The notes beneath the pieces are model-generated. The model was given only the letters and a program-made list of their open reading frames with translations. It searched no databases and had not been told where the DNA came from. The position numbers were made by a program, and so were the translations under genes. 64,000 nt of DNA, from assembly GCA_964504385.1 (NCBI GenBank), contig CAZDEF010000001.1, positions 294 to 64,293 on the forward strand, written 5' to 3'. Below, piece by piece: positions 1 through 64,000 of the stretch. This DNA is from an uncultured Oscillospiraceae bacterium. GTDB lineage: Bacteria; Bacillota; Clostridia; Christensenellales; Aristaeellaceae. Each line of letters starts with the position of its first letter. The first letter of the stretch is position 1.

Positions 1-1
1 G

Positions 2-1083
<1,082 letters not shown>

Positions 1084-1126
1084 CCTCGCCGTCAGTTTGG
1101 ATCGTTCCCCCATTTTTTCAAAACAC

Positions 1127-1176
1127 AAGCAGCCCGTGGATCCGTCTTTTGAACGGTCACGGGCTGCTTTGTTTGG
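1127..1176. terminator. GC-rich hairpin between convergent atpC and the glycosyltransferase gene
   Basis: aagcagcccgtg (1127-1138) pairs with cacgggctgctt (1158-1169), followed by ttgttt. Confidence 0.55.
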
Positions 1177-1181
1177 ATCCA

Positions 1182-2354
1182 TCAGCAAAGCGACAGGATC
1201 TTGTCCGCCGCTCCGGCAGCGCCGCTGCACTGGCGGAAGCCATCACCGATGGACTGCGCATTCTGAGCGTAGGAGGGGGTATTTAGTAGTTTTTCAAGCG
1301 AGGCTCGTATTCCTTCAACCGAAGCATCTTTCAGCCAAATACCGGCCTCCAGCTGTGAAATGCGTGCGGCCACGCCCTTTTGCTCCGATGTTTGAGGATA
1401 CATCAGCAGGGGTACGCCAAAATACAGTGCTTCGCTGGCGCTGTTCATGCCGCAATGCGACAGAAAGGCGTCTGCCTGTGCAAGCACGGCGATCTGATCC
1501 ACCTGCGCATGCACATGGATCTGCTCCGGCCATTCGCCAAGCAGCGCCAGATCCGCCTGCTGCCCAACGGCCAGTACCGCCTCGCAGTCCATCTGGCGCA
1601 GCGCCTGGATGCATCTGCGGTACAGCGGTATCATATCATTGTTGACCGTCCCCATCGACACATACACCATTTTATGCCTCCGCTTCAAATAGGGCTGTTC
1701 TACAGGGCGGATGGATGGCCCCACAAAAGCAAAGCGTTCTGGCGGAAACGTGTCGGCGCAAGGCTGAAACTGCGGCGAGGTATACACGATCGTGTGCGTA
1801 TGCTCATCGCTCTGTATCAGCTCCAGCACGGAGTGGATGGGATATCCATTCCGCTGCAAACGCCTGAGCTCGCGTTTCAAGCGTGGCAAGGCAAGCAGCA
1901 AGCTGAAGACCTGCTTGCCATCCTGCGGCATGATCCGCGCTGAATAGCGGTTAAACGCAAAGGTGGTCGTTGAGCACACAAACGGGATCCCCAGCTTTTG
2001 GGCGATCGCTTTGCCCCACACCGCCATGGAATCCGCCACGATGCAATCCGGTTGCAGCGTCTGCAGCTCCGCACACACAGGATCGTTCAGTGCAAGCGTG
2101 GTATCCACCAGCACCTTGATGGACAGCTCGATATCTGCCCCCACTCTGGCTGCCTGCTTTGGCGTCAGCCTCTTCTCTGCATCAAAGCGGTCACAGGCCA
2201 TAAAACGTGCACCGGCAGCTTCGATCTTTTCGCGCATCATCTCGTAAGAATAATACCACACTTCGTGGCCTCGGTTCACCAGTTCCCGCACCACGCCCAG
2301 CGTAGGATTGGTGTGGCCATGCGCAGGAATGCAAAAAAACACGATCTTAGCCAT
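1182..2354 (-). CDS. GT1-family glycosyltransferase, MGT (macrolide/UDP-glucosyltransferase-like) type
   Basis: 390 aa. N-terminus MAKIVFFCIPAHGHTNPTLGVVRELVNRGHEV and C-terminal HCGMNSASEALYFGVPLLMYPQTSEQ match the GT1/MGT donor-binding signature. Confidence 0.85.
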   Translation of the reverse strand: MAKIVFFCIPAHGHTNPTLGVVRELVNRGHEVWYYSYEMMREKIEAAGARFMACDRFDAEKRLTPKQAARVGADIELSIKVLVDTTLALNDPVCAELQTLQPDCIVADSMAVWGKAIAQKLGIPFVCSTTTFAFNRYSARIMPQDGKQVFSLLLALPRLKRELRRLQRNGYPIHSVLELIQSDEHTHTIVYTSPQFQPCADTFPPERFAFVGPSIRPVEQPYLKRRHKMVYVSMGTVNNDMIPLYRRCIQALRQMDCEAVLAVGQQADLALLGEWPEQIHVHAQVDQIAVLAQADAFLSHCGMNSASEALYFGVPLLMYPQTSEQKGVAARISQLEAGIWLKDASVEGIRASLEKLLNTPSYAQNAQSIGDGFRQCSGAAGAADKILSLC

Positions 2355-2580
2355 TCGGCTCCTCCTTGCTTTCCGCTGCCATCACTTCAAAAAGCCTGTT
2401 CATGTGCTGATCCCGCAGGCGTTTGGGCGGGATGGCGATGCCGCGCTCCTCATCCCCCAGCACCAGAATGGATTCTCCGGGCTTGAAATCAAAGAGCTCC
2501 CGCGCTTCCTTCGGGATGACAAACTGTCCTTTTTCCCCGATCTTGACGATCCATGCATGCTTGCCTTTGGGCATCTCCAT
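2347..2580 (-). CDS. AbrB/MazE/SpoVT-family DNA-binding protein
   Basis: 77 aa. KIGEKGQFVIPKEARELFDFKPGESILVL is a SpoVT-AbrB looped-hinge motif. SD GGGAGGAG lies upstream. The gene overlaps the glycosyltransferase start by 8 nt. Confidence 0.8.
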   Translation of the reverse strand: MEMPKGKHAWIVKIGEKGQFVIPKEARELFDFKPGESILVLGDEERGIAIPPKRLRDQHMNRLFEVMAAESKEEPNG

Positions 2581-2616
2581 GGCGACCCGCTCCTCCCAGT
2601 ATGATCATTCATACAA

Positions 2617-2645
2617 ATCATACTCCGTTTGTGAACAAATGTCAA
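2617..2645 (-). promoter_or_regulatory. Sigma-A type promoter for the abrB-like/GT operon
   Basis: Minus strand reads TTGACA (2645-2640), a 17-nt spacer, then TATGAT (2622-2617). The spacer contains a small dyad TTTGT-n2-ACAAA. Confidence 0.5.
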
Positions 2646-2680
2646 TTCCCAGCCATCAACAGCTTCAGCTCAACCACAGA

Positions 2681-2722
2681 AAGCAGCAAAACCGCCCGAT
2701 GCTTCCTCGTCATCGGGCGGTT
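2681..2722 (-). terminator. Intrinsic terminator downstream of the tfoX-like gene
   Basis: aaccgcccgatg (2690-2701) pairs with catcgggcggtt (2711-2722). On the minus strand it is followed by TTTTGCTGCTTT. Confidence 0.5.
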
Positions 2723-2737
2723 CTTAACGCTGTCGTC

Positions 2738-3046
2738 CTATTTCTTTGGGGCAGTAAGCTCGTCATACATAGCCTGAAACAGCTGTCTCAAGAATTCCTT
2801 GTTATCCACATCGTCCACCCGTAGCATCGGCTTCGCCCCTTCATAAGGCGCTTCGCGAATTGCATCCGGCATCAGAGAAAGCGCGGCCCGAACCGGCTTG
2901 ACAAGTAGCCGGTCATCATATATGCCCCCAACGATCCGTCCGCGATCATAGAGGATATACTCGCCCATCATTGCTCGATAGGTGATCTCTCCCGTTCCGG
3001 AAAGCTGCTCCAATATAAAATCCAAATACCCTTTGCTTGAAGCCAT
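2738..3046 (-). CDS. TfoX N-terminal domain family protein
   Basis: MASSKGYLDFILEQLSGTGEITYRAMMGEYILYDRGRIVGGIYDDRLLVKP resembles the TfoX_N fold family. Start was chosen at the internal ATG 3046. Confidence 0.65.
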   Translation of the reverse strand: MASSKGYLDFILEQLSGTGEITYRAMMGEYILYDRGRIVGGIYDDRLLVKPVRAALSLMPDAIREAPYEGAKPMLRVDDVDNKEFLRQLFQAMYDELTAPKK

Positions 3047-3074
3047 ATTCCACCTCACCAAACTGAAAGCAAGC

Positions 3075-3110
3075 AAAAACCACCCGTCCCTTTTCGTTCG
3101 GATGGTTTTT
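3075..3110 (-). terminator. Probable terminator after galE
   Basis: Minus strand reads aaaaaccatccg, a loop, then cgggtggttttt, followed by gcttgcttt. The stem has one mismatch. Confidence 0.4.
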
Positions 3111-3163
3111 GACGTGTCATTTCAGCTTTTTGATTCTTTCTGCCGCCGCTTGGCGGGCAGGGA

Positions 3164-4177
3164 TCAATCGCGATAGCCGTTCGGGTTCTGGCTCTGCCAG
3201 CGCCACGAATCGCGGCACATATCGTCCAGCGTCTTGCGGGCTACCCACCCCAGCTTCTCATGCGCCTTTTCAGCATTGGCATAGCAGCGCGCCACATCAC
3301 CCGGGCGGCGTTCCACAATGGTATAAGGAATCGGGATCCCATTCACACGCATGAAGGTGTTCACCAGATCCAGCACGCTGTAGCCAGTACCGGTGCCCAA
3401 ATTGAACACCTCGCAGCCTGTGTGGTTCAACAGATAGCCGCACGCGGACACCTGCCCCTGCGCCAGAACCACCACGTGGATGTAATCTCGCACGCCGGTA
3501 CCATCGCGGGTCTGGTAATCGTTGCCGAATACGCGCAGCTGCTGCAGCTTGCCGGAAGCCACCTGCGTGATGTAGGGCATCAGGTTGTTGGGGATCCCCA
3601 CGGGATCCTCGCCGATCAGGCCGCTTTCATGCGCGCCGATAGGATTGAAATAGCGCAGCAGTGCCACGGACCAGTCCGGGTTGGCATGCGCCACATCCTG
3701 CAGGATCTGCTCGTTCATGTACTTTGTCCAGCCGTAAGGGTTGGTGCAGCCGGTGGGCATGGTCTCCACCAGCGGCATATTGTCCGATACGCCATAGACA
3801 GTTGCAGAGGAGCTGAACACAATGCGCTTCACGCCGTGTTTGCGCATCACCTCGCACAGGGTAAGGGTGGAATCCAGATTGTTGCGGTAGTATTCCAGCG
3901 GTTTGGCCACGCTTTCCCCCACGGCCTTATATCCGGCAAAATGGATGACCGCGTCAAAAGCATGGGCTTCAAACACCTTTTCCAGCGTCTCGGCGTTGCA
4001 AACATCCACATTGTACCAGCATACCGGTTTTCCAGTGATGGTCTCCAGCCGCTCGATCACACGCTCGCTGGCGTTGTAGAAATTATCGGCAATCACGGCC
4101 TCGTGGCCGGCATTGAACAGTTCCACATAGGTATGGGACCCGATGAATCCGGCGCCGCCGGTAAGCAGGATCTTCAT
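3164..4177 (-). CDS. galE: UDP-glucose 4-epimerase
   Basis: 337 aa. MKILLTGGAGFIGSHT Rossmann motif, SSSATVYG, and a YxxxK region (PYGWTKYMNEQIL). Confidence 0.93.
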   Translation of the reverse strand: MKILLTGGAGFIGSHTYVELFNAGHEAVIADNFYNASERVIERLETITGKPVCWYNVDVCNAETLEKVFEAHAFDAVIHFAGYKAVGESVAKPLEYYRNNLDSTLTLCEVMRKHGVKRIVFSSSATVYGVSDNMPLVETMPTGCTNPYGWTKYMNEQILQDVAHANPDWSVALLRYFNPIGAHESGLIGEDPVGIPNNLMPYITQVASGKLQQLRVFGNDYQTRDGTGVRDYIHVVVLAQGQVSACGYLLNHTGCEVFNLGTGTGYSVLDLVNTFMRVNGIPIPYTIVERRPGDVARCYANAEKAHEKLGWVARKTLDDMCRDSWRWQSQNPNGYRD

Positions 4178-4197
4178 GGCAATTCTCCTTCTATCAC

Positions 4198-5100
4198 TCA
4201 GAACAGCTTTTCGGGATAGGTGCCGTTTTCATGCATCTTTTTCAGCTCGGCCTGCACATAGGGCTTATCTTCCTGATAGGTCACGCCAAACCACACCGCA
4301 TGGGTGGACAGCACGTCGATCTGCAAGTCTTCCTCATGCATCAGCTGATCCACCAGCACAGGCAGCACATACTCCGCCTTCATCTCATCGGGAGACAGCG
4401 AACGGAGGAACTTGTCAAAATGCTCCTGCGCCTTCACAAACAGCCACGGGGTAAAGCCGAAGAAGTTCATGCTCACCAAGCACTCGGGATCCAAGATCAC
4501 GCCCGCAGGATCCTTTTCAGTATCGCGGATGGTGCCGTCCGGGAAGGGCTGGATCTTATAGGTCTCCGTCACGGACTGCAGATGACCAGCTTCATCCACG
4601 GCGCACACGCCGCGGGTCACATGACCGTTTTCGCTTACGGTGTTCTTCAGATAGTAGCCCACCATGCAGCCATGCTTTTCATCATTCAGCTTTTCCAGAT
4701 GATTTGCCATGGTCTGGAATGCATCCGCGCCATAGTAGTCGTCGGCGTTCAGCACTGCAAAGGGCTCATGGATCAAATTCTTCGCCGAAAGGATGGCATG
4801 AACGGTGCCCAGCGGCTTCACGCGGTCTGCGGGAACCGTGCCCTCGGGCAGGTCGCTCAGCTCCTGAAACGCGTATTCGACCTGAATCTTATCCTTCACC
4901 AGATCGCCCACGCGGGTACGGAAGCTCTCCTCAAAGCTGTGCTTGATGATGAAAACGACCTTGGTAAAGCCCGCCTTGATCGCATCATAAATGGAATAGA
5001 GCATCAGCACTTCATTGTTGGGGCCCATGCCATCGATCTGCTTGTTTCCGCCGTAGCGGGATCCCATACCAGCTGCCATGATGAGTAAGGTTTTATCCAT
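4198..5100 (-). CDS. Sugar-1-phosphate nucleotidyltransferase family protein (UDP-hexose pyrophosphorylase-like)
   Basis: 300 aa. The N-terminal LIMAAGMGSRYGG motif is typical of the NTP_transferase fold. It sits 20 nt upstream of galE on the same strand. Confidence 0.75.
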   Translation of the reverse strand: MDKTLLIMAAGMGSRYGGNKQIDGMGPNNEVLMLYSIYDAIKAGFTKVVFIIKHSFEESFRTRVGDLVKDKIQVEYAFQELSDLPEGTVPADRVKPLGTVHAILSAKNLIHEPFAVLNADDYYGADAFQTMANHLEKLNDEKHGCMVGYYLKNTVSENGHVTRGVCAVDEAGHLQSVTETYKIQPFPDGTIRDTEKDPAGVILDPECLVSMNFFGFTPWLFVKAQEHFDKFLRSLSPDEMKAEYVLPVLVDQLMHEEDLQIDVLSTHAVWFGVTYQEDKPYVQAELKKMHENGTYPEKLF

Positions 5101-5163
5101 CTTTCATGATCCTTTCGTATCATATTTATTGGTGAACCCGTTTTGCCGGGGAAACCGATGGAT

Positions 5164-6609
5164 TTACAGCGCCGCACTCACAGGCGGCTGGCGCTTTCCG
5201 CTGCTTTTGCCGTGCTGCGCCTTGGGCTCCACACGCATTTCAGGGCAGTCCACCTGCTTGGTGCCAAAGCCCTCGGTGCTGTCGCGGCGGAAAAAGATCG
5301 TCAGCGTGCGCAGCAGCAGCTTGAAATCATATGCGAGCGAAAAGCTCTCGATGTACATCAGATCTAGAATCGCCTTGTCCTTCGGGCTGGTGTTGTACTT
5401 GCCTTCGATCTGCGCCAGACCAGTCAGACCCGCCTTCATCTGCTGACGGTAGCGGAATTCCGGCACCTCGCGGGTATAGCGATCCACATTCTCCAGCATC
5501 TCCGGCCGCGGGCCCACAAGGCTCATTTCGCCGCGCAGCACGTTGAGCAACTGCGGCAGCTCATCAATGCGGTACTTGCGCAGGAATCTGCCCACAGGCG
5601 TTACGCGGTCATCATCCTGCCGCGCAGATACATTGGCCGCATCCTCATACATCGTGCGGAATTTGATGATCTCAAACACCGTGCCGTTGAGCGTGGCGCG
5701 CTTCTGCTTGAACAGTACCGATCCGTTGCCGGACGCCTTCAGCACCAGCGTAGTGACCAGCATGATCGGGCTGGCGATGATCAACCCGACCAGACTGATG
5801 AGAATATCGCATGTCCGCTTGGCAAACAGCTGAAACAGCGTGGGCTGCATGCGATGAATGTGCAAAAACGGCGTATCATCCAGAATGGTGGGCTGAGCCG
5901 TAGAGATGATCACGTCTTCCAACTCCGCCAGCAGGTAGATGGTTTTGTTGTGCTTGTAGCAATAAGACTGCAGCAGCGCTTCCTCCGTATCCGGGATCCC
6001 GGCCAGAAAGATGACCTCGTGCTCCAGAATGGTCTTGCGCACATCGGGGCATTCATAGTGCACCACGTCCGTCAGCTTGTACTTGCGCTTATGCGTGCTC
6101 ATTTTGGCGGCCACATGCCGCGCCAGCTCCTGCGATGAGGTGATGATGCAGCAGTCCTGCGGCGGCGTAATGCGGAAATACACCGAATACCCTAGGCTGA
6201 CAAACAGATAGATGATCCCCAGCTGCAGCACGAAAGCCCCCGCCATCAGCGCCAGATCTTCGCTGACGAGGGTGAGAGTGGCGTTGGCCTCCGGGTTGTT
6301 GGGGTTGGTGTTCATGATCTGCAGGATCACATAGGTAATGGCATCGGTGAAAAAAGTGGAAAGCGAAATGCTGGCAAACACCGTGCGCTTTTTCTTGATA
6401 TCAATGTCGTAGCCGCCATACACGGCCGTCAGCAGCAGCATGGAGCAGAAAAAAGTGGCCATGGTAGCGGCTGCAGTACGGCTGAGGTTTAGAATGGCGG
6501 AGTTGGTGATGGACAGCATGCCGAAATAGGCAAGAAACAAAAACAGATACATCAATGCCTGAAAGCTGAGTTTCATCAGCTGCGTGGCATAAAAATGCTT
6601 GCGCTCCAT
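5164..6609 (-). CDS. Polyprenyl-phosphate hexose-1-phosphate transferase (WbaP/EpsE-type priming sugar transferase)
   Basis: The C-terminal domain has SPIMLVTTLVLKASGNGSVLFKQKRATLNGTVFEIIKFRTM...DDRVTPVGRFLRKYRIDELPQLLNVLRGEMSLVGPRP, the bacterial sugar transferase signature. The N-terminus has multiple TM segments. Start chosen at ATG 6609 (MERKHFY), downstream of a good promoter. Confidence 0.85.
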   Translation of the reverse strand: MERKHFYATQLMKLSFQALMYLFLFLAYFGMLSITNSAILNLSRTAAATMATFFCSMLLLTAVYGGYDIDIKKKRTVFASISLSTFFTDAITYVILQIMNTNPNNPEANATLTLVSEDLALMAGAFVLQLGIIYLFVSLGYSVYFRITPPQDCCIITSSQELARHVAAKMSTHKRKYKLTDVVHYECPDVRKTILEHEVIFLAGIPDTEEALLQSYCYKHNKTIYLLAELEDVIISTAQPTILDDTPFLHIHRMQPTLFQLFAKRTCDILISLVGLIIASPIMLVTTLVLKASGNGSVLFKQKRATLNGTVFEIIKFRTMYEDAANVSARQDDDRVTPVGRFLRKYRIDELPQLLNVLRGEMSLVGPRPEMLENVDRYTREVPEFRYRQQMKAGLTGLAQIEGKYNTSPKDKAILDLMYIESFSLAYDFKLLLRTLTIFFRRDSTEGFGTKQVDCPEMRVEPKAQHGKSSGKRQPPVSAAL

Positions 6610-6686
6610 ATCCAAAAGAGCCTCCAATGGCTGGAACACTGCGGCAAACAGGGCTGTTTTCACGCAGCGCCCAAAGATACAGTTTA

Positions 6687-6715
6687 AGCATAACACTTGT
6701 AACGGTCAGTGTCAA
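6687..6715 (-). promoter_or_regulatory. Sigma-A type promoter for the sugar-transferase operon
   Basis: Minus strand reads TTGACA (6715-6710), a 17-nt spacer, then TATGCT (6692-6687). Confidence 0.5.
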
Positions 6716-6737
6716 GATACGCGTTTTTTCCAAAAGG

Positions 6738-6771
6738 AACGCCATGTTTCCTTTTGCGGCAACATGGCGTT
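6738..6771 (-). terminator. Terminator ending the pgs/sda transcription unit
   Basis: aacgccatgtt (6738-6748) pairs with aacatggcgtt (6761-6771). On the minus strand it is followed by ccttttggaaaaaa. Confidence 0.5.
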
Positions 6772-6793
6772 TCGACGGGTTCATTTCGTATCT

Positions 6794-7666
6794 TTATCGA
6801 TTCACAGCGCTCATTTTCTCAGCAATTTTGGTGGCAAAGGGGGTACCAGCCACACCGCCCAGTCCTGTCTCGCGCAAGGACACATCCATCTTGTCGCCCA
6901 CATCGCGCATGGCCAAAATCACTTCATCCGGCGGCACAGCGGAACGGATCCCCGCCAGCGCCATGTCCGCGCTGCACATGGCCACCATCGCGCCGGCCGC
7001 ATTGCGCTTCACGCAAGGCACCTCCACCAGACCGGCGATGGGATCACACACCAGACCGAGCAGGCTCTTGAGGGCCATTGCCGCCGCATGGCACACAGCC
7101 TGCGCGCTGCCTCCGGCCAGATAGCACACTGCAGCAGCAGCCATGGCGCTGGCCGTGCCGATCTCGTACTGGCAGCCGCCCGCCGCCCCCGCGATGGATG
7201 CCTTGGTGGCGATGACCTGTCCGATGGCGCCCGCCACATACAGTGCGCGCACGATCGCATCATCGTCCAGTTTTTCGCGCTGCTGATACGGCAGCAGCAC
7301 TGCCGGCATCACCCCGCAGCTGCCCGCTGTGGGCGCAGCGACGATGCACTTCATGCAGGCGTTGTTCTCGCCCATCTCCAAGGCCTGTGAGATCACCTGA
7401 CCGATATACGGGCCGCAAATCGTACGCCCCTGTTCCACATAGGCGCGCATTTTTCCGCCGTCACCGCCCACCATGCCGCTGGCCGAACGCAGCGAGGCGC
7501 AATAGCCCGCAGCAGAGTGCTGCATGGCGGCAAACATCTCGCACATCCGTTCATAGGATTCCTCGGGCGTTACGCCCCGCTCCACGCAGTCGCTCTCGCG
7601 CACCACTTCAAACATATCACGCTGTTCGCATGCGCTTTCCAGCGCCGCAAGCGATTCAATGGCCAT
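6794..7666 (-). CDS. sdaAA: L-serine dehydratase, iron-sulfur dependent, alpha subunit
   Basis: 290 aa. CIVAAPTAGSCGVMPAVLL and AGGCQYEIGTASAMAAA match conserved alpha-chain motifs. Confidence 0.92.
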   Translation of the reverse strand: MAIESLAALESACEQRDMFEVVRESDCVERGVTPEESYERMCEMFAAMQHSAAGYCASLRSASGMVGGDGGKMRAYVEQGRTICGPYIGQVISQALEMGENNACMKCIVAAPTAGSCGVMPAVLLPYQQREKLDDDAIVRALYVAGAIGQVIATKASIAGAAGGCQYEIGTASAMAAAAVCYLAGGSAQAVCHAAAMALKSLLGLVCDPIAGLVEVPCVKRNAAGAMVAMCSADMALAGIRSAVPPDEVILAMRDVGDKMDVSLRETGLGGVAGTPFATKIAEKMSAVNR

Positions 7667-7683
7667 CTTTCTGCCTCCTTTTA

Positions 7684-8349
7684 TCAGCGGTCGCCCGAAA
7701 TAGCCGTCACGCCGATGATTCCTTCGATCTCTTTCATCCGCTGCAATGTATCCGCAGAAACGCTCTTGTCGGTTTCAATGATCATCACAGCGTTTCCGCC
7801 GGGATAGTCGCGGTGGATCTGCAGGGATGCGATGTTTACCTTTTCCTGCGCCAGCATGCCGGCCACACTTCCCACCATGCCGGGCTGATCGACATTCTGC
7901 ACGATCAGCGTAGGCAGATCGCCCGCAAACTTGACGTGCAGGCCATTGAGCTCCATCACCATGATGCGCCCGCCGCCCAGCGAGCAGGCTTCCACGCTCA
8001 GCTGCTTGCCGCTCTTGCCTTCCAGCTCCAGTCGGGCCGTATTGGGATGCTCGGCATTCAGCTTGGAATACTCAAACGCAAACGCCAGTCCATTCCCCTC
8101 TGCCCAGCGGAAACTGTCCGCGATCCGCTCGTCATTGGGCTTATAGCCCAGCAGACCGGCAATCAAAGCACGATCCGTGCCGTGGCCGCGGCCAGTCGCT
8201 GCAAACGAACCATACAGCGTGATCTTGGCTTTGCGCGGCGTGCCCTCTCCCAGCAAGCGCCGCGCCGTCAGTCCAATGCGGGCTGCGCCTGCGGTGTGCG
8301 AACTGCTGGGGCCGACCATGACAGGGCCCAGAATATCAAACAGGTTCAT
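7684..8349 (-). CDS. sdaAB: L-serine dehydratase, iron-sulfur dependent, beta subunit
   Basis: MNLFDILGPVMVGPSSSHTAGAARIG at the N-terminus plus a C-terminal ACT-like region. The ATG at 8349 overlaps the upstream stop (ATGA). Confidence 0.92.
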   Translation of the reverse strand: MNLFDILGPVMVGPSSSHTAGAARIGLTARRLLGEGTPRKAKITLYGSFAATGRGHGTDRALIAGLLGYKPNDERIADSFRWAEGNGLAFAFEYSKLNAEHPNTARLELEGKSGKQLSVEACSLGGGRIMVMELNGLHVKFAGDLPTLIVQNVDQPGMVGSVAGMLAQEKVNIASLQIHRDYPGGNAVMIIETDKSVSADTLQRMKEIEGIIGVTAISGDR

Positions 8350-9443
8350 TTGTATTCCCCTTTCTTTTTCGCCTTCCAGGCAAGGAACAGACAAAGCAGC
8401 GCACCCAGCAGGGCAGCTGCGGCATACCACGGCGATTGATACATGGTGTAGTACACGTCCGTCTCGCCCGGTTGTGTCAGCGGCACCGGGTCAAACGGCA
8501 GGCCGTTGTCCTCGGCCAATCCGCGCACATTCAGCAAATAGATCACCGGCACATTCCGCGCCGCGTATTCAAACACCAGTCCACGATCCTCATCCTGCGG
8601 TATGCGTGGCGGATCGGTCACAAGGCCGTTGGGAAAGGTGAGCGTATACGGGCTGGTGCCCATATTTGCGCTTGCGCCGCCCACATTCACAAAGCAGTCT
8701 ACTTCTTCACCGTAAAGCACCAGCCTTCGCTGAACCGATGCAGGGATGTCCGGTTCGTCAATCATCAGCAGTCCATCCATTTCGGCCATGGCGAAAATCA
8801 TTTCGCGCGAGCCGGGAAACAGAATGCTCACGCCTTGATCAAAGTCGCCCCCCGGCGATACGGCGATCAGTTCATAATCGATCGTTCCGGCTTTTCGTGC
8901 CACATCCAGTACGCGCACCACTGTCAGCTCCAGCCGCGTGCAGCCATACATGGAACTGCCGTAGGAAGCGATGACTCTCACGTTGAGATCCATCTCATTG
9001 GCCGCAGCAACAGCCGCCAGACACAATCCCGGAAACGAACCGCTCATGCCGCAGCACACGGTGTCTCCACTCTTCAGCCCGGCTTCCTGATAGTATTTCA
9101 CCATCAGTGCGGCAAAATCCGGCTGCAGCGCCGTCCGCTTGGCTTCCAGCAGACCCAGCGAGCTGGTCAGTTCCGTCCATTCAGGGCCGATCAGCCCCGT
9201 TTTGTTCAGGTCATCCTTCTCCATGGGAATGCCCTGTTCGGTCACATAATCCAGTAGCGCCTGCTCCGCGCGCGCCATGCGCTGCGCCGCCGCCAGCTGC
9301 ACGGCGGCGTAGGGCAATTCCGTGCGCATTTGCGTGCAGAGCGTAAGTGCAAAGCCGCACATCGAAACAGCCAAGGCAGCGCATAGCCACCGCAGGCAGT
9401 GCCCGTTCAACCTTCCGGCAAGGGGCAACGCTCCTTTTCTCAT
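8346..9443 (-). CDS. Poly-gamma-glutamate system protein (third component found with PgsB/PgsC when PgsA is absent)
   Basis: 365 aa with an N-terminal TM (LRWLCAALAVSMCGFALTLC) and a C-terminal TM (WYAAAALLGALLCLFLAW). Start ATG 9443 overlaps the pgsC stop (ATGA). The family assignment is from memory of the PgsB/C-associated family and needs an HMM check. Confidence 0.65.
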   Translation of the reverse strand: MRKGALPLAGRLNGHCLRWLCAALAVSMCGFALTLCTQMRTELPYAAVQLAAAQRMARAEQALLDYVTEQGIPMEKDDLNKTGLIGPEWTELTSSLGLLEAKRTALQPDFAALMVKYYQEAGLKSGDTVCCGMSGSFPGLCLAAVAAANEMDLNVRVIASYGSSMYGCTRLELTVVRVLDVARKAGTIDYELIAVSPGGDFDQGVSILFPGSREMIFAMAEMDGLLMIDEPDIPASVQRRLVLYGEEVDCFVNVGGASANMGTSPYTLTFPNGLVTDPPRIPQDEDRGLVFEYAARNVPVIYLLNVRGLAEDNGLPFDPVPLTQPGETDVYYTMYQSPWYAAAALLGALLCLFLAWKAKKKGEYK

Positions 9444-9874
9444 AGCGCGCTCACCGCCATCAGCAGCAGTCGCACCAGCGCCGAGGAGAGCAGCACCCCC
9501 AGCAGCGTGCGTGGCACGCCCTGCTTGTACATGTCGTTGGCAATCAAACCGGGCACTACATGGCCAATGATGCGAATGTCCTGCGGGATCAGCGCGATCC
9601 CCAGCAGGAACTGCTCTATCACCCATGCACAGATCAGGCTCAGCACAATGGTGAGCATAAAGCGCCGTCTGCCGTACAGGATAACGAAACGGGCAACCAG
9701 CCGCGTGAGCAGATAAACAATGACCGCCAGCACCAATGTAGTCACGATGCGCAGCGGCTGCTCCAGATACAGGCACAGATAGCCGGAAGATACCATGCCG
9801 CCGCACAGCAGTCCGAACGCCTCATAGATTCCAAAACTCAGCATCACACTGAGCGCAATGGCAATGTCATACAT
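9440..9874 (-). CDS. pgsC: Poly-gamma-glutamate biosynthesis membrane protein PgsC/CapC
   Basis: 144 aa, four hydrophobic helices. MYDIAIALSVMLSFGIYEAFGLLCGGMVSSGYL and VVPGLIANDMYKQG are CapC-like. Confidence 0.85.
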   Translation of the reverse strand: MYDIAIALSVMLSFGIYEAFGLLCGGMVSSGYLCLYLEQPLRIVTTLVLAVIVYLLTRLVARFVILYGRRRFMLTIVLSLICAWVIEQFLLGIALIPQDIRIIGHVVPGLIANDMYKQGVPRTLLGVLLSSALVRLLLMAVSAL

Positions 9875-10961
9875 TCTTCTGCGCTTCCTTTATCAGTTCT
9901 TCCAGGAACCGTCTTCCTTCGTCCTTGATATTGCCTGCGCACAGCACCTGCGCATGGCGCTTGATCCACTGGCGCGGCTGCTGCACCGGCGCAGTCTGTA
10001 TGCCGGTGATCCGCTTCAGGTAGTGCGCGCACCATTCCCGGCTATCGCCGATCACACCGATTTCACAGGGCGGCTGCTTGCAGTCGCGCAGCACCTGCGC
10101 AAAGGCCTCCACGCGATAGGAGCGGTCGCGGCGATGATTGTACAGCAGCGCATATTCGCCAGACTGCGCACATTCCGCCAGCACCTCGCGGAAGCTGACA
10201 GGGTCGTTGGCAGCAAAGGCGTTGCGCATGCGGCATCCGTCAACCTCCAACTGTTTATACATTCCAATATCCGGACTGGTGTTCAGCACGCCACGGCGAA
10301 ACGTATCCTCGCCGATGCCCAGCTGCTTGCACAGCGCCGCCACCAGCGCCGCGTTCGCCGGATGCACCGGGAACGGGCAGGCGGCAAATGCGCTTACATC
10401 CGCCGTTTCTTCCGGGATCACCAGTTTATGCGTGAACGCGCCGAAACGCTCATCCTGCGCGATCACGGTACATTCGTCTGTAATGGACTGAGCAAGCACC
10501 GCAACGGTTTCTTCCTCAGTTTTGCCGATCTCCTCAATATGATCGACATACGCATTGGTCATCAGCACATAGTCCGGCCTGATGAGTTGATGCGCGATTA
10601 GAAATTGGTTTTCCGGGCGCTGCGCCATGCATTCCACCACAATGGCCTGCGCCTTTCCGCTGGCAGCCAGCCGCACGAAGGGCAGCTGCTCCAGCATGCT
10701 TACAGGGCGATGCTCCCTGCGGTATTCTTCCTCCCGGCCATTTGGCAGGATCCTTCGGGCTTCTGATCCCGTGGTTTTGGCATAGGTTCGAATTCCGGCT
10801 TCCTTCAGCACTGCCGCCGTCATGCGGGTCACGGTGGTTTTTCCGCGTGTGCCGTTCACCAGAATGCGCAGTGGAATTCTGGCCAGCATACGCTGATGCA
10901 GCCGGTTTTCTGCCAGTCCTGCCAGCAGCAGCACGCCCAGCGCGGCAATCACAACAAACAT
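9867..10961 (-). CDS. pgsB: Poly-gamma-glutamate synthase PgsB/CapB (Mur-ligase-like amide ligase)
   Basis: N-terminal TM, then P-loop VNGTRGKTTVTRM and ECMA..PENQ motifs. Start ATG 10961 is preceded by GCAGGAGG (SD). An alternative upstream ATG exists at 10994. Confidence 0.85.
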   Translation of the reverse strand: MFVVIAALGVLLLAGLAENRLHQRMLARIPLRILVNGTRGKTTVTRMTAAVLKEAGIRTYAKTTGSEARRILPNGREEEYRREHRPVSMLEQLPFVRLAASGKAQAIVVECMAQRPENQFLIAHQLIRPDYVLMTNAYVDHIEEIGKTEEETVAVLAQSITDECTVIAQDERFGAFTHKLVIPEETADVSAFAACPFPVHPANAALVAALCKQLGIGEDTFRRGVLNTSPDIGMYKQLEVDGCRMRNAFAANDPVSFREVLAECAQSGEYALLYNHRRDRSYRVEAFAQVLRDCKQPPCEIGVIGDSREWCAHYLKRITGIQTAPVQQPRQWIKRHAQVLCAGNIKDEGRRFLEELIKEAQKNV

Positions 10962-11001
10962 GGCCAGCCTCCTGCAAAAAAAATCGATCTTCAAACGGGA
11001 A

Positions 11002-11031
11002 GGTCCAAGCGCTCCGCAGAGCGCTTGGACC
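11002..11031 (-). terminator. Hairpin (weak terminator or attenuator) between the C69 peptidase gene and pgsB
   Basis: ggtccaagcgct (11002-11013) pairs with agcgcttggacc (11020-11031). The downstream tract ttcccgtttgaag is T-poor, and only about 35 nt remain before the pgsB ATG, so read-through is likely. Confidence 0.4.
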
Positions 11032-11053
11032 CAATGTGTTTGCGAATGCAGCG

Positions 11054-12670
11054 TTACTGAGCAGCCGCTTCCTCAACAGGCTTGTTGGGGGCGTTGTCCA
11101 GAATATCGCTCCACCACTGGGGATACTTGGCTTCGTTCATGTCAACGCGGTTGAACATGTACTTGGCATACAGCTTGTCGCCCAGCTCGGTCCAGTACTG
11201 GTGCCATTCGTTGGCGTTGTTGCAGGCATATTCGGTGATCAGCTTCACAGCAGCGTCGCTGTCGCCGGCTTCCACCAGCGCGGCAGCCGCAGCCTGAATG
11301 CTGGCAACCTCGGCATACTGCTCATCCATCTTGGGATCGCGGGCAGCATAGATGTCCTGAATAGCGCTCTGGTAGTTCTGAGAGGCGGTCTGCTGCACAT
11401 ACTGAGAGATCCACCAAGCAGAATTACGATCGAAGGTGCCATAACGGGTGCCGGTAGACAGAATCTCGGGCAGCTCGGTCATGGAAGCCCACAGCGGGAT
11501 GCTGTAGGAGGAGTCAGAAGCGCCCCAGCCGATCCACACCAGGCAGCGGGCTTCCTTGGGCAGGTTGGCGTTGACGTTGCAGATGGTGTGATAGGTAGCG
11601 CGGTACAGGTTGATGGTGCGCTCCTTGTGCTTGTCGCTCAGCACATTGCCGAAGGGACCGGCTTCGGGAGTCAGAGAAACATCGTACTCAGTGCCCTGAT
11701 AGTAGTCGGAGTTCAGCGCGCGAACATCAGCAACGCTCAGCTTCTTCTCGGGGATGACATACAGGGGATAGTAGTCCGCGTTGGGATCCAGGTTCAGGCT
11801 GGGCGCCACCAGATCAAACGCGCGCCACTCGCGGCGGCTGGAGTAAGCATCCACATAGGGGCAGTAGGTCTTGGCGGGGTTGAAGTCGCCATCCACAGCC
11901 GCATCGTACAGGCCGTTTTCTTCAGCGAAGGAAACCAGATTCTCGGACCACATGTAGTTCTCGGGATCGTTGAAGTCGATATGGTCGATGCGGCAGCGGT
12001 TCGCAGCCACAAAGAAGGCATTGTCGGGGATCTTCACAGCGCACCACAGATCCAGGCCGTAGCACTCCATGATCCACACTTCGTTACCGTCGCAGATGTT
12101 GAGCACTTCAGCGGAAGTGTTCCAGCCGTAGTTTTCAACCAGATCCGCCACGATCTCCACAGCCTCGCGGGCGGTGGTGGCGCGCTCCAGCGCAATGTGC
12201 TGCGCCTGGTAACAGTCGATGATGCCGTTGTTGCTATCATAGAACAGCTCAGCCAGCTTCTGGGTGCGCTCATCGCTGGGGATGAACCAGCAGGTGCACT
12301 CGCCCATAGCCACGCCGTGCTCGTTGATGATGGAGTAGTTGCCATGCAGGTACTGGTAGGTATCCTCGGTTTGGGGCATTTCGCCAAGCACCATGCCGCC
12401 GCCGTAATCCTTGGTGTTGGGATAGTTGGACCAGTCGCCATAGAGGTTGCCATTCATGACGATGTCACGGGTAACGCCCTCGCCGCCTTTCATGGCGGGG
12501 ATGATCCACAGACGGGAATCGTCGCCGGTGGAGTCGCAGGTGTGGGTAACAATGGTGGAACCATCGGTGGTGGCATCCTTACCAATGCCATAGATGGTGC
12601 AGGCCATCGCACTGGACATCATCATGACCAGCGCCAGAGCCATCGCAACCGCGCTCAGGAACTTCTTCAT
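11054..12670 (-). CDS. Secreted C69-family cysteine (di)peptidase, paralog 1
   Basis: 538 aa. Signal peptide ending SSAMA, directly followed by CTIYGIGKDATTDGSTIVTHTCDS, the Ntn-type C69 N-terminus. Confidence 0.85.
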   Translation of the reverse strand: MKKFLSAVAMALALVMMMSSAMACTIYGIGKDATTDGSTIVTHTCDSTGDDSRLWIIPAMKGGEGVTRDIVMNGNLYGDWSNYPNTKDYGGGMVLGEMPQTEDTYQYLHGNYSIINEHGVAMGECTCWFIPSDERTQKLAELFYDSNNGIIDCYQAQHIALERATTAREAVEIVADLVENYGWNTSAEVLNICDGNEVWIMECYGLDLWCAVKIPDNAFFVAANRCRIDHIDFNDPENYMWSENLVSFAEENGLYDAAVDGDFNPAKTYCPYVDAYSSRREWRAFDLVAPSLNLDPNADYYPLYVIPEKKLSVADVRALNSDYYQGTEYDVSLTPEAGPFGNVLSDKHKERTINLYRATYHTICNVNANLPKEARCLVWIGWGASDSSYSIPLWASMTELPEILSTGTRYGTFDRNSAWWISQYVQQTASQNYQSAIQDIYAARDPKMDEQYAEVASIQAAAAALVEAGDSDAAVKLITEYACNNANEWHQYWTELGDKLYAKYMFNRVDMNEAKYPQWWSDILDNAPNKPVEEAAAQ

Positions 12671-12822
12671 TGGGTGGACTCTCCTTTCGTACTTTGGGAA
12701 TGGGGATCATATCATGAATTCTGCTGCAAGGCCGCCGTATACACGCAGCGTCTCCTGCAGCAAAATACATTCCTTTGGGCAGCGCACGGATGCACACGCA
12801 CCCGTGCGCTCAAGGAGACACT

Positions 12823-14433
12823 TTACTCAGCTTCCACAGGCTTGTTGGCGGCGTTGTCCAGAATGTCGCTCCACCACTGGGGATACTTGGCTTCATTCAT
12901 GTCAACGCGTTCAAACATGTACTTGGCGTACAGCTTGTCGCCCATTTCCAGCCAGCTGCCATACCATTCTTCTGCATTGCTGCAGGCATAGTTGGTCAGC
13001 AGTTCAATGGCGGCCTCGCTGTTGCCAGCCTCCACCAGAGCGGTGGCTGCAGCCTGCACGCTGGCAACGGTTTCGTACTGTTCTGCCAGCTTGGGATCGC
13101 GCAGAGCGTGGATCTCTTCAATGGCGCTGTCGTAATTCTGCGTGGCGGTCTGCTGCACATAGGAAGCGATCCACCAGCCGGAATTGCGGTCGAAGGAACC
13201 ATAACGGGTGCCCACGGAGTACAGCTCCGGCAGACGGGTCATGGAAGCCCACAGCGGCACGATGAAAGAGGAATCCGGAGCGCCGAAGCCATGCCACACC
13301 AAAGAACGAACTTCCTTGGGCAGGTTGGCGTTGATGTTGGCGATCATCAGATAGGCGGTGCGGTACAGGTTGATGGTACGCTCATGATGCTTATCGCTGA
13401 GCGGATTGCCGAAGGGACCGGCTTCAGGAGTGAGCGACACGTCATACTCCGTGCCCTGATAATAGTCGCTGTTGATCTGGCGGATATCCTCCACGCTCAG
13501 CTTCTTTTCAGGGATCACATACAGCGGGTAGTAGTCTGCGTCGGGATCCAGATTCAGGCTGGGAACCACCAGACTCAGCGCGCGCCACTCGCGGCGGTTG
13601 CAGTAGGGGTCGCTGTAGGGGGAGTAGATCTTAGCGGGTGCAAAGGGTTCGCCGCTTTCCTCGCTCCACAGCCCGTTTTCGATCGCGAAGGACTTGAGGT
13701 TGGGCGAACACATGTAGTTCTCGGTGTCCTCAAAGTCGAACTCCGTGATACGGCAACGGTTGGCCGCTACGAAGAATGCGTTGTCCGGCAGTCGCACTGC
13801 GCACCAGAGGTCCATACCGTACACTTCCAGGATCCACACTTCGTTGCCATCGCAGATGTTCATCACTTCTGCCGAATTGGCCCAGTGGTATTCCTCCACC
13901 AGCTCGCCGATGATCTGCACGGCTTCACGCGCGGTCTTCGCGCGCTCCATGGCAATGTGCTGCGCATGGTAGCAGTCGATGATGCCGTCGTTCATCAGGG
14001 TGAGCAGCTCGTACAGCTTCATGGTGTGGTCGTCCTGCGGGATGTACCACGCGGTGGATTCGCCCATGGCCACGCCATACTCGTTGATGAAGGAATAGTT
14101 GCTGTGAATGTACTGGTTGGTATCCTCAGGCTGAGGCATCTCACCAAGCACCATGCCGCTGCCATAATCCTTGGTATTGGGGTAGTCGCCCCAGTCGCCA
14201 TAGGAATGGCCGTTCATGACGATGTCACGCGTCACACCTTCGCCGCCTTCCATGCGCGGAATGATCCACGTACGGAAGTCATCGCTGGTGGTATCGTCGG
14301 TATGCGTGACGATGGTGGAGCCGTCAACCGTCGCGTCTTTGCCAACACCCATAATGGTGCAGGCCATGGCGCTCTGTGTGAACAGAGCGATGATCATCAT
14401 AACAGTCAGGAAGAAGTGCCATGTTTTGCGCAT
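12823..14433 (-). CDS. Secreted C69-family cysteine (di)peptidase, paralog 2
   Basis: 536 aa. Signal peptide ending QSAMA, followed by CTIMGVGKDATVDGSTIVTHTDD. Long runs are identical to paralog 1, for example ADYYPLYVIPEKKLSV and NSDYYQGTEYDVSLTPEAGPFGN. Confidence 0.85.
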   Translation of the reverse strand: MRKTWHFFLTVMMIIALFTQSAMACTIMGVGKDATVDGSTIVTHTDDTTSDDFRTWIIPRMEGGEGVTRDIVMNGHSYGDWGDYPNTKDYGSGMVLGEMPQPEDTNQYIHSNYSFINEYGVAMGESTAWYIPQDDHTMKLYELLTLMNDGIIDCYHAQHIAMERAKTAREAVQIIGELVEEYHWANSAEVMNICDGNEVWILEVYGMDLWCAVRLPDNAFFVAANRCRITEFDFEDTENYMCSPNLKSFAIENGLWSEESGEPFAPAKIYSPYSDPYCNRREWRALSLVVPSLNLDPDADYYPLYVIPEKKLSVEDIRQINSDYYQGTEYDVSLTPEAGPFGNPLSDKHHERTINLYRTAYLMIANINANLPKEVRSLVWHGFGAPDSSFIVPLWASMTRLPELYSVGTRYGSFDRNSGWWIASYVQQTATQNYDSAIEEIHALRDPKLAEQYETVASVQAAATALVEAGNSEAAIELLTNYACSNAEEWYGSWLEMGDKLYAKYMFERVDMNEAKYPQWWSDILDNAANKPVEAE

Positions 14434-14466
14434 CGTTCTGTCATCTCCTTATTCAATAGGGAAGGG

Positions 14467-15642
14467 TTAGATCTCAAATACCAGGTCAGGATCCGCCGTT
14501 TCAGGATTCTGCAGGAAGTAGCCGCAGTCCTTGTCCATCAGGTCATTGTAGCCGGGCCAAGTGGCAACGATGTCCTTGCCTTCAAACATCAGCTGCATGT
14601 CGTTGGCCCAGGACAGCACTTCCTTGGCGCCTTCGAGGTGACGGCCAACGCGGTACTTCATAGGCGCGCCGAACTCGGAATCGTAATCCACATAGGTCAG
14701 GCCGTGATCGGAAGCGATCTGCAGGATCTCGTCCTTGCCTTCGGTCTGCAGGGTAGCCGTCATGGGGCCGACGATCCAGTCGGTGAAGGGCTGGGGAGTC
14801 TCCATCAGGATCGCCAGTGTGTCGGAGAAGTCGCCCCACTCACGGTGCGACAGGCCGCGCAGGTTCTTCGGAGACTGCTCGCACTTCATATAGAAGCGAT
14901 CGGCAGACAGGCTCATGGCAGCCATCATCGCCATGTCCAGCGCGCGGTCGTGCGCCACGTAGGTTTCCACCACGGGGTACATGACGGCGGCTTCGTGGCA
15001 GTCGATAGCGATGTCCACGTCCTCATTGCGGATGATCTCCATGATGCCGTAGCACACGCGCTCAATCAGCGAGCCGTTGGGTCGGCCGGGATAGCAGCGG
15101 TTGACATTGCGGATATCCTGATAGGTCAGAGCCAGATTGGACGGATAGTGCATGTAGGTGAAGGGATCCGGCCAGGAATCCAGCGGATTGGCCCAGCGGT
15201 CGCCGTTCTTGTACTGCACGGTGCCCCATTCGGTTTCGATCTCGTAATAACGGGGATAGGCGTTGCCCAGCATACCGGTGGTGGTAGCGCTGCGGTTGGC
15301 CTGCGGGATGATGATGACGCGGCCCTTTTCCACCTGAATGTTCTCAAGCAGCACATAGGCGGACAGGCTGGCGGCAGGCTCGTAGGGGTGGGTACCGCCC
15401 ACATAGAGCAGCGTGCCGCCCTCAACGCCGGAGTCAAAGATGAACACAGGGGTATCGCCGAAGGTGCCTTCCAGACTGGGGACCCACTCGCTGAGCATGT
15501 GCTGCTCAGTCAGCGCAGAGGAGGCAACCACGGTTTCGGGGGTGTGACGGTAGGTGTAGAACTCGATGCCGGCCAGCGTGGCCATCACCAGTGCGCACGC
15601 CAGCGCCAGCAGCTTGGCCAGAAGACTCTTGCTCATTTTCAT
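14467..15642 (-). CDS. AstE/AspA-family (M14-like zinc) deacylase/carboxypeptidase with N-terminal signal/anchor
   Basis: GGTHPYEPAA (HxxE zinc motif), NRCYPGRPNGSLIERVCYGI (family NRxFPG...G..ER motif) and IAIDCHEA (second His). N-terminal hydrophobic segment LLAKLLALACALVMATLAG. SD GGGAGGAAG lies upstream of ATG 15642. Confidence 0.75.
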   Translation of the reverse strand: MKMSKSLLAKLLALACALVMATLAGIEFYTYRHTPETVVASSALTEQHMLSEWVPSLEGTFGDTPVFIFDSGVEGGTLLYVGGTHPYEPAASLSAYVLLENIQVEKGRVIIIPQANRSATTTGMLGNAYPRYYEIETEWGTVQYKNGDRWANPLDSWPDPFTYMHYPSNLALTYQDIRNVNRCYPGRPNGSLIERVCYGIMEIIRNEDVDIAIDCHEAAVMYPVVETYVAHDRALDMAMMAAMSLSADRFYMKCEQSPKNLRGLSHREWGDFSDTLAILMETPQPFTDWIVGPMTATLQTEGKDEILQIASDHGLTYVDYDSEFGAPMKYRVGRHLEGAKEVLSWANDMQLMFEGKDIVATWPGYNDLMDKDCGYFLQNPETADPDLVFEI

Positions 15643-15658
15643 TTTCTCTCTTCCTCCC

Positions 15659-15832
15659 TTACTTGATCTGCAGGATTCGCAGGAGGAACGGGATGATGCA
15701 GTAGGCGTAAACAATGTCGTTCACAATGCCCTTGTTCTTCTCACGCTTGAACAGATGCTTAACGAGGAAGAAGCAGGAAACCGCTGCGAAGATCATGTAG
15801 ATCCAATAAATCACATTTTGCAGAAATACCAT
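15659..15832 (-). CDS. 57-aa two-TM membrane micro-protein (absent from the ORF track)
   Basis: Hand translation: MVFLQNVIYWIYMIFAAVSCFFLVKHLFKREKNKGIVNDIVYAYCIIPFLLRILQIK. SD AAAGGAGG sits 6 nt before the ATG. The ORF fits exactly between the permease stop (15-nt gap) and the deacylase start (16-nt gap). Confidence 0.6.
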   Translation of the reverse strand: MVFLQNVIYWIYMIFAAVSCFFLVKHLFKREKNKGIVNDIVYAYCIIPFLLRILQIK

Positions 15833-15847
15833 GCCAATCCTCCTTTC

Positions 15848-17152
15848 TTAAATCAGGAAAGTGAACTTGTTGGGCCAGATGAGCATCGCTAGCGCGATGA
15901 GACCCAGCATCAAGCAGGGGATGATGATCGCCTTGAGGAACTCCGTGTACTTGCCTTCGTAGCCGACCGCTTCAATGGCCAGACGGCCCGTGATGCGGGA
16001 GGGGGGCAGGCAGTCGCCGATGGGGAACATCAGCGCCAGCGCGACCGCGGCGATCTTGGGCTCAAAGCCCATGGAGTTGAACAGGAAGATCAGCGGAGCG
16101 CCAAACACCACGGCGCTGCCGTAGTTGAGCGCACCCTGCAGGAAGGGAGCCACAAACAGCACGGTCACATAGATCCATACCACGGGCAGGGTGATGAAGG
16201 TGATGCCGATGAGGCCCTTCACGCCGGTGGCGGACATGGCGTTCTGCAGCATGCCAACGCTCAGCACGGTGGCGATCAGGGGGAAGATCTGCTCGAAGGT
16301 CTCGTCGATGATCTTCCAGTAATCCTTCAGGCTCATCTTCTTGGGGTTGCACAGCACAGCCACGATGGCGGACAGGATGAACATCAGCGGCAGGCCGATG
16401 ATCGGGATAGCATGAGCGGCGTAGTTGGAAGCGAGGAACAGCGCAACCAGCACCACCAGCGGCAGCAGGATGCGCCACCAGGTCATGTTGGCAGGAGCCT
16501 CAGGCAGACTGGCCAGCACTTCTTCCTTGCTCTGGCGCTTGGTGCCCCAGCCAAGGAATACGATGGTGAAGATACCCACGATGATGATCGGCACCATCAG
16601 CGGCAGACCGAAGCCCACGTAGGGGATGTCGGAACCGGAGGCGATCATCATGGCCCACAGGTTGACGGGCGGCGCCGCAGCGCTCAGGATGGCGAACATG
16701 AACACGAAGGCGGCGGTGCGCTTCTTGTTCAAGCCCATCGCGCCGGCGATGGTGGAGACCATGGTGCCCAGCACGAAGATGGAGATGCTGCCCGCGCCGG
16801 TCAGCGCGCCGGGGATGAGCATGAACGCGCCCATGCAGGCCAGCAGGATCCACTTGTTGTTCACACGGTTTACCAGACCGCGGGTCACGGTATCGATCGC
16901 GCCCGTCTGGGAGTAGATGCTCACGAAGATGGACGCGGTAATAAAGATCAATGCAGTATCAAGGTTTACAAACAGGCCTTCCACCAGCACGCGGGGGAAG
17001 GAATCGGTCCAGCCGAAACCACAGCCGAACAGCACGCCGACCACAGCGGTGACCGCCAGAGAGATCTCGGGCGATTTCAGGAAGATGCTCGCCAGGACGA
17101 ACGCTGCCACCATGGCAACTAGGACAACGATTGTACTCATGTAGACAGACAC
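15848..17152 (-). CDS. DctM-like (TRAP large-subunit / ion-transporter superfamily) permease
   Basis: 434 aa, polytopic. Two repeat-hairpin signatures, GLNKKRTAAFVFMFAILSAAAPPVNLW and MGFEPKIAAVALALMFPIGDCLPPSRITG, parallel the DctM ...IGPIIPPS... and ...GLITPPVG... motifs. GTG start 17152 is preceded by GAAGGAGGG. Confidence 0.7.
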   Translation of the reverse strand: MSVYMSTIVVLVAMVAAFVLASIFLKSPEISLAVTAVVGVLFGCGFGWTDSFPRVLVEGLFVNLDTALIFITASIFVSIYSQTGAIDTVTRGLVNRVNNKWILLACMGAFMLIPGALTGAGSISIFVLGTMVSTIAGAMGLNKKRTAAFVFMFAILSAAAPPVNLWAMMIASGSDIPYVGFGLPLMVPIIIVGIFTIVFLGWGTKRQSKEEVLASLPEAPANMTWWRILLPLVVLVALFLASNYAAHAIPIIGLPLMFILSAIVAVLCNPKKMSLKDYWKIIDETFEQIFPLIATVLSVGMLQNAMSATGVKGLIGITFITLPVVWIYVTVLFVAPFLQGALNYGSAVVFGAPLIFLFNSMGFEPKIAAVALALMFPIGDCLPPSRITGRLAIEAVGYEGKYTEFLKAIIIPCLMLGLIALAMLIWPNKFTFLI

Positions 17153-17186
17153 GAGTTTTGTCCCTCCTTCATTCTAGTACATTTTC

Positions 17187-17228
17187 GGGGAAAAAGCAGA
17201 GGGGAGCACAATGCGCTTGTCTCCCCTC
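17187..17228 (-). terminator. Intra-operon attenuator/terminator after the secreted-protein gene
   Basis: Minus strand reads gaggggag (17228-17221), a loop, ctcccctc (17206-17199), then tgctttttcccc. This is the arrangement typical after solute-binding-protein genes. Confidence 0.5.
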
Positions 17229-17240
17229 CACTCCAATGGC

Positions 17241-17840
17241 TTACTTCACGAAAGCCTGCTTGATCAGCTCAACGAAGTCCATGGAGCTGTCCAGCAGCGT
17301 CAGGGGAGTGCCGTTGGCAGTCTTGAAAGCGTCATAACGGCCGTCGGTGTTCACGTCGTTGAGCACGACCATCCAGCTGGCGCCGGGGCACACAGCGTCG
17401 ATGCAGCGTTCGTTGGCGTTGGTGGACACGTCGGAACGCTTGTCCTTCTCCAGCATCACGGCCACAACAGGCACGTTGGCTTCCTTGGCAGCAGCCACCA
17501 CTTCGTTCACACGAGCGATCTCCTGATCGATGGTGATGCCGGTAGCGCCCAGGCCCTTATCGGTGGAGCCGATGATGATGATGATCGCGGAGTAGTCGCG
17601 AGCGGTCACATCGGCAGCGTAGGGAACGTCAACGTAGAAGAAGTCCTGATCCTCCACCAGAGTGCCGGCGCGGGTGGCCAGCAGACGGCCCATCTTGCCG
17701 CCAGGGCCCTGGCCGGCATTGGTGATCATGAAAGGCGTGCCGTAGTTCATCACAGCATCGCCGCTGATGGCAGCGGAAGCGCACATGGGGATGGTCATCA
17801 GAGCGCACAGAACCAGAACGAGACTGAGAATTCTTTTCAT
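17241..17840 (-). CDS. Secreted ~170-aa (mature) alpha/beta protein of unknown function, candidate binding component
   Basis: Signal peptide MKRILSLVLVLCALMTIPMCASA. Alternating beta-alpha pattern (SAIIIIIGSTDKGLGATG..., ANVPVVAVMLEKD...). SD AAAGGAAG. First gene of the array. Confidence 0.65.
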   Translation of the reverse strand: MKRILSLVLVLCALMTIPMCASAAISGDAVMNYGTPFMITNAGQGPGGKMGRLLATRAGTLVEDQDFFYVDVPYAADVTARDYSAIIIIIGSTDKGLGATGITIDQEIARVNEVVAAAKEANVPVVAVMLEKDKRSDVSTNANERCIDAVCPGASWMVVLNDVNTDGRYDAFKTANGTPLTLLDSSMDFVELIKQAFVK

Positions 17841-18160
17841 GTTGGTAACTTCCTTTCTGTTGTTTACGGTCTCCTTTTGCCTGCAACTAAAAAGTGTGAA
17901 AGCCATCAGAGTCTCCCTTACATGCATGTAGCCGCGTCCCCTGCAACAGCACAAAACGTCTTTTGAATTCCGTTTTCTCCTGCATGTACATTCGATCCTT
18001 CTGTTTCCTCCCCTTCAATTGTGTAGCATCCGTTCCAGTCATAGACAGGAATCGAGGTTTTGAGATACCGTTTTGTTTATTTTACTGGTTTTTCTACCAA
18101 ATGTATAGTATCTTTATTTTTGTCCAGTATAAGAAAAACGAATACTCGTTTGTCGCCGTC

Positions 18161-18190
18161 TTGTTCAAGACAACAATGATATGCTATAAT
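18161..18190 (+). promoter_or_regulatory. Putative promoter of the LysR gene
   Basis: TTGTTC (18161-18166), an 18-nt spacer, then TGcTATAAT extended -10 (TATAAT at 18185-18190). Confidence 0.4.
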
Positions 18191-18223
18191 ATGACATATC
18201 TCATCTGTTAGAGGTGACAGCAA

Positions 18224-19063
18224 ATGATCGACAGCAGCCTTTGGAATGCGCTGGTTACCTTTCATCAGTGCGGCACGCTCAGCGCCGCAGCCGAAAAACT
18301 GTATGTATCTCAGCCTTCCTTGTCCTCAGCTATGAAAAGGCTGGAAAAAGAACTGGGCGTTTCCCTGTTCGAACGCAGCAAAAACCGGCTGGTGCTCAAC
18401 GAGGTAGGGCTTGAGGCTGTAGCGCTCGCTGAGAAGCACATTCAGGCCGAGAAGGAAATCGTGATCCATCTGCAGGAGATGTTCCGCCGGCTGAACGCTA
18501 TTACGGTGGCTTCCTATGTGAGCGGGCTACGGAAAATGCTGGTGGATCGCTTGAGCAATCTGTACCCGGATAAAGAGATCATTGCGGAGCATCTTTCCAG
18601 CGCGCTGCTCCCGCGCGGCCTATTGGAGGGACGTTTTGACTATGTTATAACCGAATATCCGATCGATGAGCCGGATGTGCAGTGTGTGCACTACCTGACC
18701 GACCGCATGCTGGTGCGCCTGCCGAAGGATGACCCTCTGGCCGACCGTGAAAGCGTGACGATTCACGATCTGCAGGGCGGCAAGCTGCTGGTGTGGACGC
18801 AAAGCGGTTTCTGGGCTTCGCACATCCGCAAAAAGTTCAGCAGCAATCAGTTGGTGTTTGTTCACGATGAGCAGGAATACTACGATCTGATCCAAGCATT
18901 TGACATGCGCTCCTTCACGTTGGAGTCCGTCGTTGCCAACCGTGAGCAGCAGGAGCGTTACCGTTTTGTGACGCTTGCAGAAGAAGACATGAGGATCGTT
19001 TTCTATATCTGCTGTTTGCAGCAGAACGCGCATCTGCTGCCCAGCCTTTTGCCGCGTATGTGA
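18224..19063 (+). CDS. LysR-family transcriptional regulator
   Basis: 279 aa. wHTH LVTFHQCGTLSAAAEKLYVSQPSLSSAMKRLEKELGVSLFER. Divergent from the transporter/peptidase array. Confidence 0.9.
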   Translation: MIDSSLWNALVTFHQCGTLSAAAEKLYVSQPSLSSAMKRLEKELGVSLFERSKNRLVLNEVGLEAVALAEKHIQAEKEIVIHLQEMFRRLNAITVASYVSGLRKMLVDRLSNLYPDKEIIAEHLSSALLPRGLLEGRFDYVITEYPIDEPDVQCVHYLTDRMLVRLPKDDPLADRESVTIHDLQGGKLLVWTQSGFWASHIRKKFSSNQLVFVHDEQEYYDLIQAFDMRSFTLESVVANREQQERYRFVTLAEEDMRIVFYICCLQQNAHLLPSLLPRM

Positions 19064-19082
19064 AATGCATGTAGATATACAA

Positions 19083-19114
19083 ACAGCCATCTTCCCGGCG
19101 GGAAGATGGCTGTT
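19083..19114. terminator. Hairpin after the LysR gene
   Basis: acagccatcttccc pairs with gggaagatggctgt. The T-tract is poor. Confidence 0.4.
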
Positions 19115-19189
19115 ACGTTGTGCGAAAAGAGTGACCGCACGGAGCCGAAACAAGGGGAACCTATCAGCCGTCCGAACCACCGGGATCGG

Positions 19190-19630
19190 TTAGACCAATT
19201 TCGCATTTTTGTACGAAATCAGAATATGTGTCGGAGCAAATAGCAGTGCCGACAAGAGCAGCAGCACCGATCTGCTCATCAGTCCGCTGAACAAAAAGAT
19301 GGCTGATGGTATGATAGAAAGTGCCAAAGACTTGAAAACACTATTTTTGTGCCAGCAGATCATCCAGATCGCGCAGTACAGGGCAAGCAGCATGCCATCT
19401 GCAAGAAGATAGGCGGCGAATGCTTCGTCAGGCCACCCTCCGAAACAAGTTCCCGGAATATTGATGATCATAAAACCGAAGCATCCAAATCGGCCTATTT
19501 GTTCGATAGTCTCGACATAGCGATTGTTCCACTTGTTTTCAAAGCTGTCTTTACACTTGATTGCAAAGACAGTTTTGGGGCTCATCATAACCAACGTAAG
19601 AATCAGCCCAAAAGCATTAAGCCATTCCAT
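19190..19630 (-). CDS. Hypothetical integral membrane protein
   Basis: 146 aa with 4 hydrophobic segments. It is visibly AT-richer than its surroundings. I recognise no motif. Confidence 0.55.
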   Translation of the reverse strand: MEWLNAFGLILTLVMMSPKTVFAIKCKDSFENKWNNRYVETIEQIGRFGCFGFMIINIPGTCFGGWPDEAFAAYLLADGMLLALYCAIWMICWHKNSVFKSLALSIIPSAIFLFSGLMSRSVLLLLSALLFAPTHILISYKNAKLV

Positions 19631-19710
19631 AGTGGATCCCCCATCGTTTTGTATTCCTGAAGAATGAAAGAAACCGTTCTTGTCGTAATCGACAAAAACG
19701 GTTTCTAATG

Positions 19711-19787
19711 TGGTAGCGGCGATCGGATTCGAACCAATGACACTCCGGGTATGAACCGAATGCTCTAGCCAGCTGAGCTACGCCGCC
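19711..19787 (-). tRNA. tRNA-Met (CAT), elongator type
   Basis: Reverse complement GGCGGCGTAGCTCAGCTGGCTAGAGCATTCGGTTCATACCCGGAGTGTCATTGGTTCGAATCCGATCGCCGCTACCA folds as a cloverleaf. Anticodon loop TTCATAC. CCA is encoded. Confidence 0.9.
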
Positions 19788-19790
19788 ATG

Positions 19791-19867
<77 letters not shown>

Positions 19868-19895
19868 ACGCTGTATCGCTCACGCGACGTTGATT

Positions 19896-19924
19896 ATCAT
19901 ACAACACCTTTGCGGTTTTGTCAA
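19896..19924 (-). promoter_or_regulatory. Near-consensus promoter for the tRNA-fMet/Met pair
   Basis: Minus strand reads TTGACA (19924-19919), a 17-nt spacer, then TATGAT (19901-19896), with an A/T-rich UP-like tract upstream. Confidence 0.6.
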
Positions 19925-20077
19925 TAACTTTTTGAAATTTTTTCGAAAAAGTTGCTATCCATCTTCCCCGCACTGCGCCTTGCCGCTGGTCATCCTGTGT
20001 TTTCCTTCCCATTCTCACGCCTCCTATGGTATAATACAGAAGCTCATCAACCACTATTTTTATAAGGAGTTTTCAAC

Positions 20078-21100
20078 ATGACGCATTGTATTTCGCGCCG
20101 CGCGGCGGCTCTTTTGCTGGTTCTTACGCTGTTCCTGCCTGCGCTGGCCATGGCGGACGAACGGACGGACGCGCTGTTCGCTCAAGCGCTCGACGCTCTG
20201 CTTTCGCCGGATCAGCTCAGCGAGGAGACCGGCCTTTTCGGCCTGCACACTGGCGACAGCGCCTATGTTCCCTGTGTTTCCCCCGGCGTAGTCCCCTACG
20301 ACCAGCAGCCCGAAGGCGGTCTGCAGCCCACCATGAGCGGCACGTTTCTTTCCTCGGACGAAAGCGTGGTAACCGTATCCGACACCGGGCTGATGACCGG
20401 CGTATCCGAAGGTAAAGCCGATGTTTCCTGTACAACCGCAAACGGTACATTCACCTATCATGTCACCGTCGGCGTTGATCAGCTGCCGCAGTTGATCAAA
20501 AACTACATTTATGTTCTCCAGCGTGAATTCTATTCTGTTCACCGCGCCCGTCTGCCCAAGTATAACCAGTATGCCAAATGGTACTACGGCAAAAGGAAAG
20601 AAGTGGGCTGGTGCGCTGTGTTCACCGCCTACTGCGCCAATGCTGCCGGCGCTCATCCGCTGGAGCTGCGCGACTTGGACAAGCTGGAAACACCGCCGGA
20701 TGTCCTGTTTATGCGTCAGGGCGAGGTGGGCCACCAGTACGATGGCTTCAGCGAACGCGGCCGCTTTGTGGATATCCCCAAGCCCGGTTATCTGGTCATC
20801 TACGCCGATATGGCCAAGTCCTACCGCACCACGCATATTGCTTCCATCACCGATGTGCAGGAGCTGGGCGGCGGCTTGTATGCCATCACCACGGTGGAGG
20901 GCAACATGTCCAACAGCGTCAAGAGCTATTCCTACATCTATGACAGCACTAAGGCCAACAACCGCATCACCAATCAAAATCGCAACGAGCTGCAGTACAA
21001 CATGTCTGAGCTGCCCGAAAGCGAGCGCACCGATCCGTTGGTGCAGTATGAGCTGCACACCGATCATTGGACAGTTTTCGGTTTCTGCCAGACATGGTAA
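20078..21100 (+). CDS. Secreted CHAP-domain peptidoglycan hydrolase with Big_2-like domain
   Basis: Signal peptide LLLVLTLFLPALAMA. Ig-like segment SSDESVVTVSDTGLMTGVSEGKADVSC. CHAP Cys (GWCAVFTAYC) and His (TTHIASIT). Confidence 0.8.
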   Translation: MTHCISRRAAALLLVLTLFLPALAMADERTDALFAQALDALLSPDQLSEETGLFGLHTGDSAYVPCVSPGVVPYDQQPEGGLQPTMSGTFLSSDESVVTVSDTGLMTGVSEGKADVSCTTANGTFTYHVTVGVDQLPQLIKNYIYVLQREFYSVHRARLPKYNQYAKWYYGKRKEVGWCAVFTAYCANAAGAHPLELRDLDKLETPPDVLFMRQGEVGHQYDGFSERGRFVDIPKPGYLVIYADMAKSYRTTHIASITDVQELGGGLYAITTVEGNMSNSVKSYSYIYDSTKANNRITNQNRNELQYNMSELPESERTDPLVQYELHTDHWTVFGFCQTW

Positions 21101-21198
21101 ACCGCCGGTTTGATTCTGCGTGTTTTGTCTATACTATCTTTGAGTGAAGAGAAAGCCCCTTTTTCTCAAATCAAAAATATGGAGGAAGTATTTTAGCA

Positions 21199-21741
21199 AT
21201 GAAGGAACTGAAGGGCACCAAAACAGAAGCTAATCTGATGACCGCCTTTGCCGGCGAAAGTCAGGCCCGCAACAAGTACACCTACTACGCCTCCAAGGCG
21301 CGCAAAGACGGCTATGTGCAGATCGCTCAGCTGTTCGAGGAAACCGCCAGCAACGAAAAGGAGCACGCCAAAATGTGGTTCAAGCTGCTGCACAGCGGCG
21401 CGATCCCCTCCACCGAGGAAAACCTGCTGGATGCCGCTGAAGGCGAAAACTACGAGTGGACGGACATGTACGCCGGCATGGCTCGCGATGCCCGCGAAGA
21501 AGGCTTCGACCATATCGCCTTCCTGTTTGAACAAGTCGCCGCGATCGAAAAGCACCACGAGGAACGCTACCGCAAGCTGCTGGCCAATATCAAAGACGGC
21601 CTCGTTTTCAGCCGCGATGGCGACGCAATCTGGGAATGCTCCAACTGCGGTCACATCGTCATCGGCCCCAAAGCCCCCGAGATGTGCCCCGTATGCGCCC
21701 ATCCTCAGGCCTACTTCAGGCTCCGCGCTGAAAACTACTGA
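21199..21741 (+). CDS. rbr: Rubrerythrin
   Basis: Di-iron ExxH motifs ([19 protein letters not shown]) and C-terminal rubredoxin CxxC...CxxC (CSNCGH...CPVCAH). Confidence 0.93.
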
Positions 21742-21753
21742 TTTTTCCCTTTC

Positions 21754-21783
21754 ACGCCCGGATGAGCACCGGGCGTTTTTTTG
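21754..21783 (+). terminator. Intrinsic terminator of rbr
   Basis: acgcccgg, loop atgagca, ccgggcgt, followed by ttttttt. Confidence 0.8.
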
Positions 21784-21897
21784 ATTTACCATGCCGCATG
21801 TTTTTTGATTTGCCCTGCTGCGCCTATTGACGGAATCCCTGTTTCCTGCTACTATACTCATCCGGATTCCCGTACTATTCAGAAAGAAGGAAAACCA

Positions 21898-23256
21898 ATG
21901 CAGCAGGAACGTTCCAAACTGTTGGGCTCCATGGAGATGGGCCGACTGGTGGTGAAAGTGTCCGTGCCCATCATGATCAGCATGCTGGTGCAGGCGCTTT
22001 ACAATGTGGTGGATGGCATTTTTGTGGCGCGCTACAGTGCTGATGCGCTCACCGCCGTTTCACTCGCTTACCCGATCCAGATGCTGATGATCGCCGCCTC
22101 CACGGGATTGGGCGTGGGCATCAACAGCCTCATCAGCCGCAAGCTGGGCGCCAAGCGTCCCGAAGAAGCACGCGAGGCCGCCAAAAACGGCATTTTTCTA
22201 CAGCTGTGCGCCTTTGCGCTGTTCTTTGTCTTTGGCGTGTTTGCGGCCAAGCCTTTCTTTTCCCTGTTCACGCCGGTGGAGACCCTGCAGGAGCTGGGCG
22301 GCGAGTATTTGAGCATCGTGTGTACTTTCAGCTTCGGCGTGTTCCTGTCCATCTGCTTTGAGCGCATGATGCAGGCCACCGGCAACACCGTGCTTTCCAT
22401 GATCACTCAGCTGACGGGTGCGGTGGTGAACATCATCTTCGACCCAATTCTCATCTTTGGCCTGCTGGGTTTCCCCGAGATGGGCATTGCTGGTGCGGCC
22501 ATCGCCACCGTCATGGGCCAGATTGCCGGCATGCTGCTGGGCTTCTTCCTCAATCAGACGCGCAACACAGAGCTGAAGCTCTCCTTCAAGGGTTTCCGGC
22601 TGAATGGCGATATCCTGAAGAACATTCTCAGCGTTGGCTTTCCCAGCATCATCATGCAGTCCATTTCCTCTGTGATGAACGTCGCCATGAACCTGATCCT
22701 GATGGCCTATGGCAATGCTGCGGTCAGCGTGCTGGGCGTGTACTTCAAGCTGCAGTCCTTCATCTTTATGCCGGTCTTTGGCCTGAGCAACGGATTGGTG
22801 CCCATCATTGGCTACAATTACGGCGCGAAGCTGCGTCAGCGCATTTATGACGCCATCAAGGTAGCGCTGAAGCTGGCCATTCTCATCATGGGCGTGGGTA
22901 TGCTGCTGTTCCTGCTGATCCCAGAGGTGCTGCTTTCCCTGTTTGAAACCAACGGTGCCAGCGAGCTGACGCAGATCGGCATGATCGCGCTGCGCATCAT
23001 CTCCAGCCATTTCATTCTGGCCGCGATCGGCATCACGCTCAGCACGGTGTTCCAGGCAGTGGGCAAAGGCATGTACAGCCTGTTCATGAGTCTTTCCCGC
23101 CAGCTGATCGTGCTGCTGCCCGCTGCATGGGTGCTCAGCCGCCTGTTCGGCCTCAATGCGGTGTGGTGGTGCTTCCCCATTGCGGAGATCGTTTCCCTTT
23201 CCATTTGTCTGGTGCTGTTCAGGCGCGTGGATCGCACGATGTTTCAAACCCTGTAA
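21898..23256 (+). CDS. MATE-family efflux transporter
   Basis: LVVKVSVPIMISMLVQALYNVVDGIFVARY at the N-terminus and 12 hydrophobic segments. Start at ATG 21898. Confidence 0.88.
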   Translation: MQQERSKLLGSMEMGRLVVKVSVPIMISMLVQALYNVVDGIFVARYSADALTAVSLAYPIQMLMIAASTGLGVGINSLISRKLGAKRPEEAREAAKNGIFLQLCAFALFFVFGVFAAKPFFSLFTPVETLQELGGEYLSIVCTFSFGVFLSICFERMMQATGNTVLSMITQLTGAVVNIIFDPILIFGLLGFPEMGIAGAAIATVMGQIAGMLLGFFLNQTRNTELKLSFKGFRLNGDILKNILSVGFPSIIMQSISSVMNVAMNLILMAYGNAAVSVLGVYFKLQSFIFMPVFGLSNGLVPIIGYNYGAKLRQRIYDAIKVALKLAILIMGVGMLLFLLIPEVLLSLFETNGASELTQIGMIALRIISSHFILAAIGITLSTVFQAVGKGMYSLFMSLSRQLIVLLPAAWVLSRLFGLNAVWWCFPIAEIVSLSICLVLFRRVDRTMFQTL

Positions 23257-23265
23257 GCAGGCAAT

Positions 23266-23309
23266 GATCAAAGAGAGGCTGCCGTTCGATCGGCAGCCTC
23301 TCTTTGATC
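23266..23309. terminator. Bidirectional terminator (19-bp stem)
   Basis: gatcaaagagaggctgccg, loop ttcgat, cggcagcctctctttgatc, between convergent genes. Confidence 0.75.
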
Positions 23310-23337
23310 GTGAACTTATATCTTAGGAATGCATTTT

Positions 23338-24306
23338 TTACAGCAGCACCACGCCGCCCGGCGCGTTGAAAGGGATCTCGCGGAGCGTGCGGCTGGGCAG
23401 GCCGGTCTCGGGATCAATGCGTTTGAACACCACCCAGTCGGAGTCCTGACAGCAGATCACCAGCTGGCTCCCGTCAGCGCTCAGCTCCATATGGCGCGGA
23501 GTACGGCCGCCGCAGTCAAAGTTGGCCTTGAGCGTCAACAGGCCATTCTCATCCGCTTCCAGCAGCGCAATGTTATCAGCGTAACGGTTGGCAGCATACG
23601 CATAGTGTCCATCGGGCGACAGGCACAGTGCTGAACAGTGGCTGGTGCCGAAATGATCGGCAGGCAGTGTGGAGACCTGCTGCAGCAGCGTCCAGCCAGC
23701 GGTATCGTACACAAGGATCTCGTTGGAGTATTCCGTCACAACATACAGCCTTTTTTCGTCGGGCGACAGACGAGCATGGCGCGGGCGGCTTCCTGCCGGC
23801 GCATCCACCACCCGCTCCTGCGTCAGCGCACCGTTTTCCGCATGATAGATAAACAGCTTGTCCAGCCCCAGATTGACCGTGTAAGCACGGTCCTCCGCCC
23901 GGTTGAACAGCGAGCAGTGCTGGCGGCTGCGCCCTTCGCCCTGCTGCTCGATGGCGGTCACATCGCCAAACTTGCCTGTTTCCGGGTCGAATCGCGCGCA
24001 CAGCAGGTGGCCCGTGCCATAGCAGGAGCCAAGCAACAGCTTGTTCGCCGGTGAATAGCTCAGGTGGCACAGCGCGCCGCCCACCACATTGCGCCGGTCA
24101 GCCAAACGGTAGCTGATGCCGTCGCGGCGGTAGGCGTAAAGCGCGGCATAATAACGGTTTTCCGTCAGCGTGAACAGGTAGCCGTCGCCACAGACGGCAA
24201 AGCTGGGCGATTCGATCCCATCCGTCCAGAAGGGCACCGAGCGTTCGCCATAATACGCGATGGAGGTATCCAGCGCTATGCCATAGCCGGAAACGATGCA
24301 TTTCAT
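23338..24306 (-). CDS. Lactonase-family 7-bladed beta-propeller protein (6-phosphogluconolactonase-like)
   Basis: 322 aa. Repeated blade pattern with RPRHARLSPDEKRLYVVTE and GRTPRHMELSADGSQLVI, as in the Lactonase family. Confidence 0.7.
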   Translation of the reverse strand: MKCIVSGYGIALDTSIAYYGERSVPFWTDGIESPSFAVCGDGYLFTLTENRYYAALYAYRRDGISYRLADRRNVVGGALCHLSYSPANKLLLGSCYGTGHLLCARFDPETGKFGDVTAIEQQGEGRSRQHCSLFNRAEDRAYTVNLGLDKLFIYHAENGALTQERVVDAPAGSRPRHARLSPDEKRLYVVTEYSNEILVYDTAGWTLLQQVSTLPADHFGTSHCSALCLSPDGHYAYAANRYADNIALLEADENGLLTLKANFDCGGRTPRHMELSADGSQLVICCQDSDWVVFKRIDPETGLPSRTLREIPFNAPGGVVLL

Positions 24307-24336
24307 GAAGTTTCTCTCCTTTCGATGGGAGCTCCT

Positions 24337-25728
24337 TTATGCAGCAAGCCCTGATTTGCGGATGGCACGTTTGAGCCATCCGCCCCAGAGATAGTAAACG
24401 ACGAACAGTGCAGACGTGAGCACCCATGTGATGGGGTAGCTGAGCATCAGCGTCTGCAGGGTATGGTGCATGGGCAGCACAAACGCCACCCAGATCACGC
24501 GGAATACACACACGCCAAACAGCGTGAACAGCGTCGCCACCAGCGAATCACCCACGCCGCGCAGCGCGCCGGAAAGGATCTCGATACAGATAAAGGCGAT
24601 ATAGGACGGCGCGATCACCCGCAGCATCTGCATGCCGTATTCGATGACCAGCTCGTCATCCGTAAACAACCGGTACAGTGTCGGCCCGCCCAGCAGCACA
24701 CTCGCACTCAGCACGACCGTTATGCCAAACAGCATGCCCAGACACACGCGCACGCTCTTGTGCACCCGGTCGTACAGCTTTGCGCCAAAGTTTTGCCCCA
24801 CAAAGGTGGTGATCGCCACGCCGAAAGCACCGTCGATCATCCAATAGAAACCGTCCAATTTGCCGAATACGGTGTACGCGGCCACCATGTCCGTGCCAAA
24901 GCTGTTCACCGCCGACTGGATGATCACATTGGAGACCGAATACATCACCGACTGCAAGCCGGCAGGCAAGCCGATGGCGATGATGCGCCCCAGCAGCTGC
25001 GTGTGGAAACGGATCTTGCGCGCATGCATGCGGTAGGAAGTCTGCGAACGCGCCAGCGTATACCACACCAGCACAGCGCTGACCAGCTGAGAAAAGATGG
25101 TCGCCAGCGCCGCACCTGCCACGCCCATCTCCAGCCCCAGCACCAGCAGAATATCCAGCACAATGTTGGTTACACAGGCCGCCGCCAGAAAATACAGCGG
25201 CCGTCTGGAATCCCCCACAGCGCGCAGCAGGCCCGAGCCGATGTTGTACACCAGCGAAGGGATCATGCCGATAAAATAGATGCGCAGGTAGGTAATGGCG
25301 TAGGGCAGCACATCCTCCGGCGTATCCAGCAGCCGCAGCAGCGCCGGAGAAGCTGCGTAGCCCACGATCATGATCACAGCGCCGCCAGCCAGCGCCATGG
25401 CCATGGCGGTATGCACCGTCTGACTGACTTCTTCATCGCGCCTGCCGCCATAGAACTGCGACAGAATGACCGTAGCGCCGGAGGACAGCCCAACAAAGAA
25501 ACCCACGATCAGATTGATGAGGCTGCCGGTCGCGCCGCCCACGGCGGCCAGCGCCTCCTTGCCCACGAATTTGCCCACGATGATCGCGTCCACCGTGTTG
25601 TACATCTGCTGGAAAAACGTGCCCAGCAGAATGGGAAAGAAGAACGCCAGCAGTGTTTTCCAGATGACGCCTTCCGTAATGCTGTTTGCATCCACACCGA
25701 TGGACGCGCGTCTTGTTTTCCATGCCAT
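24337..25728 (-). CDS. MATE-family efflux transporter
   Basis: WKTLLAFFFPILLGTFFQQMYNTVDAIIVGKFVGKEALAAVGG, polytopic. Confidence 0.88.
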   Translation of the reverse strand: MAWKTRRASIGVDANSITEGVIWKTLLAFFFPILLGTFFQQMYNTVDAIIVGKFVGKEALAAVGGATGSLINLIVGFFVGLSSGATVILSQFYGGRRDEEVSQTVHTAMAMALAGGAVIMIVGYAASPALLRLLDTPEDVLPYAITYLRIYFIGMIPSLVYNIGSGLLRAVGDSRRPLYFLAAACVTNIVLDILLVLGLEMGVAGAALATIFSQLVSAVLVWYTLARSQTSYRMHARKIRFHTQLLGRIIAIGLPAGLQSVMYSVSNVIIQSAVNSFGTDMVAAYTVFGKLDGFYWMIDGAFGVAITTFVGQNFGAKLYDRVHKSVRVCLGMLFGITVVLSASVLLGGPTLYRLFTDDELVIEYGMQMLRVIAPSYIAFICIEILSGALRGVGDSLVATLFTLFGVCVFRVIWVAFVLPMHHTLQTLMLSYPITWVLTSALFVVYYLWGGWLKRAIRKSGLAA

Positions 25729-25743
25729 ACGGGGATAACTCCT

Positions 25744-26490
25744 TTACAGGCCATTCAAAAACCACACGGGATAGCTGCCTGCAAAGCGATAGCCAAGCTT
25801 CTGTGCCAGATGCAGGGAAACTTCGCTGGCTGCATCCCATTCGGCAACGAGGCCGCGATCCACGCATTCCATGATCAGCCGTGCGCTGCAAGCCGCCGCA
25901 ATGCCGTGCCGCTGATGATCGGCCCGCACATCCACCTGCACCTCGATGCCCTCAGAGCAGTATATATAGGAAGATGCGCTGCCCACAAGCACGCCGTTAT
26001 GCAGCGCCGCCACGCCAAGGCCGTGCGCCTGATACGCCTCCCACGTTCCGAACTGCAGACAGGCATCGCACGACCACGACTGCGCAAGCGCCTGACGGTA
26101 GCAGTTTTCATCAAACAGACAGAACTCGATATCATCAGGCACGCCTTTCGCCAACCTCAGCAGATGATCGCGATCAAAGCTTTCCGGCGGGCGCAGCGCA
26201 TAGCGCGTCTGTGCTGTGGTCATCGATCCCAGGATCCGGCCCGCACGTTCGTGCAGCGCTTGTGTCCGGCTTACAATAATGTAGAAATATCCCAGTTTCA
26301 AAAAATGCGAAAGCAACGGCTCCCATTCCGACGCGTCTGCATCGCCCGCCAGAAACAGGAAATCGCCATTTTCACATACGGCTGCACGGGAACCGGCATG
26401 ATGAAAGCGCCCCTGCACGCCCTCCCTCACGCTCTGGATCATCAGGTTGTCCCAGCCGTCAAACAGGTGAAGGTTCAGGCATTCTCCCAT
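25744..26490 (-). CDS. GNAT-family N-acetyltransferase (two-lobed)
   Basis: The C-terminal lobe VDVRADHQRHGIAAACSARLIMECVDRGL is an acetyl-CoA binding-like motif. The start is uncertain (ATG 26490 overlaps capE by 16 nt; alternative ATG 26442). Confidence 0.65.
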   Translation of the reverse strand: MGECLNLHLFDGWDNLMIQSVREGVQGRFHHAGSRAAVCENGDFLFLAGDADASEWEPLLSHFLKLGYFYIIVSRTQALHERAGRILGSMTTAQTRYALRPPESFDRDHLLRLAKGVPDDIEFCLFDENCYRQALAQSWSCDACLQFGTWEAYQAHGLGVAALHNGVLVGSASSYIYCSEGIEVQVDVRADHQRHGIAAACSARLIMECVDRGLVAEWDAASEVSLHLAQKLGYRFAGSYPVWFLNGL

Positions 26491-27506
26491 CTGGCAAGTT
26501 CCTCCTGGATGTAGGAAAGAGACAGCAGCTTCTCCTTTACCTCATCCACAGTCAGCAAGCGCGTGTTGTTGGAATTGAACTCGCTGAGCAAATTGCGGCT
26601 TTCATCGCCCTTTACCACATATTTGTCGTAGTTCAGGTCGCGCGCATCGGAAGGCACGCGGTAAAAATCGCCCATGTCAACGGCGTGCACACACTCCTCG
26701 TTGGTCAGCAGCGTTTCGTACATCTTTTCACCGTGGCGGATCCCGATCACGCGCACGGGGTTATCCGCATGGAATACTTCCTTCACAGCCTGCGCCAGCA
26801 CGCCTATGGTGCAGGCCGGCGCTTTCTTCACCAGAATGTCGCCGCTGTGCGCATGCTCGAACGCGAACAGCACCAGCTCCACCGCCTCCTCAAGACTCAT
26901 GATGAAGCGGGTCATGTCCGGGTGGGTAACGGTGAGGGATCTGTCGGCACGGATCTGATCGATAAACAGCGGGATGACCGAACCGCGCGAGCACATCACA
27001 TTGCCATAGCGGGTGCCGCAGATGAGCGTGCGCTCCGGCGACACCGTGCGCGCCTTGGCCACAAACACCTTTTCCATCATGGCCTTGCTGGTGCCCATGG
27101 CGTTGACGGGATAGGCCGCCTTGTCCGTGGAAAGGCAGATCACCTTTTTCACGCCCGCCTCAATGCAGGCAGTCAGCACATTGTCGGTGCCCAGCACATT
27201 GGTCTTGACCGCTTCGATGGGAAAGAATTCGCAGGAGGGCACCTGCTTGAGCGCAGCGGCATGGAACAGATAATCCACGCCGTAAAGGGCGTTTTTCACG
27301 CTGGACAGGTCGCGCACATCGCCGATGAAATACTTGATCTTGCTGTTCTGATAGCGATGGCGCATATCATCCTGCTTTTTCTCATCGCGGCTGAAAATGC
27401 GGATCTCCGCAATATCCGTGTCCAGAAACCGTTTCAGCACCGCCTCGCCAAAGGAGCCTGTGCCGCCGGTGATCATCAGTGTTTTTCCGCTGAAGGGAGA
27501 GCTCAT
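26475..27506 (-). CDS. UDP-N-acetylglucosamine 4,6-dehydratase/5-epimerase, CapE/FnlA/WbjB type
   Basis: 343 aa, collinear with my recollection of S. aureus CapE: ITGGTGSFG, IRIFSRDEKKQDDMR, HAAALKQVPSCEFFP.EAVKTN, ICLSTDKAAYP.NAMG.SKAMMEK, LICGTRYGNVM.SRGSVIPLFID. Confidence 0.85.
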   Translation of the reverse strand: MSSPFSGKTLMITGGTGSFGEAVLKRFLDTDIAEIRIFSRDEKKQDDMRHRYQNSKIKYFIGDVRDLSSVKNALYGVDYLFHAAALKQVPSCEFFPIEAVKTNVLGTDNVLTACIEAGVKKVICLSTDKAAYPVNAMGTSKAMMEKVFVAKARTVSPERTLICGTRYGNVMCSRGSVIPLFIDQIRADRSLTVTHPDMTRFIMSLEEAVELVLFAFEHAHSGDILVKKAPACTIGVLAQAVKEVFHADNPVRVIGIRHGEKMYETLLTNEECVHAVDMGDFYRVPSDARDLNYDKYVVKGDESRNLLSEFNSNNTRLLTVDEVKEKLLSLSYIQEELARWENA

Positions 27507-28244
27507 TTACAGTTCCTCCTCGGTGTTTTTCAGCGCGTTGCCCGTCAGGCGGTGCAGCACGTCGCGGTAGGCCTCGGCTACATTGCCCAGATCATGGCGG
27601 AAACGGTCCAGATCCATGGGCTCATGCGTGGCGGCGTCCCAGAAGCGGCAGGTATCGGGCGATACCTCGTCCGCCAGCAGGATCTCGCCTTTATAGCGGC
27701 CAAATTCCAGCCGGAAATCGATCAGCTCAATGTTGATGTCCCGCATGCATTCGGAAAGGATCTCGTTCACGCGGTAGCTCATCCGTTCCATCTTGCGCAC
27801 TTCCTCCGGCGTGGCCAGATCCATGGCTGTGATGTGCGTGACGTTCACCATTGCGTCTTCCAGCTCCGGGTTCTTCAGGTTGAATTCAATAATGGTGTTG
27901 CGCAGGTGTGTTCCATCCGGGCAGCCCATCCGTTTGGCCAGACTGCCCGCAGCAATGTTGCGCACCTTGACCACGAAAGGGATCATCTCCACCCGCTTCA
28001 CCAGCGAGCAGCGGTTGTCGATACGGCGGATGAAGTGATTGGGCACGCCCTTCTCCGTCAGCAGGGTAAACATGTATTCGCAGATCAGATTGTTGATCTC
28101 GCCCTTGCCAATGATGCGCCCCCGCTTCAGCCCGTGAAAGGCGAAGGTCTCGTCGCGGTAATACACCACAGCCTCATCTGGGTTCTCCGTCGCGTACAGG
28201 CGTTTTCCCTTGCCCTCGGCGATCATGTCTGTAATATTGCTCAT
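27507..28244 (-). CDS. purC: Phosphoribosylaminoimidazole-succinocarboxamide (SAICAR) synthase homolog
   Basis: 245 aa. EGKGKRLY, VVKVRNIAAGSLAKRMG and LADEVSPDTCRFWD are PurC motifs. Its stop TAA (27509-27507) abuts the capE ATG (27506-27504). Confidence 0.85.
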   Translation of the reverse strand: MSNITDMIAEGKGKRLYATENPDEAVVYYRDETFAFHGLKRGRIIGKGEINNLICEYMFTLLTEKGVPNHFIRRIDNRCSLVKRVEMIPFVVKVRNIAAGSLAKRMGCPDGTHLRNTIIEFNLKNPELEDAMVNVTHITAMDLATPEEVRKMERMSYRVNEILSECMRDINIELIDFRLEFGRYKGEILLADEVSPDTCRFWDAATHEPMDLDRFRHDLGNVAEAYRDVLHRLTGNALKNTEEEL

Positions 28245-28390
28245 GGTTGCTTCCTTACTGCCTTCTTCTTTTCCATTTATAAGGTTCTCCGTTATTGTAG
28301 CACGGTTCCGCGCTCTTCGCAAGCGATTGCCCATTATACTGGCTGACAGAAAAAACATAGTGCCACCGACACGAACTGCTGAAAAAATGC

Positions 28391-28419
28391 TTGCAAATGC
28401 ATATTGACTGTGCTATAAT
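28391..28419 (+). promoter_or_regulatory. Promoter of rpmE
   Basis: TTGCAA (28391-28396), a 17-nt spacer, then TATAAT (28414-28419). Confidence 0.6.
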
Positions 28420-28473
28420 CACCAATGCGGTTTTCTAATGAACCCACAGCATGCGCAAAAGAGGTGAGAGTGC

Positions 28474-28674
28474 GTGAAAGAAAAGATCCATCCCAAATAT
28501 GGCAAGTCCATCGTCCGTTGCGTATGCGGTGAGACGTTTGAGACGGGTTCCGTGAAGGGTGAACTGAAGGTTGAAATTTGCTCCAAGTGCCACCCCTTCT
28601 ACACCGGCAAGCAGAAGCTGGTCGATACCGGCGGACGCGTTGACCGCTTCAAGAAGCGTTTCAACATGGAATAA
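28474..28674 (+). CDS. rpmE: 50S ribosomal protein L31 (Cys-containing type A)
   Basis: [22 protein letters not shown]...[16 protein letters not shown] start. Confidence 0.93.
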
Positions 28675-28683
28675 GCCATTCAT

Positions 28684-28714
28684 AAAGAGCGCCACATGGC
28701 GCTCTTTTTGATTT
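28684..28714 (+). terminator. Intrinsic terminator of rpmE
   Basis: aaagagcgcc, loop acat, ggcgctcttt, followed by ttgattt. Confidence 0.7.
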
Positions 28715-28830
28715 GTCCGGAAAATTCTTTCAGCTCCCGCCTGCAGCAGGAACAAGCGGTGCCTGTGTCGAAATACGAAATTTGTATACCTGTGAACTTT
28801 TTTGCACAGGGGAAAGGAACGGAACCTGCT

Positions 28831-29874
28831 ATGAGCAACAAACCCGAAGTAACCCGCCGCCCTGATATCGGCGGTCAGGCCGTAATGGAAGGCGTCATGA
28901 TGAAGGCGCCGGACGCCATCGCCATCTCCGTGCGCCGTCCCAACGGCGACATCGTAACCAAGCGCACTCCCTACGTGCCGCTTTCCAAAAAGCACAAGTG
29001 GATGGGCTGGCCCATCGTGCGCGGCGTTGTCAATTTTGTCACCATGCTGTCCATGGGCATGAACGTGCTGCAGGAAAGCACCGACATGCTGGGCATTCTG
29101 GACGAAGAGCCCACCAAGTTTGAAAAGTGGCTGGCCAAAAAGCTGGGCAAGGGCATCGACAAGATCGTGATGGGCACCGCCATCGTGCTGGCGGTCATCC
29201 TGTCCATCGGCCTGTTCTTCGTCATTCCGGAGCTGGTGGCCCGCGGCCTCAAGATCCTCCTGCCCGATCCCGGCCAGAACTGGCTCATCAACCTTCTCAG
29301 CGGCATCGTGCGCATTCTGATTTTGATCGCCTACATCCTGTTCTGCAGCACCGTCCCGGATGTGCGCCGCACCTTCGAATACCACGGCGCAGAGCACAAG
29401 ACCGTCTACTGCAACGAGCATGACCTGCCCCTCACCCCCGAAAACGCCCAGCAATTCACCACGCTGCACCCGCGCTGCGGCACCAGCTTTCTGCTGATCG
29501 TATTCGTCATTTCCATCGTGCTGTTCACGCTGGTGGGCTATCAGGGCACCAATTACTTCCTGCGTCTGGGCAGCCGTCTGGCGCTGCTGCCCATTGTGGC
29601 CGGCATCAGCTACGAGGTGCTCAAGGGGCTGGCCCACAGTCAGGGCAAGCTGGTGGAGATCCTGCGCTGGCCCGGCATGCAGATGCAGCGGCTGACCACC
29701 AAACAGCCCACCAACGAAATGCTGGAAGTGGCCATCGTATCCATGAACGTGGCGCTCTACGGTCTGCCCGAGGGCTGCCCCAAGACCAAGGATGGCTACA
29801 CCATCATCCGCGATTACCGCATGGCAGACCCCTCCTATGTGCCTGCCGAAGAAGCGGCGGCTGAAAACGAATGA
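28831..29874 (+). CDS. DUF1385-family membrane protein (commonly linked to prmC/prfA)
   Basis: IGGQAVMEGVMMK and YHGAEHKTV motifs. Start at ATG 28831. The stop overlaps the prmC start. Confidence 0.8.
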   Translation: MSNKPEVTRRPDIGGQAVMEGVMMKAPDAIAISVRRPNGDIVTKRTPYVPLSKKHKWMGWPIVRGVVNFVTMLSMGMNVLQESTDMLGILDEEPTKFEKWLAKKLGKGIDKIVMGTAIVLAVILSIGLFFVIPELVARGLKILLPDPGQNWLINLLSGIVRILILIAYILFCSTVPDVRRTFEYHGAEHKTVYCNEHDLPLTPENAQQFTTLHPRCGTSFLLIVFVISIVLFTLVGYQGTNYFLRLGSRLALLPIVAGISYEVLKGLAHSQGKLVEILRWPGMQMQRLTTKQPTNEMLEVAIVSMNVALYGLPEGCPKTKDGYTIIRDYRMADPSYVPAEEAAAENE

Positions 29875-30719
29875 CCGTCCGGCAAGCCATCCTCGCTGGC
29901 GCGCAGCAGCTGGAACAGGCCGGCGTGCCCGATCCCCGCCTCGATGCGGAGCTGCTCCTGTGCCATGTGACCGGTCTGGACAGGATGGCGCTGCTGATGG
30001 CGGGCGCAACAGAACTGACACAAGAGCAGGAGCAGCGTTTTTCGTCGCTCCTGCTTTCGCGCACCACCCGCACGCCCGTGCAATACCTGCTGGGAACGCA
30101 GGCGTTTTACGGGCGCAGCTTTCAGGTGGATGAACGAGTGCTGATCCCCCGGCAGGAAACCGAGGAGCTGTGCGAATACGGCATCGCGCATCTGCGCACG
30201 CTCCCCCGCGCCTCCGCGCTGGATCTGTGCACGGGCAGCGGAGCCATTGCCGTCACGCTCAAATGCGAATGCCCGCATGCCTCTGTCACAGCCAGCGATC
30301 TGAGCGCAGACGCGCTGACGCTGGCCGTCGGCAATGCACGGCAGCATCACGCGGAGATCACCTTCCGGCAGGGCGACCTGTGGCAGCCGCTGGAAGGGAT
30401 GTGCTTTGACCTGATCCTGTCCAATCCGCCCTACATCCCCACACAGGATTGCGCCGTGCTGCAGCAGGAGGTGCTGCAGGAGCCACGCATGGCGCTGGAC
30501 GGCGGCGCGGATGGGCTGGATTTTTACCGTCGCATCGCATCGGGCGCATCCGCTCACCTGACCGTTGGCGGGCTCATCGCCGTGGAAGTGGGCGTGCATC
30601 AGGCGCGCACAGTGGTCGCGCTGTTCAGCGCCGCCGGGCTGTGTGACGCAGCTGTCCGCAAGGATCTGTACGGCATAGAGCGCATTGTGAGCGCAAGGAG
30701 GATGGAAGCACATGTTTGA
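29871..30719 (+). CDS. prmC: Release-factor glutamine N5-methyltransferase
   Basis: DLCTGSGAIA SAM motif and the NPPY motif (ILSNPPYIP). Confidence 0.9.
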   Translation: MTVRQAILAGAQQLEQAGVPDPRLDAELLLCHVTGLDRMALLMAGATELTQEQEQRFSSLLLSRTTRTPVQYLLGTQAFYGRSFQVDERVLIPRQETEELCEYGIAHLRTLPRASALDLCTGSGAIAVTLKCECPHASVTASDLSADALTLAVGNARQHHAEITFRQGDLWQPLEGMCFDLILSNPPYIPTQDCAVLQQEVLQEPRMALDGGADGLDFYRRIASGASAHLTVGGLIAVEVGVHQARTVVALFSAAGLCDAAVRKDLYGIERIVSARRMEAHV

Positions 30720-31791
30720 CAAATTCGACTGGATGGAAGGCCGCTATGAGGAACTCGCCATTGCGGTCAGCCAGCCGGAAATCATCGCGGATCAGACGAA
30801 GTGGCAAAAGCTGCTCAAGGAGCACGCTTCGCTGGAACCCGCCGTCACCGCCTACCGCGCCTACCGCAAAACGCTTGCCGAGATCGCCGACGCCAAAGAA
30901 ATGCTCGCCCAGCCGGATCTGGCCGAGCTGGCGCAGGCCGAGCTGGACGAGCTGACCGCCGACAAAGCGCGGCAGGAAGAAGCGCTGCGCATTCTGCTTT
31001 TGCCCAAGGATCCCGACGATGACCGCAGCGTGGTCATGGAGATCCGCGCAGGCGCGGGCGGCGAGGAAGCGGCGCTGTTTGCGGGCGAGATCGTGCGCAT
31101 GTACACGCGCTATGCCGAAAAACGCGGCTTTCGTGTAACCATGGTCAACCTGAGCGACACCGAGCTGGGCGGCGTGAAGGAAGCCGTGTTCACCATCAGC
31201 GGCACGGGCGCGTTCCACCGGCTCAAGTACGAAAGCGGCGTACACTGTGTGAAGCGCATCCCTGTGACCGAATCCAACGGCAAGCTGCAGACTTCCACCT
31301 GCACCGTGGCCGTTTTGCCTGAAGCGGAAGATGTGGAGCTCACTATCGACCCCGGCGAGCTGCGCATCGATACCTACCGCGCTGGCGGCGCGGGCGGGCA
31401 GCACGTCAACCGCACCGACAGCGCTGTGCGCATCACCCATCTGCCTACCGGCATCGTGGCCCAGTGTCAGAATGAGCGCAGCCAGATCCAGAACCGCGAG
31501 GTAGCCATGCGCATTCTCAAAAGCCGTCTTTACGACCGCCTGCGTTCCGAAAAGGACAGCGCCTATGCCCAGAACCGCCGCGTGCAGATCGGCACAGGCG
31601 ACCGCAGCGAGCGCGTGCGCACCTACCACTACATGCAGAACCGCGTGACCGATCACCGCATCGGGCTGACGCTGTATAACCGGATCGACGATATTCTGGG
31701 CGGGGCGATCGACGATTTTATCGACGCGCTGCTGATGGCCGAACAGGCAGCCAAGCTGCGCGAGGCGGGCGCGCCTTCCCTGCCCATGTGA
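30712..31791 (+). CDS. prfA: Peptide chain release factor 1
   Basis: PVT tripeptide (RIPVTESNGK) and GGQ motif (GAGGQHVNRTDSAVRITHLPTG). Confidence 0.95.
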   Translation: MFDKFDWMEGRYEELAIAVSQPEIIADQTKWQKLLKEHASLEPAVTAYRAYRKTLAEIADAKEMLAQPDLAELAQAELDELTADKARQEEALRILLLPKDPDDDRSVVMEIRAGAGGEEAALFAGEIVRMYTRYAEKRGFRVTMVNLSDTELGGVKEAVFTISGTGAFHRLKYESGVHCVKRIPVTESNGKLQTSTCTVAVLPEAEDVELTIDPGELRIDTYRAGGAGGQHVNRTDSAVRITHLPTGIVAQCQNERSQIQNREVAMRILKSRLYDRLRSEKDSAYAQNRRVQIGTGDRSERVRTYHYMQNRVTDHRIGLTLYNRIDDILGGAIDDFIDALLMAEQAAKLREAGAPSLPM

Positions 31792-31821
31792 TTGATTCTT
31801 TTCGAAGCAAGGTGTTTTTTG

Positions 31822-33306
31822 ATGGAAACTCAGATCCTTCTGCCGACAGATGAACACATTGAGCGCGCAGCGGCGATCATCCGTCAGGGCGGGCTGGTGG
31901 GTATGCCGACGGAGACCGTGTACGGTCTGGGGGCCGATGCGCTGAATGAAGAAGCCGTCCGCGGCATCTTTGCAGCCAAAGGACGGCCCGCGGACAATCC
32001 GCTGATCGTGCATGTCACCTGTATTGAGGAAGCCGAAAAGCTGTGTGAAATCAGCAGCGCTGCGCGCTGCGTGATGGAACGCTTCTGTCCCGGCCCGCTG
32101 ACGGTCATCATGCCGCGCAAGCCCTGCGTACCGGACGTGGTGACGGCCGGGCTGGACACCGTAGCCATCCGCATCCCCTCTCATCCCGTGGCGCGAAAGC
32201 TGATCGCTGCAAGCGGTTTGCCCATCGCCGCCCCCAGCGCCAACACCTCCGGCAAGCCCAGTCCCACCACAGCGCAGCATGTCTATCACGATCTAAACGG
32301 CAAGCTGCCCGTGATTCTGGACGGCGGCGAATGCGAAGTGGGTTTGGAAAGCACGGTCATCACGATGGCCGGCGATATGCCCACGGTGCTGCGTCCCGGC
32401 GGCATCACGCCCGAAATGCTGCTGGAGGTGCTGCCGGAAGTGCGTGTGGCCGACAGTGTGCTGCGCCCTCTCAAACAGGGCGAGAAGGCTCTGTCGCCCG
32501 GCATGATGTACAAGCACTACGCCCCCGGCGGCATGCTGACCATGGTGAAGGGCGCGCAGTTCAATGTGGAGCGCTGCTGTCTGCGGCTGTACCGCGAAGC
32601 GAAGGCTGCAGGGAAGCGCGTACGCATTCTGGCCTTCGAGGAACACCTGCCCGTCTACGGCGAAGCGGAAGCACTGTCCATCGGCCGATTGAGCGAGCCG
32701 GAAACGGTCAGCCATCGTTTGTTCGCGGTGCTGCGCCAAATGGATGATGAAGGCGTGGATGTGCTGTACAGCGAGATCCTGCCGGCCGAGGGGATCGGAT
32801 TGGCCATCATGAACCGGCTGAGCCGCGCCGCTGCCTTCCGCACCATCGATGCGGACGAAGAAGCTTTGCAGTCGGATCCTGCCCTGCTGAAAAGCGACGA
32901 GATCCAGCTGACGCTGCAAAAGGTGGTGGACGGAGATCCCGAAGCGAACTGGCTGCCCGCCCGTCATTTTCTCATTTGCGCGTTGGACGGCACGGCCGTG
33001 GGGCAGTGCGATCTGCGCATCGGTCACAACGAGCGCGTTTACTATGGCGGCAATATCGGCTACGGCATCTTCGAGGCCTACCGCGGCCATCACTACGCCG
33101 CCAAAGCCTGCCGTATGCTGTTTGCACTGGCGAAGCAGTACGGAATGGACGACGTGCTCGTCTCCTGCGCGCCGGAGAACACAGCCTCCCGCCGCACGCT
33201 GGAGGCGCTGGGCGGAACGCTGCTGGAGATCGCCGAGCTGCCGCCGAACAGCGACATGCGCAAGGACGGCATGACGCATGTATGCATCTTCCGCTTTGCA
33301 CTGTAA
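31822..33306 (+). CDS. L-threonylcarbamoyladenylate synthase (Sua5/TsaC/YwlC) fused to a C-terminal GNAT domain
   Basis: N-terminal GGLVGMPTETVYGLGADA...AKGRPADNPLIVHV (YrdC domain) and a Sua5 middle domain. A C-terminal ~150 aa carries the GNAT-like motif YYGGNIGYGIFEAYRGHHYAAKA. Confidence 0.85.
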   Translation: METQILLPTDEHIERAAAIIRQGGLVGMPTETVYGLGADALNEEAVRGIFAAKGRPADNPLIVHVTCIEEAEKLCEISSAARCVMERFCPGPLTVIMPRKPCVPDVVTAGLDTVAIRIPSHPVARKLIAASGLPIAAPSANTSGKPSPTTAQHVYHDLNGKLPVILDGGECEVGLESTVITMAGDMPTVLRPGGITPEMLLEVLPEVRVADSVLRPLKQGEKALSPGMMYKHYAPGGMLTMVKGAQFNVERCCLRLYREAKAAGKRVRILAFEEHLPVYGEAEALSIGRLSEPETVSHRLFAVLRQMDDEGVDVLYSEILPAEGIGLAIMNRLSRAAAFRTIDADEEALQSDPALLKSDEIQLTLQKVVDGDPEANWLPARHFLICALDGTAVGQCDLRIGHNERVYYGGNIGYGIFEAYRGHHYAAKACRMLFALAKQYGMDDVLVSCAPENTASRRTLEALGGTLLEIAELPPNSDMRKDGMTHVCIFRFAL

Positions 33307-33328
33307 CGATGCCTCAGGAGGGCTGACC

Positions 33329-33742
33329 ATGAAACGAATTCTGTTTGTCTGCACCGGCAACACCTGCCGCAGCCCCATGGCGGAATGCCTGTTCCGCGCC
33401 ATGGCGGATGAACGCTGGCAGGTAAGCTCTGCCGGGATCTGTGCGCTCAGCGGCGCACCGGCCTCCGATGGAGCGCAGCGTGCCATGCAGCGGCGCGGGC
33501 TTTCGCTGGCCTCGCACCGTTCTCAGACGGTCACGCCGGCGCTGCTTTCCCATGCAGATCTGATCGTCGGCATGAGCCACGCGCACATCCAGCAGCTGCG
33601 CATGCTCTACCCCAACTGTTCAACGCCCATGCTTGCTCTGGGCAACCCTCCCGTATCGGATCCCTACGGCGGAGATGACGCCGCCTACGAACGCGCCGCC
33701 CAAGCGATCGAACGCCAGCTGCCGCAGTTGCTTGATTGGTAA
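33329..33742 (+). CDS. Low-molecular-weight protein arginine/tyrosine phosphatase (YwlE-like)
   Basis: P-loop VCTGNTCRSPMAE and DPYGG motif. Confidence 0.88.
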   Translation: MKRILFVCTGNTCRSPMAECLFRAMADERWQVSSAGICALSGAPASDGAQRAMQRRGLSLASHRSQTVTPALLSHADLIVGMSHAHIQQLRMLYPNCSTPMLALGNPPVSDPYGGDDAAYERAAQAIERQLPQLLDW

Positions 33743-33771
33743 AGAGAAAGAAAGGAAAGTGACGGAAAACG

Positions 33772-34281
33772 ATGCTGCGCCTTGCCTTTCCCACCCCTGC
33801 TGACGAAGCCGCCGTGATGGCTTACCGTGAAGAATTCCTGCAAAACGGCGACAGCATGGATGGTACCGCCCAGCTGGGCAGCTATGAATGCTACGAAGAC
33901 TGGCTGCGCTGTGTGGCGGACAATCAAAACGAATCCACCGTGCTGCCGGGATGGGTGCCCGCTTTCACACTGTTGGCGTGGGACGGCAAGCTGCTGGTGG
34001 GGATGATCAACATCCGTCACCGGCTGAATGACTACCTACTGGCTTTTGGCGGGCACATCGGTTACAGCGTGCGCAAGAGCTGCCGCCGCCGCGGATACGC
34101 TGCGCAGATGCTCGCGCTTGGGCTGGAGGAATGCCGGAAGCTTGGCCTGAGCCGCGTGCTGGTGACCTGCGATCAGCACAACATCGCTTCCGCACGCACC
34201 ATTCAAAAGAACGGCGGCATACTGGAAAACGAAGTATCCGAAGGCACAGGGATCACCCAGCGCTACTGGATCACCCTGTGA
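33772..34281 (+). CDS. GNAT-family N-acetyltransferase
   Basis: 169 aa. AFGGHIGYSVRKSCRRRGYAAQML is paralogous to the GNAT module fused to Sua5. Confidence 0.8.
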   Translation: MLRLAFPTPADEAAVMAYREEFLQNGDSMDGTAQLGSYECYEDWLRCVADNQNESTVLPGWVPAFTLLAWDGKLLVGMINIRHRLNDYLLAFGGHIGYSVRKSCRRRGYAAQMLALGLEECRKLGLSRVLVTCDQHNIASARTIQKNGGILENEVSEGTGITQRYWITL

Positions 34282-34298
34282 GCTTCCATGGAACACAA

Positions 34299-34332
34299 AA
34301 GGCCTGCTGCAAGTTGCGTTGCAGCAGGCCTT
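34299..34332. terminator. Bidirectional terminator between the GNAT gene and pepF
   Basis: ggcctgctgcaa (34301-34312) pairs with ttgcagcaggcc (34319-34330), flanked by aa and tt. Confidence 0.7.
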
Positions 34333-34338
34333 CTTGGT

Positions 34339-36141
34339 TTATTCACTGAGCAGTTCGCTGAACTCGGCCAGCAGCTCCGCAAAGGTATCCAGCGCGGAAA
34401 TCACCGGATCCGGCGTGGACATGTCCACGCCCGCCACCTTCAGCTCCTCAATGGGCGACATGCTGCCGCCCAGCGTCAGGAACCTGCGGTAGGCCGCCAC
34501 TGCCTCTTCGCCCCCGTGCAGGATGCGATTGGCCAGCGCGACCGCCGCGCAGAAGCCGGTGGCATACTTGTAGACGTAGAACGAATTGTAGAAATGCGGA
34601 ATGCGCATCCATTCGTTTTCGATCAGCTTGTCCACCCGGCAGCCTCCGCCGTAATACTGCTTGTTCAGCGCATAGTACATATTGCTGAGCGACTCGCGGG
34701 TGAGCGGCTCGCCCGCTTCCTCCATGGCGTGCGCCTTCATTTCGAACTCTGCGAACATGGCCTGGCGGAACACCGTTGTGCGGAAGCCCTCCAGCAGCTG
34801 ACCGATCAGCGCCATCTGCGCCGCCTTGTTGCCGGCGTACTTCTTGCGCAGGGCATGAATGGTGAGCACCTCGTTGCAGGTGGAGGCTACCTCCGCCACA
34901 AAGATGGTGTAATCGCTCTTGGCGTAGGGCTGCGCTGCGTTGGAATAATAGCTGTGCATGGCGTGGCCCATTTCATGCGCCAACGTGAGCAGACCGTCCA
35001 GCTCAGGGCGGAAGTTGAGCAGCACATAGGGATGCACGCCGTATCCGCCGCCGCTGGAATACGCGCCGGTGGTCTTGTTGGGCGTTTCGTATACGTCGAT
35101 CCAGCGGCTGTCCTTGGCCTTGCGCACCACTTCCACATAATCCTCGCCCAGCGGTGCAACGCCTTCCAGCAGCAGATCGTAGGCTTCTTCGAAGCTCAGC
35201 TTCGCGTCAAAGCCCCGCTGCATGGGCGCATACAGATCGTACATGTGCACGGTGGGGATGCCGAACGCCTGCTTGCGCATCCCGCAATAGGCATGCAGCG
35301 TGGGCAGCGCATCGTGGATGGCGGCCAGCAGGTTATCATACACGCTTTCCGGAATGTCGTCCGGATACAGCGCCGCCTGCCGCGCAGAGGCATAGCCGTG
35401 CGTGCGGGCATTGAACACATCCGCCTTCACATTGCCCGCATAGGACGCTGCAAAGGTGGAGCCGTAAGCGGCGTACGCCTTCATCATACGCTCAAAGGCC
35501 GCCTTGCGCACATTGCGGTTCAGGCTTTCCATCATGGAACCGTAGCGCGCATGGGTCAGCTCCATCAGCTTGCCGTCCTCGCCCTTGACCTTGCCCAGCT
35601 TCATGTCCACATCGGTCAGCATGTCGTAGATGTTGCCGGGGCTTTGCAGCGCCTCCTGCGCGCCGGCCAGCAGGGTTTCCATCTCGGTGGACAGCGTATA
35701 GGGACGCATGCGTTCCAGATCCCGGAGCATGGTATCGAAATCGGCAAAATCCGGGTCAGCCATATACTGCTGCAGCACATCGGAATCCAGCGTGAGCAGC
35801 TCGGGGCTGAGGAACGCCGCAGCGGCCATCAGCTGCGCATACAGGCTGGAGGCGCGCGACAGCACGCCCTGATAGAACGCATCGGAATTATCGGAATTCA
35901 GGCTGATGCTGGCATAGGTATACAGGCGTGAAAAATGCTCACCGGTCTCCGCATACAGGCGCAGGGCCTTCAGCACTGCGGCACGGCCTTCATGCAGCGT
36001 TCCGGCACACGCGGAAAGCTGCGCCATGCGCTCCTTCACCCACTCAAAATCAGCTTCCCACGCTTCCTGCGTGGCGTACAGATGGGTGGGATCCCACTTG
36101 TACTGTTCGGGCACTTCCTTGCGCAGAAGCATTTCAGACAT
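34339..36141 (-). CDS. pepF: Oligoendopeptidase F (M3B)
   Basis: 600 aa. HEMGH zinc motif (TLAHEMGHAMHSYY). Start ATG 36141 follows AAAGGAGGA. Confidence 0.92.
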   Translation of the reverse strand: MSEMLLRKEVPEQYKWDPTHLYATQEAWEADFEWVKERMAQLSACAGTLHEGRAAVLKALRLYAETGEHFSRLYTYASISLNSDNSDAFYQGVLSRASSLYAQLMAAAAFLSPELLTLDSDVLQQYMADPDFADFDTMLRDLERMRPYTLSTEMETLLAGAQEALQSPGNIYDMLTDVDMKLGKVKGEDGKLMELTHARYGSMMESLNRNVRKAAFERMMKAYAAYGSTFAASYAGNVKADVFNARTHGYASARQAALYPDDIPESVYDNLLAAIHDALPTLHAYCGMRKQAFGIPTVHMYDLYAPMQRGFDAKLSFEEAYDLLLEGVAPLGEDYVEVVRKAKDSRWIDVYETPNKTTGAYSSGGGYGVHPYVLLNFRPELDGLLTLAHEMGHAMHSYYSNAAQPYAKSDYTIFVAEVASTCNEVLTIHALRKKYAGNKAAQMALIGQLLEGFRTTVFRQAMFAEFEMKAHAMEEAGEPLTRESLSNMYYALNKQYYGGGCRVDKLIENEWMRIPHFYNSFYVYKYATGFCAAVALANRILHGGEEAVAAYRRFLTLGGSMSPIEELKVAGVDMSTPDPVISALDTFAELLAEFSELLSE

Positions 36142-36283
36142 GACGGTAATCCTCCTTTTGAATTGAAAACCACTGCCGCTATTGTAGCGCAAAAGCGTCA
36201 AAAGAACAAGCAAACGCGTTGACTTCGTTCGCCGAAGCAAGTATACTCGTTTTCGCATATTGAATACAAAAGGAGATACCACC

Positions 36284-37204
36284 ATGGAAATGGCATGGAA
36301 CATTCTGAAGCAAACGCTTGTGATGGGATTGTATATGGCCGGCGGTTTCGCGCTGTACAAGGGAGGCAAGATCACGCAGGAGGGCAGCCGCACCATTGCC
36401 AATCTGCTGCTGTGGCTGGTCATCCCCATGGTGCTGGTGCGCTCGTTCTGTGTGGAGTTCACAGCTGAAAAGCTGTCGATGCTGGCGCAGAGCTTTCTGC
36501 TGAGCGCCTTGGCACTGGTGCTGTCCGTGGGCGCGGCCACGCTGATCTACCGCAAGCATCCGGTGGATTGTTTCGCCGTGGCGTTTTCCAACTGCGGCTT
36601 CATCGGCATTCCCTTGGTCACGGCTGCGCTGGGCGAAGGCGCGGTGTTTTTCCTGTGCGGCATGCTGGTGTGTTCCAACGTGCTGCAGTGGACGTGGGGC
36701 ACCGCCGTGGTCGGCCGTCGGAAGATGGATCTTGCGCCCAAGGCGCTGCTGCTTTCGCCCTTCGTGCTTGCCACACTGGTGGGCATTTTTCTGTTTGTCA
36801 CCGGGCTGGGGGCCAGGCTGCCCTCCGTCGTGCAGGACGCCATGGCCGGTATTGCCGGGCTCAACGGCCCCATCGCCATGATCGTGCTGGGCGTGTATCT
36901 GGCCCAGACCCAGCTGCGCACACTGTTCACCACGCCGCGGCTGTATGTGCTGAGCGTGGTGCGCATGTGGCTGGTGCCGCTGGCCACGCTGCTGCTGTTC
37001 TGGCTGCTGCCTTTTGACCGCACCATCAGCATGGCCGTGCTCATTTCCGCCGCCGCGCCCGTTGGCGCCAACACCGCTGTTTATGCCCAGATGTATGACG
37101 GCGACTATCCCTATGCCTGTCAGTCCGTGGCGCTCAGCACGGTCCTGTCCATCACGATGATGCCGCTGTTCATGATGCTGGCCTCATCGCTGCTGGGCGT
37201 TTAA
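36284..37204 (+). CDS. AEC (auxin efflux carrier) family transporter
   Basis: 306 aa, 10 hydrophobic segments. Start ATG 36284 follows AAAGGAGA. Confidence 0.8.
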   Translation: MEMAWNILKQTLVMGLYMAGGFALYKGGKITQEGSRTIANLLLWLVIPMVLVRSFCVEFTAEKLSMLAQSFLLSALALVLSVGAATLIYRKHPVDCFAVAFSNCGFIGIPLVTAALGEGAVFFLCGMLVCSNVLQWTWGTAVVGRRKMDLAPKALLLSPFVLATLVGIFLFVTGLGARLPSVVQDAMAGIAGLNGPIAMIVLGVYLAQTQLRTLFTTPRLYVLSVVRMWLVPLATLLLFWLLPFDRTISMAVLISAAAPVGANTAVYAQMYDGDYPYACQSVALSTVLSITMMPLFMMLASSLLGV

Positions 37205-38547
37205 GCCTTTCTGTCCAGCGTCCTGTCCTGCCAGTGTGCGGAGCAGTAGAAAAGCACGGAAAGCACCGTTGCCACGCTCCAGCCGATCGGCCATGAGACC
37301 CATATGCCCGTGGACTGCAGCGCCGTGCGGGCCAGCACGATCACCAGCACCACGCGCAGCAGCAGGTCGGTAAACGTTGCCGCCATAAACTGCTTCATCA
37401 TGCCCGCGCCCCGCAGCACGCCGTCCGCCACCAGCTTTGTGGCCACAACGAAATAGAAGGGCGCAACGATCTTCAGGAAGATGATGCCCACATCCATGGC
37501 TTCGCCCGCGGGGCTTTCCAGAAAGATGTACACCAGCCATCTTCCGGCGAACTCATACAGCAGCGCAATGGGAACGCACAGCGCAAACACCAGCTTCAGC
37601 CCGGCGCGGAATCCGGCTCTGATGCGGTCGTACTTGCCAGCGCCCAGATTCTGCGCCGTGAAATTGGAGATGCCGTTTCCCAGCGTCGTCAGCGATGTGA
37701 TCACCATGTTGTTGAGCTTGATCGCGGCGGAGTAACCCGCCATCACCGCCGGGCCGAAGCCGTTGATGACGCTCTGAATGACGATATTGCCAATGGAAAT
37801 GAAGCTCTGCTGCAGGATGCTGGGCACAGCCACCACTGCAAAACGGCCAAGGTATTGCAGCGAAAACAGCGGCGTTCTGCCTTCAGTCCTGATCTTTTGG
37901 AAGCGGCGGAACACAAACGCCAGCGCAAGCACGCAGCTGACGCCCTGACACAGGAAGGTGGCCCACGCCACGCCCGCAACGCCCATGCGGAAAGCCGTCA
38001 CGAACAGAATATCCACGCCGATGTTTGTCAGCGACGAGCACGCCAAGAATACGAACGGCGTTTTGGAATCGCCCAGCGCTGAAAAGATGCCGGTCGTCAC
38101 GTTGTAAAGAAAGACGAAGGGCAGGCCGATAATGTAGATATCCAGATAGAGTTTGGAATCTGCAAAGACCTCCGCCGGGGTCTTGATCAGCCGGAGCAGC
38201 TCATCGCAAAAGCCGATGCCCACCGTCATCAGCGTCAGGCACAGCACGCTGCTGGCGATCAGCGCGGTGTATACCGCCGTCTTCAGGTCGCGGTACTGCT
38301 TGGCCCCGAACAGCTGCGCAGCCAGCACCGAGCAGCCGATATTGCACCCAAACGCAAAAGCGATGAAGATCAGCGTGATCTCATAGCTGTTGCCCACTGC
38401 GGCCAGCGCATTATCGCTGATGAATTTGCCCGCCACAAAGCTATCGGCAATATTATACAGCTGCTGAAAAATGATGCTCCCGAACAGAGGCAGGCAGAAC
38501 TGCCACAGCACGGTCCCCGGTTTTCCCACCGTCAGGTCTTTGTTCAT
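37201..38547 (-). CDS. MATE-family efflux transporter
   Basis: MNKDLTVGKPGTVLWQFCLPLFGSIIFQQLYNIADSFVAGKF. SD AAGGAGAAGGA. The remainder of the 859-aa track ORF is antisense to the LysR gene. Confidence 0.88.
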   Translation of the reverse strand: MNKDLTVGKPGTVLWQFCLPLFGSIIFQQLYNIADSFVAGKFISDNALAAVGNSYEITLIFIAFAFGCNIGCSVLAAQLFGAKQYRDLKTAVYTALIASSVLCLTLMTVGIGFCDELLRLIKTPAEVFADSKLYLDIYIIGLPFVFLYNVTTGIFSALGDSKTPFVFLACSSLTNIGVDILFVTAFRMGVAGVAWATFLCQGVSCVLALAFVFRRFQKIRTEGRTPLFSLQYLGRFAVVAVPSILQQSFISIGNIVIQSVINGFGPAVMAGYSAAIKLNNMVITSLTTLGNGISNFTAQNLGAGKYDRIRAGFRAGLKLVFALCVPIALLYEFAGRWLVYIFLESPAGEAMDVGIIFLKIVAPFYFVVATKLVADGVLRGAGMMKQFMAATFTDLLLRVVLVIVLARTALQSTGIWVSWPIGWSVATVLSVLFYCSAHWQDRTLDRKA

Positions 38548-38687
38548 GGTTCCTTCTCCTTGCTCACAGCAGGAAAGCCGGCGCTGCTGCCCGGCTTTCC
38601 CGCTGTTTTTTTCATAAAGGTCGGCTTTTGCCGGAAAAGAGGCCAGCTTGCTGGACTTTCCCAAACGGATACAGTATAATGCGAACG

Positions 38688-38717
38688 CTGCCATATGCAA
38701 AATGTTCAATTCATATG
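38688..38717. promoter_or_regulatory. Perfect 8-bp inverted repeat, candidate LysR operator
   Basis: GCCATATG (38688-38695), 14 nt, CATATGGC (38710-38717), in the divergent MATE/LysR intergenic region just downstream of a TATAAT. Confidence 0.35.
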
Positions 38718-38760
38718 GCTGATATATCAAATATATATTCCAGAAGCAGGAGACGCGGAC

Positions 38761-39639
38761 GTGTACATCAGTTATGACTATTACCGTATTTTCTACTATG
38801 TGGCCAAGTACGGCAACATCACGCAGGCAGCCCGAGCGCTGCTGAACAGTCAGCCGAACCTGACGCGCGCCATCAAGGCGCTGGAGGGCGAGCTGTCCTG
38901 TCCCCTGTTCATCCGCAACAACCGCGGCATGAAGCTCACGCCGGAGGGGGAGCGGCTGTTTGCGCATGTGCGCGTCGCCTTTGAAAGCATCGAGGCGGGC
39001 GAGGCGGAGATCATCGAAAGCCGTGCGCTGGAGCGCGGCTCCGTCTTTGTGGCCACCAGCGAGCTGGCGCTGCACTGCGTGCTCCTGCCCGTGCTGAAGG
39101 AATACCGCTCGCTGTATCCAGGCATCCGCCTCAAGATCAGCAATCACTCCACGCCTCAGGCCATCGACGCGCTCAAGAACGGCCTTGCGGATATTGCCGT
39201 GGTGACCACCCCCACGCTGCCCTGCGCCATGACGGAGGAGCACACCATCAAGACCTTCCGCGAGGTGGCCGTGTGCAGCCGGGCCTTTGACGGGCTGCTG
39301 GATCATCCCGTCAGCTTTGCGGAGCTTTTGCGCTACCCGACCATTTCGCTGGGCCCGAACACCAAATCCTACGAACTGTATTCCGACTTTTTCTCCCGCG
39401 AAGGGCTGCGCTACCATCCGGAAACAGAAGCCGCCACGGCCGATCAGATCCTGCCGATGGTCAAGGCAGATCTGGGCATCGGTTTCGTGCCGGAAGCCTT
39501 CCTGACAGGCATGGACGGCGTGGCCGTCATCCAGACTGAAAAGCTGCTCCCGCAGCGCGAGATCCGCATGGTGAAGCGCAAGGAGCAATCGCTCAGCATC
39601 GCCGCCAAGGAAATGGAACGCCTGCTGCTTGCCTTGTAG
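38761..39639 (+). CDS. LysR-family transcriptional regulator
   Basis: wHTH YYVAKYGNITQAARALLNSQPNLTRAIKALEGELSCPLFIR. GTG 38761 with AGGAG 8 nt upstream is preferred over ATG 38695, which lies inside the dyad. Confidence 0.85.
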   Translation: MYISYDYYRIFYYVAKYGNITQAARALLNSQPNLTRAIKALEGELSCPLFIRNNRGMKLTPEGERLFAHVRVAFESIEAGEAEIIESRALERGSVFVATSELALHCVLLPVLKEYRSLYPGIRLKISNHSTPQAIDALKNGLADIAVVTTPTLPCAMTEEHTIKTFREVAVCSRAFDGLLDHPVSFAELLRYPTISLGPNTKSYELYSDFFSREGLRYHPETEAATADQILPMVKADLGIGFVPEAFLTGMDGVAVIQTEKLLPQREIRMVKRKEQSLSIAAKEMERLLLAL

Positions 39640-39711
39640 CGTTTTCTGCTGTCGCCGTTCGTGCCGTTTAGGAAAGAAAAGCCTTGGGGAAATCTGGTTT
39701 TTGACAATCTG

Positions 39712-39746
39712 AAACCTGCTGCAAAAAGCGCAGCAGGTTTTGTTTT
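39712..39746 (+). terminator. Intrinsic terminator of the LysR gene
   Basis: aaacctgctgc, loop, gcagcaggttt, followed by tgtttt. Confidence 0.7.
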
Positions 39747-39757
39747 GGTGGCTCGAT

Positions 39758-40267
39758 CTATTGCAGATTGCGTGCCACATCCATCATCAATTGTGCGATA
39801 AACGCAGCCGGTTCCGGCGTTTTTTTCATTAACCAGCTGTAGATCATCGCCACCAGCACGGTTTGCAGATAGGGCGCTTTTTCCTTTGAAACGTGATCCA
39901 CCAATGTAACACGCACAAAATCGGCATAATCCGGCAGTGGGCAGCCAAGCACCACCAGCCGGAAAACCGCCGTTACGATCACACGGTTTTCTTGCGCGAA
40001 GCACAGCAGTTTCGTCAGTGCTTCTAAATCGCTGAAAACCGGCTGATACACACAGTCCAGATACTGCTGTGTCAGGTCGCACCACACTTGATTGAGCAGT
40101 GCATACTGATCGGCATAGTAGCGGTAGAAGGTAGAACGATTCACTGTGGCGCGCTGGCACAGCTGCTTGATGACAATGCGCTCAATCGGGGTGGTTTGAA
40201 GCATCTCTGTTAGCGCCGCCGCCATTCTGGCGCAGGCTTCGCCGGACTGTTTAGAAGTTTCCGTCAT
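39758..40267 (-). CDS. TetR/AcrR-family transcriptional regulator
   Basis: HTH IVIKQLCQRATVNRSTFYRYYADQYALL. Divergent from the flavoprotein gene. Confidence 0.8.
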   Translation of the reverse strand: MTETSKQSGEACARMAAALTEMLQTTPIERIVIKQLCQRATVNRSTFYRYYADQYALLNQVWCDLTQQYLDCVYQPVFSDLEALTKLLCFAQENRVIVTAVFRLVVLGCPLPDYADFVRVTLVDHVSKEKAPYLQTVLVAMIYSWLMKKTPEPAAFIAQLMMDVARNLQ

Positions 40268-40303
40268 GTCTCTCTCCGTGCAACAAATCGAAGAATCTGT
40301 TGG

Positions 40304-40331
40304 TTGACGCTCATTTCGCGTAAAGTATAAG
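40304..40331 (+). promoter_or_regulatory. Putative promoter of the flavin reductase gene
   Basis: TTGACG (40304-40309), a 16-nt spacer, then TATAAG (40326-40331). Confidence 0.4.
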
Positions 40332-40398
40332 ATAAAAACGTAATAAAGTCAACGGCCGATATGCGCCGTTGAGGAGAAAAGAAAGAGAGGTCTTGGTT

Positions 40399-42207
40399 AT
40401 GAACAAGAACATGTGCAAGCTCGTTGCGCTCATGCTCTGCCTGTGCATGGTGCTGTCCCTGACGGCTGCCGCTGCACAAACGGCGGATGGCGTCTATGAG
40501 GGAGCTGGCCAGGGACTGAACGGAGAGATCAAGGTGTCCGTTACCGTTACCGGCCGCGTCATCACGGCTGTGGAAGTGCTGTCGCACTCCGAAACCCCCG
40601 GCATCTCCGATCCTGCCATTGAGCAGATCCCCCAGGCCATCGTGGCGGCTAACTCTGCCGATGTAGACGCCGTGGCCAGCGCCACCTTTACATCCGAAGG
40701 CATCAAGTCTGCTGTCAAGGCTGCGCTTGCCGGTGAAAGCGCCGAGAAGACCACCGGTGATTTCGAGCTTGTCAATCAACCCGACGTGATCGTGGTGGGC
40801 GCCGGTATGTCCGGTATGATCGCCTCCATCCGCGCTGCGCAGCTGGGCGCTCATGTGCTGCTGTTGGAGCAGAGCGGCCTGATGGGCGGCAGCGCCAATT
40901 CCGCCGGTGGTTCCATCAGCGGTGCCGGTTATGAAGTGCAAAAGAAAGCCGGCATCGAAGACAGCGCCGATCTGTTCTACGGCGACTTTATGCGTTTGGG
41001 CGGCGAAGAAAACATCAACGTAGAAATCGCCCGCACTCATGCTGAAAAATCCGGCGCGGCCATCGACTGGTTGTACAATGACGTGGGCGTAAGCTTCGGC
41101 GACGAAACCGTGGATACCGGCGTATATGAGCCCATGTACCCCAACCGCGTCACCTATGCCGATGGTCTGGTCAACCCTCCGGGCGGCGTAGGCTTCGTGC
41201 GTCCGCTTGCTGCGAAGATCGACGAATATGTGCAGGCCGGTCTCATCCAGCTAGAACTGAACACGCTGGTGACCGACATCATCCTTGAAAAAAACGTAAT
41301 CACCGGCGTGATGATCGGCGTGCGCGAGATCAAAGCGCCCTCCACCATCATTGCCACCGGCGGCTATGGCCACAGTGAAGAATGGCTGAAGAAGTACAAC
41401 TACACCAACATCACCTCCAACGACCCCGTCACCGCCATCGGCTCTGGCTACAACTTTGCTTCCAAGGCTGGCGCTGCGTTTGACAACATGGATTACATGG
41501 CCTGCTACGGCGGCGCTGTGCCGGTAGACGATTTCGAGCACACCACTTCCTTCGGCATCACTGTGCACCGTGCGTTCGTTTATCCCGGACTGGTGTTTAC
41601 GGATGAGGACGGCAACCGCCTGACCGACGAAATGGCTTACAGTGCCCTGAACTATGACCAGACTTGGACAAACGCCAAGAATAATATCGTCTATATGTTC
41701 ATGGCTGAATCCATGATCGACGAAAATCAGGTCATCATGTCCGGCCCGCTCGGCTTCGAGTTTGAAGGAAACGGCTGGCCGAAGTTCTATGAGCTGGTAG
41801 AAGAAGGCGAATACATCATCAAGGCCGACACCATCGAAGAACTGGCTGAAAAGCTGGGCATGAAGGATCTAGCAGCAACGTTTGAAACCTACAACGCTGA
41901 CTGTGCCGCAGGGGTGGATTCCGCCTTCGGCCGCACCGCCAGCCTGATTCCCTTCACCGAGGGCCCGTTCTATGCCGTGCGCACGCTGCCCTACTGCCTG
42001 ATGACCTCCGGCGGCCCGCGCATCAACGCCAACGCGCAGATGCTGCGCGAGGATGGCAGCATCATCGAGGGCGCTTACCTGTGCGGTGAGATCATCGGTT
42101 CTGCTAATATCGGCGGCCATGCCACCATCGGCGGCATCGGCCACGGCATGAATGCCACTTGGGGCCTCATTGCCGCGGAAAACGCCGTTGCAAACGCCAA
42201 CAAGTAA
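40399..42207 (+). CDS. Secreted FMN-bind domain + FAD-dependent (fumarate reductase/urocanate reductase-like) flavoprotein reductase
   Basis: Signal peptide. FMN_bind motif DAVASATFTS (candidate flavinylated Thr at 40684-40686). FAD GxGxxG VIVVGAGMSGMIAS. C-terminal GEIIGSANIGGHATIGG. Confidence 0.85.
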   Translation: MNKNMCKLVALMLCLCMVLSLTAAAAQTADGVYEGAGQGLNGEIKVSVTVTGRVITAVEVLSHSETPGISDPAIEQIPQAIVAANSADVDAVASATFTSEGIKSAVKAALAGESAEKTTGDFELVNQPDVIVVGAGMSGMIASIRAAQLGAHVLLLEQSGLMGGSANSAGGSISGAGYEVQKKAGIEDSADLFYGDFMRLGGEENINVEIARTHAEKSGAAIDWLYNDVGVSFGDETVDTGVYEPMYPNRVTYADGLVNPPGGVGFVRPLAAKIDEYVQAGLIQLELNTLVTDIILEKNVITGVMIGVREIKAPSTIIATGGYGHSEEWLKKYNYTNITSNDPVTAIGSGYNFASKAGAAFDNMDYMACYGGAVPVDDFEHTTSFGITVHRAFVYPGLVFTDEDGNRLTDEMAYSALNYDQTWTNAKNNIVYMFMAESMIDENQVIMSGPLGFEFEGNGWPKFYELVEEGEYIIKADTIEELAEKLGMKDLAATFETYNADCAAGVDSAFGRTASLIPFTEGPFYAVRTLPYCLMTSGGPRINANAQMLREDGSIIEGAYLCGEIIGSANIGGHATIGGIGHGMNATWGLIAAENAVANANK

Positions 42208-42220
42208 ACCTCAAAAGCAA

Positions 42221-42262
42221 GAAAGCCTGCTGCAGCCATATCGCTGCAACAGGCTTTCTTTC
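42221..42262 (+). terminator. Terminator of the flavoprotein gene
   Basis: gaaagcctgctgcagc pairs with gctgcaacaggctttc (one mismatch), followed by tttcat. Confidence 0.55.
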
Positions 42263-42303
42263 ATAAAAAAAGCACTTGCGCTCATCCAGACGCACAGGAA
42301 ACA

Positions 42304-42333
42304 ACAAAAAAATCCGAAGCGGATGGCTTCGGA
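42304..42333 (-). terminator. Intrinsic terminator after the tRNA-Lys pair
   Basis: Minus strand reads tccgaagc, loop catcc, gcttcgga, followed by ttttttt. Confidence 0.7.
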
Positions 42334-42336
42334 CTG

Positions 42337-42412
42337 TGGTACACCATCAGGGACTCGAACCCTGGACACCCTGATTAAGAGTCAGGTGCTCTACCAACTG
42401 AGCTAATGGTGC
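42337..42412 (-). tRNA. tRNA-Lys (CTT), copy 1
   Basis: Reverse complement GCACCATTAGCTCAGTTGGTAGAGCACCTGACTCTTAATCAGGGTGTCCAGGGTTCGAGTCCCTGATGGTGTACCA folds as a cloverleaf. Anticodon loop CTCTTAA. Confidence 0.92.
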
Positions 42413-42419
42413 ATAGAAA

Positions 42420-42495
42420 TGGTACACCATCAGGGACTCGAACCCTGGACACCCTGATTAAGAGTCAGGTGCTCTACCAACTGAGCTAATGGTGC
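42420..42495 (-). tRNA. tRNA-Lys (CTT), copy 2 (identical)
   Basis: 76 of 76 nt identical to copy 1, separated by a 7-nt spacer. Confidence 0.92.
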
Positions 42496-42525
42496 ACGCG
42501 GTTTTTCAACCAGCGAAAGTTATTA

Positions 42526-42553
42526 TACTCCATTCGTGCTGATTGTCAACCCC
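42526..42553 (-). promoter_or_regulatory. Promoter of the tRNA-Lys pair
   Basis: Minus strand reads TTGACA (42553-42548), a 16-nt spacer, then TATAAT (42531-42526), with an A/T-rich upstream tract. Confidence 0.6.
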
Positions 42554-42610
42554 TATTTGCGAAAAAAAATGAAATTTCGCTTTTCATTGTTTTCGCTTTG
42601 TGCCGCTTCG

Positions 42611-43510
42611 TCATTCCGGTTCGGGAAAAAGGCGTGTGCTTTCCTCGTCCATGAAGGCGGGCGTATAGGCGCTGTCGGCGGATCCCTTCTGCTGCAGAAA
42701 GCCGTCCAAGCCCAGATCAAACATGTGATCGCGCACACGGGCGTATTCGCGGGACGTCAGCCGGCGGTCCAGCCCGGCAATGTCCACGCCGTTCATGGGG
42801 GTGTACTGGCGCATCAGGCTTACCGGCGTGCCGGCCGGCAGTTCGGCCGCGATGGTATCCAGAATGCGGATGCTCTCCGCCGTACGCAGCGGCAGGATGA
42901 GATGACGCACCAGCGTGCCCTTCTGCAGGATCCCCTCCGCATCATACTGCGGCGCGCCGGTCACATCGCACATAGTGCGGATGGCCCGGAGCGTCACGTC
43001 GAAATAATCCGGCGCGGCAGCCAGCTGCGCCGCCGTTTTTTCGCTGGCGTACTTGAAATCCGGCAGGAAAATATCCACCAGTCCGCGCGCCGCTTCGATC
43101 ATTTCCACGCTTTCGTAGCCGCTGGAGTTCCACACCACAGGAATGTGCATCCGGTGCATGCGCAGCGCTTCGAAAATGACCGGTGCAAAGTGCGTGGGCG
43201 TAACCAGATTGAGATTGTGCACGCCCAGTCCTTCCACGCGCTCAAACAGCCCGCACAGCTCCCGGGCGTTCATTCCCCGCCCCAGCGCATGGTGGCTGAT
43301 GGGCTCGTTCTGGCAAAACACGCAGCCCAGTGTGCAGCCGCTGAAAAACACCGTGCCGCTGCCGCGTGTGCCACTCAGGCAGGGTTCTTCCCACATGTGC
43401 CGCGCCGCGCGCGCCACCACCGCCAGCGTGCCCATGCGGCAGTAGCCATCGCCGCTGTGCTCCGTGCGCTCGGCGTTGCACCGTCTGGGGCAGAGATTGC
43501 ACCGTGCCAT
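42611..43510 (-). CDS. Radical SAM protein, PflX-like (pyruvate formate-lyase activase-related)
   Basis: CX3CX2C (GCTLGCVFCQN) plus an N-terminal Cys cluster (CNLCPRRCN...GYC). Start is ATG 43510 or 43537. Confidence 0.78.
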   Translation of the reverse strand: MARCNLCPRRCNAERTEHSGDGYCRMGTLAVVARAARHMWEEPCLSGTRGSGTVFFSGCTLGCVFCQNEPISHHALGRGMNARELCGLFERVEGLGVHNLNLVTPTHFAPVIFEALRMHRMHIPVVWNSSGYESVEMIEAARGLVDIFLPDFKYASEKTAAQLAAAPDYFDVTLRAIRTMCDVTGAPQYDAEGILQKGTLVRHLILPLRTAESIRILDTIAAELPAGTPVSLMRQYTPMNGVDIAGLDRRLTSREYARVRDHMFDLGLDGFLQQKGSADSAYTPAFMDEESTRLFPEPE

Positions 43511-43619
43511 ACCATCGTCTCCGTTTCCGTGTTTCAAGCTGTTTTCAGCATACCATACCCCGGTTGCGGTGTAAAGTGTTCTCCCCCCCGCAAGTTTTGC
43601 ACTTCGGGCCGCAAAATGC

Positions 43620-43648
43620 TTGTATTTCCTAAAACGTTGTGGTATACT
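43620..43648 (+). promoter_or_regulatory. Promoter of the rimP-nusA-infB operon
   Basis: TTGTAT (43620-43625), a 17-nt spacer, then TGgTATACT extended -10 (43643-43648). Confidence 0.5.
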
Positions 43649-43891
43649 GTTTTATGCTTGCTTGGGCAAGCGGTTTCATTGTCACATTTCGACCCGATGA
43701 GAAAGAAGGGTTTTCCGTAAAGAGTGGGTATCGCCTGTCCTTTGTGCCGTACAGCGCCGGTGGCTTCAGCCGGAGCTGGCCTTTGCAGTTCAGTGCGGGG
43801 CAGTTCGGCGTGAAGGTGACAGGCGGTCTTGTCCGCTCTTTTTGATTGCTTTTTTCCCATTGGCATTTTTTGAAAGACGAGTGGGGGACGT

Positions 43892-44410
43892 ATGGCCAAG
43901 AACCAGGGCGCGCGCGGCGCTAAACCAAATACCGTGCACACGGTGGAGACCTACGCACAGGCTGTGGCGGACGAACTGCAGCTGGAGTTGGTGGAGGTCA
44001 CGCTGCAAAAGGAAAGCCGCGGCAAGTGCTTGTGCGTATATGTGGACAAGGAAGGCGGCCTGACGCTGGATGACTGTGAGCGCTACCACAAGCGGCTGCA
44101 GCCCATGCTGGAAGCGGTGGATTACGACATCATGGAGGTATCCAGCCCCGGCGTGGATCGTCCCATCAAGAATCAGCGCGATTTTGAAAAGAACCGCGGC
44201 GCTGAGGTGGAAGTGAAGCTGTTCGCCCCCCTCAACGGCGCCAAGCTCTACACCGGCGCGCTGACCGATCTGACCGACCAGAGCGTTACCATCACGGATG
44301 TGCAGGGCGAAGCGCTCACCTTCGAACGCAAGGCCGTGGCGCTCATCAAGCCCGTGGTGGATCTGGAAGCCGATGATTTTGCCGATATCGAATTGGAAGA
44401 AGAAGAATAA
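43892..44410 (+). CDS. rimP: Ribosome maturation factor RimP
   Basis: LELVEVTLQKESRGKCLCVYVDKEGGLTLDDCE...MEVSSPGVDRPIK. Located upstream of nusA. Confidence 0.9.
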   Translation: MAKNQGARGAKPNTVHTVETYAQAVADELQLELVEVTLQKESRGKCLCVYVDKEGGLTLDDCERYHKRLQPMLEAVDYDIMEVSSPGVDRPIKNQRDFEKNRGAEVEVKLFAPLNGAKLYTGALTDLTDQSVTITDVQGEALTFERKAVALIKPVVDLEADDFADIELEEEE

Positions 44411-44427
44411 GAAAGCAGGTAACGAAG

Positions 44428-45681
44428 ATGAGAACCACCAAGAAGTCCCAGCAGTCCCCCGGTCAGGCCGAGATCATCCTGGCTGTGAAGGCGCTGGCCC
44501 GTGAAAAAGACATCAGCGAGGAAATGCTGTTCGGCGCGATCGAAGAAGCGCTGAAGGCTGCCTATAAAAAGAACGTCGCCCGCGACGAGAACCCGCCCAC
44601 CAACCTGAGCGTCACGCTGGACCGCAACACGGGCGTTACCCATGTGTTCGCCAGCAAGACCATCGTGGACGAGGTGGAGGACCGCGCCAACCAGATCACG
44701 CTGGAGGAAGCGCGCAGCATCCGCAGCAATTACCGCATGGGCGATATCGCCGAGATCGACGTGACCCCCAGCGGCTTCCTGCGCACCGCCGCTCAGACCG
44801 CCAAGCAGGTCATCATGCAGCGCATCCGCGAGGCCGAGCAGGGTAAGATCTACGATGAGTATTCCGAGAAGGAAAACGAGATCCTCACCGCCATCGTGCA
44901 GCGCGTGGAGCCCAAGGGCGTATATGTGGAGCTGGGCCGCACCGAGGGCATCCTGGAGCCCAGTGATTTCATGCCCGGCGAAGAATACCACATCGACGAC
45001 CATATCAAGGTCTATGTGCTGGAGGTCAACCGCACCGGCCGCGAAATGCTGCGCGGCCCGCAGGTGCGCGTCAGCCGCATCCACCCCGGTCTGGTCAAGC
45101 GCCTGTTTGAAATGGAAGTGCCCGAGATCGCCGCTGGTATTGTGCAGGTGAAGTCCATCGCCCGCGAAGCCGGCAGCCGCACCAAGATGGCCGTGCACTC
45201 CACCGAGGTGACCATCGACCCCGTCGGCGCGTGCGTGGGCCCGCGCGGCAACCGCGTGGAGCGCGTGGTGGCGGAGCTGAAAAACGAAAAGATCGATATC
45301 ATCAAGTGGTCGTCCGACCCGGCAGAGTTCATCGCCAACGCCCTCAACCCTGCTCATGTGCTGAGCGTGTTCGTGGCGGAAAAGGAGAAGGCCTGTCGCG
45401 TGGTGGTGCCCGACAACCAGCTCAGCCTCGCCATCGGCAAGGAAGGCCAGAACGCCCGCCTCGCCGCCAAGCTGACCGGCTGGCGCATTGATATCAAGAG
45501 CCAGAGCCAGGCCGCCGAAATGTTCGACATACCGGTGGAGGACGTTCTGCCCGAGGAGCCCATGGGCTTCCAAGCCTACTACAACGAGCCCGCCACGCTG
45601 GAGGAAATGCAGGAATCCGGTCTTCCGGAGCTGCGCGATCTGCCGCTGAGCGAGGATGCCGACGAGGACGACACGCTGTAA
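44428..45681 (+). CDS. nusA: Transcription termination/antitermination factor NusA
   Basis: S1 and KH domains ([34 protein letters not shown]). Confidence 0.95.
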
Positions 45682-45720
45682 GTGCGCGTCCCGACGCCGC
45701 ACAGAAAAGGAGCGAGAAAC

Positions 45721-46017
45721 GTGCCGGTCAAGCCCAGAAAGATTCCCATGCGCATGTGTGTGGGCTGCCGCGAGATGAAGCCCAAAAAGGAGCTTTTGCG
45801 CGCGGTGCGCTCCCCGGACGGTCAGGTGAGCCTGGACACCACAGGCAAGAAACCGGGCCGCGGCGCATATTGTTGCTATAACGCCGAATGTCTGCGCAGG
45901 GCCCTCAAGCAGGGCCAGCTGGACCGTCAGCTGGAAGTGAAGCTTTCCGAAGAAGTGAACGCCCAGCTGACCCAGACCATGCAGCAGCTGCTGGCCATGC
46001 AGGAGAAGCAGGCATGA
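45721..46017 (+). CDS. ylxR: YlxR/DUF448 family RNA-binding protein (RnpM-like)
   Basis: RMCVGCREMKPKKELLR...GRGAYC motif. GTG 45721 follows AAAGGAG. Confidence 0.85.
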   Translation: MPVKPRKIPMRMCVGCREMKPKKELLRAVRSPDGQVSLDTTGKKPGRGAYCCYNAECLRRALKQGQLDRQLEVKLSEEVNAQLTQTMQQLLAMQEKQA

Positions 46018-46337
46018 CACAGCAAGTGGAAAACCGTGTGACCGGCTTTTTGGGTCTGTGCATGCGGGCAGGCCGCATCGTCAGCGGACAGGAGGCCTGC
46101 GTGGATCTCATCCGCCGCGGGGAAGCGGCGCTGGTGCTGATGGATGCCGATGCATCCGACAACACCCAGAAGCGCATCACGGATGCGTGCCACAGCCATC
46201 AAACGCCGCTGTGGATGCTGAGCAAGGGAGCATTGGGGGCCGCCATCGGAAAGCGCGGCCGCATGGTGATTGCGCTCAGGGACGACGGCATGGCGCAGAA
46301 TCTTCTCAACCTGCTGGGGCAGGAAGAACAGCTGTAA
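46014..46337 (+). CDS. ylxQ: L7Ae/L30e-family RNA-binding protein (YlxQ-like)
   Basis: LGLCMRAGRIVSGQEACVDLIRRGEAALVLMDADAS. ATG overlaps the ylxR stop (ATGA). Confidence 0.85.
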   Translation: MTQQVENRVTGFLGLCMRAGRIVSGQEACVDLIRRGEAALVLMDADASDNTQKRITDACHSHQTPLWMLSKGALGAAIGKRGRMVIALRDDGMAQNLLNLLGQEEQL

Positions 46338-46398
46338 CGCCGTTACAGCCTAAATATCAGATTACATTGCGAAATAATGCGGGGGTGCAAGCGGTACA

Positions 46399-49300
46399 AT
46401 GACCAAAGTAAAACTCAAGGATGCCACCAGGGATTTGCTCAAGGGCGCGGCGGATACGCTGAGCAGTGTTTCATCCATGCGCAAAAGCGCGGACGAACTG
46501 ACTCAGGCCGCCCGTAAGCTGGAAGCCAAATTCCTCCGTGAAGAGGAACAACGCAAGGCGGAAGAAAAGCAGGCCGAACAGCAGCGCCTGCTGAGCCAGC
46601 ACGCCAAAGCATACACCATGCCCGACACGGATGAGACCGTGCAGGCGCCCAAGGTGGAGACCAAAGAGGAAAGCAAGCCGGTTGCCCCCAAGGCGGAAGC
46701 TGCCAAGCCCGCTCCTGTGGAAGAAAAGAAACCGGAACCCGTAAAGGCGGTGGAGACCCCCGTGAAGAAGACAGAAGAAGCCAAGCCCGTGGTGAAGGAA
46801 GCTGCCAAGCCTGTGGAGAAAGCCCCCGTGCAGCAGCCCAAGGAAAACAAACCCGTCGTAAAGGAAGCGGCCAAGGAACCCGCAGCCGAAGCGCCCAAGC
46901 CCGCAGCGGCCCCCGCGCCCGCTTCCGCCGAGGCCGCCAAGCCTGCGGCTCGTCCTGCGCAGCCGGTTCAGGCTGCGCCGCAGCAGCGCCCCGCCGCTCA
47001 GCCCGCGCAGGCTCGTCCCGCGCAACAGGGCCAGCAGCGTCCCGCTGCTCAGGCCGCCCGCCCTGCACAGCAGGGCCAGCAGGCTGCCCGCCCCGTTCAG
47101 GGAACGCAGGCCGCCCGTCCCGCTGCCGCGCAGCAGGGTGCGCGTCCCGCCGCCAACCCGCAGGGTCCCTACGGCCGCCCCGCCAATCCGCAGGGCCCGT
47201 ACGGCCGTCCTGCCAATCCGCAGGGCCCCTATGGCCGCCCCGCCAATCCCCAGCAGGGTCAGTATGGCCGTCCTGCCAATCCGCAGGGCCCCTATGGCCG
47301 CCCCGCTAATCCCCAGCAGGGCCCGTACGGCCGTCCTGCCAACCCGCAGGGCCCCTATGGCCGTCCCGCCAATCCCCAGCAGGGCCAGTATGGCCGTCCT
47401 GCCAATCCGCAGGGCCCCTATGGCCGTCCCGCCAACCCCCAGCAGGGTCAGTATGGCCGTCCTGCCGGCGGCGCGGGCGCTCCCCGTCCTGCGGGCGGCG
47501 GCTTTGGCAATCGTCCCGCCGGCGGCGCTGGTCGTCCCCAGATGGGCGCACGCAAGCCTGCGCTGGACATGGCGCCCGCTGTGGAGAAAGAGCGCGTCAG
47601 CAACTACGATCCCAACAAGAAGAATTACGTCCGTCAGCACGACCCGGAGCGTGTGGCCAAGAACCGCAAGCAGCTGGCCCGCGAAAGCGGCTTCAGCGGC
47701 TACGATGACGATGTGATCCGCGGCGGCCGCCGTGCGCGCGCTACCAAGAAGCCCAGCGCACAGCAGATGATGGCCCCCATCAAGATCGAAAAGGCCTACA
47801 TGACCGCCGAGACCATCACCGTCAAGGATCTGACCGAGCGCATCGGCAAGCCCGCTGGCGAGATCCTCAAGAAGCTGCTGATGCTGGGCATCATGTCCAA
47901 CATCAACAGCGAGCTGGACTTTGACACTGCCAGCCTCGTGTGCGCCGACTTCGGCGTGGAGCTGGAAATGAAGCTGGACAAAACCGCCGAGGATGAACTG
48001 GTCGAGGCCGATTACGAGGACGCCGAAGAGGATCTGCTCCCCCGTCCTCCGGTCATCACCATCATGGGTCACGTCGACCACGGCAAGACCTCCCTGCTGG
48101 ACTACATCCGCAATGCGCATGTGACCGCGGGCGAAGCCGGCGGCATCACCCAGCATATCGGCGCTTATACCGTCAATCTGCATGACCGTCTGATCACCTT
48201 CCTGGATACCCCCGGCCACGAGGCCTTCACCGCCATGCGTGCCCGCGGCGCGCAGGCCACCGACATCGCCGTGCTGGTGGTGGCGGCGGACGACGGTGTG
48301 ATGCCCCAGACCGTGGAAGCCATCAACCATGCCAAGGCGGCTGAGGTGCCCGTCATCGTTGCCATCAACAAGATGGATAAGCCCACCGCCAACCCCGACC
48401 GCGTGAAGCAGGATCTGACCGCGCACAACCTTGTGCCCGAAGAGTGGGGCGGCGACACCATCTGCGTGCCCGTCAGCGCCCACACCGGCGAAGGCGTGGA
48501 CGACCTACTGGAGATGATCCTGCTGCAGGCCGACATGCTGCAGCTGCGCGCCAATCCCAACCGCATGGCCAAGGGCATCATCATCGAGGCCAAGCTGGAC
48601 AAGGCGCGCGGCCCCGTTGCCACCGTGCTGCTGCAGAACGGCACCCTGCATGTGGGCGACGCCATCGTCGCCGGCATGGCCTCCGGCCGCGTGCGCGCCC
48701 TGATGAATGACCGCGGCGAGCGCGTGAAGGAAGCCGGCCCCGCCATGCCTGTGGAGATCGCCGGTTTCGGCGATGTGCCCAGCGCGGGCGACGACATGAT
48801 GGCCGTGGAAGACGAGCATCTGGCCCGTCAGGTGGTGGAAGAACGCCGCGAAAAGCAGAAGGCTGCGCGCGTGGCCGCCTCCACCAAGGTATCGCTGGAC
48901 AATCTGTTCAGCCGCATGGACGCCGCCAAGCAGACCACGCTGAACATCGTCATCAAGGCCGACGTGCAGGGCAGCGTGGAAGCCGTGAAGCAGGCGCTGG
49001 AGAAGCTGAGCAATGACGAAGTCAAGGTGCGCGTGCTGCATGCCGCTGCCGGTGCGATCAACGAGGGCGATATCACCATGGCTTCCGCGTTCGACTGCAT
49101 CATCATCGGCTTCAACATCCGTCCCGACAACAACATTCGCGACATCGCCGAGCGCGAGGGCGTGGATATCCGCCTCTACCGCGTCATCTATCAGGCCATC
49201 GAGGATGTGCAGAAGGCCATGAAGGGTCTGCTGGATCCGGAGTACAAGGAAGTCATGCTGGGCACCGCCGAGGTGCGCAACACCTTCCGCATCACCGGCG

Positions 49301-49539
49301 CAGGCACCGTTGCCGGCTGCTACATCAAGAGCGGCAAGGTGCAGCGCAACGCGCAGGTGCGTCTGGTGCGCGACAGCGTTGTGGTGTACGAAGGCAAGCT
49401 GTCCAGTCTCAAGCGCTTCAAGGATGACGCCAAGGAAGTGGCCGAAGGCTACGAGTGTGGCATCAGCTTCGACAACTACAACGACATCAAGGAAGGCGAC
49501 CTGATCGAGTGCTTCATCATGGAAGAGATCGAGCGCTAA
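46399..49539 (+). CDS. infB: Translation initiation factor IF-2 with a very long low-complexity N-terminus
   Basis: G-domain [24 protein letters not shown]. 1046 aa. Confidence 0.97.
47152..47463 (+). repeat. In-frame tandem repeat inside infB (10 units of 30 or 33 nt)
   Basis: Encodes [10 protein letters not shown] or ANPQQG(Q/P)YGRP ten times in a row. Confidence 0.9.
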
Positions 49540-49665
49540 GGAATCTTTCCTTTGGCAAAGCCTTTCTTCTGCCACCCGCATGATGTTTCCATTTTCCCCA
49601 CTTTAGGCCCATACAGCGATGGGGGATCCTACCGTCCCCCATCGTCCCCATAAAAGGAGAACGCA

Positions 49666-50046
49666 TTGAGCTATCAGCGTATTGACCGCATCAGCGAGCA
49701 GGTGCGCCGCGAGGTGGATACCATCATCCGCGAGCGTGTGAGCGATCCCCGCGTGAAGGGCACGTTCAGCGTGACCCGTGCCGAGGTGACGCGCGACCTG
49801 CGCTATGCCAAGGTATATGTCAGCATTCTGGAAGAGGAGAACCGCGCGCCCATGATGGCCGCCCTGAAGAAGGCAGCGGGCTTCGTGCGCCACGAGCTGC
49901 GCGAAAGCATGATCATCCGCTACGCGCCGGAGATCCTCTTCGAGCTGGACAACAACATCGAATACGGCATCCATATTGCATCTGTGCTCAAGCAGGTGCA
50001 CACGGAGGACGAAACAAACAATGAACATGACAACGATCAAGAGTGA
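49666..50046 (+). CDS. rbfA: Ribosome-binding factor A
   Basis: RIDRISEQVRREVDTIIRERVSDPRV...VTRAEVTRDLRYAKVYVS. TTG start after AAAGGAGA. Confidence 0.9.
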   Translation: MSYQRIDRISEQVRREVDTIIRERVSDPRVKGTFSVTRAEVTRDLRYAKVYVSILEEENRAPMMAALKKAAGFVRHELRESMIIRYAPEILFELDNNIEYGIHIASVLKQVHTEDETNNEHDNDQE

Positions 50047-51007
50047 CCGTTATCAGCAGGACGAGGTGCTGTCCGCCGTGCTTTCGGCGGGCAGCGTCTT
50101 GCTGTTTTGCCACCTGTCGCCGGACGGCGACACGCTGGGCAGCGCGCTGGCGCTGAAGCTGCGGCTGGAACGGCTGGGCAGGCGCGCGCAGGTGATGGTG
50201 GACGGCTGTGTGCCATCGTATCTGGCCTTTCTGCCCGGTGCGGATACGGTGCTCGCCCCGGACAGCGCTATAGCGCCCTTTGAGCTGACGGTGGCGGTGG
50301 ATGTGGCCAGCGCCGACCGGTTGGGCCGGTGTGAGCCTTTCTTTGCCGCTGCGACCCAAACCGCGCTGGTGGATCACCACGGCACAAACCCCGGCTATGC
50401 GCACATCAACATGATCGACGCGGAGGCGCCGGCAACTGCCATTCTGGTGTACCGGCTGTTTGCGCAGATGCAGCAGCCCCTGAACCAGCAGGAAGCCATC
50501 TGCCTGTATACGGCCCTTTCCACCGACACGGGCAATTTCATTTACGACAATACCAACGCCGAGAGCTTTTCCATGATGAGCGGACTGATGGAAGCCGGGC
50601 TTCCGCTGGCGCGCTACAGTCGACTGCTGTTCCGTCAGAAGGAAGAAAAGCATGTGCGCCTGCTGGCGGAAGCGCTGCCTACGCTGCGCGTGACCGGCGG
50701 CGGCAAGATCGCCGGGCTTTGCCTCACCATGGCGCAAATGGAGAAGGTAGGGGCGGACGGCGGCCACACCGAAGGTATCGTGAACTATGCCATTGATCTG
50801 GAAGGCGTGGGGATGGCCTACTTCCTGCGCGAGATCGGCGGCGGCCGGGTGAAGGCCAGCCTGCGTGCGCTGGATCCGTATGCCGTGGACAGCATTGCCG
50901 CGCAGTTCGGAGGCGGCGGCCACCGGCTGGCTGCAGGCGTTACGCTGGAAATGCCTCTGGAGGAGGCCATGCGTACCATAGAAAAAGCGATGGAGGCGGC
51001 CCTATGA
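50021..51007 (+). CDS. nrnA: DHH-family phosphoesterase (NrnA-like oligoribonuclease/pAp phosphatase)
   Basis: HLSPDGDTLGSALAL (DHH motif I-II), VDHHGTN, and DHHA1 GGGHRLAAG. Confidence 0.85.
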   Translation: MNMTTIKSDRYQQDEVLSAVLSAGSVLLFCHLSPDGDTLGSALALKLRLERLGRRAQVMVDGCVPSYLAFLPGADTVLAPDSAIAPFELTVAVDVASADRLGRCEPFFAAATQTALVDHHGTNPGYAHINMIDAEAPATAILVYRLFAQMQQPLNQQEAICLYTALSTDTGNFIYDNTNAESFSMMSGLMEAGLPLARYSRLLFRQKEEKHVRLLAEALPTLRVTGGGKIAGLCLTMAQMEKVGADGGHTEGIVNYAIDLEGVGMAYFLREIGGGRVKASLRALDPYAVDSIAAQFGGGGHRLAAGVTLEMPLEEAMRTIEKAMEAAL

Positions 51008-51921
51008 CAGAACTGGACAAGTCGCTTTGCGGCTTTCTGAACGTGCTGAAGCCGCCGGGCATGACGTCCGCCCATGTGGTGGGCGCGGTGCGGCGCATGC
51101 TGGGCAAGGCCAAGGTGGGCCATGCTGGCACGCTGGATCCCGAGGCAGCGGGCGTGCTTCCGCTGATGGTAGGCAAAGCCGCCCGATTGTTCGACTACAT
51201 GCAGGACAAAGAAAAGGCTTACGTCACCGAAGCCGCCTTCGGCGTATCCACCGACACACAGGATGCGCAGGGCGCGGTGCTGCAAACGGGTACGCTTTAC
51301 CCTGATGAAGCGGCCATCCGCGCGGCGCTGCGCGATATGACCGGCCCGATGATGCAAACGCCGCCCATGTTCAGCGCCATCAAGCAGGACGGCAAACGCC
51401 TGTACGAGCTGGCACGGAGCGGCCAACAGGCGGACGTTCCCGCCCGCGAAGTCATGGCGCATGAGCTGACGCTGCAGTCCCTGATGCCCGATCACGGTGC
51501 GCTGATCTCCGTGCGCTGCTCCAAGGGGTTTTATGTGCGCACGCTGTGCAAGGATCTGGGCGACCGGCTGGGCTGCCCGGCGCATATGCGCTTTTTGCTG
51601 CGCACGCAGAGCGGGCCGTTCACGCTGGCCACGGCGCACACGCTGGAAGCGCTTGCCGCCGCCGCGCAGGCCGGAACGCTGGCCGATCTGCTGCTGCCCC
51701 CGGAAGCGGCGCTGGGTCATCTGCCCATGACGGATGTGCCGCGCGGGCTGGAAAAGCCGGTCATAAATGGCGGCCGCCTGCCGTGGAAGCGTTTTGGCGC
51801 GGTGCATAACACCGCAGTTGCGGACGGCACGCCCTTTGGGCTGCGCATGAACGGCGCGCTGTGCGCCATCGCACAGAGGCATGAGGATCAGGTCAAGATC
51901 CGCACATGGCTCGGCGATTAA
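51004..51921 (+). CDS. truB: tRNA pseudouridine(55) synthase
   Basis: KPPGMTSAHVV and GHAGTLDPEAAGVLPL catalytic Asp motif. Confidence 0.93.
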   Translation: MTELDKSLCGFLNVLKPPGMTSAHVVGAVRRMLGKAKVGHAGTLDPEAAGVLPLMVGKAARLFDYMQDKEKAYVTEAAFGVSTDTQDAQGAVLQTGTLYPDEAAIRAALRDMTGPMMQTPPMFSAIKQDGKRLYELARSGQQADVPAREVMAHELTLQSLMPDHGALISVRCSKGFYVRTLCKDLGDRLGCPAHMRFLLRTQSGPFTLATAHTLEALAAAAQAGTLADLLLPPEAALGHLPMTDVPRGLEKPVINGGRLPWKRFGAVHNTAVADGTPFGLRMNGALCAIAQRHEDQVKIRTWLGD

Positions 51922-51945
51922 AGAAAAAGATACAGGAGGATTCCC

Positions 51946-52743
51946 ATGCAGATCATCCTCGATGAGAAATACCGCTGCGAGCTCAGCGTAGTGGCGCTGG
52001 GCATGTTCGACGGCGTGCATCTGGGGCACCGGGTGCTGCTGGAGCGCGGCGCGGCGCTGGCGCGCCAGCGCAAGGCGCCGCTGGTGGTATGCACCTTTCA
52101 GACGCATCCGCTGGCCGTCATCGCGCCCGATCACTGTCCCCCCAGCCTGACCACCTTTGCCGAGCGCTGCGCGCTGATGGAGGCGCTGGGCGTGGATGTG
52201 CTGTGCGCCATGCCCTTCACCCCTGAAACCATGAACATGCTGCCGGAGGAATATGTGGGGCAGCTGGTGCGCCGCTTCCACCCCACCGACGTGGTGTGCG
52301 GCTACAACCACACCTTCGGCCGCAAGGGGCAGGGCACGCCTGCGCTGCTGAATGCGCTGGGCGCGGCGCTGGGCTTTACCACGTCCATTGTGCCCAAGAT
52401 CACGCTGGAGCACGCGGACGTGAGCTCCACCGTCATCCGCGGGCTGCTGCGCAAGGGCGATGTGGACGATGCGCGCGCCATGCTCAAACGCCCCTACAAG
52501 CTCACCGCCATGGTGGAAGGGCAGGATGGCGAAGGCCGCTGCGCGCTGCGCCTGACGGACGAAGGAAAGCAGCGCGTGGCTTCCGGCAGCTATCGCGCGG
52601 TGCTGCAGCAGGGCGAGCACCGCTGGCCCATCCAGCTACACACCAGCGAAGGCGACCACATGCTGTGTCATCTGCCCTGCGAACTGCAGGTGGGCGAACC
52701 GGTAGCGCTGTTTTTCTGGACGAATCTGTCCATCGACTTCTAA
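51946..52743 (+). CDS. ribF: FAD synthetase (RibF-like) with short, degenerate C-terminal riboflavin-kinase region
   Basis: N-terminal ALGMFDGVHLGHRVLL nucleotidyltransferase motif. Only 265 aa, and I see no PTAN-like motif in the C-terminal ~80 aa. Confidence 0.78.
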   Translation: MQIILDEKYRCELSVVALGMFDGVHLGHRVLLERGAALARQRKAPLVVCTFQTHPLAVIAPDHCPPSLTTFAERCALMEALGVDVLCAMPFTPETMNMLPEEYVGQLVRRFHPTDVVCGYNHTFGRKGQGTPALLNALGAALGFTTSIVPKITLEHADVSSTVIRGLLRKGDVDDARAMLKRPYKLTAMVEGQDGEGRCALRLTDEGKQRVASGSYRAVLQQGEHRWPIQLHTSEGDHMLCHLPCELQVGEPVALFFWTNLSIDF

Positions 52744-52755
52744 GGAGGCGGGCAC

Positions 52756-54219
52756 ATGCTCCATTCCAAACGCTACTGGCAGGAGGCGCTGTACTGGCTG
52801 CTGCTGCTCCTGCTGCTGACAGCCGGCGGCTTTCTGCTGCTGACCCATTTGGGAGAGGCCGGCATCAGCGACTGCGATGAGGCGCGCCACGGCGCAAACG
52901 CCTATGAAATGCTGCAAAGCGGCGACTACGTCGTGAGCACCTATCGTGGCGAAACCGACTACTGGAACCTGAAGCCCCCGCTGTCCATGTACAGCATCAT
53001 ACTGGGCTTCAAAACCTTCGGCTTCAACGCCTTCGGCATGCGGATCTACAGCGCGGTGAGCATGTGGCTGACCATGCTGGCCGTATCGCTGTGGATGAAG
53101 CGCCGCTACGGCAGCGTGGCCAGCCTTGCAGCGCAGGTCTTTCTGCTGGCCTGCAGCATTTTCTACGGCGAGCACTTCGCGCGCTTCGGCGACGCTGACG
53201 CCCAGCTGCTGCTGTTTTACACTGTGGGTCTGCTGTGCATGCTCAACAGCGCAAAGAATGTGCGCTGGCTGTACGGCAGCGCGCTGTGCTTTGGGCTGGC
53301 CTTCATGAGCAAAAGCTGGCATGCGGCGCTCATTCCCGTCACCTGCTTCGTGTTCGTCTGCCTGATGGGGCAGATCCGCCAGCTGCGGGTGAAGCACTAT
53401 CTGCTGCTGATCTTCTTCGGCCTGCTGCCCATTGCGCCGTGGGCCGTCGCCCGCTATCTGCGCGACGGCATGGCTTTTTTCGGCCCGATGGTGGGCAAGG
53501 ACATCGTCGCCCGTGCCACCACCGTGCACGAGACCCACTACGGCGATGGGCTGTATTATGTGCGCTATCTGCTGAGTGATCCGGCCTGCGTGCTGGCCAT
53601 CGCGCTCTGCGACGTTGCGCTGGCCGCGCGCGTGCTCCGCCGCGAAAAGCCCAGCACCCATCAGCTGGGCGTGCTGCTGTGGGTGCTGGTGCCGCTAGTG
53701 CTGTACAGTTTGTGCGTGAGCAAGCTGAAGTGGTATATTTTTGTGGCTCTGCCCGCGCTGGCCATCGGCTTTGGCCTATGCTGCCGCGAAATGGCTCAAG
53801 CCCGCCAGCTGCCCCTGCGTGTGCTCAGTCTGGCCCTGTGCTTCGGGCTGATGGGCTGGTGGGGGCTGGGCAACTGGCAGCAAGTGGCCGCTACGGAAAA
53901 TCAGGATACCTATCAGCGCCTGATCATGGAAAACTTCGACCGCGACTTTGACGAAGGCACCCCCGTCTACATCCAATACGAATCCATCAACAGCTACACC
54001 TCCAAGGTGGACTACTGCGCGTGGGTGCAGGATGATCTGCTCTGTGCCGTGCTCTATGGCGGGCTGGACTGCCGAGACGGCGGCATCGAGGCATTTCTGC
54101 AGGAAGAGAAGCATGCGTACCTGATCGCCCATGAAGTGGGCATGGACTGGGACATTCTGGGCGAATACCCCATTGTGGCCGAGGATGGGTTGCTGATGCT
54201 GATCGAAAACCTGAACTGA
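52756..54219 (+). CDS. GT39/GT83-like (ArnT/PMT_2) membrane glycosyltransferase
   Basis: N-terminal DEARHGANAYEM (DE motif after TM1) and about 11 hydrophobic segments. Confidence 0.78.
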   Translation: MLHSKRYWQEALYWLLLLLLLTAGGFLLLTHLGEAGISDCDEARHGANAYEMLQSGDYVVSTYRGETDYWNLKPPLSMYSIILGFKTFGFNAFGMRIYSAVSMWLTMLAVSLWMKRRYGSVASLAAQVFLLACSIFYGEHFARFGDADAQLLLFYTVGLLCMLNSAKNVRWLYGSALCFGLAFMSKSWHAALIPVTCFVFVCLMGQIRQLRVKHYLLLIFFGLLPIAPWAVARYLRDGMAFFGPMVGKDIVARATTVHETHYGDGLYYVRYLLSDPACVLAIALCDVALAARVLRREKPSTHQLGVLLWVLVPLVLYSLCVSKLKWYIFVALPALAIGFGLCCREMAQARQLPLRVLSLALCFGLMGWWGLGNWQQVAATENQDTYQRLIMENFDRDFDEGTPVYIQYESINSYTSKVDYCAWVQDDLLCAVLYGGLDCRDGGIEAFLQEEKHAYLIAHEVGMDWDILGEYPIVAEDGLLMLIENLN

Positions 54220-54222
54220 ACG

Positions 54223-54251
54223 TTGCATGCCTCCCCGCGCCGTGCTATAAT
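54223..54251 (+). promoter_or_regulatory. Promoter of the glycerophosphodiesterase gene
   Basis: TTGCAT (54223-54228), a 17-nt spacer, then TGcTATAAT (TATAAT at 54246-54251). Confidence 0.5.
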
Positions 54252-54308
54252 AAAGCCAGCATAGAATCGCCCCGAGCGGGCCAGAAAAGAACACGGAGGA
54301 CAAACGCC

Positions 54309-55034
54309 ATGATGAACGATACGATCCGTCTCAATGCTTCCAACGTGCGTATGATCGCGCACCGCGGGCTGAGCGGCATTGAGCTGGAAAACACCAATTC
54401 CGCCTTCGTCGCCGCGGGCAACCGCAGCTACTTCGGCATCGAAACCGACGTACACATTACGGCCGACGGCCAGTTCGTCATCATCCATGATGACAACACC
54501 AAGCGCGTAGCGCAGGATGAAATGATCGTGGAGCAGACCACTTTTGAGACCCTGCGTTCCATCCGTCTGGCGGACAAGGACGGCCAGAAGGGCCGCCGCG
54601 ATCTCATCATGCCCTCGCTGGCCGAGTACATCAGCATCTGCAAAAAGTACAACAAGGATGCCGTACTGGAGCTGAAGAACCACTTCAAGCCGGAACACAT
54701 CTATCAGATCGTGGAGATCATCCGCGAGATTGGCTGGCTGGAGCGCACCATCTTCATTTCCTTCGATCTGCCCAACATGATCTGCATCCGTGAGCATCTG
54801 CCCCAGCAGCGCGCGCAGTTCCTCATCTCCGAGCAGACCGACTGGCTGGTGGACACCCTGAAAAAGCACGCGCTGGATCTGGACATCAAGCACACGGCTG
54901 TGACCGCCGAGCTGGTCAGCACCCTGCACGAGGCCGGACGCGAAGTGAACGTGTGGACGGTGGATACCTTGGAGGACGCGCAGCGCGTGATCGAATGCGG
55001 CGTGGACTACATCACCAGCAATATTCTGGAATGA
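54309..55034 (+). CDS. Glycerophosphodiester phosphodiesterase
   Basis: IAHRGLSGIELENT and FGIETDVHITADGQFVIIHD are GDPD motifs. Confidence 0.88.
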   Translation: MMNDTIRLNASNVRMIAHRGLSGIELENTNSAFVAAGNRSYFGIETDVHITADGQFVIIHDDNTKRVAQDEMIVEQTTFETLRSIRLADKDGQKGRRDLIMPSLAEYISICKKYNKDAVLELKNHFKPEHIYQIVEIIREIGWLERTIFISFDLPNMICIREHLPQQRAQFLISEQTDWLVDTLKKHALDLDIKHTAVTAELVSTLHEAGREVNVWTVDTLEDAQRVIECGVDYITSNILE

Positions 55035-55061
55035 GGACAACGTCCCCAATCGCCTATCACG

Positions 55062-55101
55062 AAGCACCCCTGCAGAACGCTCTCGTTCTGCAGGGGTGCT
55101 T
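55062..55101. terminator. Bidirectional terminator (18-bp stem)
   Basis: aagcacccctgcagaacg, loop ctct, cgttctgcaggggtgctt, followed by tggtttctt. Confidence 0.75.
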
Positions 55102-55109
55102 TGGTTTCT

Positions 55110-55958
55110 TCACAGTTTCTGAGGCGAAGTGTCCTCCTTCGCATGTACATAAAACTGGATCTTCGTCACATACTCGTTTTCGTCCCCGGTAGACAGGGAA
55201 TCATTGATGGCAAACTCATAGGAATCCGATATGATCTCCAAACGGTTTTGGCGGCAATAGTTCAGGATGCGTTCATAGGCCCTGCCAATGGACGGATAAT
55301 CACCCGTGTGGTAGGTACACACGCAGCGCCCTTGCGGCAGATGGATAACGCCGCTCGTGCCTTCCGTCTTTTCAATGGGCAAAAACACATGCGAAGCCTC
55401 CGTGTAGCGCCCCTGCAGGATCCGCTCCAGGGGAACGATCGCACCGCTGAGGAAATACACCGGCAGCTTCGATCGAAACGAGCGAACAAAGCACTGCTTG
55501 GTGGCCAGACTGACCGCCTCCAGCGAATAGGGCGGCGCGACCTCCTGCAGCAGCAGATGCTGGGACTGCGCTGCTTCCTCCGTCACCCGTTCGCCGCCGT
55601 TGCGAAGGGAAGCGATCTGCACCAGCTGCTGACGGCGGTGCTCTGCGCGGCTGCGGATCATCTGCAGCTGCGCGATCTGCCGATCCATCACCGCGATCTG
55701 CTTTTCCAACGCCGCAATGGAGGTATCCATGTGATAGTCCTTCATGTGCGCTTTGATCTCCTCCAGCGAAAAGCCGATCCGCTTCATCATGCAAATGGCG
55801 TCCAGCGTGTCCAGCTGGGCAGCGCTGTAGTAGCGGTAGCCGTTGTCCGGGTCCACATAGGCCGGTCGGAACAGCCCCATGCGGTCATACAGGATCAGCG
55901 TCTGGCGGGAGATATTCTGCTGCTTCGCCATTTCGCCGATGGAAAAGTAAGGCTTCAT
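55110..55958 (-). CDS. MerR-family regulator with GyrI-like effector domain
   Basis: FSIGEMAKQQNISRQTLILYDRMGLFRP HTH and a C-terminal GyrI-like region. Start ATG 55958. Confidence 0.88.
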   Translation of the reverse strand: MKPYFSIGEMAKQQNISRQTLILYDRMGLFRPAYVDPDNGYRYYSAAQLDTLDAICMMKRIGFSLEEIKAHMKDYHMDTSIAALEKQIAVMDRQIAQLQMIRSRAEHRRQQLVQIASLRNGGERVTEEAAQSQHLLLQEVAPPYSLEAVSLATKQCFVRSFRSKLPVYFLSGAIVPLERILQGRYTEASHVFLPIEKTEGTSGVIHLPQGRCVCTYHTGDYPSIGRAYERILNYCRQNRLEIISDSYEFAINDSLSTGDENEYVTKIQFYVHAKEDTSPQKL

Positions 55959-55975
55959 GTGCGCGTCCTCCCCCA

Positions 55976-56006
55976 TTGACTGTATAGCAGGTATATAGTT
56001 TATCAT
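55976..56006 (+). promoter_or_regulatory. MerR-type promoter with 19-bp spacer
   Basis: TTGACT (55976-55981), a 19-nt spacer containing the imperfect dyad ACTGTATAG/GTATATAGT, then TATCAT (56001-56006). Confidence 0.5.
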
Positions 56007-56040
56007 ACTTCCTGATCTTTCATCAAGGAGGAACCCTCAT

Positions 56041-56679
56041 TTGAATCTCCATTCTCTCCGGCGCAGGCTCACCGACGGCCTGACACTTTCCAATCTCCTG
56101 TGGATCGCGCTGGGCGCCATGATCTGCACCTTCGGCATCCACAACATTCACCAGCGCACCGGCATCACGGAAGGCGGCGTCATCGGGCTGATGCTGCTGG
56201 TCGAGCATTGGCTGGGCGTTTCGCCCGCGTACATCACTCCGGCGCTGGACGTTGCCTGCTATCTGCTGGCCTGCAAGTTTCTGGGGGCTGCTTTCATCCG
56301 CACCTCCATTCTCTCCACGCTGTGTGTGTCTGCATTCTACAAGCTGTGGGAGCTTTTCCCGCCCATGCTGCCCGACCTTTCGGCGCACCCGCTGGCGGCG
56401 GCGGTGGCGGGTGGCATGTTTGTGGGCGTGGGGGGCGGGCTGATTGTTCGGCAGGGTGGTTCCAGCGGCGGCGATGACGCTCTGGCGCTCACGCTCTCCC
56501 ATGCGTTCCACTGGCGGCTCTCCCGCGCCTATCTCTTTACCGATCTGACGGTGCTGGCGTTGTCGCTCAGCTACATTCCCGCGCGGCGCATCGCCTTCTC
56601 GCTGGTCACCGTCACCCTTTCCTCGCTGCTCATCGACTGGATCAAGGAATACCAGCCGCAAAAGACCGGCCCCGCGTAA
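56041..56679 (+). CDS. YitT-family integral membrane protein
   Basis: 212 aa, polytopic, with GGSSGGDD motif. TTG start 9 nt after GGAGG. Confidence 0.72.
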   Translation: MNLHSLRRRLTDGLTLSNLLWIALGAMICTFGIHNIHQRTGITEGGVIGLMLLVEHWLGVSPAYITPALDVACYLLACKFLGAAFIRTSILSTLCVSAFYKLWELFPPMLPDLSAHPLAAAVAGGMFVGVGGGLIVRQGGSSGGDDALALTLSHAFHWRLSRAYLFTDLTVLALSLSYIPARRIAFSLVTVTLSSLLIDWIKEYQPQKTGPA

Positions 56680-56943
56680 CGCGCGGAGCCGGTCTTTTAC
56701 CGTCGAAAAAGCTCGCTAAAGCGATCTTTTCCGCCGAGGGAAGGCGCCGTTTGCCTACTCGCCTACGGCTCGCCGGGCGGCAAACGGCGTAAGGAATGTT
56801 TCCGCGCAGAGCGCGGAAACGCCCGCCCGACCGGCAAAGCCGGTCGATACGATCACACTTGGAGGGCTGCGGCCCTCCAAACCTCCCATGGGCTCTTCCG
56901 ACCTTCAAAGACCGCCCCCGCATAACGCGCGGAGCCGGTCTTT
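56661..56943. repeat. Array of seven GC-rich hairpins bounded by a 37-nt direct repeat
   Basis: Units 56661-56697 and 56907-56943 differ at 2 of 37 positions. Internal hairpins lie at 56706-56730, 56745-56789, 56798-56820, 56828-56846 and 56859-56880. Confidence 0.6.
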
Positions 56944-56958
56944 GGGTTTTCCATCGGC

Positions 56959-58341
56959 TTATTTCATGGCAGCCTTGGACATACCGGTCATGATGTACTT
57001 CTGCAGGATCAGGAACAGAGCGATGATGGGCACGATGGCCATCACAGCGCCGGCCATGATCTCGTTGTAGTTGGAAACTTCCATGCCAGCGAAGGTATTC
57101 TTCAGCTGCTGCACGCCCACAGCGATGGTGCGGCTGGCCTCGGTCTTGGTGACCATCTTGGGCCAGAAGTAGCTGTTCCAGCCGTTGATGAAGGAAATGA
57201 TGCTCACGGTGATGAGCGTCGGCTTGCACATGGGGCACAGCACATGGATGATGGTGCCGAAGCGGCCCATGCCGTCCACCTTACCGGCCTCAATGTAGCT
57301 GTTATCCACGGCCATGAAATTCTGGCGCAGCATGAAAATGAAATACGCACTGACCAAATTGGGCAGGATGACGCCCAGATAGGTATCGATGGTATTCAAG
57401 CGGGCGATGAACACATAGATAGGCACGAAGGTCACCTGAATGGGCACCATCAGCGCTCCCAGCACCAGCATGAACATGAACTCGCGACCCTTGAATTCGC
57501 CCTTGGCAAAGCCGTAGGCAGCCATCACGCCGATGGTCATCTCGCCCAGCATCATGGCGGCGGTGGTGACTAGCGTGTTCACCAAGTACTTCATAAACGG
57601 CGCACGGTTGAGCACGTTGGGATAGTTCTCCCACATGAATTCCTTGGGCCACAGCGTGGGCACAGGAGCCAGCAGCTCGGTGGATGTCTTGAAGGAGGAG
57701 ATGATCATCCAATAGATGGGGAACAGCATGATCAGCACCACGAAGATCGCCGCGGCATACTGCGCCACGGTGCGGTACACCTTGTGCGCATGCTGCAGGC
57801 TTTCATCCGCCCGCACAATGGGCGAAACAAAGCGCATGTACAGCAGCGCCACTGCGGACACCGCCACCAGCACCGCCGCAATGGCGAAGAACACCTGGTA
57901 GCTGTTCGCAATGAGGTTCAGATCCTTCTTGAAGTTGTACTCCACAAACTGCGGGAGCAGCCGCGCTTCCTCCAGCGTGGACGCCGTGCCGCCCGCCAGC
58001 GCGATGTGCTTGCTCAGGGTCGCGTTGTAGGTCACCACGCCAAACACACCCAGCGCCGCCATTACCACGGCCAAGATCAGCAGCAGCATTACGATATCGA
58101 ACGAACCGCTCTGGCGCATGCTGTGCAGACTGCCTCTGCGCCAGCTGTCGGCCTTCAGCCGGGCCATGCCGTCTTTCCACATGATGGGCGCAGCCGCCAG
58201 CAGCAGCGCCGCGCCAATGACGGCCAGCACCGTGCGCACGGCAGGCTGCGCGCCAAAGGGTACTGCAAGGAAAGCAGCGATCAGGAGCGCCGCTGCAGCC
58301 AGCACCATTCCGATGCCCGTCTTTTTCTGATGATTCAGCAT
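56959..58341 (-). CDS. Carbohydrate-type ABC transporter permease (MalG-like) with ~185-aa N-terminal membrane extension
   Basis: EAA loop IEAGKVDGMGRFGTIIHV and core FPIYWMIISSFK. There are four extra hydrophobic segments at the N-terminus. Confidence 0.85.
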   Translation of the reverse strand: MLNHQKKTGIGMVLAAAALLIAAFLAVPFGAQPAVRTVLAVIGAALLLAAAPIMWKDGMARLKADSWRRGSLHSMRQSGSFDIVMLLLILAVVMAALGVFGVVTYNATLSKHIALAGGTASTLEEARLLPQFVEYNFKKDLNLIANSYQVFFAIAAVLVAVSAVALLYMRFVSPIVRADESLQHAHKVYRTVAQYAAAIFVVLIMLFPIYWMIISSFKTSTELLAPVPTLWPKEFMWENYPNVLNRAPFMKYLVNTLVTTAAMMLGEMTIGVMAAYGFAKGEFKGREFMFMLVLGALMVPIQVTFVPIYVFIARLNTIDTYLGVILPNLVSAYFIFMLRQNFMAVDNSYIEAGKVDGMGRFGTIIHVLCPMCKPTLITVSIISFINGWNSYFWPKMVTKTEASRTIAVGVQQLKNTFAGMEVSNYNEIMAGAVMAIVPIIALFLILQKYIMTGMSKAAMK

Positions 58342-58356
58342 ACGATCGCCCCTTTC

Positions 58357-60078
58357 TTAAGAATCATAGTTGACGCTCTTGTTGGAATACTTCATGGTCG
58401 CAGCCGTACATACCAGCAGGATCAGGAAGAACACCAGCGACACCGCCGCGCCGCGCGCAGTGCGGAAGTCCTTGAACGTCAAGTTGTAGATCCACTGCAC
58501 CATCACGTTGGTGGCGGTGCCGGGGCCGCCGCCCGTCATCACGTCCACGCTCTGGAACACCTTCATACTGGCGATGAACGTGGTCACAAACAGGAACAGC
58601 GTGGTGGGGGCCAGCAGCGGCACTGTGATGTAGCGGAACTGCTGCACGCCGTCCGCCGCGTCAATGGAGGCCGCCTCATAGTAATCCCTCGGGATGCCCT
58701 GCATGGCCGACAGGTAGATCATCATGGCATAGCCGACCACGCGCCACGCGGTCAGCAGCAGCACGCCGGTCAGCGCGGTGGATTCATCCAGCAGCCATCT
58801 GGGGCCGGTAATGCCGAAGCGGCTGAGGGCAAAGTTGAGGATACCATCCGCCTGACTGCCGCTGTTGCCCGCAGCCGGTGCAAACAGGATCCACATAAAC
58901 ACCACGGCGCTGGTGGACACAGCAATGTACTTGGGCATGAACACGATGGCGCGGAAAGCGTTGAAGGCGCGGGTCATGCGGTTGAACAGCAGCGCCAGCA
59001 GCATGCCGCCCGCCACGGTGATGGCCACTTCCCAGAAGGTGTAGATGCCGGTGATGCGCAGCGACTCCCAGAAATACTTGGAGCCGGACTGGTTGAACAG
59101 CCAGTTGTAGTTGTTCCAGCCGATGAACTCCTGCTTGCCCGTGGTCAGGATGCCCATGTCCGTGAAGGAGATGCGCACCAGATCGATCAGCGGGTAATAC
59201 ACAAACAGCAGGAAGAACAGGATGACCGGCTCAACGAAGAACAGATCCTTCATGCGCTCCCAGCGCTGGATCAGCATCATGATCCCGTTGAACAGCAGCA
59301 TCGCGCCCGCCAGGATCAGCACGATGGCGATGTTCATGATCGTGCTCAGCGGTGCGATGGGGATATCGCCCTTGGTGGACAGGTAATAGGTGCCCGCCTC
59401 GGGAATGGCAAAAGTGGTGCAGGGCACGTCGCCGTTCAGCACGGGCGCCATAGCCACGGCCACTTCCGCGCCGTTTTTGGTGTTGTACAGCACCATGCGC
59501 CGCTCCTGATCCGGCAGCGAGGAAGTGGCGTACACGCGCAGCGTACCGGCCTCCCCCACCGTCAGCTTCAGGCTGCGGTATTTGCTGGAGCCTGCGCCGG
59601 GCAGCTTCACGCTCTGGGTGAATTCCATGCCGTTGTCCAGCTTCACCGTCTGCTCCTCCGGCACGACCTGATTGAGGTAATCCTTCGTACCGGGAAACTG
59701 CAGCCCTTCGCCCTTGAGCGATTTCTTGGTCTCGCCGATGTCAAATTCCTGCGCGTTCACATAGCCCGTTTCCGCGCCGGCCGTATATTCGGCATAGTAC
59801 ACATGCACGCCGCTTTCCTCGCCGGCCATATCCAGCGCGCCCGTCACGCCGGTGCCCGCGCTCTGCGCGGCTTCGCGCGCGGCGTACACCTGATCGGCCA
59901 GATCGCTGAACAGGCTCAGCTGCATGTCGCCCGCCAGCCAGCCGAACAGGCCGAGGGACAGCACCAGCGCGCCCAGCACGATCAGCACTGCGCCGCATAC
60001 ACGCTGCCGCTTCGAAATCAGCTGTTTTTCCTTCAAGCGCACGTTTGTCTTCCATGCGCGTTCTTCCACAGTTTTCAC
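58357..60078 (-). CDS. Carbohydrate-type ABC transporter permease (MalF-like) with ~260-aa N-terminal extension
   Basis: EAA loop YEAASIDAADGVQQFRYITVP. The N-terminus has one TM followed by a ~200-aa non-hydrophobic segment. The start is uncertain: GTG 60078 (GAGGG 8 nt upstream) or GTG 60105. Confidence 0.8.
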   Translation of the reverse strand: MKTVEERAWKTNVRLKEKQLISKRQRVCGAVLIVLGALVLSLGLFGWLAGDMQLSLFSDLADQVYAAREAAQSAGTGVTGALDMAGEESGVHVYYAEYTAGAETGYVNAQEFDIGETKKSLKGEGLQFPGTKDYLNQVVPEEQTVKLDNGMEFTQSVKLPGAGSSKYRSLKLTVGEAGTLRVYATSSLPDQERRMVLYNTKNGAEVAVAMAPVLNGDVPCTTFAIPEAGTYYLSTKGDIPIAPLSTIMNIAIVLILAGAMLLFNGIMMLIQRWERMKDLFFVEPVILFFLLFVYYPLIDLVRISFTDMGILTTGKQEFIGWNNYNWLFNQSGSKYFWESLRITGIYTFWEVAITVAGGMLLALLFNRMTRAFNAFRAIVFMPKYIAVSTSAVVFMWILFAPAAGNSGSQADGILNFALSRFGITGPRWLLDESTALTGVLLLTAWRVVGYAMMIYLSAMQGIPRDYYEAASIDAADGVQQFRYITVPLLAPTTLFLFVTTFIASMKVFQSVDVMTGGGPGTATNVMVQWIYNLTFKDFRTARGAAVSLVFFLILLVCTAATMKYSNKSVNYDS

Positions 60079-60168
60079 GTTTACATCCCTCGTTTTGTAC
60101 TGCACGGGAGAGGACAGCGTGTTCCCCTCCCGTGCTCTGGTTTTACCAGTGTTTTTCCGGTTGTAAAG

Positions 60169-60192
60169 GCAGGAGGCCTTGCGGCCTCCTGC
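60169..60192 (-). terminator. Attenuator hairpin between the SBP and permease genes
   Basis: gcaggaggcc, loop ttgc, ggcctcctgc. On the minus strand it is followed by ctttac (weak T tract). Confidence 0.4.
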
Positions 60193-60210
60193 TCTGCTGC
60201 AAGCAGCTGA

Positions 60211-61506
60211 TCACTGATCGTCCAGCGTCTCCTGAATTTCCACAGCCAGCTGGTCGAGGGTCTCCTGAATGGGAGCGTTGTTGTTGAAAATCTCGTACAG
60301 CGCGGTGCGCCACAGGTTCGCGCAGGCGTCGTAAGCGGGGTTCTGGTTGCGGGGGTTGATCCAGCCGGCCATGGCCACGATGTCGGCCATCGCGGGCTTG
60401 CGGCTCAGGTATTCTTCATACTCGGCAGTGCCCTGCACACTGGCGCGGGTGGGGAAGTAGCCGGTCTTGTCCGCCCAGTAGAGGTTGATCTCGGGGCTGG
60501 TCATGAACATGAGGAACTGCCACGCAGCGTTCTTTTCCGCCTGAGAAGCGGCCGCGGGGATCAGGATGGCAGCGCCGCCGACCTCGGACTTGAAGGTCTC
60601 GCCGTCGTTGCCGCCGGGCAGCCAAGCCATGCCCACTTCAAAGCTGTCGCCCACGTTGGTGACATAGGTGTCATACAGGGAGGAGGTATGGAACACGCTG
60701 AACGCGCCGCCATCCCAGAACAGCTGGCGCATGTTAGAGGAAGCGCCGGTGCCGTAGGCGTAGTAGGCGTAGCCCTTGTCGATCCATTCCTTGATCTTGG
60801 CGGTGATCTCCACAGACTTGGCGGAGTTCACGTCCGTGGTGCCGTCTTCCAGCACGGTCTCCACGCCGTTGTTCTTGTACAGCATCTCATAGTACCAGTA
60901 GTCCCAGCCGCCAAACACGGTGCCGTAGCGCTTGGTGGTGCCGTCCTCGTTGAAGAGGGTGGCCTTCTCCAGGAACGCTTCCATCTCGTCCAGCGTCTTG
61001 GGCATGGTGATGCCTTCGGCCTCGGCAGCCGTCTTGTTGTAATACATCACCTGGGTGGAGATCAGGTACGGCAGAGCGATCTGCTCTTCGTCGTAGCTGG
61101 TGGAGGCGATGAGGCCCTCGCCGAAGTCTTCCACATCATAGTCGAACGCGTCGATGTAGGGATCCAGCACTTCGCACAGGCCATCCTTGCCGTAGCTGGC
61201 AGGATAGGAGGTGTTGCAGGTCACCAGCGCGGGAACGGTGCCGGTGCCGGCGGCCGCCGCAGCGATGAACTGGGTGTTGATCTCGCCATAGCTGCCGATG
61301 TAAACGGGATTGACAGTGATGCCCATCTCGTTTTCGGCGTTGAACTTATCCACCATATAGTTCAGGTACTCGGTCAGCTGATCCTCGTGCGCATGCCACC
61401 AAGTGATGGTGATGGGTTCGGTCACGTCATACTCGGTCGCGGCCAGCGCGGGGACCATGGAGCACAGCATCATGGCGGCCAACAGAATTGCCAACAGTTT
61501 CTTCAT
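60211..61506 (-). CDS. ABC transporter extracellular solute-binding protein (family 1, sugar type)
   Basis: Signal peptide MKKLLAILLAAMMLCSMVPALA and TITWWHAHEDQL. 431 aa. Start ATG 61506. Confidence 0.88.
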   Translation of the reverse strand: MKKLLAILLAAMMLCSMVPALAATEYDVTEPITITWWHAHEDQLTEYLNYMVDKFNAENEMGITVNPVYIGSYGEINTQFIAAAAAGTGTVPALVTCNTSYPASYGKDGLCEVLDPYIDAFDYDVEDFGEGLIASTSYDEEQIALPYLISTQVMYYNKTAAEAEGITMPKTLDEMEAFLEKATLFNEDGTTKRYGTVFGGWDYWYYEMLYKNNGVETVLEDGTTDVNSAKSVEITAKIKEWIDKGYAYYAYGTGASSNMRQLFWDGGAFSVFHTSSLYDTYVTNVGDSFEVGMAWLPGGNDGETFKSEVGGAAILIPAAASQAEKNAAWQFLMFMTSPEINLYWADKTGYFPTRASVQGTAEYEEYLSRKPAMADIVAMAGWINPRNQNPAYDACANLWRTALYEIFNNNAPIQETLDQLAVEIQETLDDQ

Positions 61507-61618
61507 TTCGGTTTTCCTTCCTTTCCTGATGATGAAACGAAAGAACGCCAATGAAAGTGCTTTCCGCTTTCATTCGCCATTCAGACGTTTCGGGGGTATT
61601 CCGTATTTCGCTATATGT

Positions 61619-61648
61619 ATTCTACAACAGGCATGTTCGATCTGTCAA
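61619..61648 (-). promoter_or_regulatory. Promoter of the ABC importer operon
   Basis: Minus strand reads TTGACA (61648-61643), an 18-nt spacer, then TAGAAT (61624-61619). The -35 is one arm of the dyad TGTCAA-n5-TTGACA (61643-61659). Confidence 0.5.
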
Positions 61649-61724
61649 GAGAATTGACAAAAACTGCAGTGGATGATTGTCGCTTTTCGCCAAGGCCGTA
61701 CGCAAAAAAGATGTACAAAAAGCG

Positions 61725-61753
61725 TTTACAAACGGGCGCGAGCATGGTAAAAT
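61725..61753 (+). promoter_or_regulatory. Promoter of rpsO
   Basis: TTTACA (61725-61730), a 17-nt spacer, then TGgTAAAAT (TAAAAT at 61748-61753). Confidence 0.55.
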
Positions 61754-61883
61754 AGTTGGCGTGCGTGTGCACATGGAACCGTGCCCGCAGCCGGTACGAA
61801 AGCCAACGGCAGGCTATGAGCACGGCGATTACCAAACAGGGGCGGCGCAAATGCCGCGACCTAAAACAAGGAGGCAACCCACC

Positions 61884-62138
61884 ATGGAAAAGTCCCAGAT
61901 CATTGCCACTTACGCCCGTCACGATGGTGACACCGGTTCTCCCGAGGTGCAAATCGCTCTGCTGACCGATCGCATCAACCACCTCAACGAGCATCTCAAG
62001 CTCAACAAGAAGGATCACCACAGCCGTCGCGGCCTGCTGCTGATGGTTGGTAAGCGTCGTGGCCTTCTGGATTACCTGAAAAAGACCGATATCGAAAGCT
62101 ATCGTACCCTGATTGCTCAGCTGGGTCTGCGCAAGTAA
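61884..62138 (+). CDS. rpsO: 30S ribosomal protein S15
   Basis: [58 protein letters not shown]. Confidence 0.93.
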
Positions 62139-62152
62139 GGTTTTCAGGGTTT

Positions 62153-62195
62153 CGGCCGCACCTTGGCGGGGCGCCCCGTCAGGCGCGGCCGTTTT
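62153..62195 (+). terminator. rpsO terminator/attenuator ahead of pnp
   Basis: cggccgc (62153-62159) pairs with gcggccg (62185-62191), followed by tttt. The interior is GC-rich. Confidence 0.45.
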
Positions 62196-62291
62196 ACTGC
62201 ACATACGGCTGCATGGATACAGCCTATGGGATAGGATGCGCCGCAGCACGAGGCTGTGGCTGCAGGAAGTGTGAAGAGGAGTAGTATTAAA

Positions 62292-64000
62292 ATGGATTAC
62301 AAAGTGTTCTCTACCGAGCTGGCGGGCCGTCCGCTGTCCATCGAATTCGGCAAGTATGCCCAGCAGGCCAACGGTTCTGCTTTCGTCCGCTACGGCGACA
62401 CCGTGGTGATGGTGAACGTCACCATGAGCGAAAAGGCGCGCGAGGGCGTGGATTTCTTCCCCCTGAGCGTCGATTTTGAAGAAAAGCAGTATTCCGTGGG
62501 CAAGATCCCCGGCGGATTTATCAAGCGTGAAGGCCGTCCCACTGAAAAGGCCACCCTCACCTGCCGCCTGATCGACCGTCCCCTGCGCCCGCTCTTCCCC
62601 AAGGGCATGCGCAACGATGTGCAGGTCGTCGCCACCTGCCTGAGCGTGGACAAGGACATCCCCCCGGAGATCCCCGCCATGATCGGTTCCTCCGCAGCCT
62701 TGTCTGTGAGCGACATTCCGTGGGGCGGCCCCACCGGCACCGTGGTGGTGGGCTGCGTGGATGATGAATTCATCATCTGCCCCAACGAGGAGCAGCGCCA
62801 GCGCAGCACCCTGCATCTGACTGTGAGCGGCACCAAGGACGCCGTGCTGATGGTAGAAGCGGGCGCGAAGGAAATTTCCGAAGAAAAGATGCTGCAGGCT
62901 ATTCTTTTCGCCCATGAAGAGATCAAGAAGATCGTCGCCTTCATCGAGAACATCCAGTCCGAGATCGGCAAGGAAAAGGCCGTGGTGGATCTGGTGACCA
63001 CCGGCGACGATGTGAAGGCCGCTGTGCGCGAATTTGCCTATGACAAGTGCTGCTGGGTGTTTGAGACCCCCGACCGCCACGAACGCAAGGAGCGCGAGGA
63101 TCAGGTGCAGGCCGAGTGCAACGAGCACTTTGCCGAGCAGTTTGAAGGTCGCCTGAGCGAAGTGGCCGATGCGCTGTACTACCTCAAGAAGGAGATCATG
63201 CGCAAGAAGATCCTGGAGCAGGGCATCCGTCCCGACGGCCGCGGTCTGACCGACGTGCGCCCCATCTGGTGCGAAGTGGGCATCCTGCCCCGCACCCACG
63301 GCAGCGCCATCTTCACCCGCGGTGAAACGCAGGCCATGACCGTGACCACCCTTGGCAGCATGAGCGATGTGCAGATCCTGGACGGTCTGGGCACCGAGGA
63401 TAGCAAGCGCTACATGCACCACTACAACATGCCCCCCTATGCCACCGGCGAAGCGGGCCGCATGAAGAGCCCCGGCCGCCGCGAGATCGGCCACGGCGCG
63501 CTGGCTGAGCGCGCGCTGGAGCCCGTCATTCCCGGCGAGGATGAATTCCCCTACGCGCTGCGTCTGGTGTCTGAGATCCTGTCCTCCAACGGTTCCAGCT
63601 CCATGGCTTCCGTGTGCGGTTCCACCCTGTCCCTGATGGACGCGGGCGTGCCGATCAAGCGCCCTGTGGCCGGTGTGGCCATGGGCCTGATCAAGGACAC
63701 TGAGAGCGATAACGTGGCCGTGCTGACCGATATTCAGGGTCTGGAAGACTTCCTGGGCGACATGGACTTCAAGGTCGCCGGTACCGTGCAGGGCATCACC
63801 GCCATCCAGATGGATATCAAGATCGCCGGTATCGATCGTCCCATCCTCGAGCGCGCCCTCAATCAGGCGCTGGCCGGCCGCCTGCATATCCTCAAAATCA
63901 TGCTGGATACGCTGGGCCAGCCCCGCGATCACCTGAGCAAGTTCGCGCCCAAGATCATCCGCTTCACCATCAATCCTGAGAAGATCCGCGAGGTCATTGG
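62292..64000 (+). CDS. pnp: Polyribonucleotide nucleotidyltransferase (PNPase), 3' end beyond window
   Basis: Hand translation from ATG 62292: [43 protein letters not shown]...[29 protein letters not shown]. The ORF stays open to base 64000, so it is absent from the ORF track. Confidence 0.95.

What the first reader, a model, noticed from the sequence alone, without database searches (positions are those of the whole stretch)
11054..15642. Three exported peptidases, with signal-peptidase cleavage predicted to unmask the C69 nucleophile
Both C69 paralogs end their signal peptides with SAMA immediately before the catalytic Cys (SSAMA|CTIYG and QSAMA|CTIMG). Export itself would therefore generate the N-terminal Cys that C69/Ntn hydrolases require. 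They follow an AstE/AspA-type zinc deacylase (HPYE, NRCYPGRPNGSLIER, DCHE) that carries its own N-terminal anchor. AstE/AspA enzymes cleave N-acyl-Glu/Asp amide bonds, and a gamma-glutamyl-glutamate linkage is chemically an N-acyl-glutamate. With PgsBC immediately downstream, this looks like an extracytoplasmic gamma-glutamyl or N-acyl-amino-acid peptide degradation line that feeds the adjacent permease. The two C69 genes are a diverged tandem duplication whose 3' ends are still nearly identical at the nucleotide level.
Basis: partly seen in the sequence, partly recalled or inferred. Interest (0 to 1): 0.6.

Follow-up and report, generated by a model that had tools for sequence, protein, structure and literature searches.

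The report
Exported C69 hydrolases in polyglutamate-turnover cluster
Two secreted cysteine hydrolases and a membrane-anchored zinc hydrolase belong to a conserved gene cluster that travels with an unusual poly-gamma-glutamate synthase, so these so-called dipeptidases probably help break down that polymer for re-uptake.

Summary
Two tandem C69 genes (73% aa identity) encode Sec-type signal peptides ending AMA directly before the catalytic Cys. An anchored zinc hydrolase lies upstream and PgsB-PgsC-TIGR04332 downstream.

Three corrections:
- The 3' ends are 92% identical, not nearly identical. Discordant identities do support gene conversion.
- The three enzymes are part of a nine-gene module: DUF6305, IT-family permease, 57-aa membrane protein, zinc hydrolase, C69 x1-3, PgsB, PgsC, TIGR04332.

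In a 401-genome phylum sample, the zinc hydrolase family occurred in 27 genomes and this C69 clade in 18. All of them were among the 28 TIGR04332-positive genomes. Cluster versions without C69 carry gamma-glutamyltranspeptidase instead.

Best reading: signal peptidase I exposes Cys1, and the exported enzymes degrade the synthase's gamma-glutamyl polymer for re-uptake. The substrate is inferred, not shown.

Exported C69 enzymes are already known. I found no paper on their tie to polyglutamate. This scan had already found the GGT-type module on other DNA.

The parts
18224..19063 (+). Divergent LysR-family regulator, likely local regulator of the cluster
   Evidence: PF00126 and PF03466. A 61-63% identical copy sits divergently upstream of DUF6305 in L002, L004 and L005.
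17241..17840 (-). Exported DUF6305 protein, first gene of the module; candidate extracytoplasmic receptor or accessory of the permease
   Evidence: PF19823 at E 3.5e-34. Conserved next to the permease in most loci. The AF2 model (pLDDT 89.6) is a generic alpha/beta fold without a clear PDB relative.
15848..17152 (-). 434-aa ion-transporter-superfamily permease (weak DctM-like)
   Evidence: PF06808 scores 26.8 bits against cut-off 23.8; TIGR02123 at E 3.9e-6. Conserved in loci.
15659..15832 (-).
   Evidence: Read. tblastn finds it in 28 of 37 loci at 47-98% identity and in L043.
14467..15642 (-). Signal-anchored M14-superfamily zinc hydrolase (weakly AstE/AspA-like), catalytic domain outside the cell
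12823..14433 (-). C69b, exported Cys-Ntn hydrolase (upstream paralog)
   Evidence: PF03577 at E 6.1e-69. 5iau at E 2.5e-35. Ortholog of L010 copy 1.
14362..14433 (-). C69b signal peptide (residues 1-24); Cys25 codon at 14359-14361
   Evidence: Sequence. n-h-c design with A-M-A at positions -3 to -1. Conservation.
12781..12810 (-). 9-bp perfect inverted repeat in the 152-nt gap between the two C69 genes
   Evidence: Seen by eye in the sequence. Not listed by the terminator scan.
11054..12670 (-). C69a, exported Cys-Ntn hydrolase (downstream paralog)
   Evidence: PF03577 at E 6.8e-66. Ortholog of L010 copy 2. Covered end to end by a 1686-nt contig of an RNA library.
12602..12670 (-). C69a signal peptide (residues 1-23); Cys24 codon at 12599-12601
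   Evidence: Sequence. Conservation.
12829..12942 (-). 3' tract of C69b that looks converted by C69a-type sequence
   Evidence: 91% identical to C69a here, against 73% elsewhere. Only 76% identical to its own ortholog L010_1 here, against 84% elsewhere.
11069..11182 (-). Matching 3' tract of C69a (probable donor type)
11002..11031 (.). 13-bp-stem hairpin between C69a and PgsB, possible attenuator or terminator
   Evidence: The scan lists it on the + strand; on the - strand the T tail is weak.
9867..10961 (-). PgsB-type amide ligase (start taken at the ATG after AGGAGG)
   Evidence: TIGR04012 scores 223.8 bits against cut-off 222.7. Sequence.
9440..9874 (-). PgsC
   Evidence: TIGR04011 scores 105.6 bits against cut-off 96.45; PF14102.
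8346..9443 (-). TIGR04332 'poly-gamma-glutamate system protein' (365 aa, TM helices at both ends)
   Evidence: 295.9 bits against cut-off 100. Atlas neighbours carry the same name.

Best explanation
The three enzymes are the hydrolytic part of one conserved nine-gene module. Its order is DUF6305, IT-family permease, 57-aa membrane protein, signal-anchored M14-fold zinc hydrolase, exported C69 hydrolase(s), then PgsB-PgsC-TIGR04332. The module makes a gamma-glutamyl polymer and recovers it.

SHOWN here:
- The gene order and its conservation.
- The near-exclusive co-occurrence of the zinc hydrolase family and of this C69 clade with TIGR04332.
- The signal-peptide-A|Cys design.
- The zinc and carboxylate-binding residues.
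- The tandem duplication with a converted 3' end.

INFERRED mechanism:
1. Both C69 precursors cross the membrane by Sec.
2. Signal peptidase I cuts after A-x-A. The catalytic Cys becomes residue 1, with the free amine and thiol that an Ntn hydrolase needs. No separate autoprocessing step is required.
3. The zinc hydrolase stays tethered outside by its N-terminal helix. It cuts gamma-glutamyl (N-acyl-glutamate-like) bonds at a free carboxylate end.
4. The C69 enzymes do the job that GGT does in the sister version of the cluster. They split small gamma-glutamyl products, or remove end residues.
5. The released glutamate is taken up by the permease, with DUF6305 and the small protein as accessories.

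The duplicated C69 copies may differ in D/L or chain-length preference.
For: Synteny.
- 27 of 37 loci anchored on the zinc hydrolase carry C69 directly downstream of it.
- 17 of these 27 also carry PgsB, PgsC and TIGR04332 on the same locus.
- The loci span Bacillota, Spirochaetota, Synergistota, Actinomycetota and Chloroflexota.
- All 5 of 5 genomes whose module lacks a complete adjacent PgsB-PgsC-TIGR04332 set have TIGR04332 and PgsB elsewhere.

Co-occurrence.
- Class sample: TIGR04332 in 3 of 200 genomes, and the zinc hydrolase profile in the same 3 of 201.
- Phylum sample of 401 genomes: 28 hold TIGR04332 over cut-off.
- In that sample the zinc hydrolase profile is strong (E<=1e-100) in 27 genomes, all among those 28.
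- The C69 clade profile is strong (E<=1e-100) in 18 genomes, all among those 28, and in 0 of the other 373.

C69/GGT alternation.
- The 6 C69-less loci with enough flank all have GGT next to the module. None of the 27 C69 loci does.
- All 10 TIGR04332-positive genomes without clade C69 have GGT. In 6 of them it lies within about 3 kb of the zinc hydrolase.
- The own genome (88% complete) gave no GGT and no PghP-like hit, and holds only these two C69 genes.

Signal peptide.

Zinc hydrolase.
- Invariant HxxE...H, N-R and E281.

Precedent (PMC4497714 passages).
- Secreted GGT and PgdS degrade the polymer in Bacillus.
- The phage enzyme PghP is a carboxypeptidase-A-related zinc enzyme.
- pgdS and capD sit with the synthase genes.

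Expression. RNA-library contigs at least 99% identical cover C69a, most of C69b and the zinc hydrolase.
Against: - No enzyme of this cluster has been assayed.
- Characterised C69 enzymes are alpha-dipeptidases (PMC8048996 passage; 5iau 'Dipeptidase').
- 4 of 5 other C69-type genomes also hold GGT elsewhere. C69 is therefore not a genome-wide replacement for GGT.
- The C69/GGT split follows one deep split of the zinc hydrolase tree. It counts as about one evolutionary event, not many independent swaps.
- A strong hairpin separates C69a from PgsB, so the two halves may be transcribed apart.
- PgsB only just reaches its family cut-off, and the polymer made by PgsBC-TIGR04332 systems is untested.
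- A permissive PROSITE-style lipoprotein pattern fits both signal peptides.
- The direction of transport is unknown.
- The RNA libraries may hold DNA.
Confidence: 0.6

Rival explanations
1. Generic peptide scavenging. The C69 enzymes are ordinary exported alpha-dipeptidases and the zinc enzyme is an ordinary carboxypeptidase or deacylase. They feed amino acids to the permease. The tie to PgsBC only reflects supply of glutamate to the synthase, or co-transfer on one island, not cleavage of its product.
For: C69 members tested so far cut alpha-dipeptides, including Glu-Glu moderately (PMC8048996 passage). The best PDB relative is a dipeptidase. Secretory C69 enzymes are common in gut anaerobes (PMC9045265 passages). 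The module stands apart from PgsBC in several spirochaete loci. A hairpin lies before PgsB.
Against: The clade was found only in TIGR04332-positive genomes (18 of 28 against 0 of 373). Its slot is taken by a gamma-glutamyl-specific enzyme family in the sister cluster type. The proteins fall below the NCBIfam equivalog cut-off for C69 dipeptidases (217 and 227 bits against 250).
Confidence: 0.2
2. Polymer maturation rather than nutrition. Like PgdS or CapD in Bacillus, the exported hydrolases release, size or anchor the nascent polymer. The permease imports glutamate for synthesis rather than recovering breakdown products.
For: pgdS lies directly after the pgs operon and is proposed to release chains. 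capD is a GGT-family Ntn hydrolase in the cap operon that attaches the polymer to the wall (PMC4497714 passages). Here too an Ntn hydrolase sits directly before PgsB.
Against: The hydrolase-permease module also occurs kilobases or contigs away from PgsBC. It is always tied to a permease, which suggests uptake of small products. C69 copy number varies from 0 to 3, which is odd for an obligatory maturation step.
Confidence: 0.15
3. Lipoprotein route. The A-M-A-C junction is read as a lipobox. The Cys is diacylglyceryl-modified and cut by signal peptidase II, so the proteins are membrane-tethered and the thiol is blocked.
For: A permissive PROSITE-style lipoprotein pattern fits both window proteins and 98 of 115 homologs. 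A few relatives have L at position -3, for example L-L-A-C and L-G-A-C.
Against: Only 4 of 115 fit the strict [LVI][ASTVI][GAS]C lipobox. Position -3 is A in 87/107 and L in 7/107. The Cys aligns with the catalytic nucleophile, and a thioether lipid on it would abolish catalysis (established chemistry of Lgt, recalled). Yet the Cys is kept in 114 of 115 full-length homologs.
Confidence: 0.07
4. Autoproteolytic unmasking. As in many Ntn hydrolases, the precursor cuts itself at A|C after export, and signal peptidase plays no part.
For: Ntn hydrolases are generally made as precursors that self-process (PMC9140057 abstract and passages).
Against: The conserved small residues at -1 and -3, and the n-h-c design that ends exactly at the Cys, are what signal peptidase I needs. 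Self-cleavage does not need them. No spacer peptide lies between the signal peptide and the Cys.
Confidence: 0.1

Closest known systems
Bacillus poly-gamma-glutamate loci with their hydrolases (pgsBCA(E)+pgdS, unlinked ggt; capBCADE with CapD)
   Same: A PgsB/PgsC synthase is paired with secreted hydrolases. One of them is an Ntn hydrolase (GGT/CapD), and GGT removes end residues (PMC4497714 passages).
   Different: - TIGR04332 accompanies PgsBC here. CapA-type PF09587 hits lie on other contigs.
- The Ntn hydrolase is a Cys-type C69, not a Thr-type GGT (none found).
- The partner is an M14-fold enzyme, not the NlpC/P60 PgdS.
- A permease, DUF6305 and a 57-aa protein are built in.
GGT-type version of the same module
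   Same: DUF6305, IT-family permease, M14-like zinc hydrolase, often PgsB-PgsC-TIGR04332.
   Different: GGT sits where C69 sits here. The zinc hydrolases of the two types form two deep clades at 37-41% identity.
C69 dipeptidases (PepD/dipeptidase A; PDB 5iau)
   Same: PF03577 match over the whole domain. The nucleophile Cys is aligned.
   Different: - These proteins are exported rather than cytoplasmic.
- They are about 70 residues longer.
- They fall below the NCBIfam equivalog cut-off.
- The clade is restricted to TIGR04332-positive genomes.
M14 carboxypeptidases acting on gamma-glutamyl bonds: Csd4, MpaA, PghP
   Different: Only 13-16% identity. An N-terminal membrane anchor is present. No PF05908 (PghP family) match at E<=5. 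The substrate is untested.
AstE/AspA deacylases (3cdx, 3na6, 2qj8, DoeB 6twm)
   Same: Nearest by sequence (E 6e-6) and by Foldseek E-value (1e-8). The HxxE and NRxxPG...DxH motifs align.
   Different: Below the Pfam cut-off (19.9 against 25 bits). TM scores are 0.3-0.4. These proteins are extracytoplasmic and anchored, whereas AstE/AspA enzymes are cytoplasmic (recalled).
TRAP/TTT tripartite transporters
   Same: A large IT-superfamily membrane subunit, a small membrane subunit and an exported protein are encoded together.
   Different: The DctM match is marginal (26.8 against 23.8 bits). The small protein has 57 aa and no DctQ match. DUF6305 (200 aa) is no DctP/TctC and has no clear structural relative.

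Membership tests
Peptidase family C69 (PF03577) | Profile match over the family cut-off across the whole domain | tested here: met
   223.3 and 233.4 bits against cut-off 23, profile positions 1-398 of 402.
Peptidase family C69 (PF03577) | Nucleophile Cys at the start of the mature chain | tested here: met
   In C69b, A24-C25 align to profile positions 1-2 and to the S-C-T of 5iau. The Cys is kept in 114 of 115 full-length homologs.
Peptidase family C69 (PF03577) | Ntn alpha-beta-beta-alpha fold | not tested
C69 family dipeptidase equivalog (NF033678) | Score over the curated equivalog cut-off | tested here: not met
   216.9 and 227.3 bits against cut-off 250.
C69 family dipeptidase equivalog (NF033678) | Alpha-dipeptidase activity | not testable with these tools
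   Needs an enzyme assay.
Sec signal peptide cut by signal peptidase I | n-h-c design with small uncharged residues at -1 and -3 | tested here: met
   MKK or MRK, then a 14-16-residue hydrophobic core, then S-A-M-A. Position -1 is A in 103/107 and -3 is A in 87/107.
Sec signal peptide cut by signal peptidase I | Cleavage site called by a trained predictor, or found by N-terminal sequencing | not testable with these tools
   No SignalP or LipoP was on hand.
Bacterial lipoprotein signal (signal peptidase II) | Lipobox [LVI][ASTVI][GAS]C | tested here: not met
   Neither window protein fits, and only 4 of 115 homologs do. A permissive PROSITE-style pattern does fit 98 of 115.
AstE/AspA (PF24827) | Profile match over the cut-off | tested here: not met
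   19.9 bits against 25.
AstE/AspA (PF24827) | Zinc triad HxxE...H, with the N-R carboxylate-binding pair | tested here: met
   H85, E88, H216, N181 and R182 are invariant in 29 sequences and aligned to 3cdx and 2qj8.
M14 zinc carboxypeptidase superfamily (fold level) | Structural match well above background over the catalytic domain | tested here: met
PghP-type polyglutamate hydrolase (PF05908) | Profile match | tested here: not met
   No match at E<=5 for the zinc hydrolase. None in the own genome.
PgsBC polyglutamate synthase with TIGR04332 | PgsB, PgsC and TIGR04332 over their cut-offs, adjacent | tested here: met
   223.8 against 222.7, 105.6 against 96.45, and 295.9 against 100 bits. PgsB is borderline.
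PgsBC polyglutamate synthase with TIGR04332 | The product is poly-gamma-glutamate | not testable with these tools
   No paper found on TIGR04332 systems.
TRAP transporter | DctM, DctQ and DctP components | tested here: inconclusive
   DctM is marginal (26.8 against 23.8 bits). There is no DctQ or DctP match; DUF6305 and a 57-aa protein stand in their place.
GGT-type polyglutamate turnover module (earlier scan notes) | GGT gene in the module | tested here: not met
   No PF01019 hit in the window or the own genome. C69 occupies the slot.

The most novel reading that the evidence does not exclude
This exported clade of C69 'dipeptidases' is an unrecognised family of gamma-glutamyl (oligo- or poly-gamma-glutamate) hydrolases. 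It would be a Cys-Ntn enzyme doing the job of the Thr-Ntn enzyme GGT. It works inside an undescribed, widely spread make-and-recycle system: PgsB-PgsC-TIGR04332, an anchored M14-fold hydrolase, and a new three-part importer whose exported component is DUF6305. The repeated tandem duplications would then tune D/L or chain-length specificity.
Probability: 0.35. Interest if true: 0.7.

Novelty: new variant of a known kind. Interest (0 to 1): 0.55.

Why it matters
Few enzyme families are known to cut poly-gamma-glutamate (PgdS, GGT/CapD, PghP). A C69 clade and an M14-fold family dedicated to this polymer would add two more. They would also give a function to proteins now named only 'C69 family dipeptidase', DUF6305 and 'poly-gamma-glutamate system protein'.

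The module occurs in gut and oral anaerobes of at least five phyla. It appears in RNA libraries from animal guts. This hints that gamma-glutamyl polymers are made and recycled far outside Bacillus.

The point about signal peptidase exposing Cys1 is neat, but it follows directly from the already known existence of secreted C69 enzymes.

Tried and rejected
- Run-length tests for conversion were not significant. The longest identical run is 29 nt (P=0.08). The third-position run test gave P=0.49. The case for conversion rests on the scan statistic, a weak synonymous excess (29/35 against 230/353 identical codons, Fisher P=0.038) and above all the discordant identities.
- Foldseek on the DUF6305 model gave only generic alpha/beta matches. 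The best was 7er6 at E 6e-4, TM 0.40. No function was drawn from this.
- The protein atlas returned only same-name clusters for DUF6305 and TIGR04332.
- A literature search for signal-peptide unmasking in penicillin V acylase-type Ntn hydrolases gave nothing usable (listing only).
- AstE/AspA entries are not among the top 50 rows by Z in the second-look structural alignment. This does not exclude kinship.
- RNA-library contigs leave most of PgsB, parts of the permease and TIGR04332 uncovered. Nothing is concluded from these holes. Nothing is concluded either from both RNA runs ending at 11087, since they come from one study.
- The promoter and terminator scans were at chance level overall: 5 against 4.7 and 7 against 7.0.
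- Earlier-findings look-ups by place and by C69 sequence returned nothing.


Full report
WHAT IS THERE

On the minus strand the window carries, in transcription order:
- an exported DUF6305 protein (17241-17840);
- a 434-aa permease of the ion-transporter superfamily with a marginal DctM match (15848-17152);
- a 391-aa zinc hydrolase with an N-terminal anchor (14467-15642);
- two C69 genes, C69b (12823-14433) and C69a (11054-12670);
- a strong hairpin (11002-11031);
- PgsB (9867-10961), PgsC (9440-9874) and a TIGR04332 'poly-gamma-glutamate system protein' (8346-9443).

A LysR regulator is transcribed divergently at 18224-19063. It is kept in that position in three close relatives. Gaps between genes are 15-33 nt from the permease through C69b. 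The gap is 88 nt after DUF6305, 152 nt between the two C69 genes and 92 nt before PgsB.

THE OBSERVATION

Both C69 proteins match PF03577 from profile position 1 (E 6.8e-66 and 6.1e-69). They are 73% identical (385/530).

Their N-termini have a basic start, a 14-16-residue hydrophobic core and S-A-M-A directly before Cys-Thr-Ile. That Cys aligns with Pfam position 2 and with the Cys of the solved C69 dipeptidase 5iau (E 2.5e-35).

The motifs named for the zinc enzyme are present and invariant in 29 relatives: H85, E88, N181, R182, D214, H216, E217, and also E281.

IS THE SIGNAL-PEPTIDE/CYS JUNCTION MEANINGFUL?

All 33 of 33 C69 copies in 27 related loci have the same design, with A at position -1.

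The 120 best database homologs break down as follows:
- 5 are N-terminal fragments.
- 114 of the 115 full-length ones place Cys directly after a signal-like N-terminus.
- One has Arg in place of the Cys.

In the 107 scored by my pattern, position -1 is A in 103 and G in 3. Position -3 is A in 87, V in 8 and L in 7.

This is the A-x-A rule of signal peptidase I (established knowledge). A strict lipobox fits only 4 of 115. A permissive PROSITE-style pattern fits 98 of 115, including both window proteins, so automatic annotation could call them lipoproteins.

Lipid attachment to the thiol would remove the nucleophile (recalled chemistry). This argues against that route but does not prove the point.

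Exported C69 enzymes are not new. SignalP-based counts give 43 secretory C69 peptidases in 41 of 43 Prevotella/Paraprevotella strains (PMC9045265 passages). The unmasking idea is therefore sound but ordinary.

THE ZINC HYDROLASE

- Pfam AstE_AspA_cat is below its cut-off (19.9 against 25 bits).
- PDB phmmer finds AstE/AspA-family structures at E 6e-6 to 1.5e-4, with both motif blocks aligned.
- An AlphaFold model built on 29 sequences has pLDDT 92.3. It shows a long N-terminal helix (residues 5-33) before the catalytic domain.
- Foldseek ranks AstE/AspA and DoeB structures first (E about 1e-8, TM 0.3-0.4). Carboxypeptidase A4 and MpaA follow.

I therefore file it as an M14-superfamily, carboxypeptidase-fold enzyme whose nearest sequence label is AstE/AspA. 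It is not a member of that Pfam family.

That Csd4 and MpaA cut a gamma-D-glutamyl bond is from memory. The invariant N-R pair is the carboxylate clamp of this fold (established knowledge). It fits a substrate with a free carboxylate end, which the C-terminal residue of a gamma-linked glutamate chain offers.

THE SURROUNDINGS CHANGE THE PICTURE

A scan anchored on the zinc hydrolase returned 37 loci. They come from Clostridia/Christensenellales, Spirochaetota, Synergistota, an Eggerthellaceae, a Flexilinea and Atribacterota. tblastn with the window's proteins gave the following:
- 27 loci show C69 (1-3 copies) directly after the zinc hydrolase.
- 28 loci show the 57-aa gene.
- Most loci show DUF6305 and the permease.
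- 17 C69 loci carry PgsB-PgsC-TIGR04332 on the same locus. One of these (Eggerthellaceae) has them in rearranged order.

Some spirochaete and Fretibacterium loci lack an adjacent PgsBC. All 5 of 5 such genomes tested hold TIGR04332 and PgsB elsewhere.

TIGR04332 is rare. It was found in 3 of 200 sampled genomes of the class, and the zinc hydrolase profile hit exactly those three of 201.

In a 401-genome sample of the phylum:
- 28 genomes hold TIGR04332 over its cut-off.
- The zinc hydrolase profile is strong (E<=1e-100) in 27 genomes, all among those 28. Ten further hits near 1e-11 cover only profile positions 50-117 and are other proteins.
- A profile of the cluster's C69 clade is strong (E<=1e-100, at least 340 bits) in 18 genomes, all among those 28. 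Four weaker hits (about 1e-70) lie in TIGR04332-negative genomes.

Kin are not independent, but the positives span many families. The window's own genome (88% complete) holds only these two C69 genes.

C69 OR GGT

I tested that lead.
- The six C69-less loci with enough flank all carry PF01019 next to the module (E 1e-152 to 1e-177). These are L030, L032, L033, L034, L037 and L043.
- L037 also has two Asp/Glu racemase genes. L043 has an extra M14 gene.
- tblastn found no GGT in any of the 27 C69 loci or in the window.
- Five loci are cut off too close to the zinc hydrolase on at least one side to say.
- The 10 TIGR04332-positive genomes of the phylum sample that lack the C69 clade all have GGT. 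In 6 of them it lies within about 3 kb of the zinc hydrolase.

So an Ntn hydrolase always accompanies the zinc hydrolase: either Thr-type GGT or Cys-type C69.

Two cautions apply.
- The split coincides with one deep split of the zinc hydrolase tree. It is roughly one event.
- 4 of 5 other C69-type genomes also have GGT elsewhere. The own genome showed none, and no PghP-type gene either.

THE TANDEM DUPLICATION

A maximum-likelihood tree of 34 copies pairs C69b with L010 copy 1 (100/100) and C69a with L010 copy 2 (100/98). Both pairs sit inside one clade (99/98). The duplication therefore predates the split from that relative. Tandem copies in L002, L005, L026 and L029 arose separately.

Overall nucleotide identity is 75%. 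The last 114 aligned nt have 9 differences, against a mean of 28.6 (scan P<0.0005 under free shuffling, which ignores protein constraint).

The decisive evidence is discordance:

| Comparison | Main part | 3' tract |
|---|---|---|
| C69b vs its ortholog L010_1 | 84% | 76% |
| C69b vs C69a | 73% | 91% |
| C69b vs L010_2 (the C69a ortholog) | 70% | 85% |

This fits conversion of roughly the last 38 codons of C69b by C69a-type sequence.

EXPRESSION

Contigs of two RNA libraries from one study of animal gut, at least 99% identical, cover:
- all of C69a (1686 nt);
- most of C69b and the zinc hydrolase;
- parts of the permease and DUF6305.

One contig bridges the zinc hydrolase/C69b junction (14282-14588). 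Contigs cannot prove a single transcript, and RNA libraries can hold DNA.

HOW IT MOST LIKELY WORKS

See Best explanation. In short:
1. Sec export occurs.
2. Signal peptidase I exposes Cys1.
3. The tethered M14-fold enzyme and the soluble C69 enzymes cut the gamma-glutamyl product of PgsBC-TIGR04332.
4. The permease set takes the product up.

Shown here are the architecture, its conservation, the co-occurrence and the residues. The substrate, the bond cut, the division of labour and the transport direction are inferred.

COMPARISON AND NOVELTY

Pairing a polyglutamate synthase with secreted hydrolases, including an Ntn hydrolase, is known from Bacillus (PMC4497714 passages).

I found no paper on DUF6305 (0 papers). 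None of the 9 listed papers mentioned TIGR04332 or its name. None linked C69 to gamma-glutamyl polymers. One search listed 15 of 75 papers, none holding C69. One search found 14 papers holding the terms and listed 13; none is about this by title or abstract. The library lacks most subscription journals.

This scan had already noted the GGT-type module on other DNA (e1-7312333, e1-5046065, e1-2307561). The C69-type version, and the restriction of a C69 clade to these systems, are what this window adds.

Noticed in passing
window 15659-15832 (-): A 57-aa two-helix membrane ORF with a strong RBS lies between the permease and the zinc hydrolase. It is conserved in 28 of 37 related loci and in L043. 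It is probably a small subunit of the transporter.
   Followed up: partly
window 17241-17840 (-): The exported DUF6305 protein leads the module. Its confident model (pLDDT 89.6) is a generic Rossmann-like alpha/beta fold with no clear PDB relative. No paper mentions the family.
   Followed up: partly
protein P0033 (homolog of C69a): One otherwise full-length homolog has Arg in place of the catalytic Cys, directly after the signal peptide. It may be an inactive copy or a sequencing error.
   Followed up: no
phylum sample: Many TIGR04332-positive genomes hold several paralogs of the zinc hydrolase. Four or more matches are listed in G244, G327, G363, G426, G500, G504 and G529. The locus L029 has a second, divergent copy after TIGR04332 (17171-18283).
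   Followed up: no
L037:6908-7708 and 13684-14502; L043:4133-7713 and 16513-18540: GGT-type clusters carry extra genes. L037 has two Asp/Glu racemases. L043 has an additional M14 peptidase, a CWB2 cell-wall-binding protein and a histidine kinase/response regulator pair.
   Followed up: no
L010:7790-8389 and L033:3450-4586: There are in-frame stop codons in the DUF6305 gene of the closest relative (L010) and in the zinc hydrolase gene of L033. They may be pseudogenes or assembly errors.
   Followed up: no
window 11087: The C69a contigs of both RNA libraries end at the same base, 33 nt before the stop codon and inside the tract shared with C69b. This is possibly an assembly break at the repeat. 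Both libraries come from one study.
   Followed up: no
window 18224-19063 (+): A divergent LysR regulator is conserved in the same position in L002, L004 and L005 (61-63% identity). Other cluster versions have GntR or two-component regulators instead.
   Followed up: partly
own genome contigs C19 and C71: Two CapA/PGA_cap-family (PF09587) genes lie outside the cluster. The family also rings in 7 of 14 control genomes, so a role in this system is uncertain.
   Followed up: no
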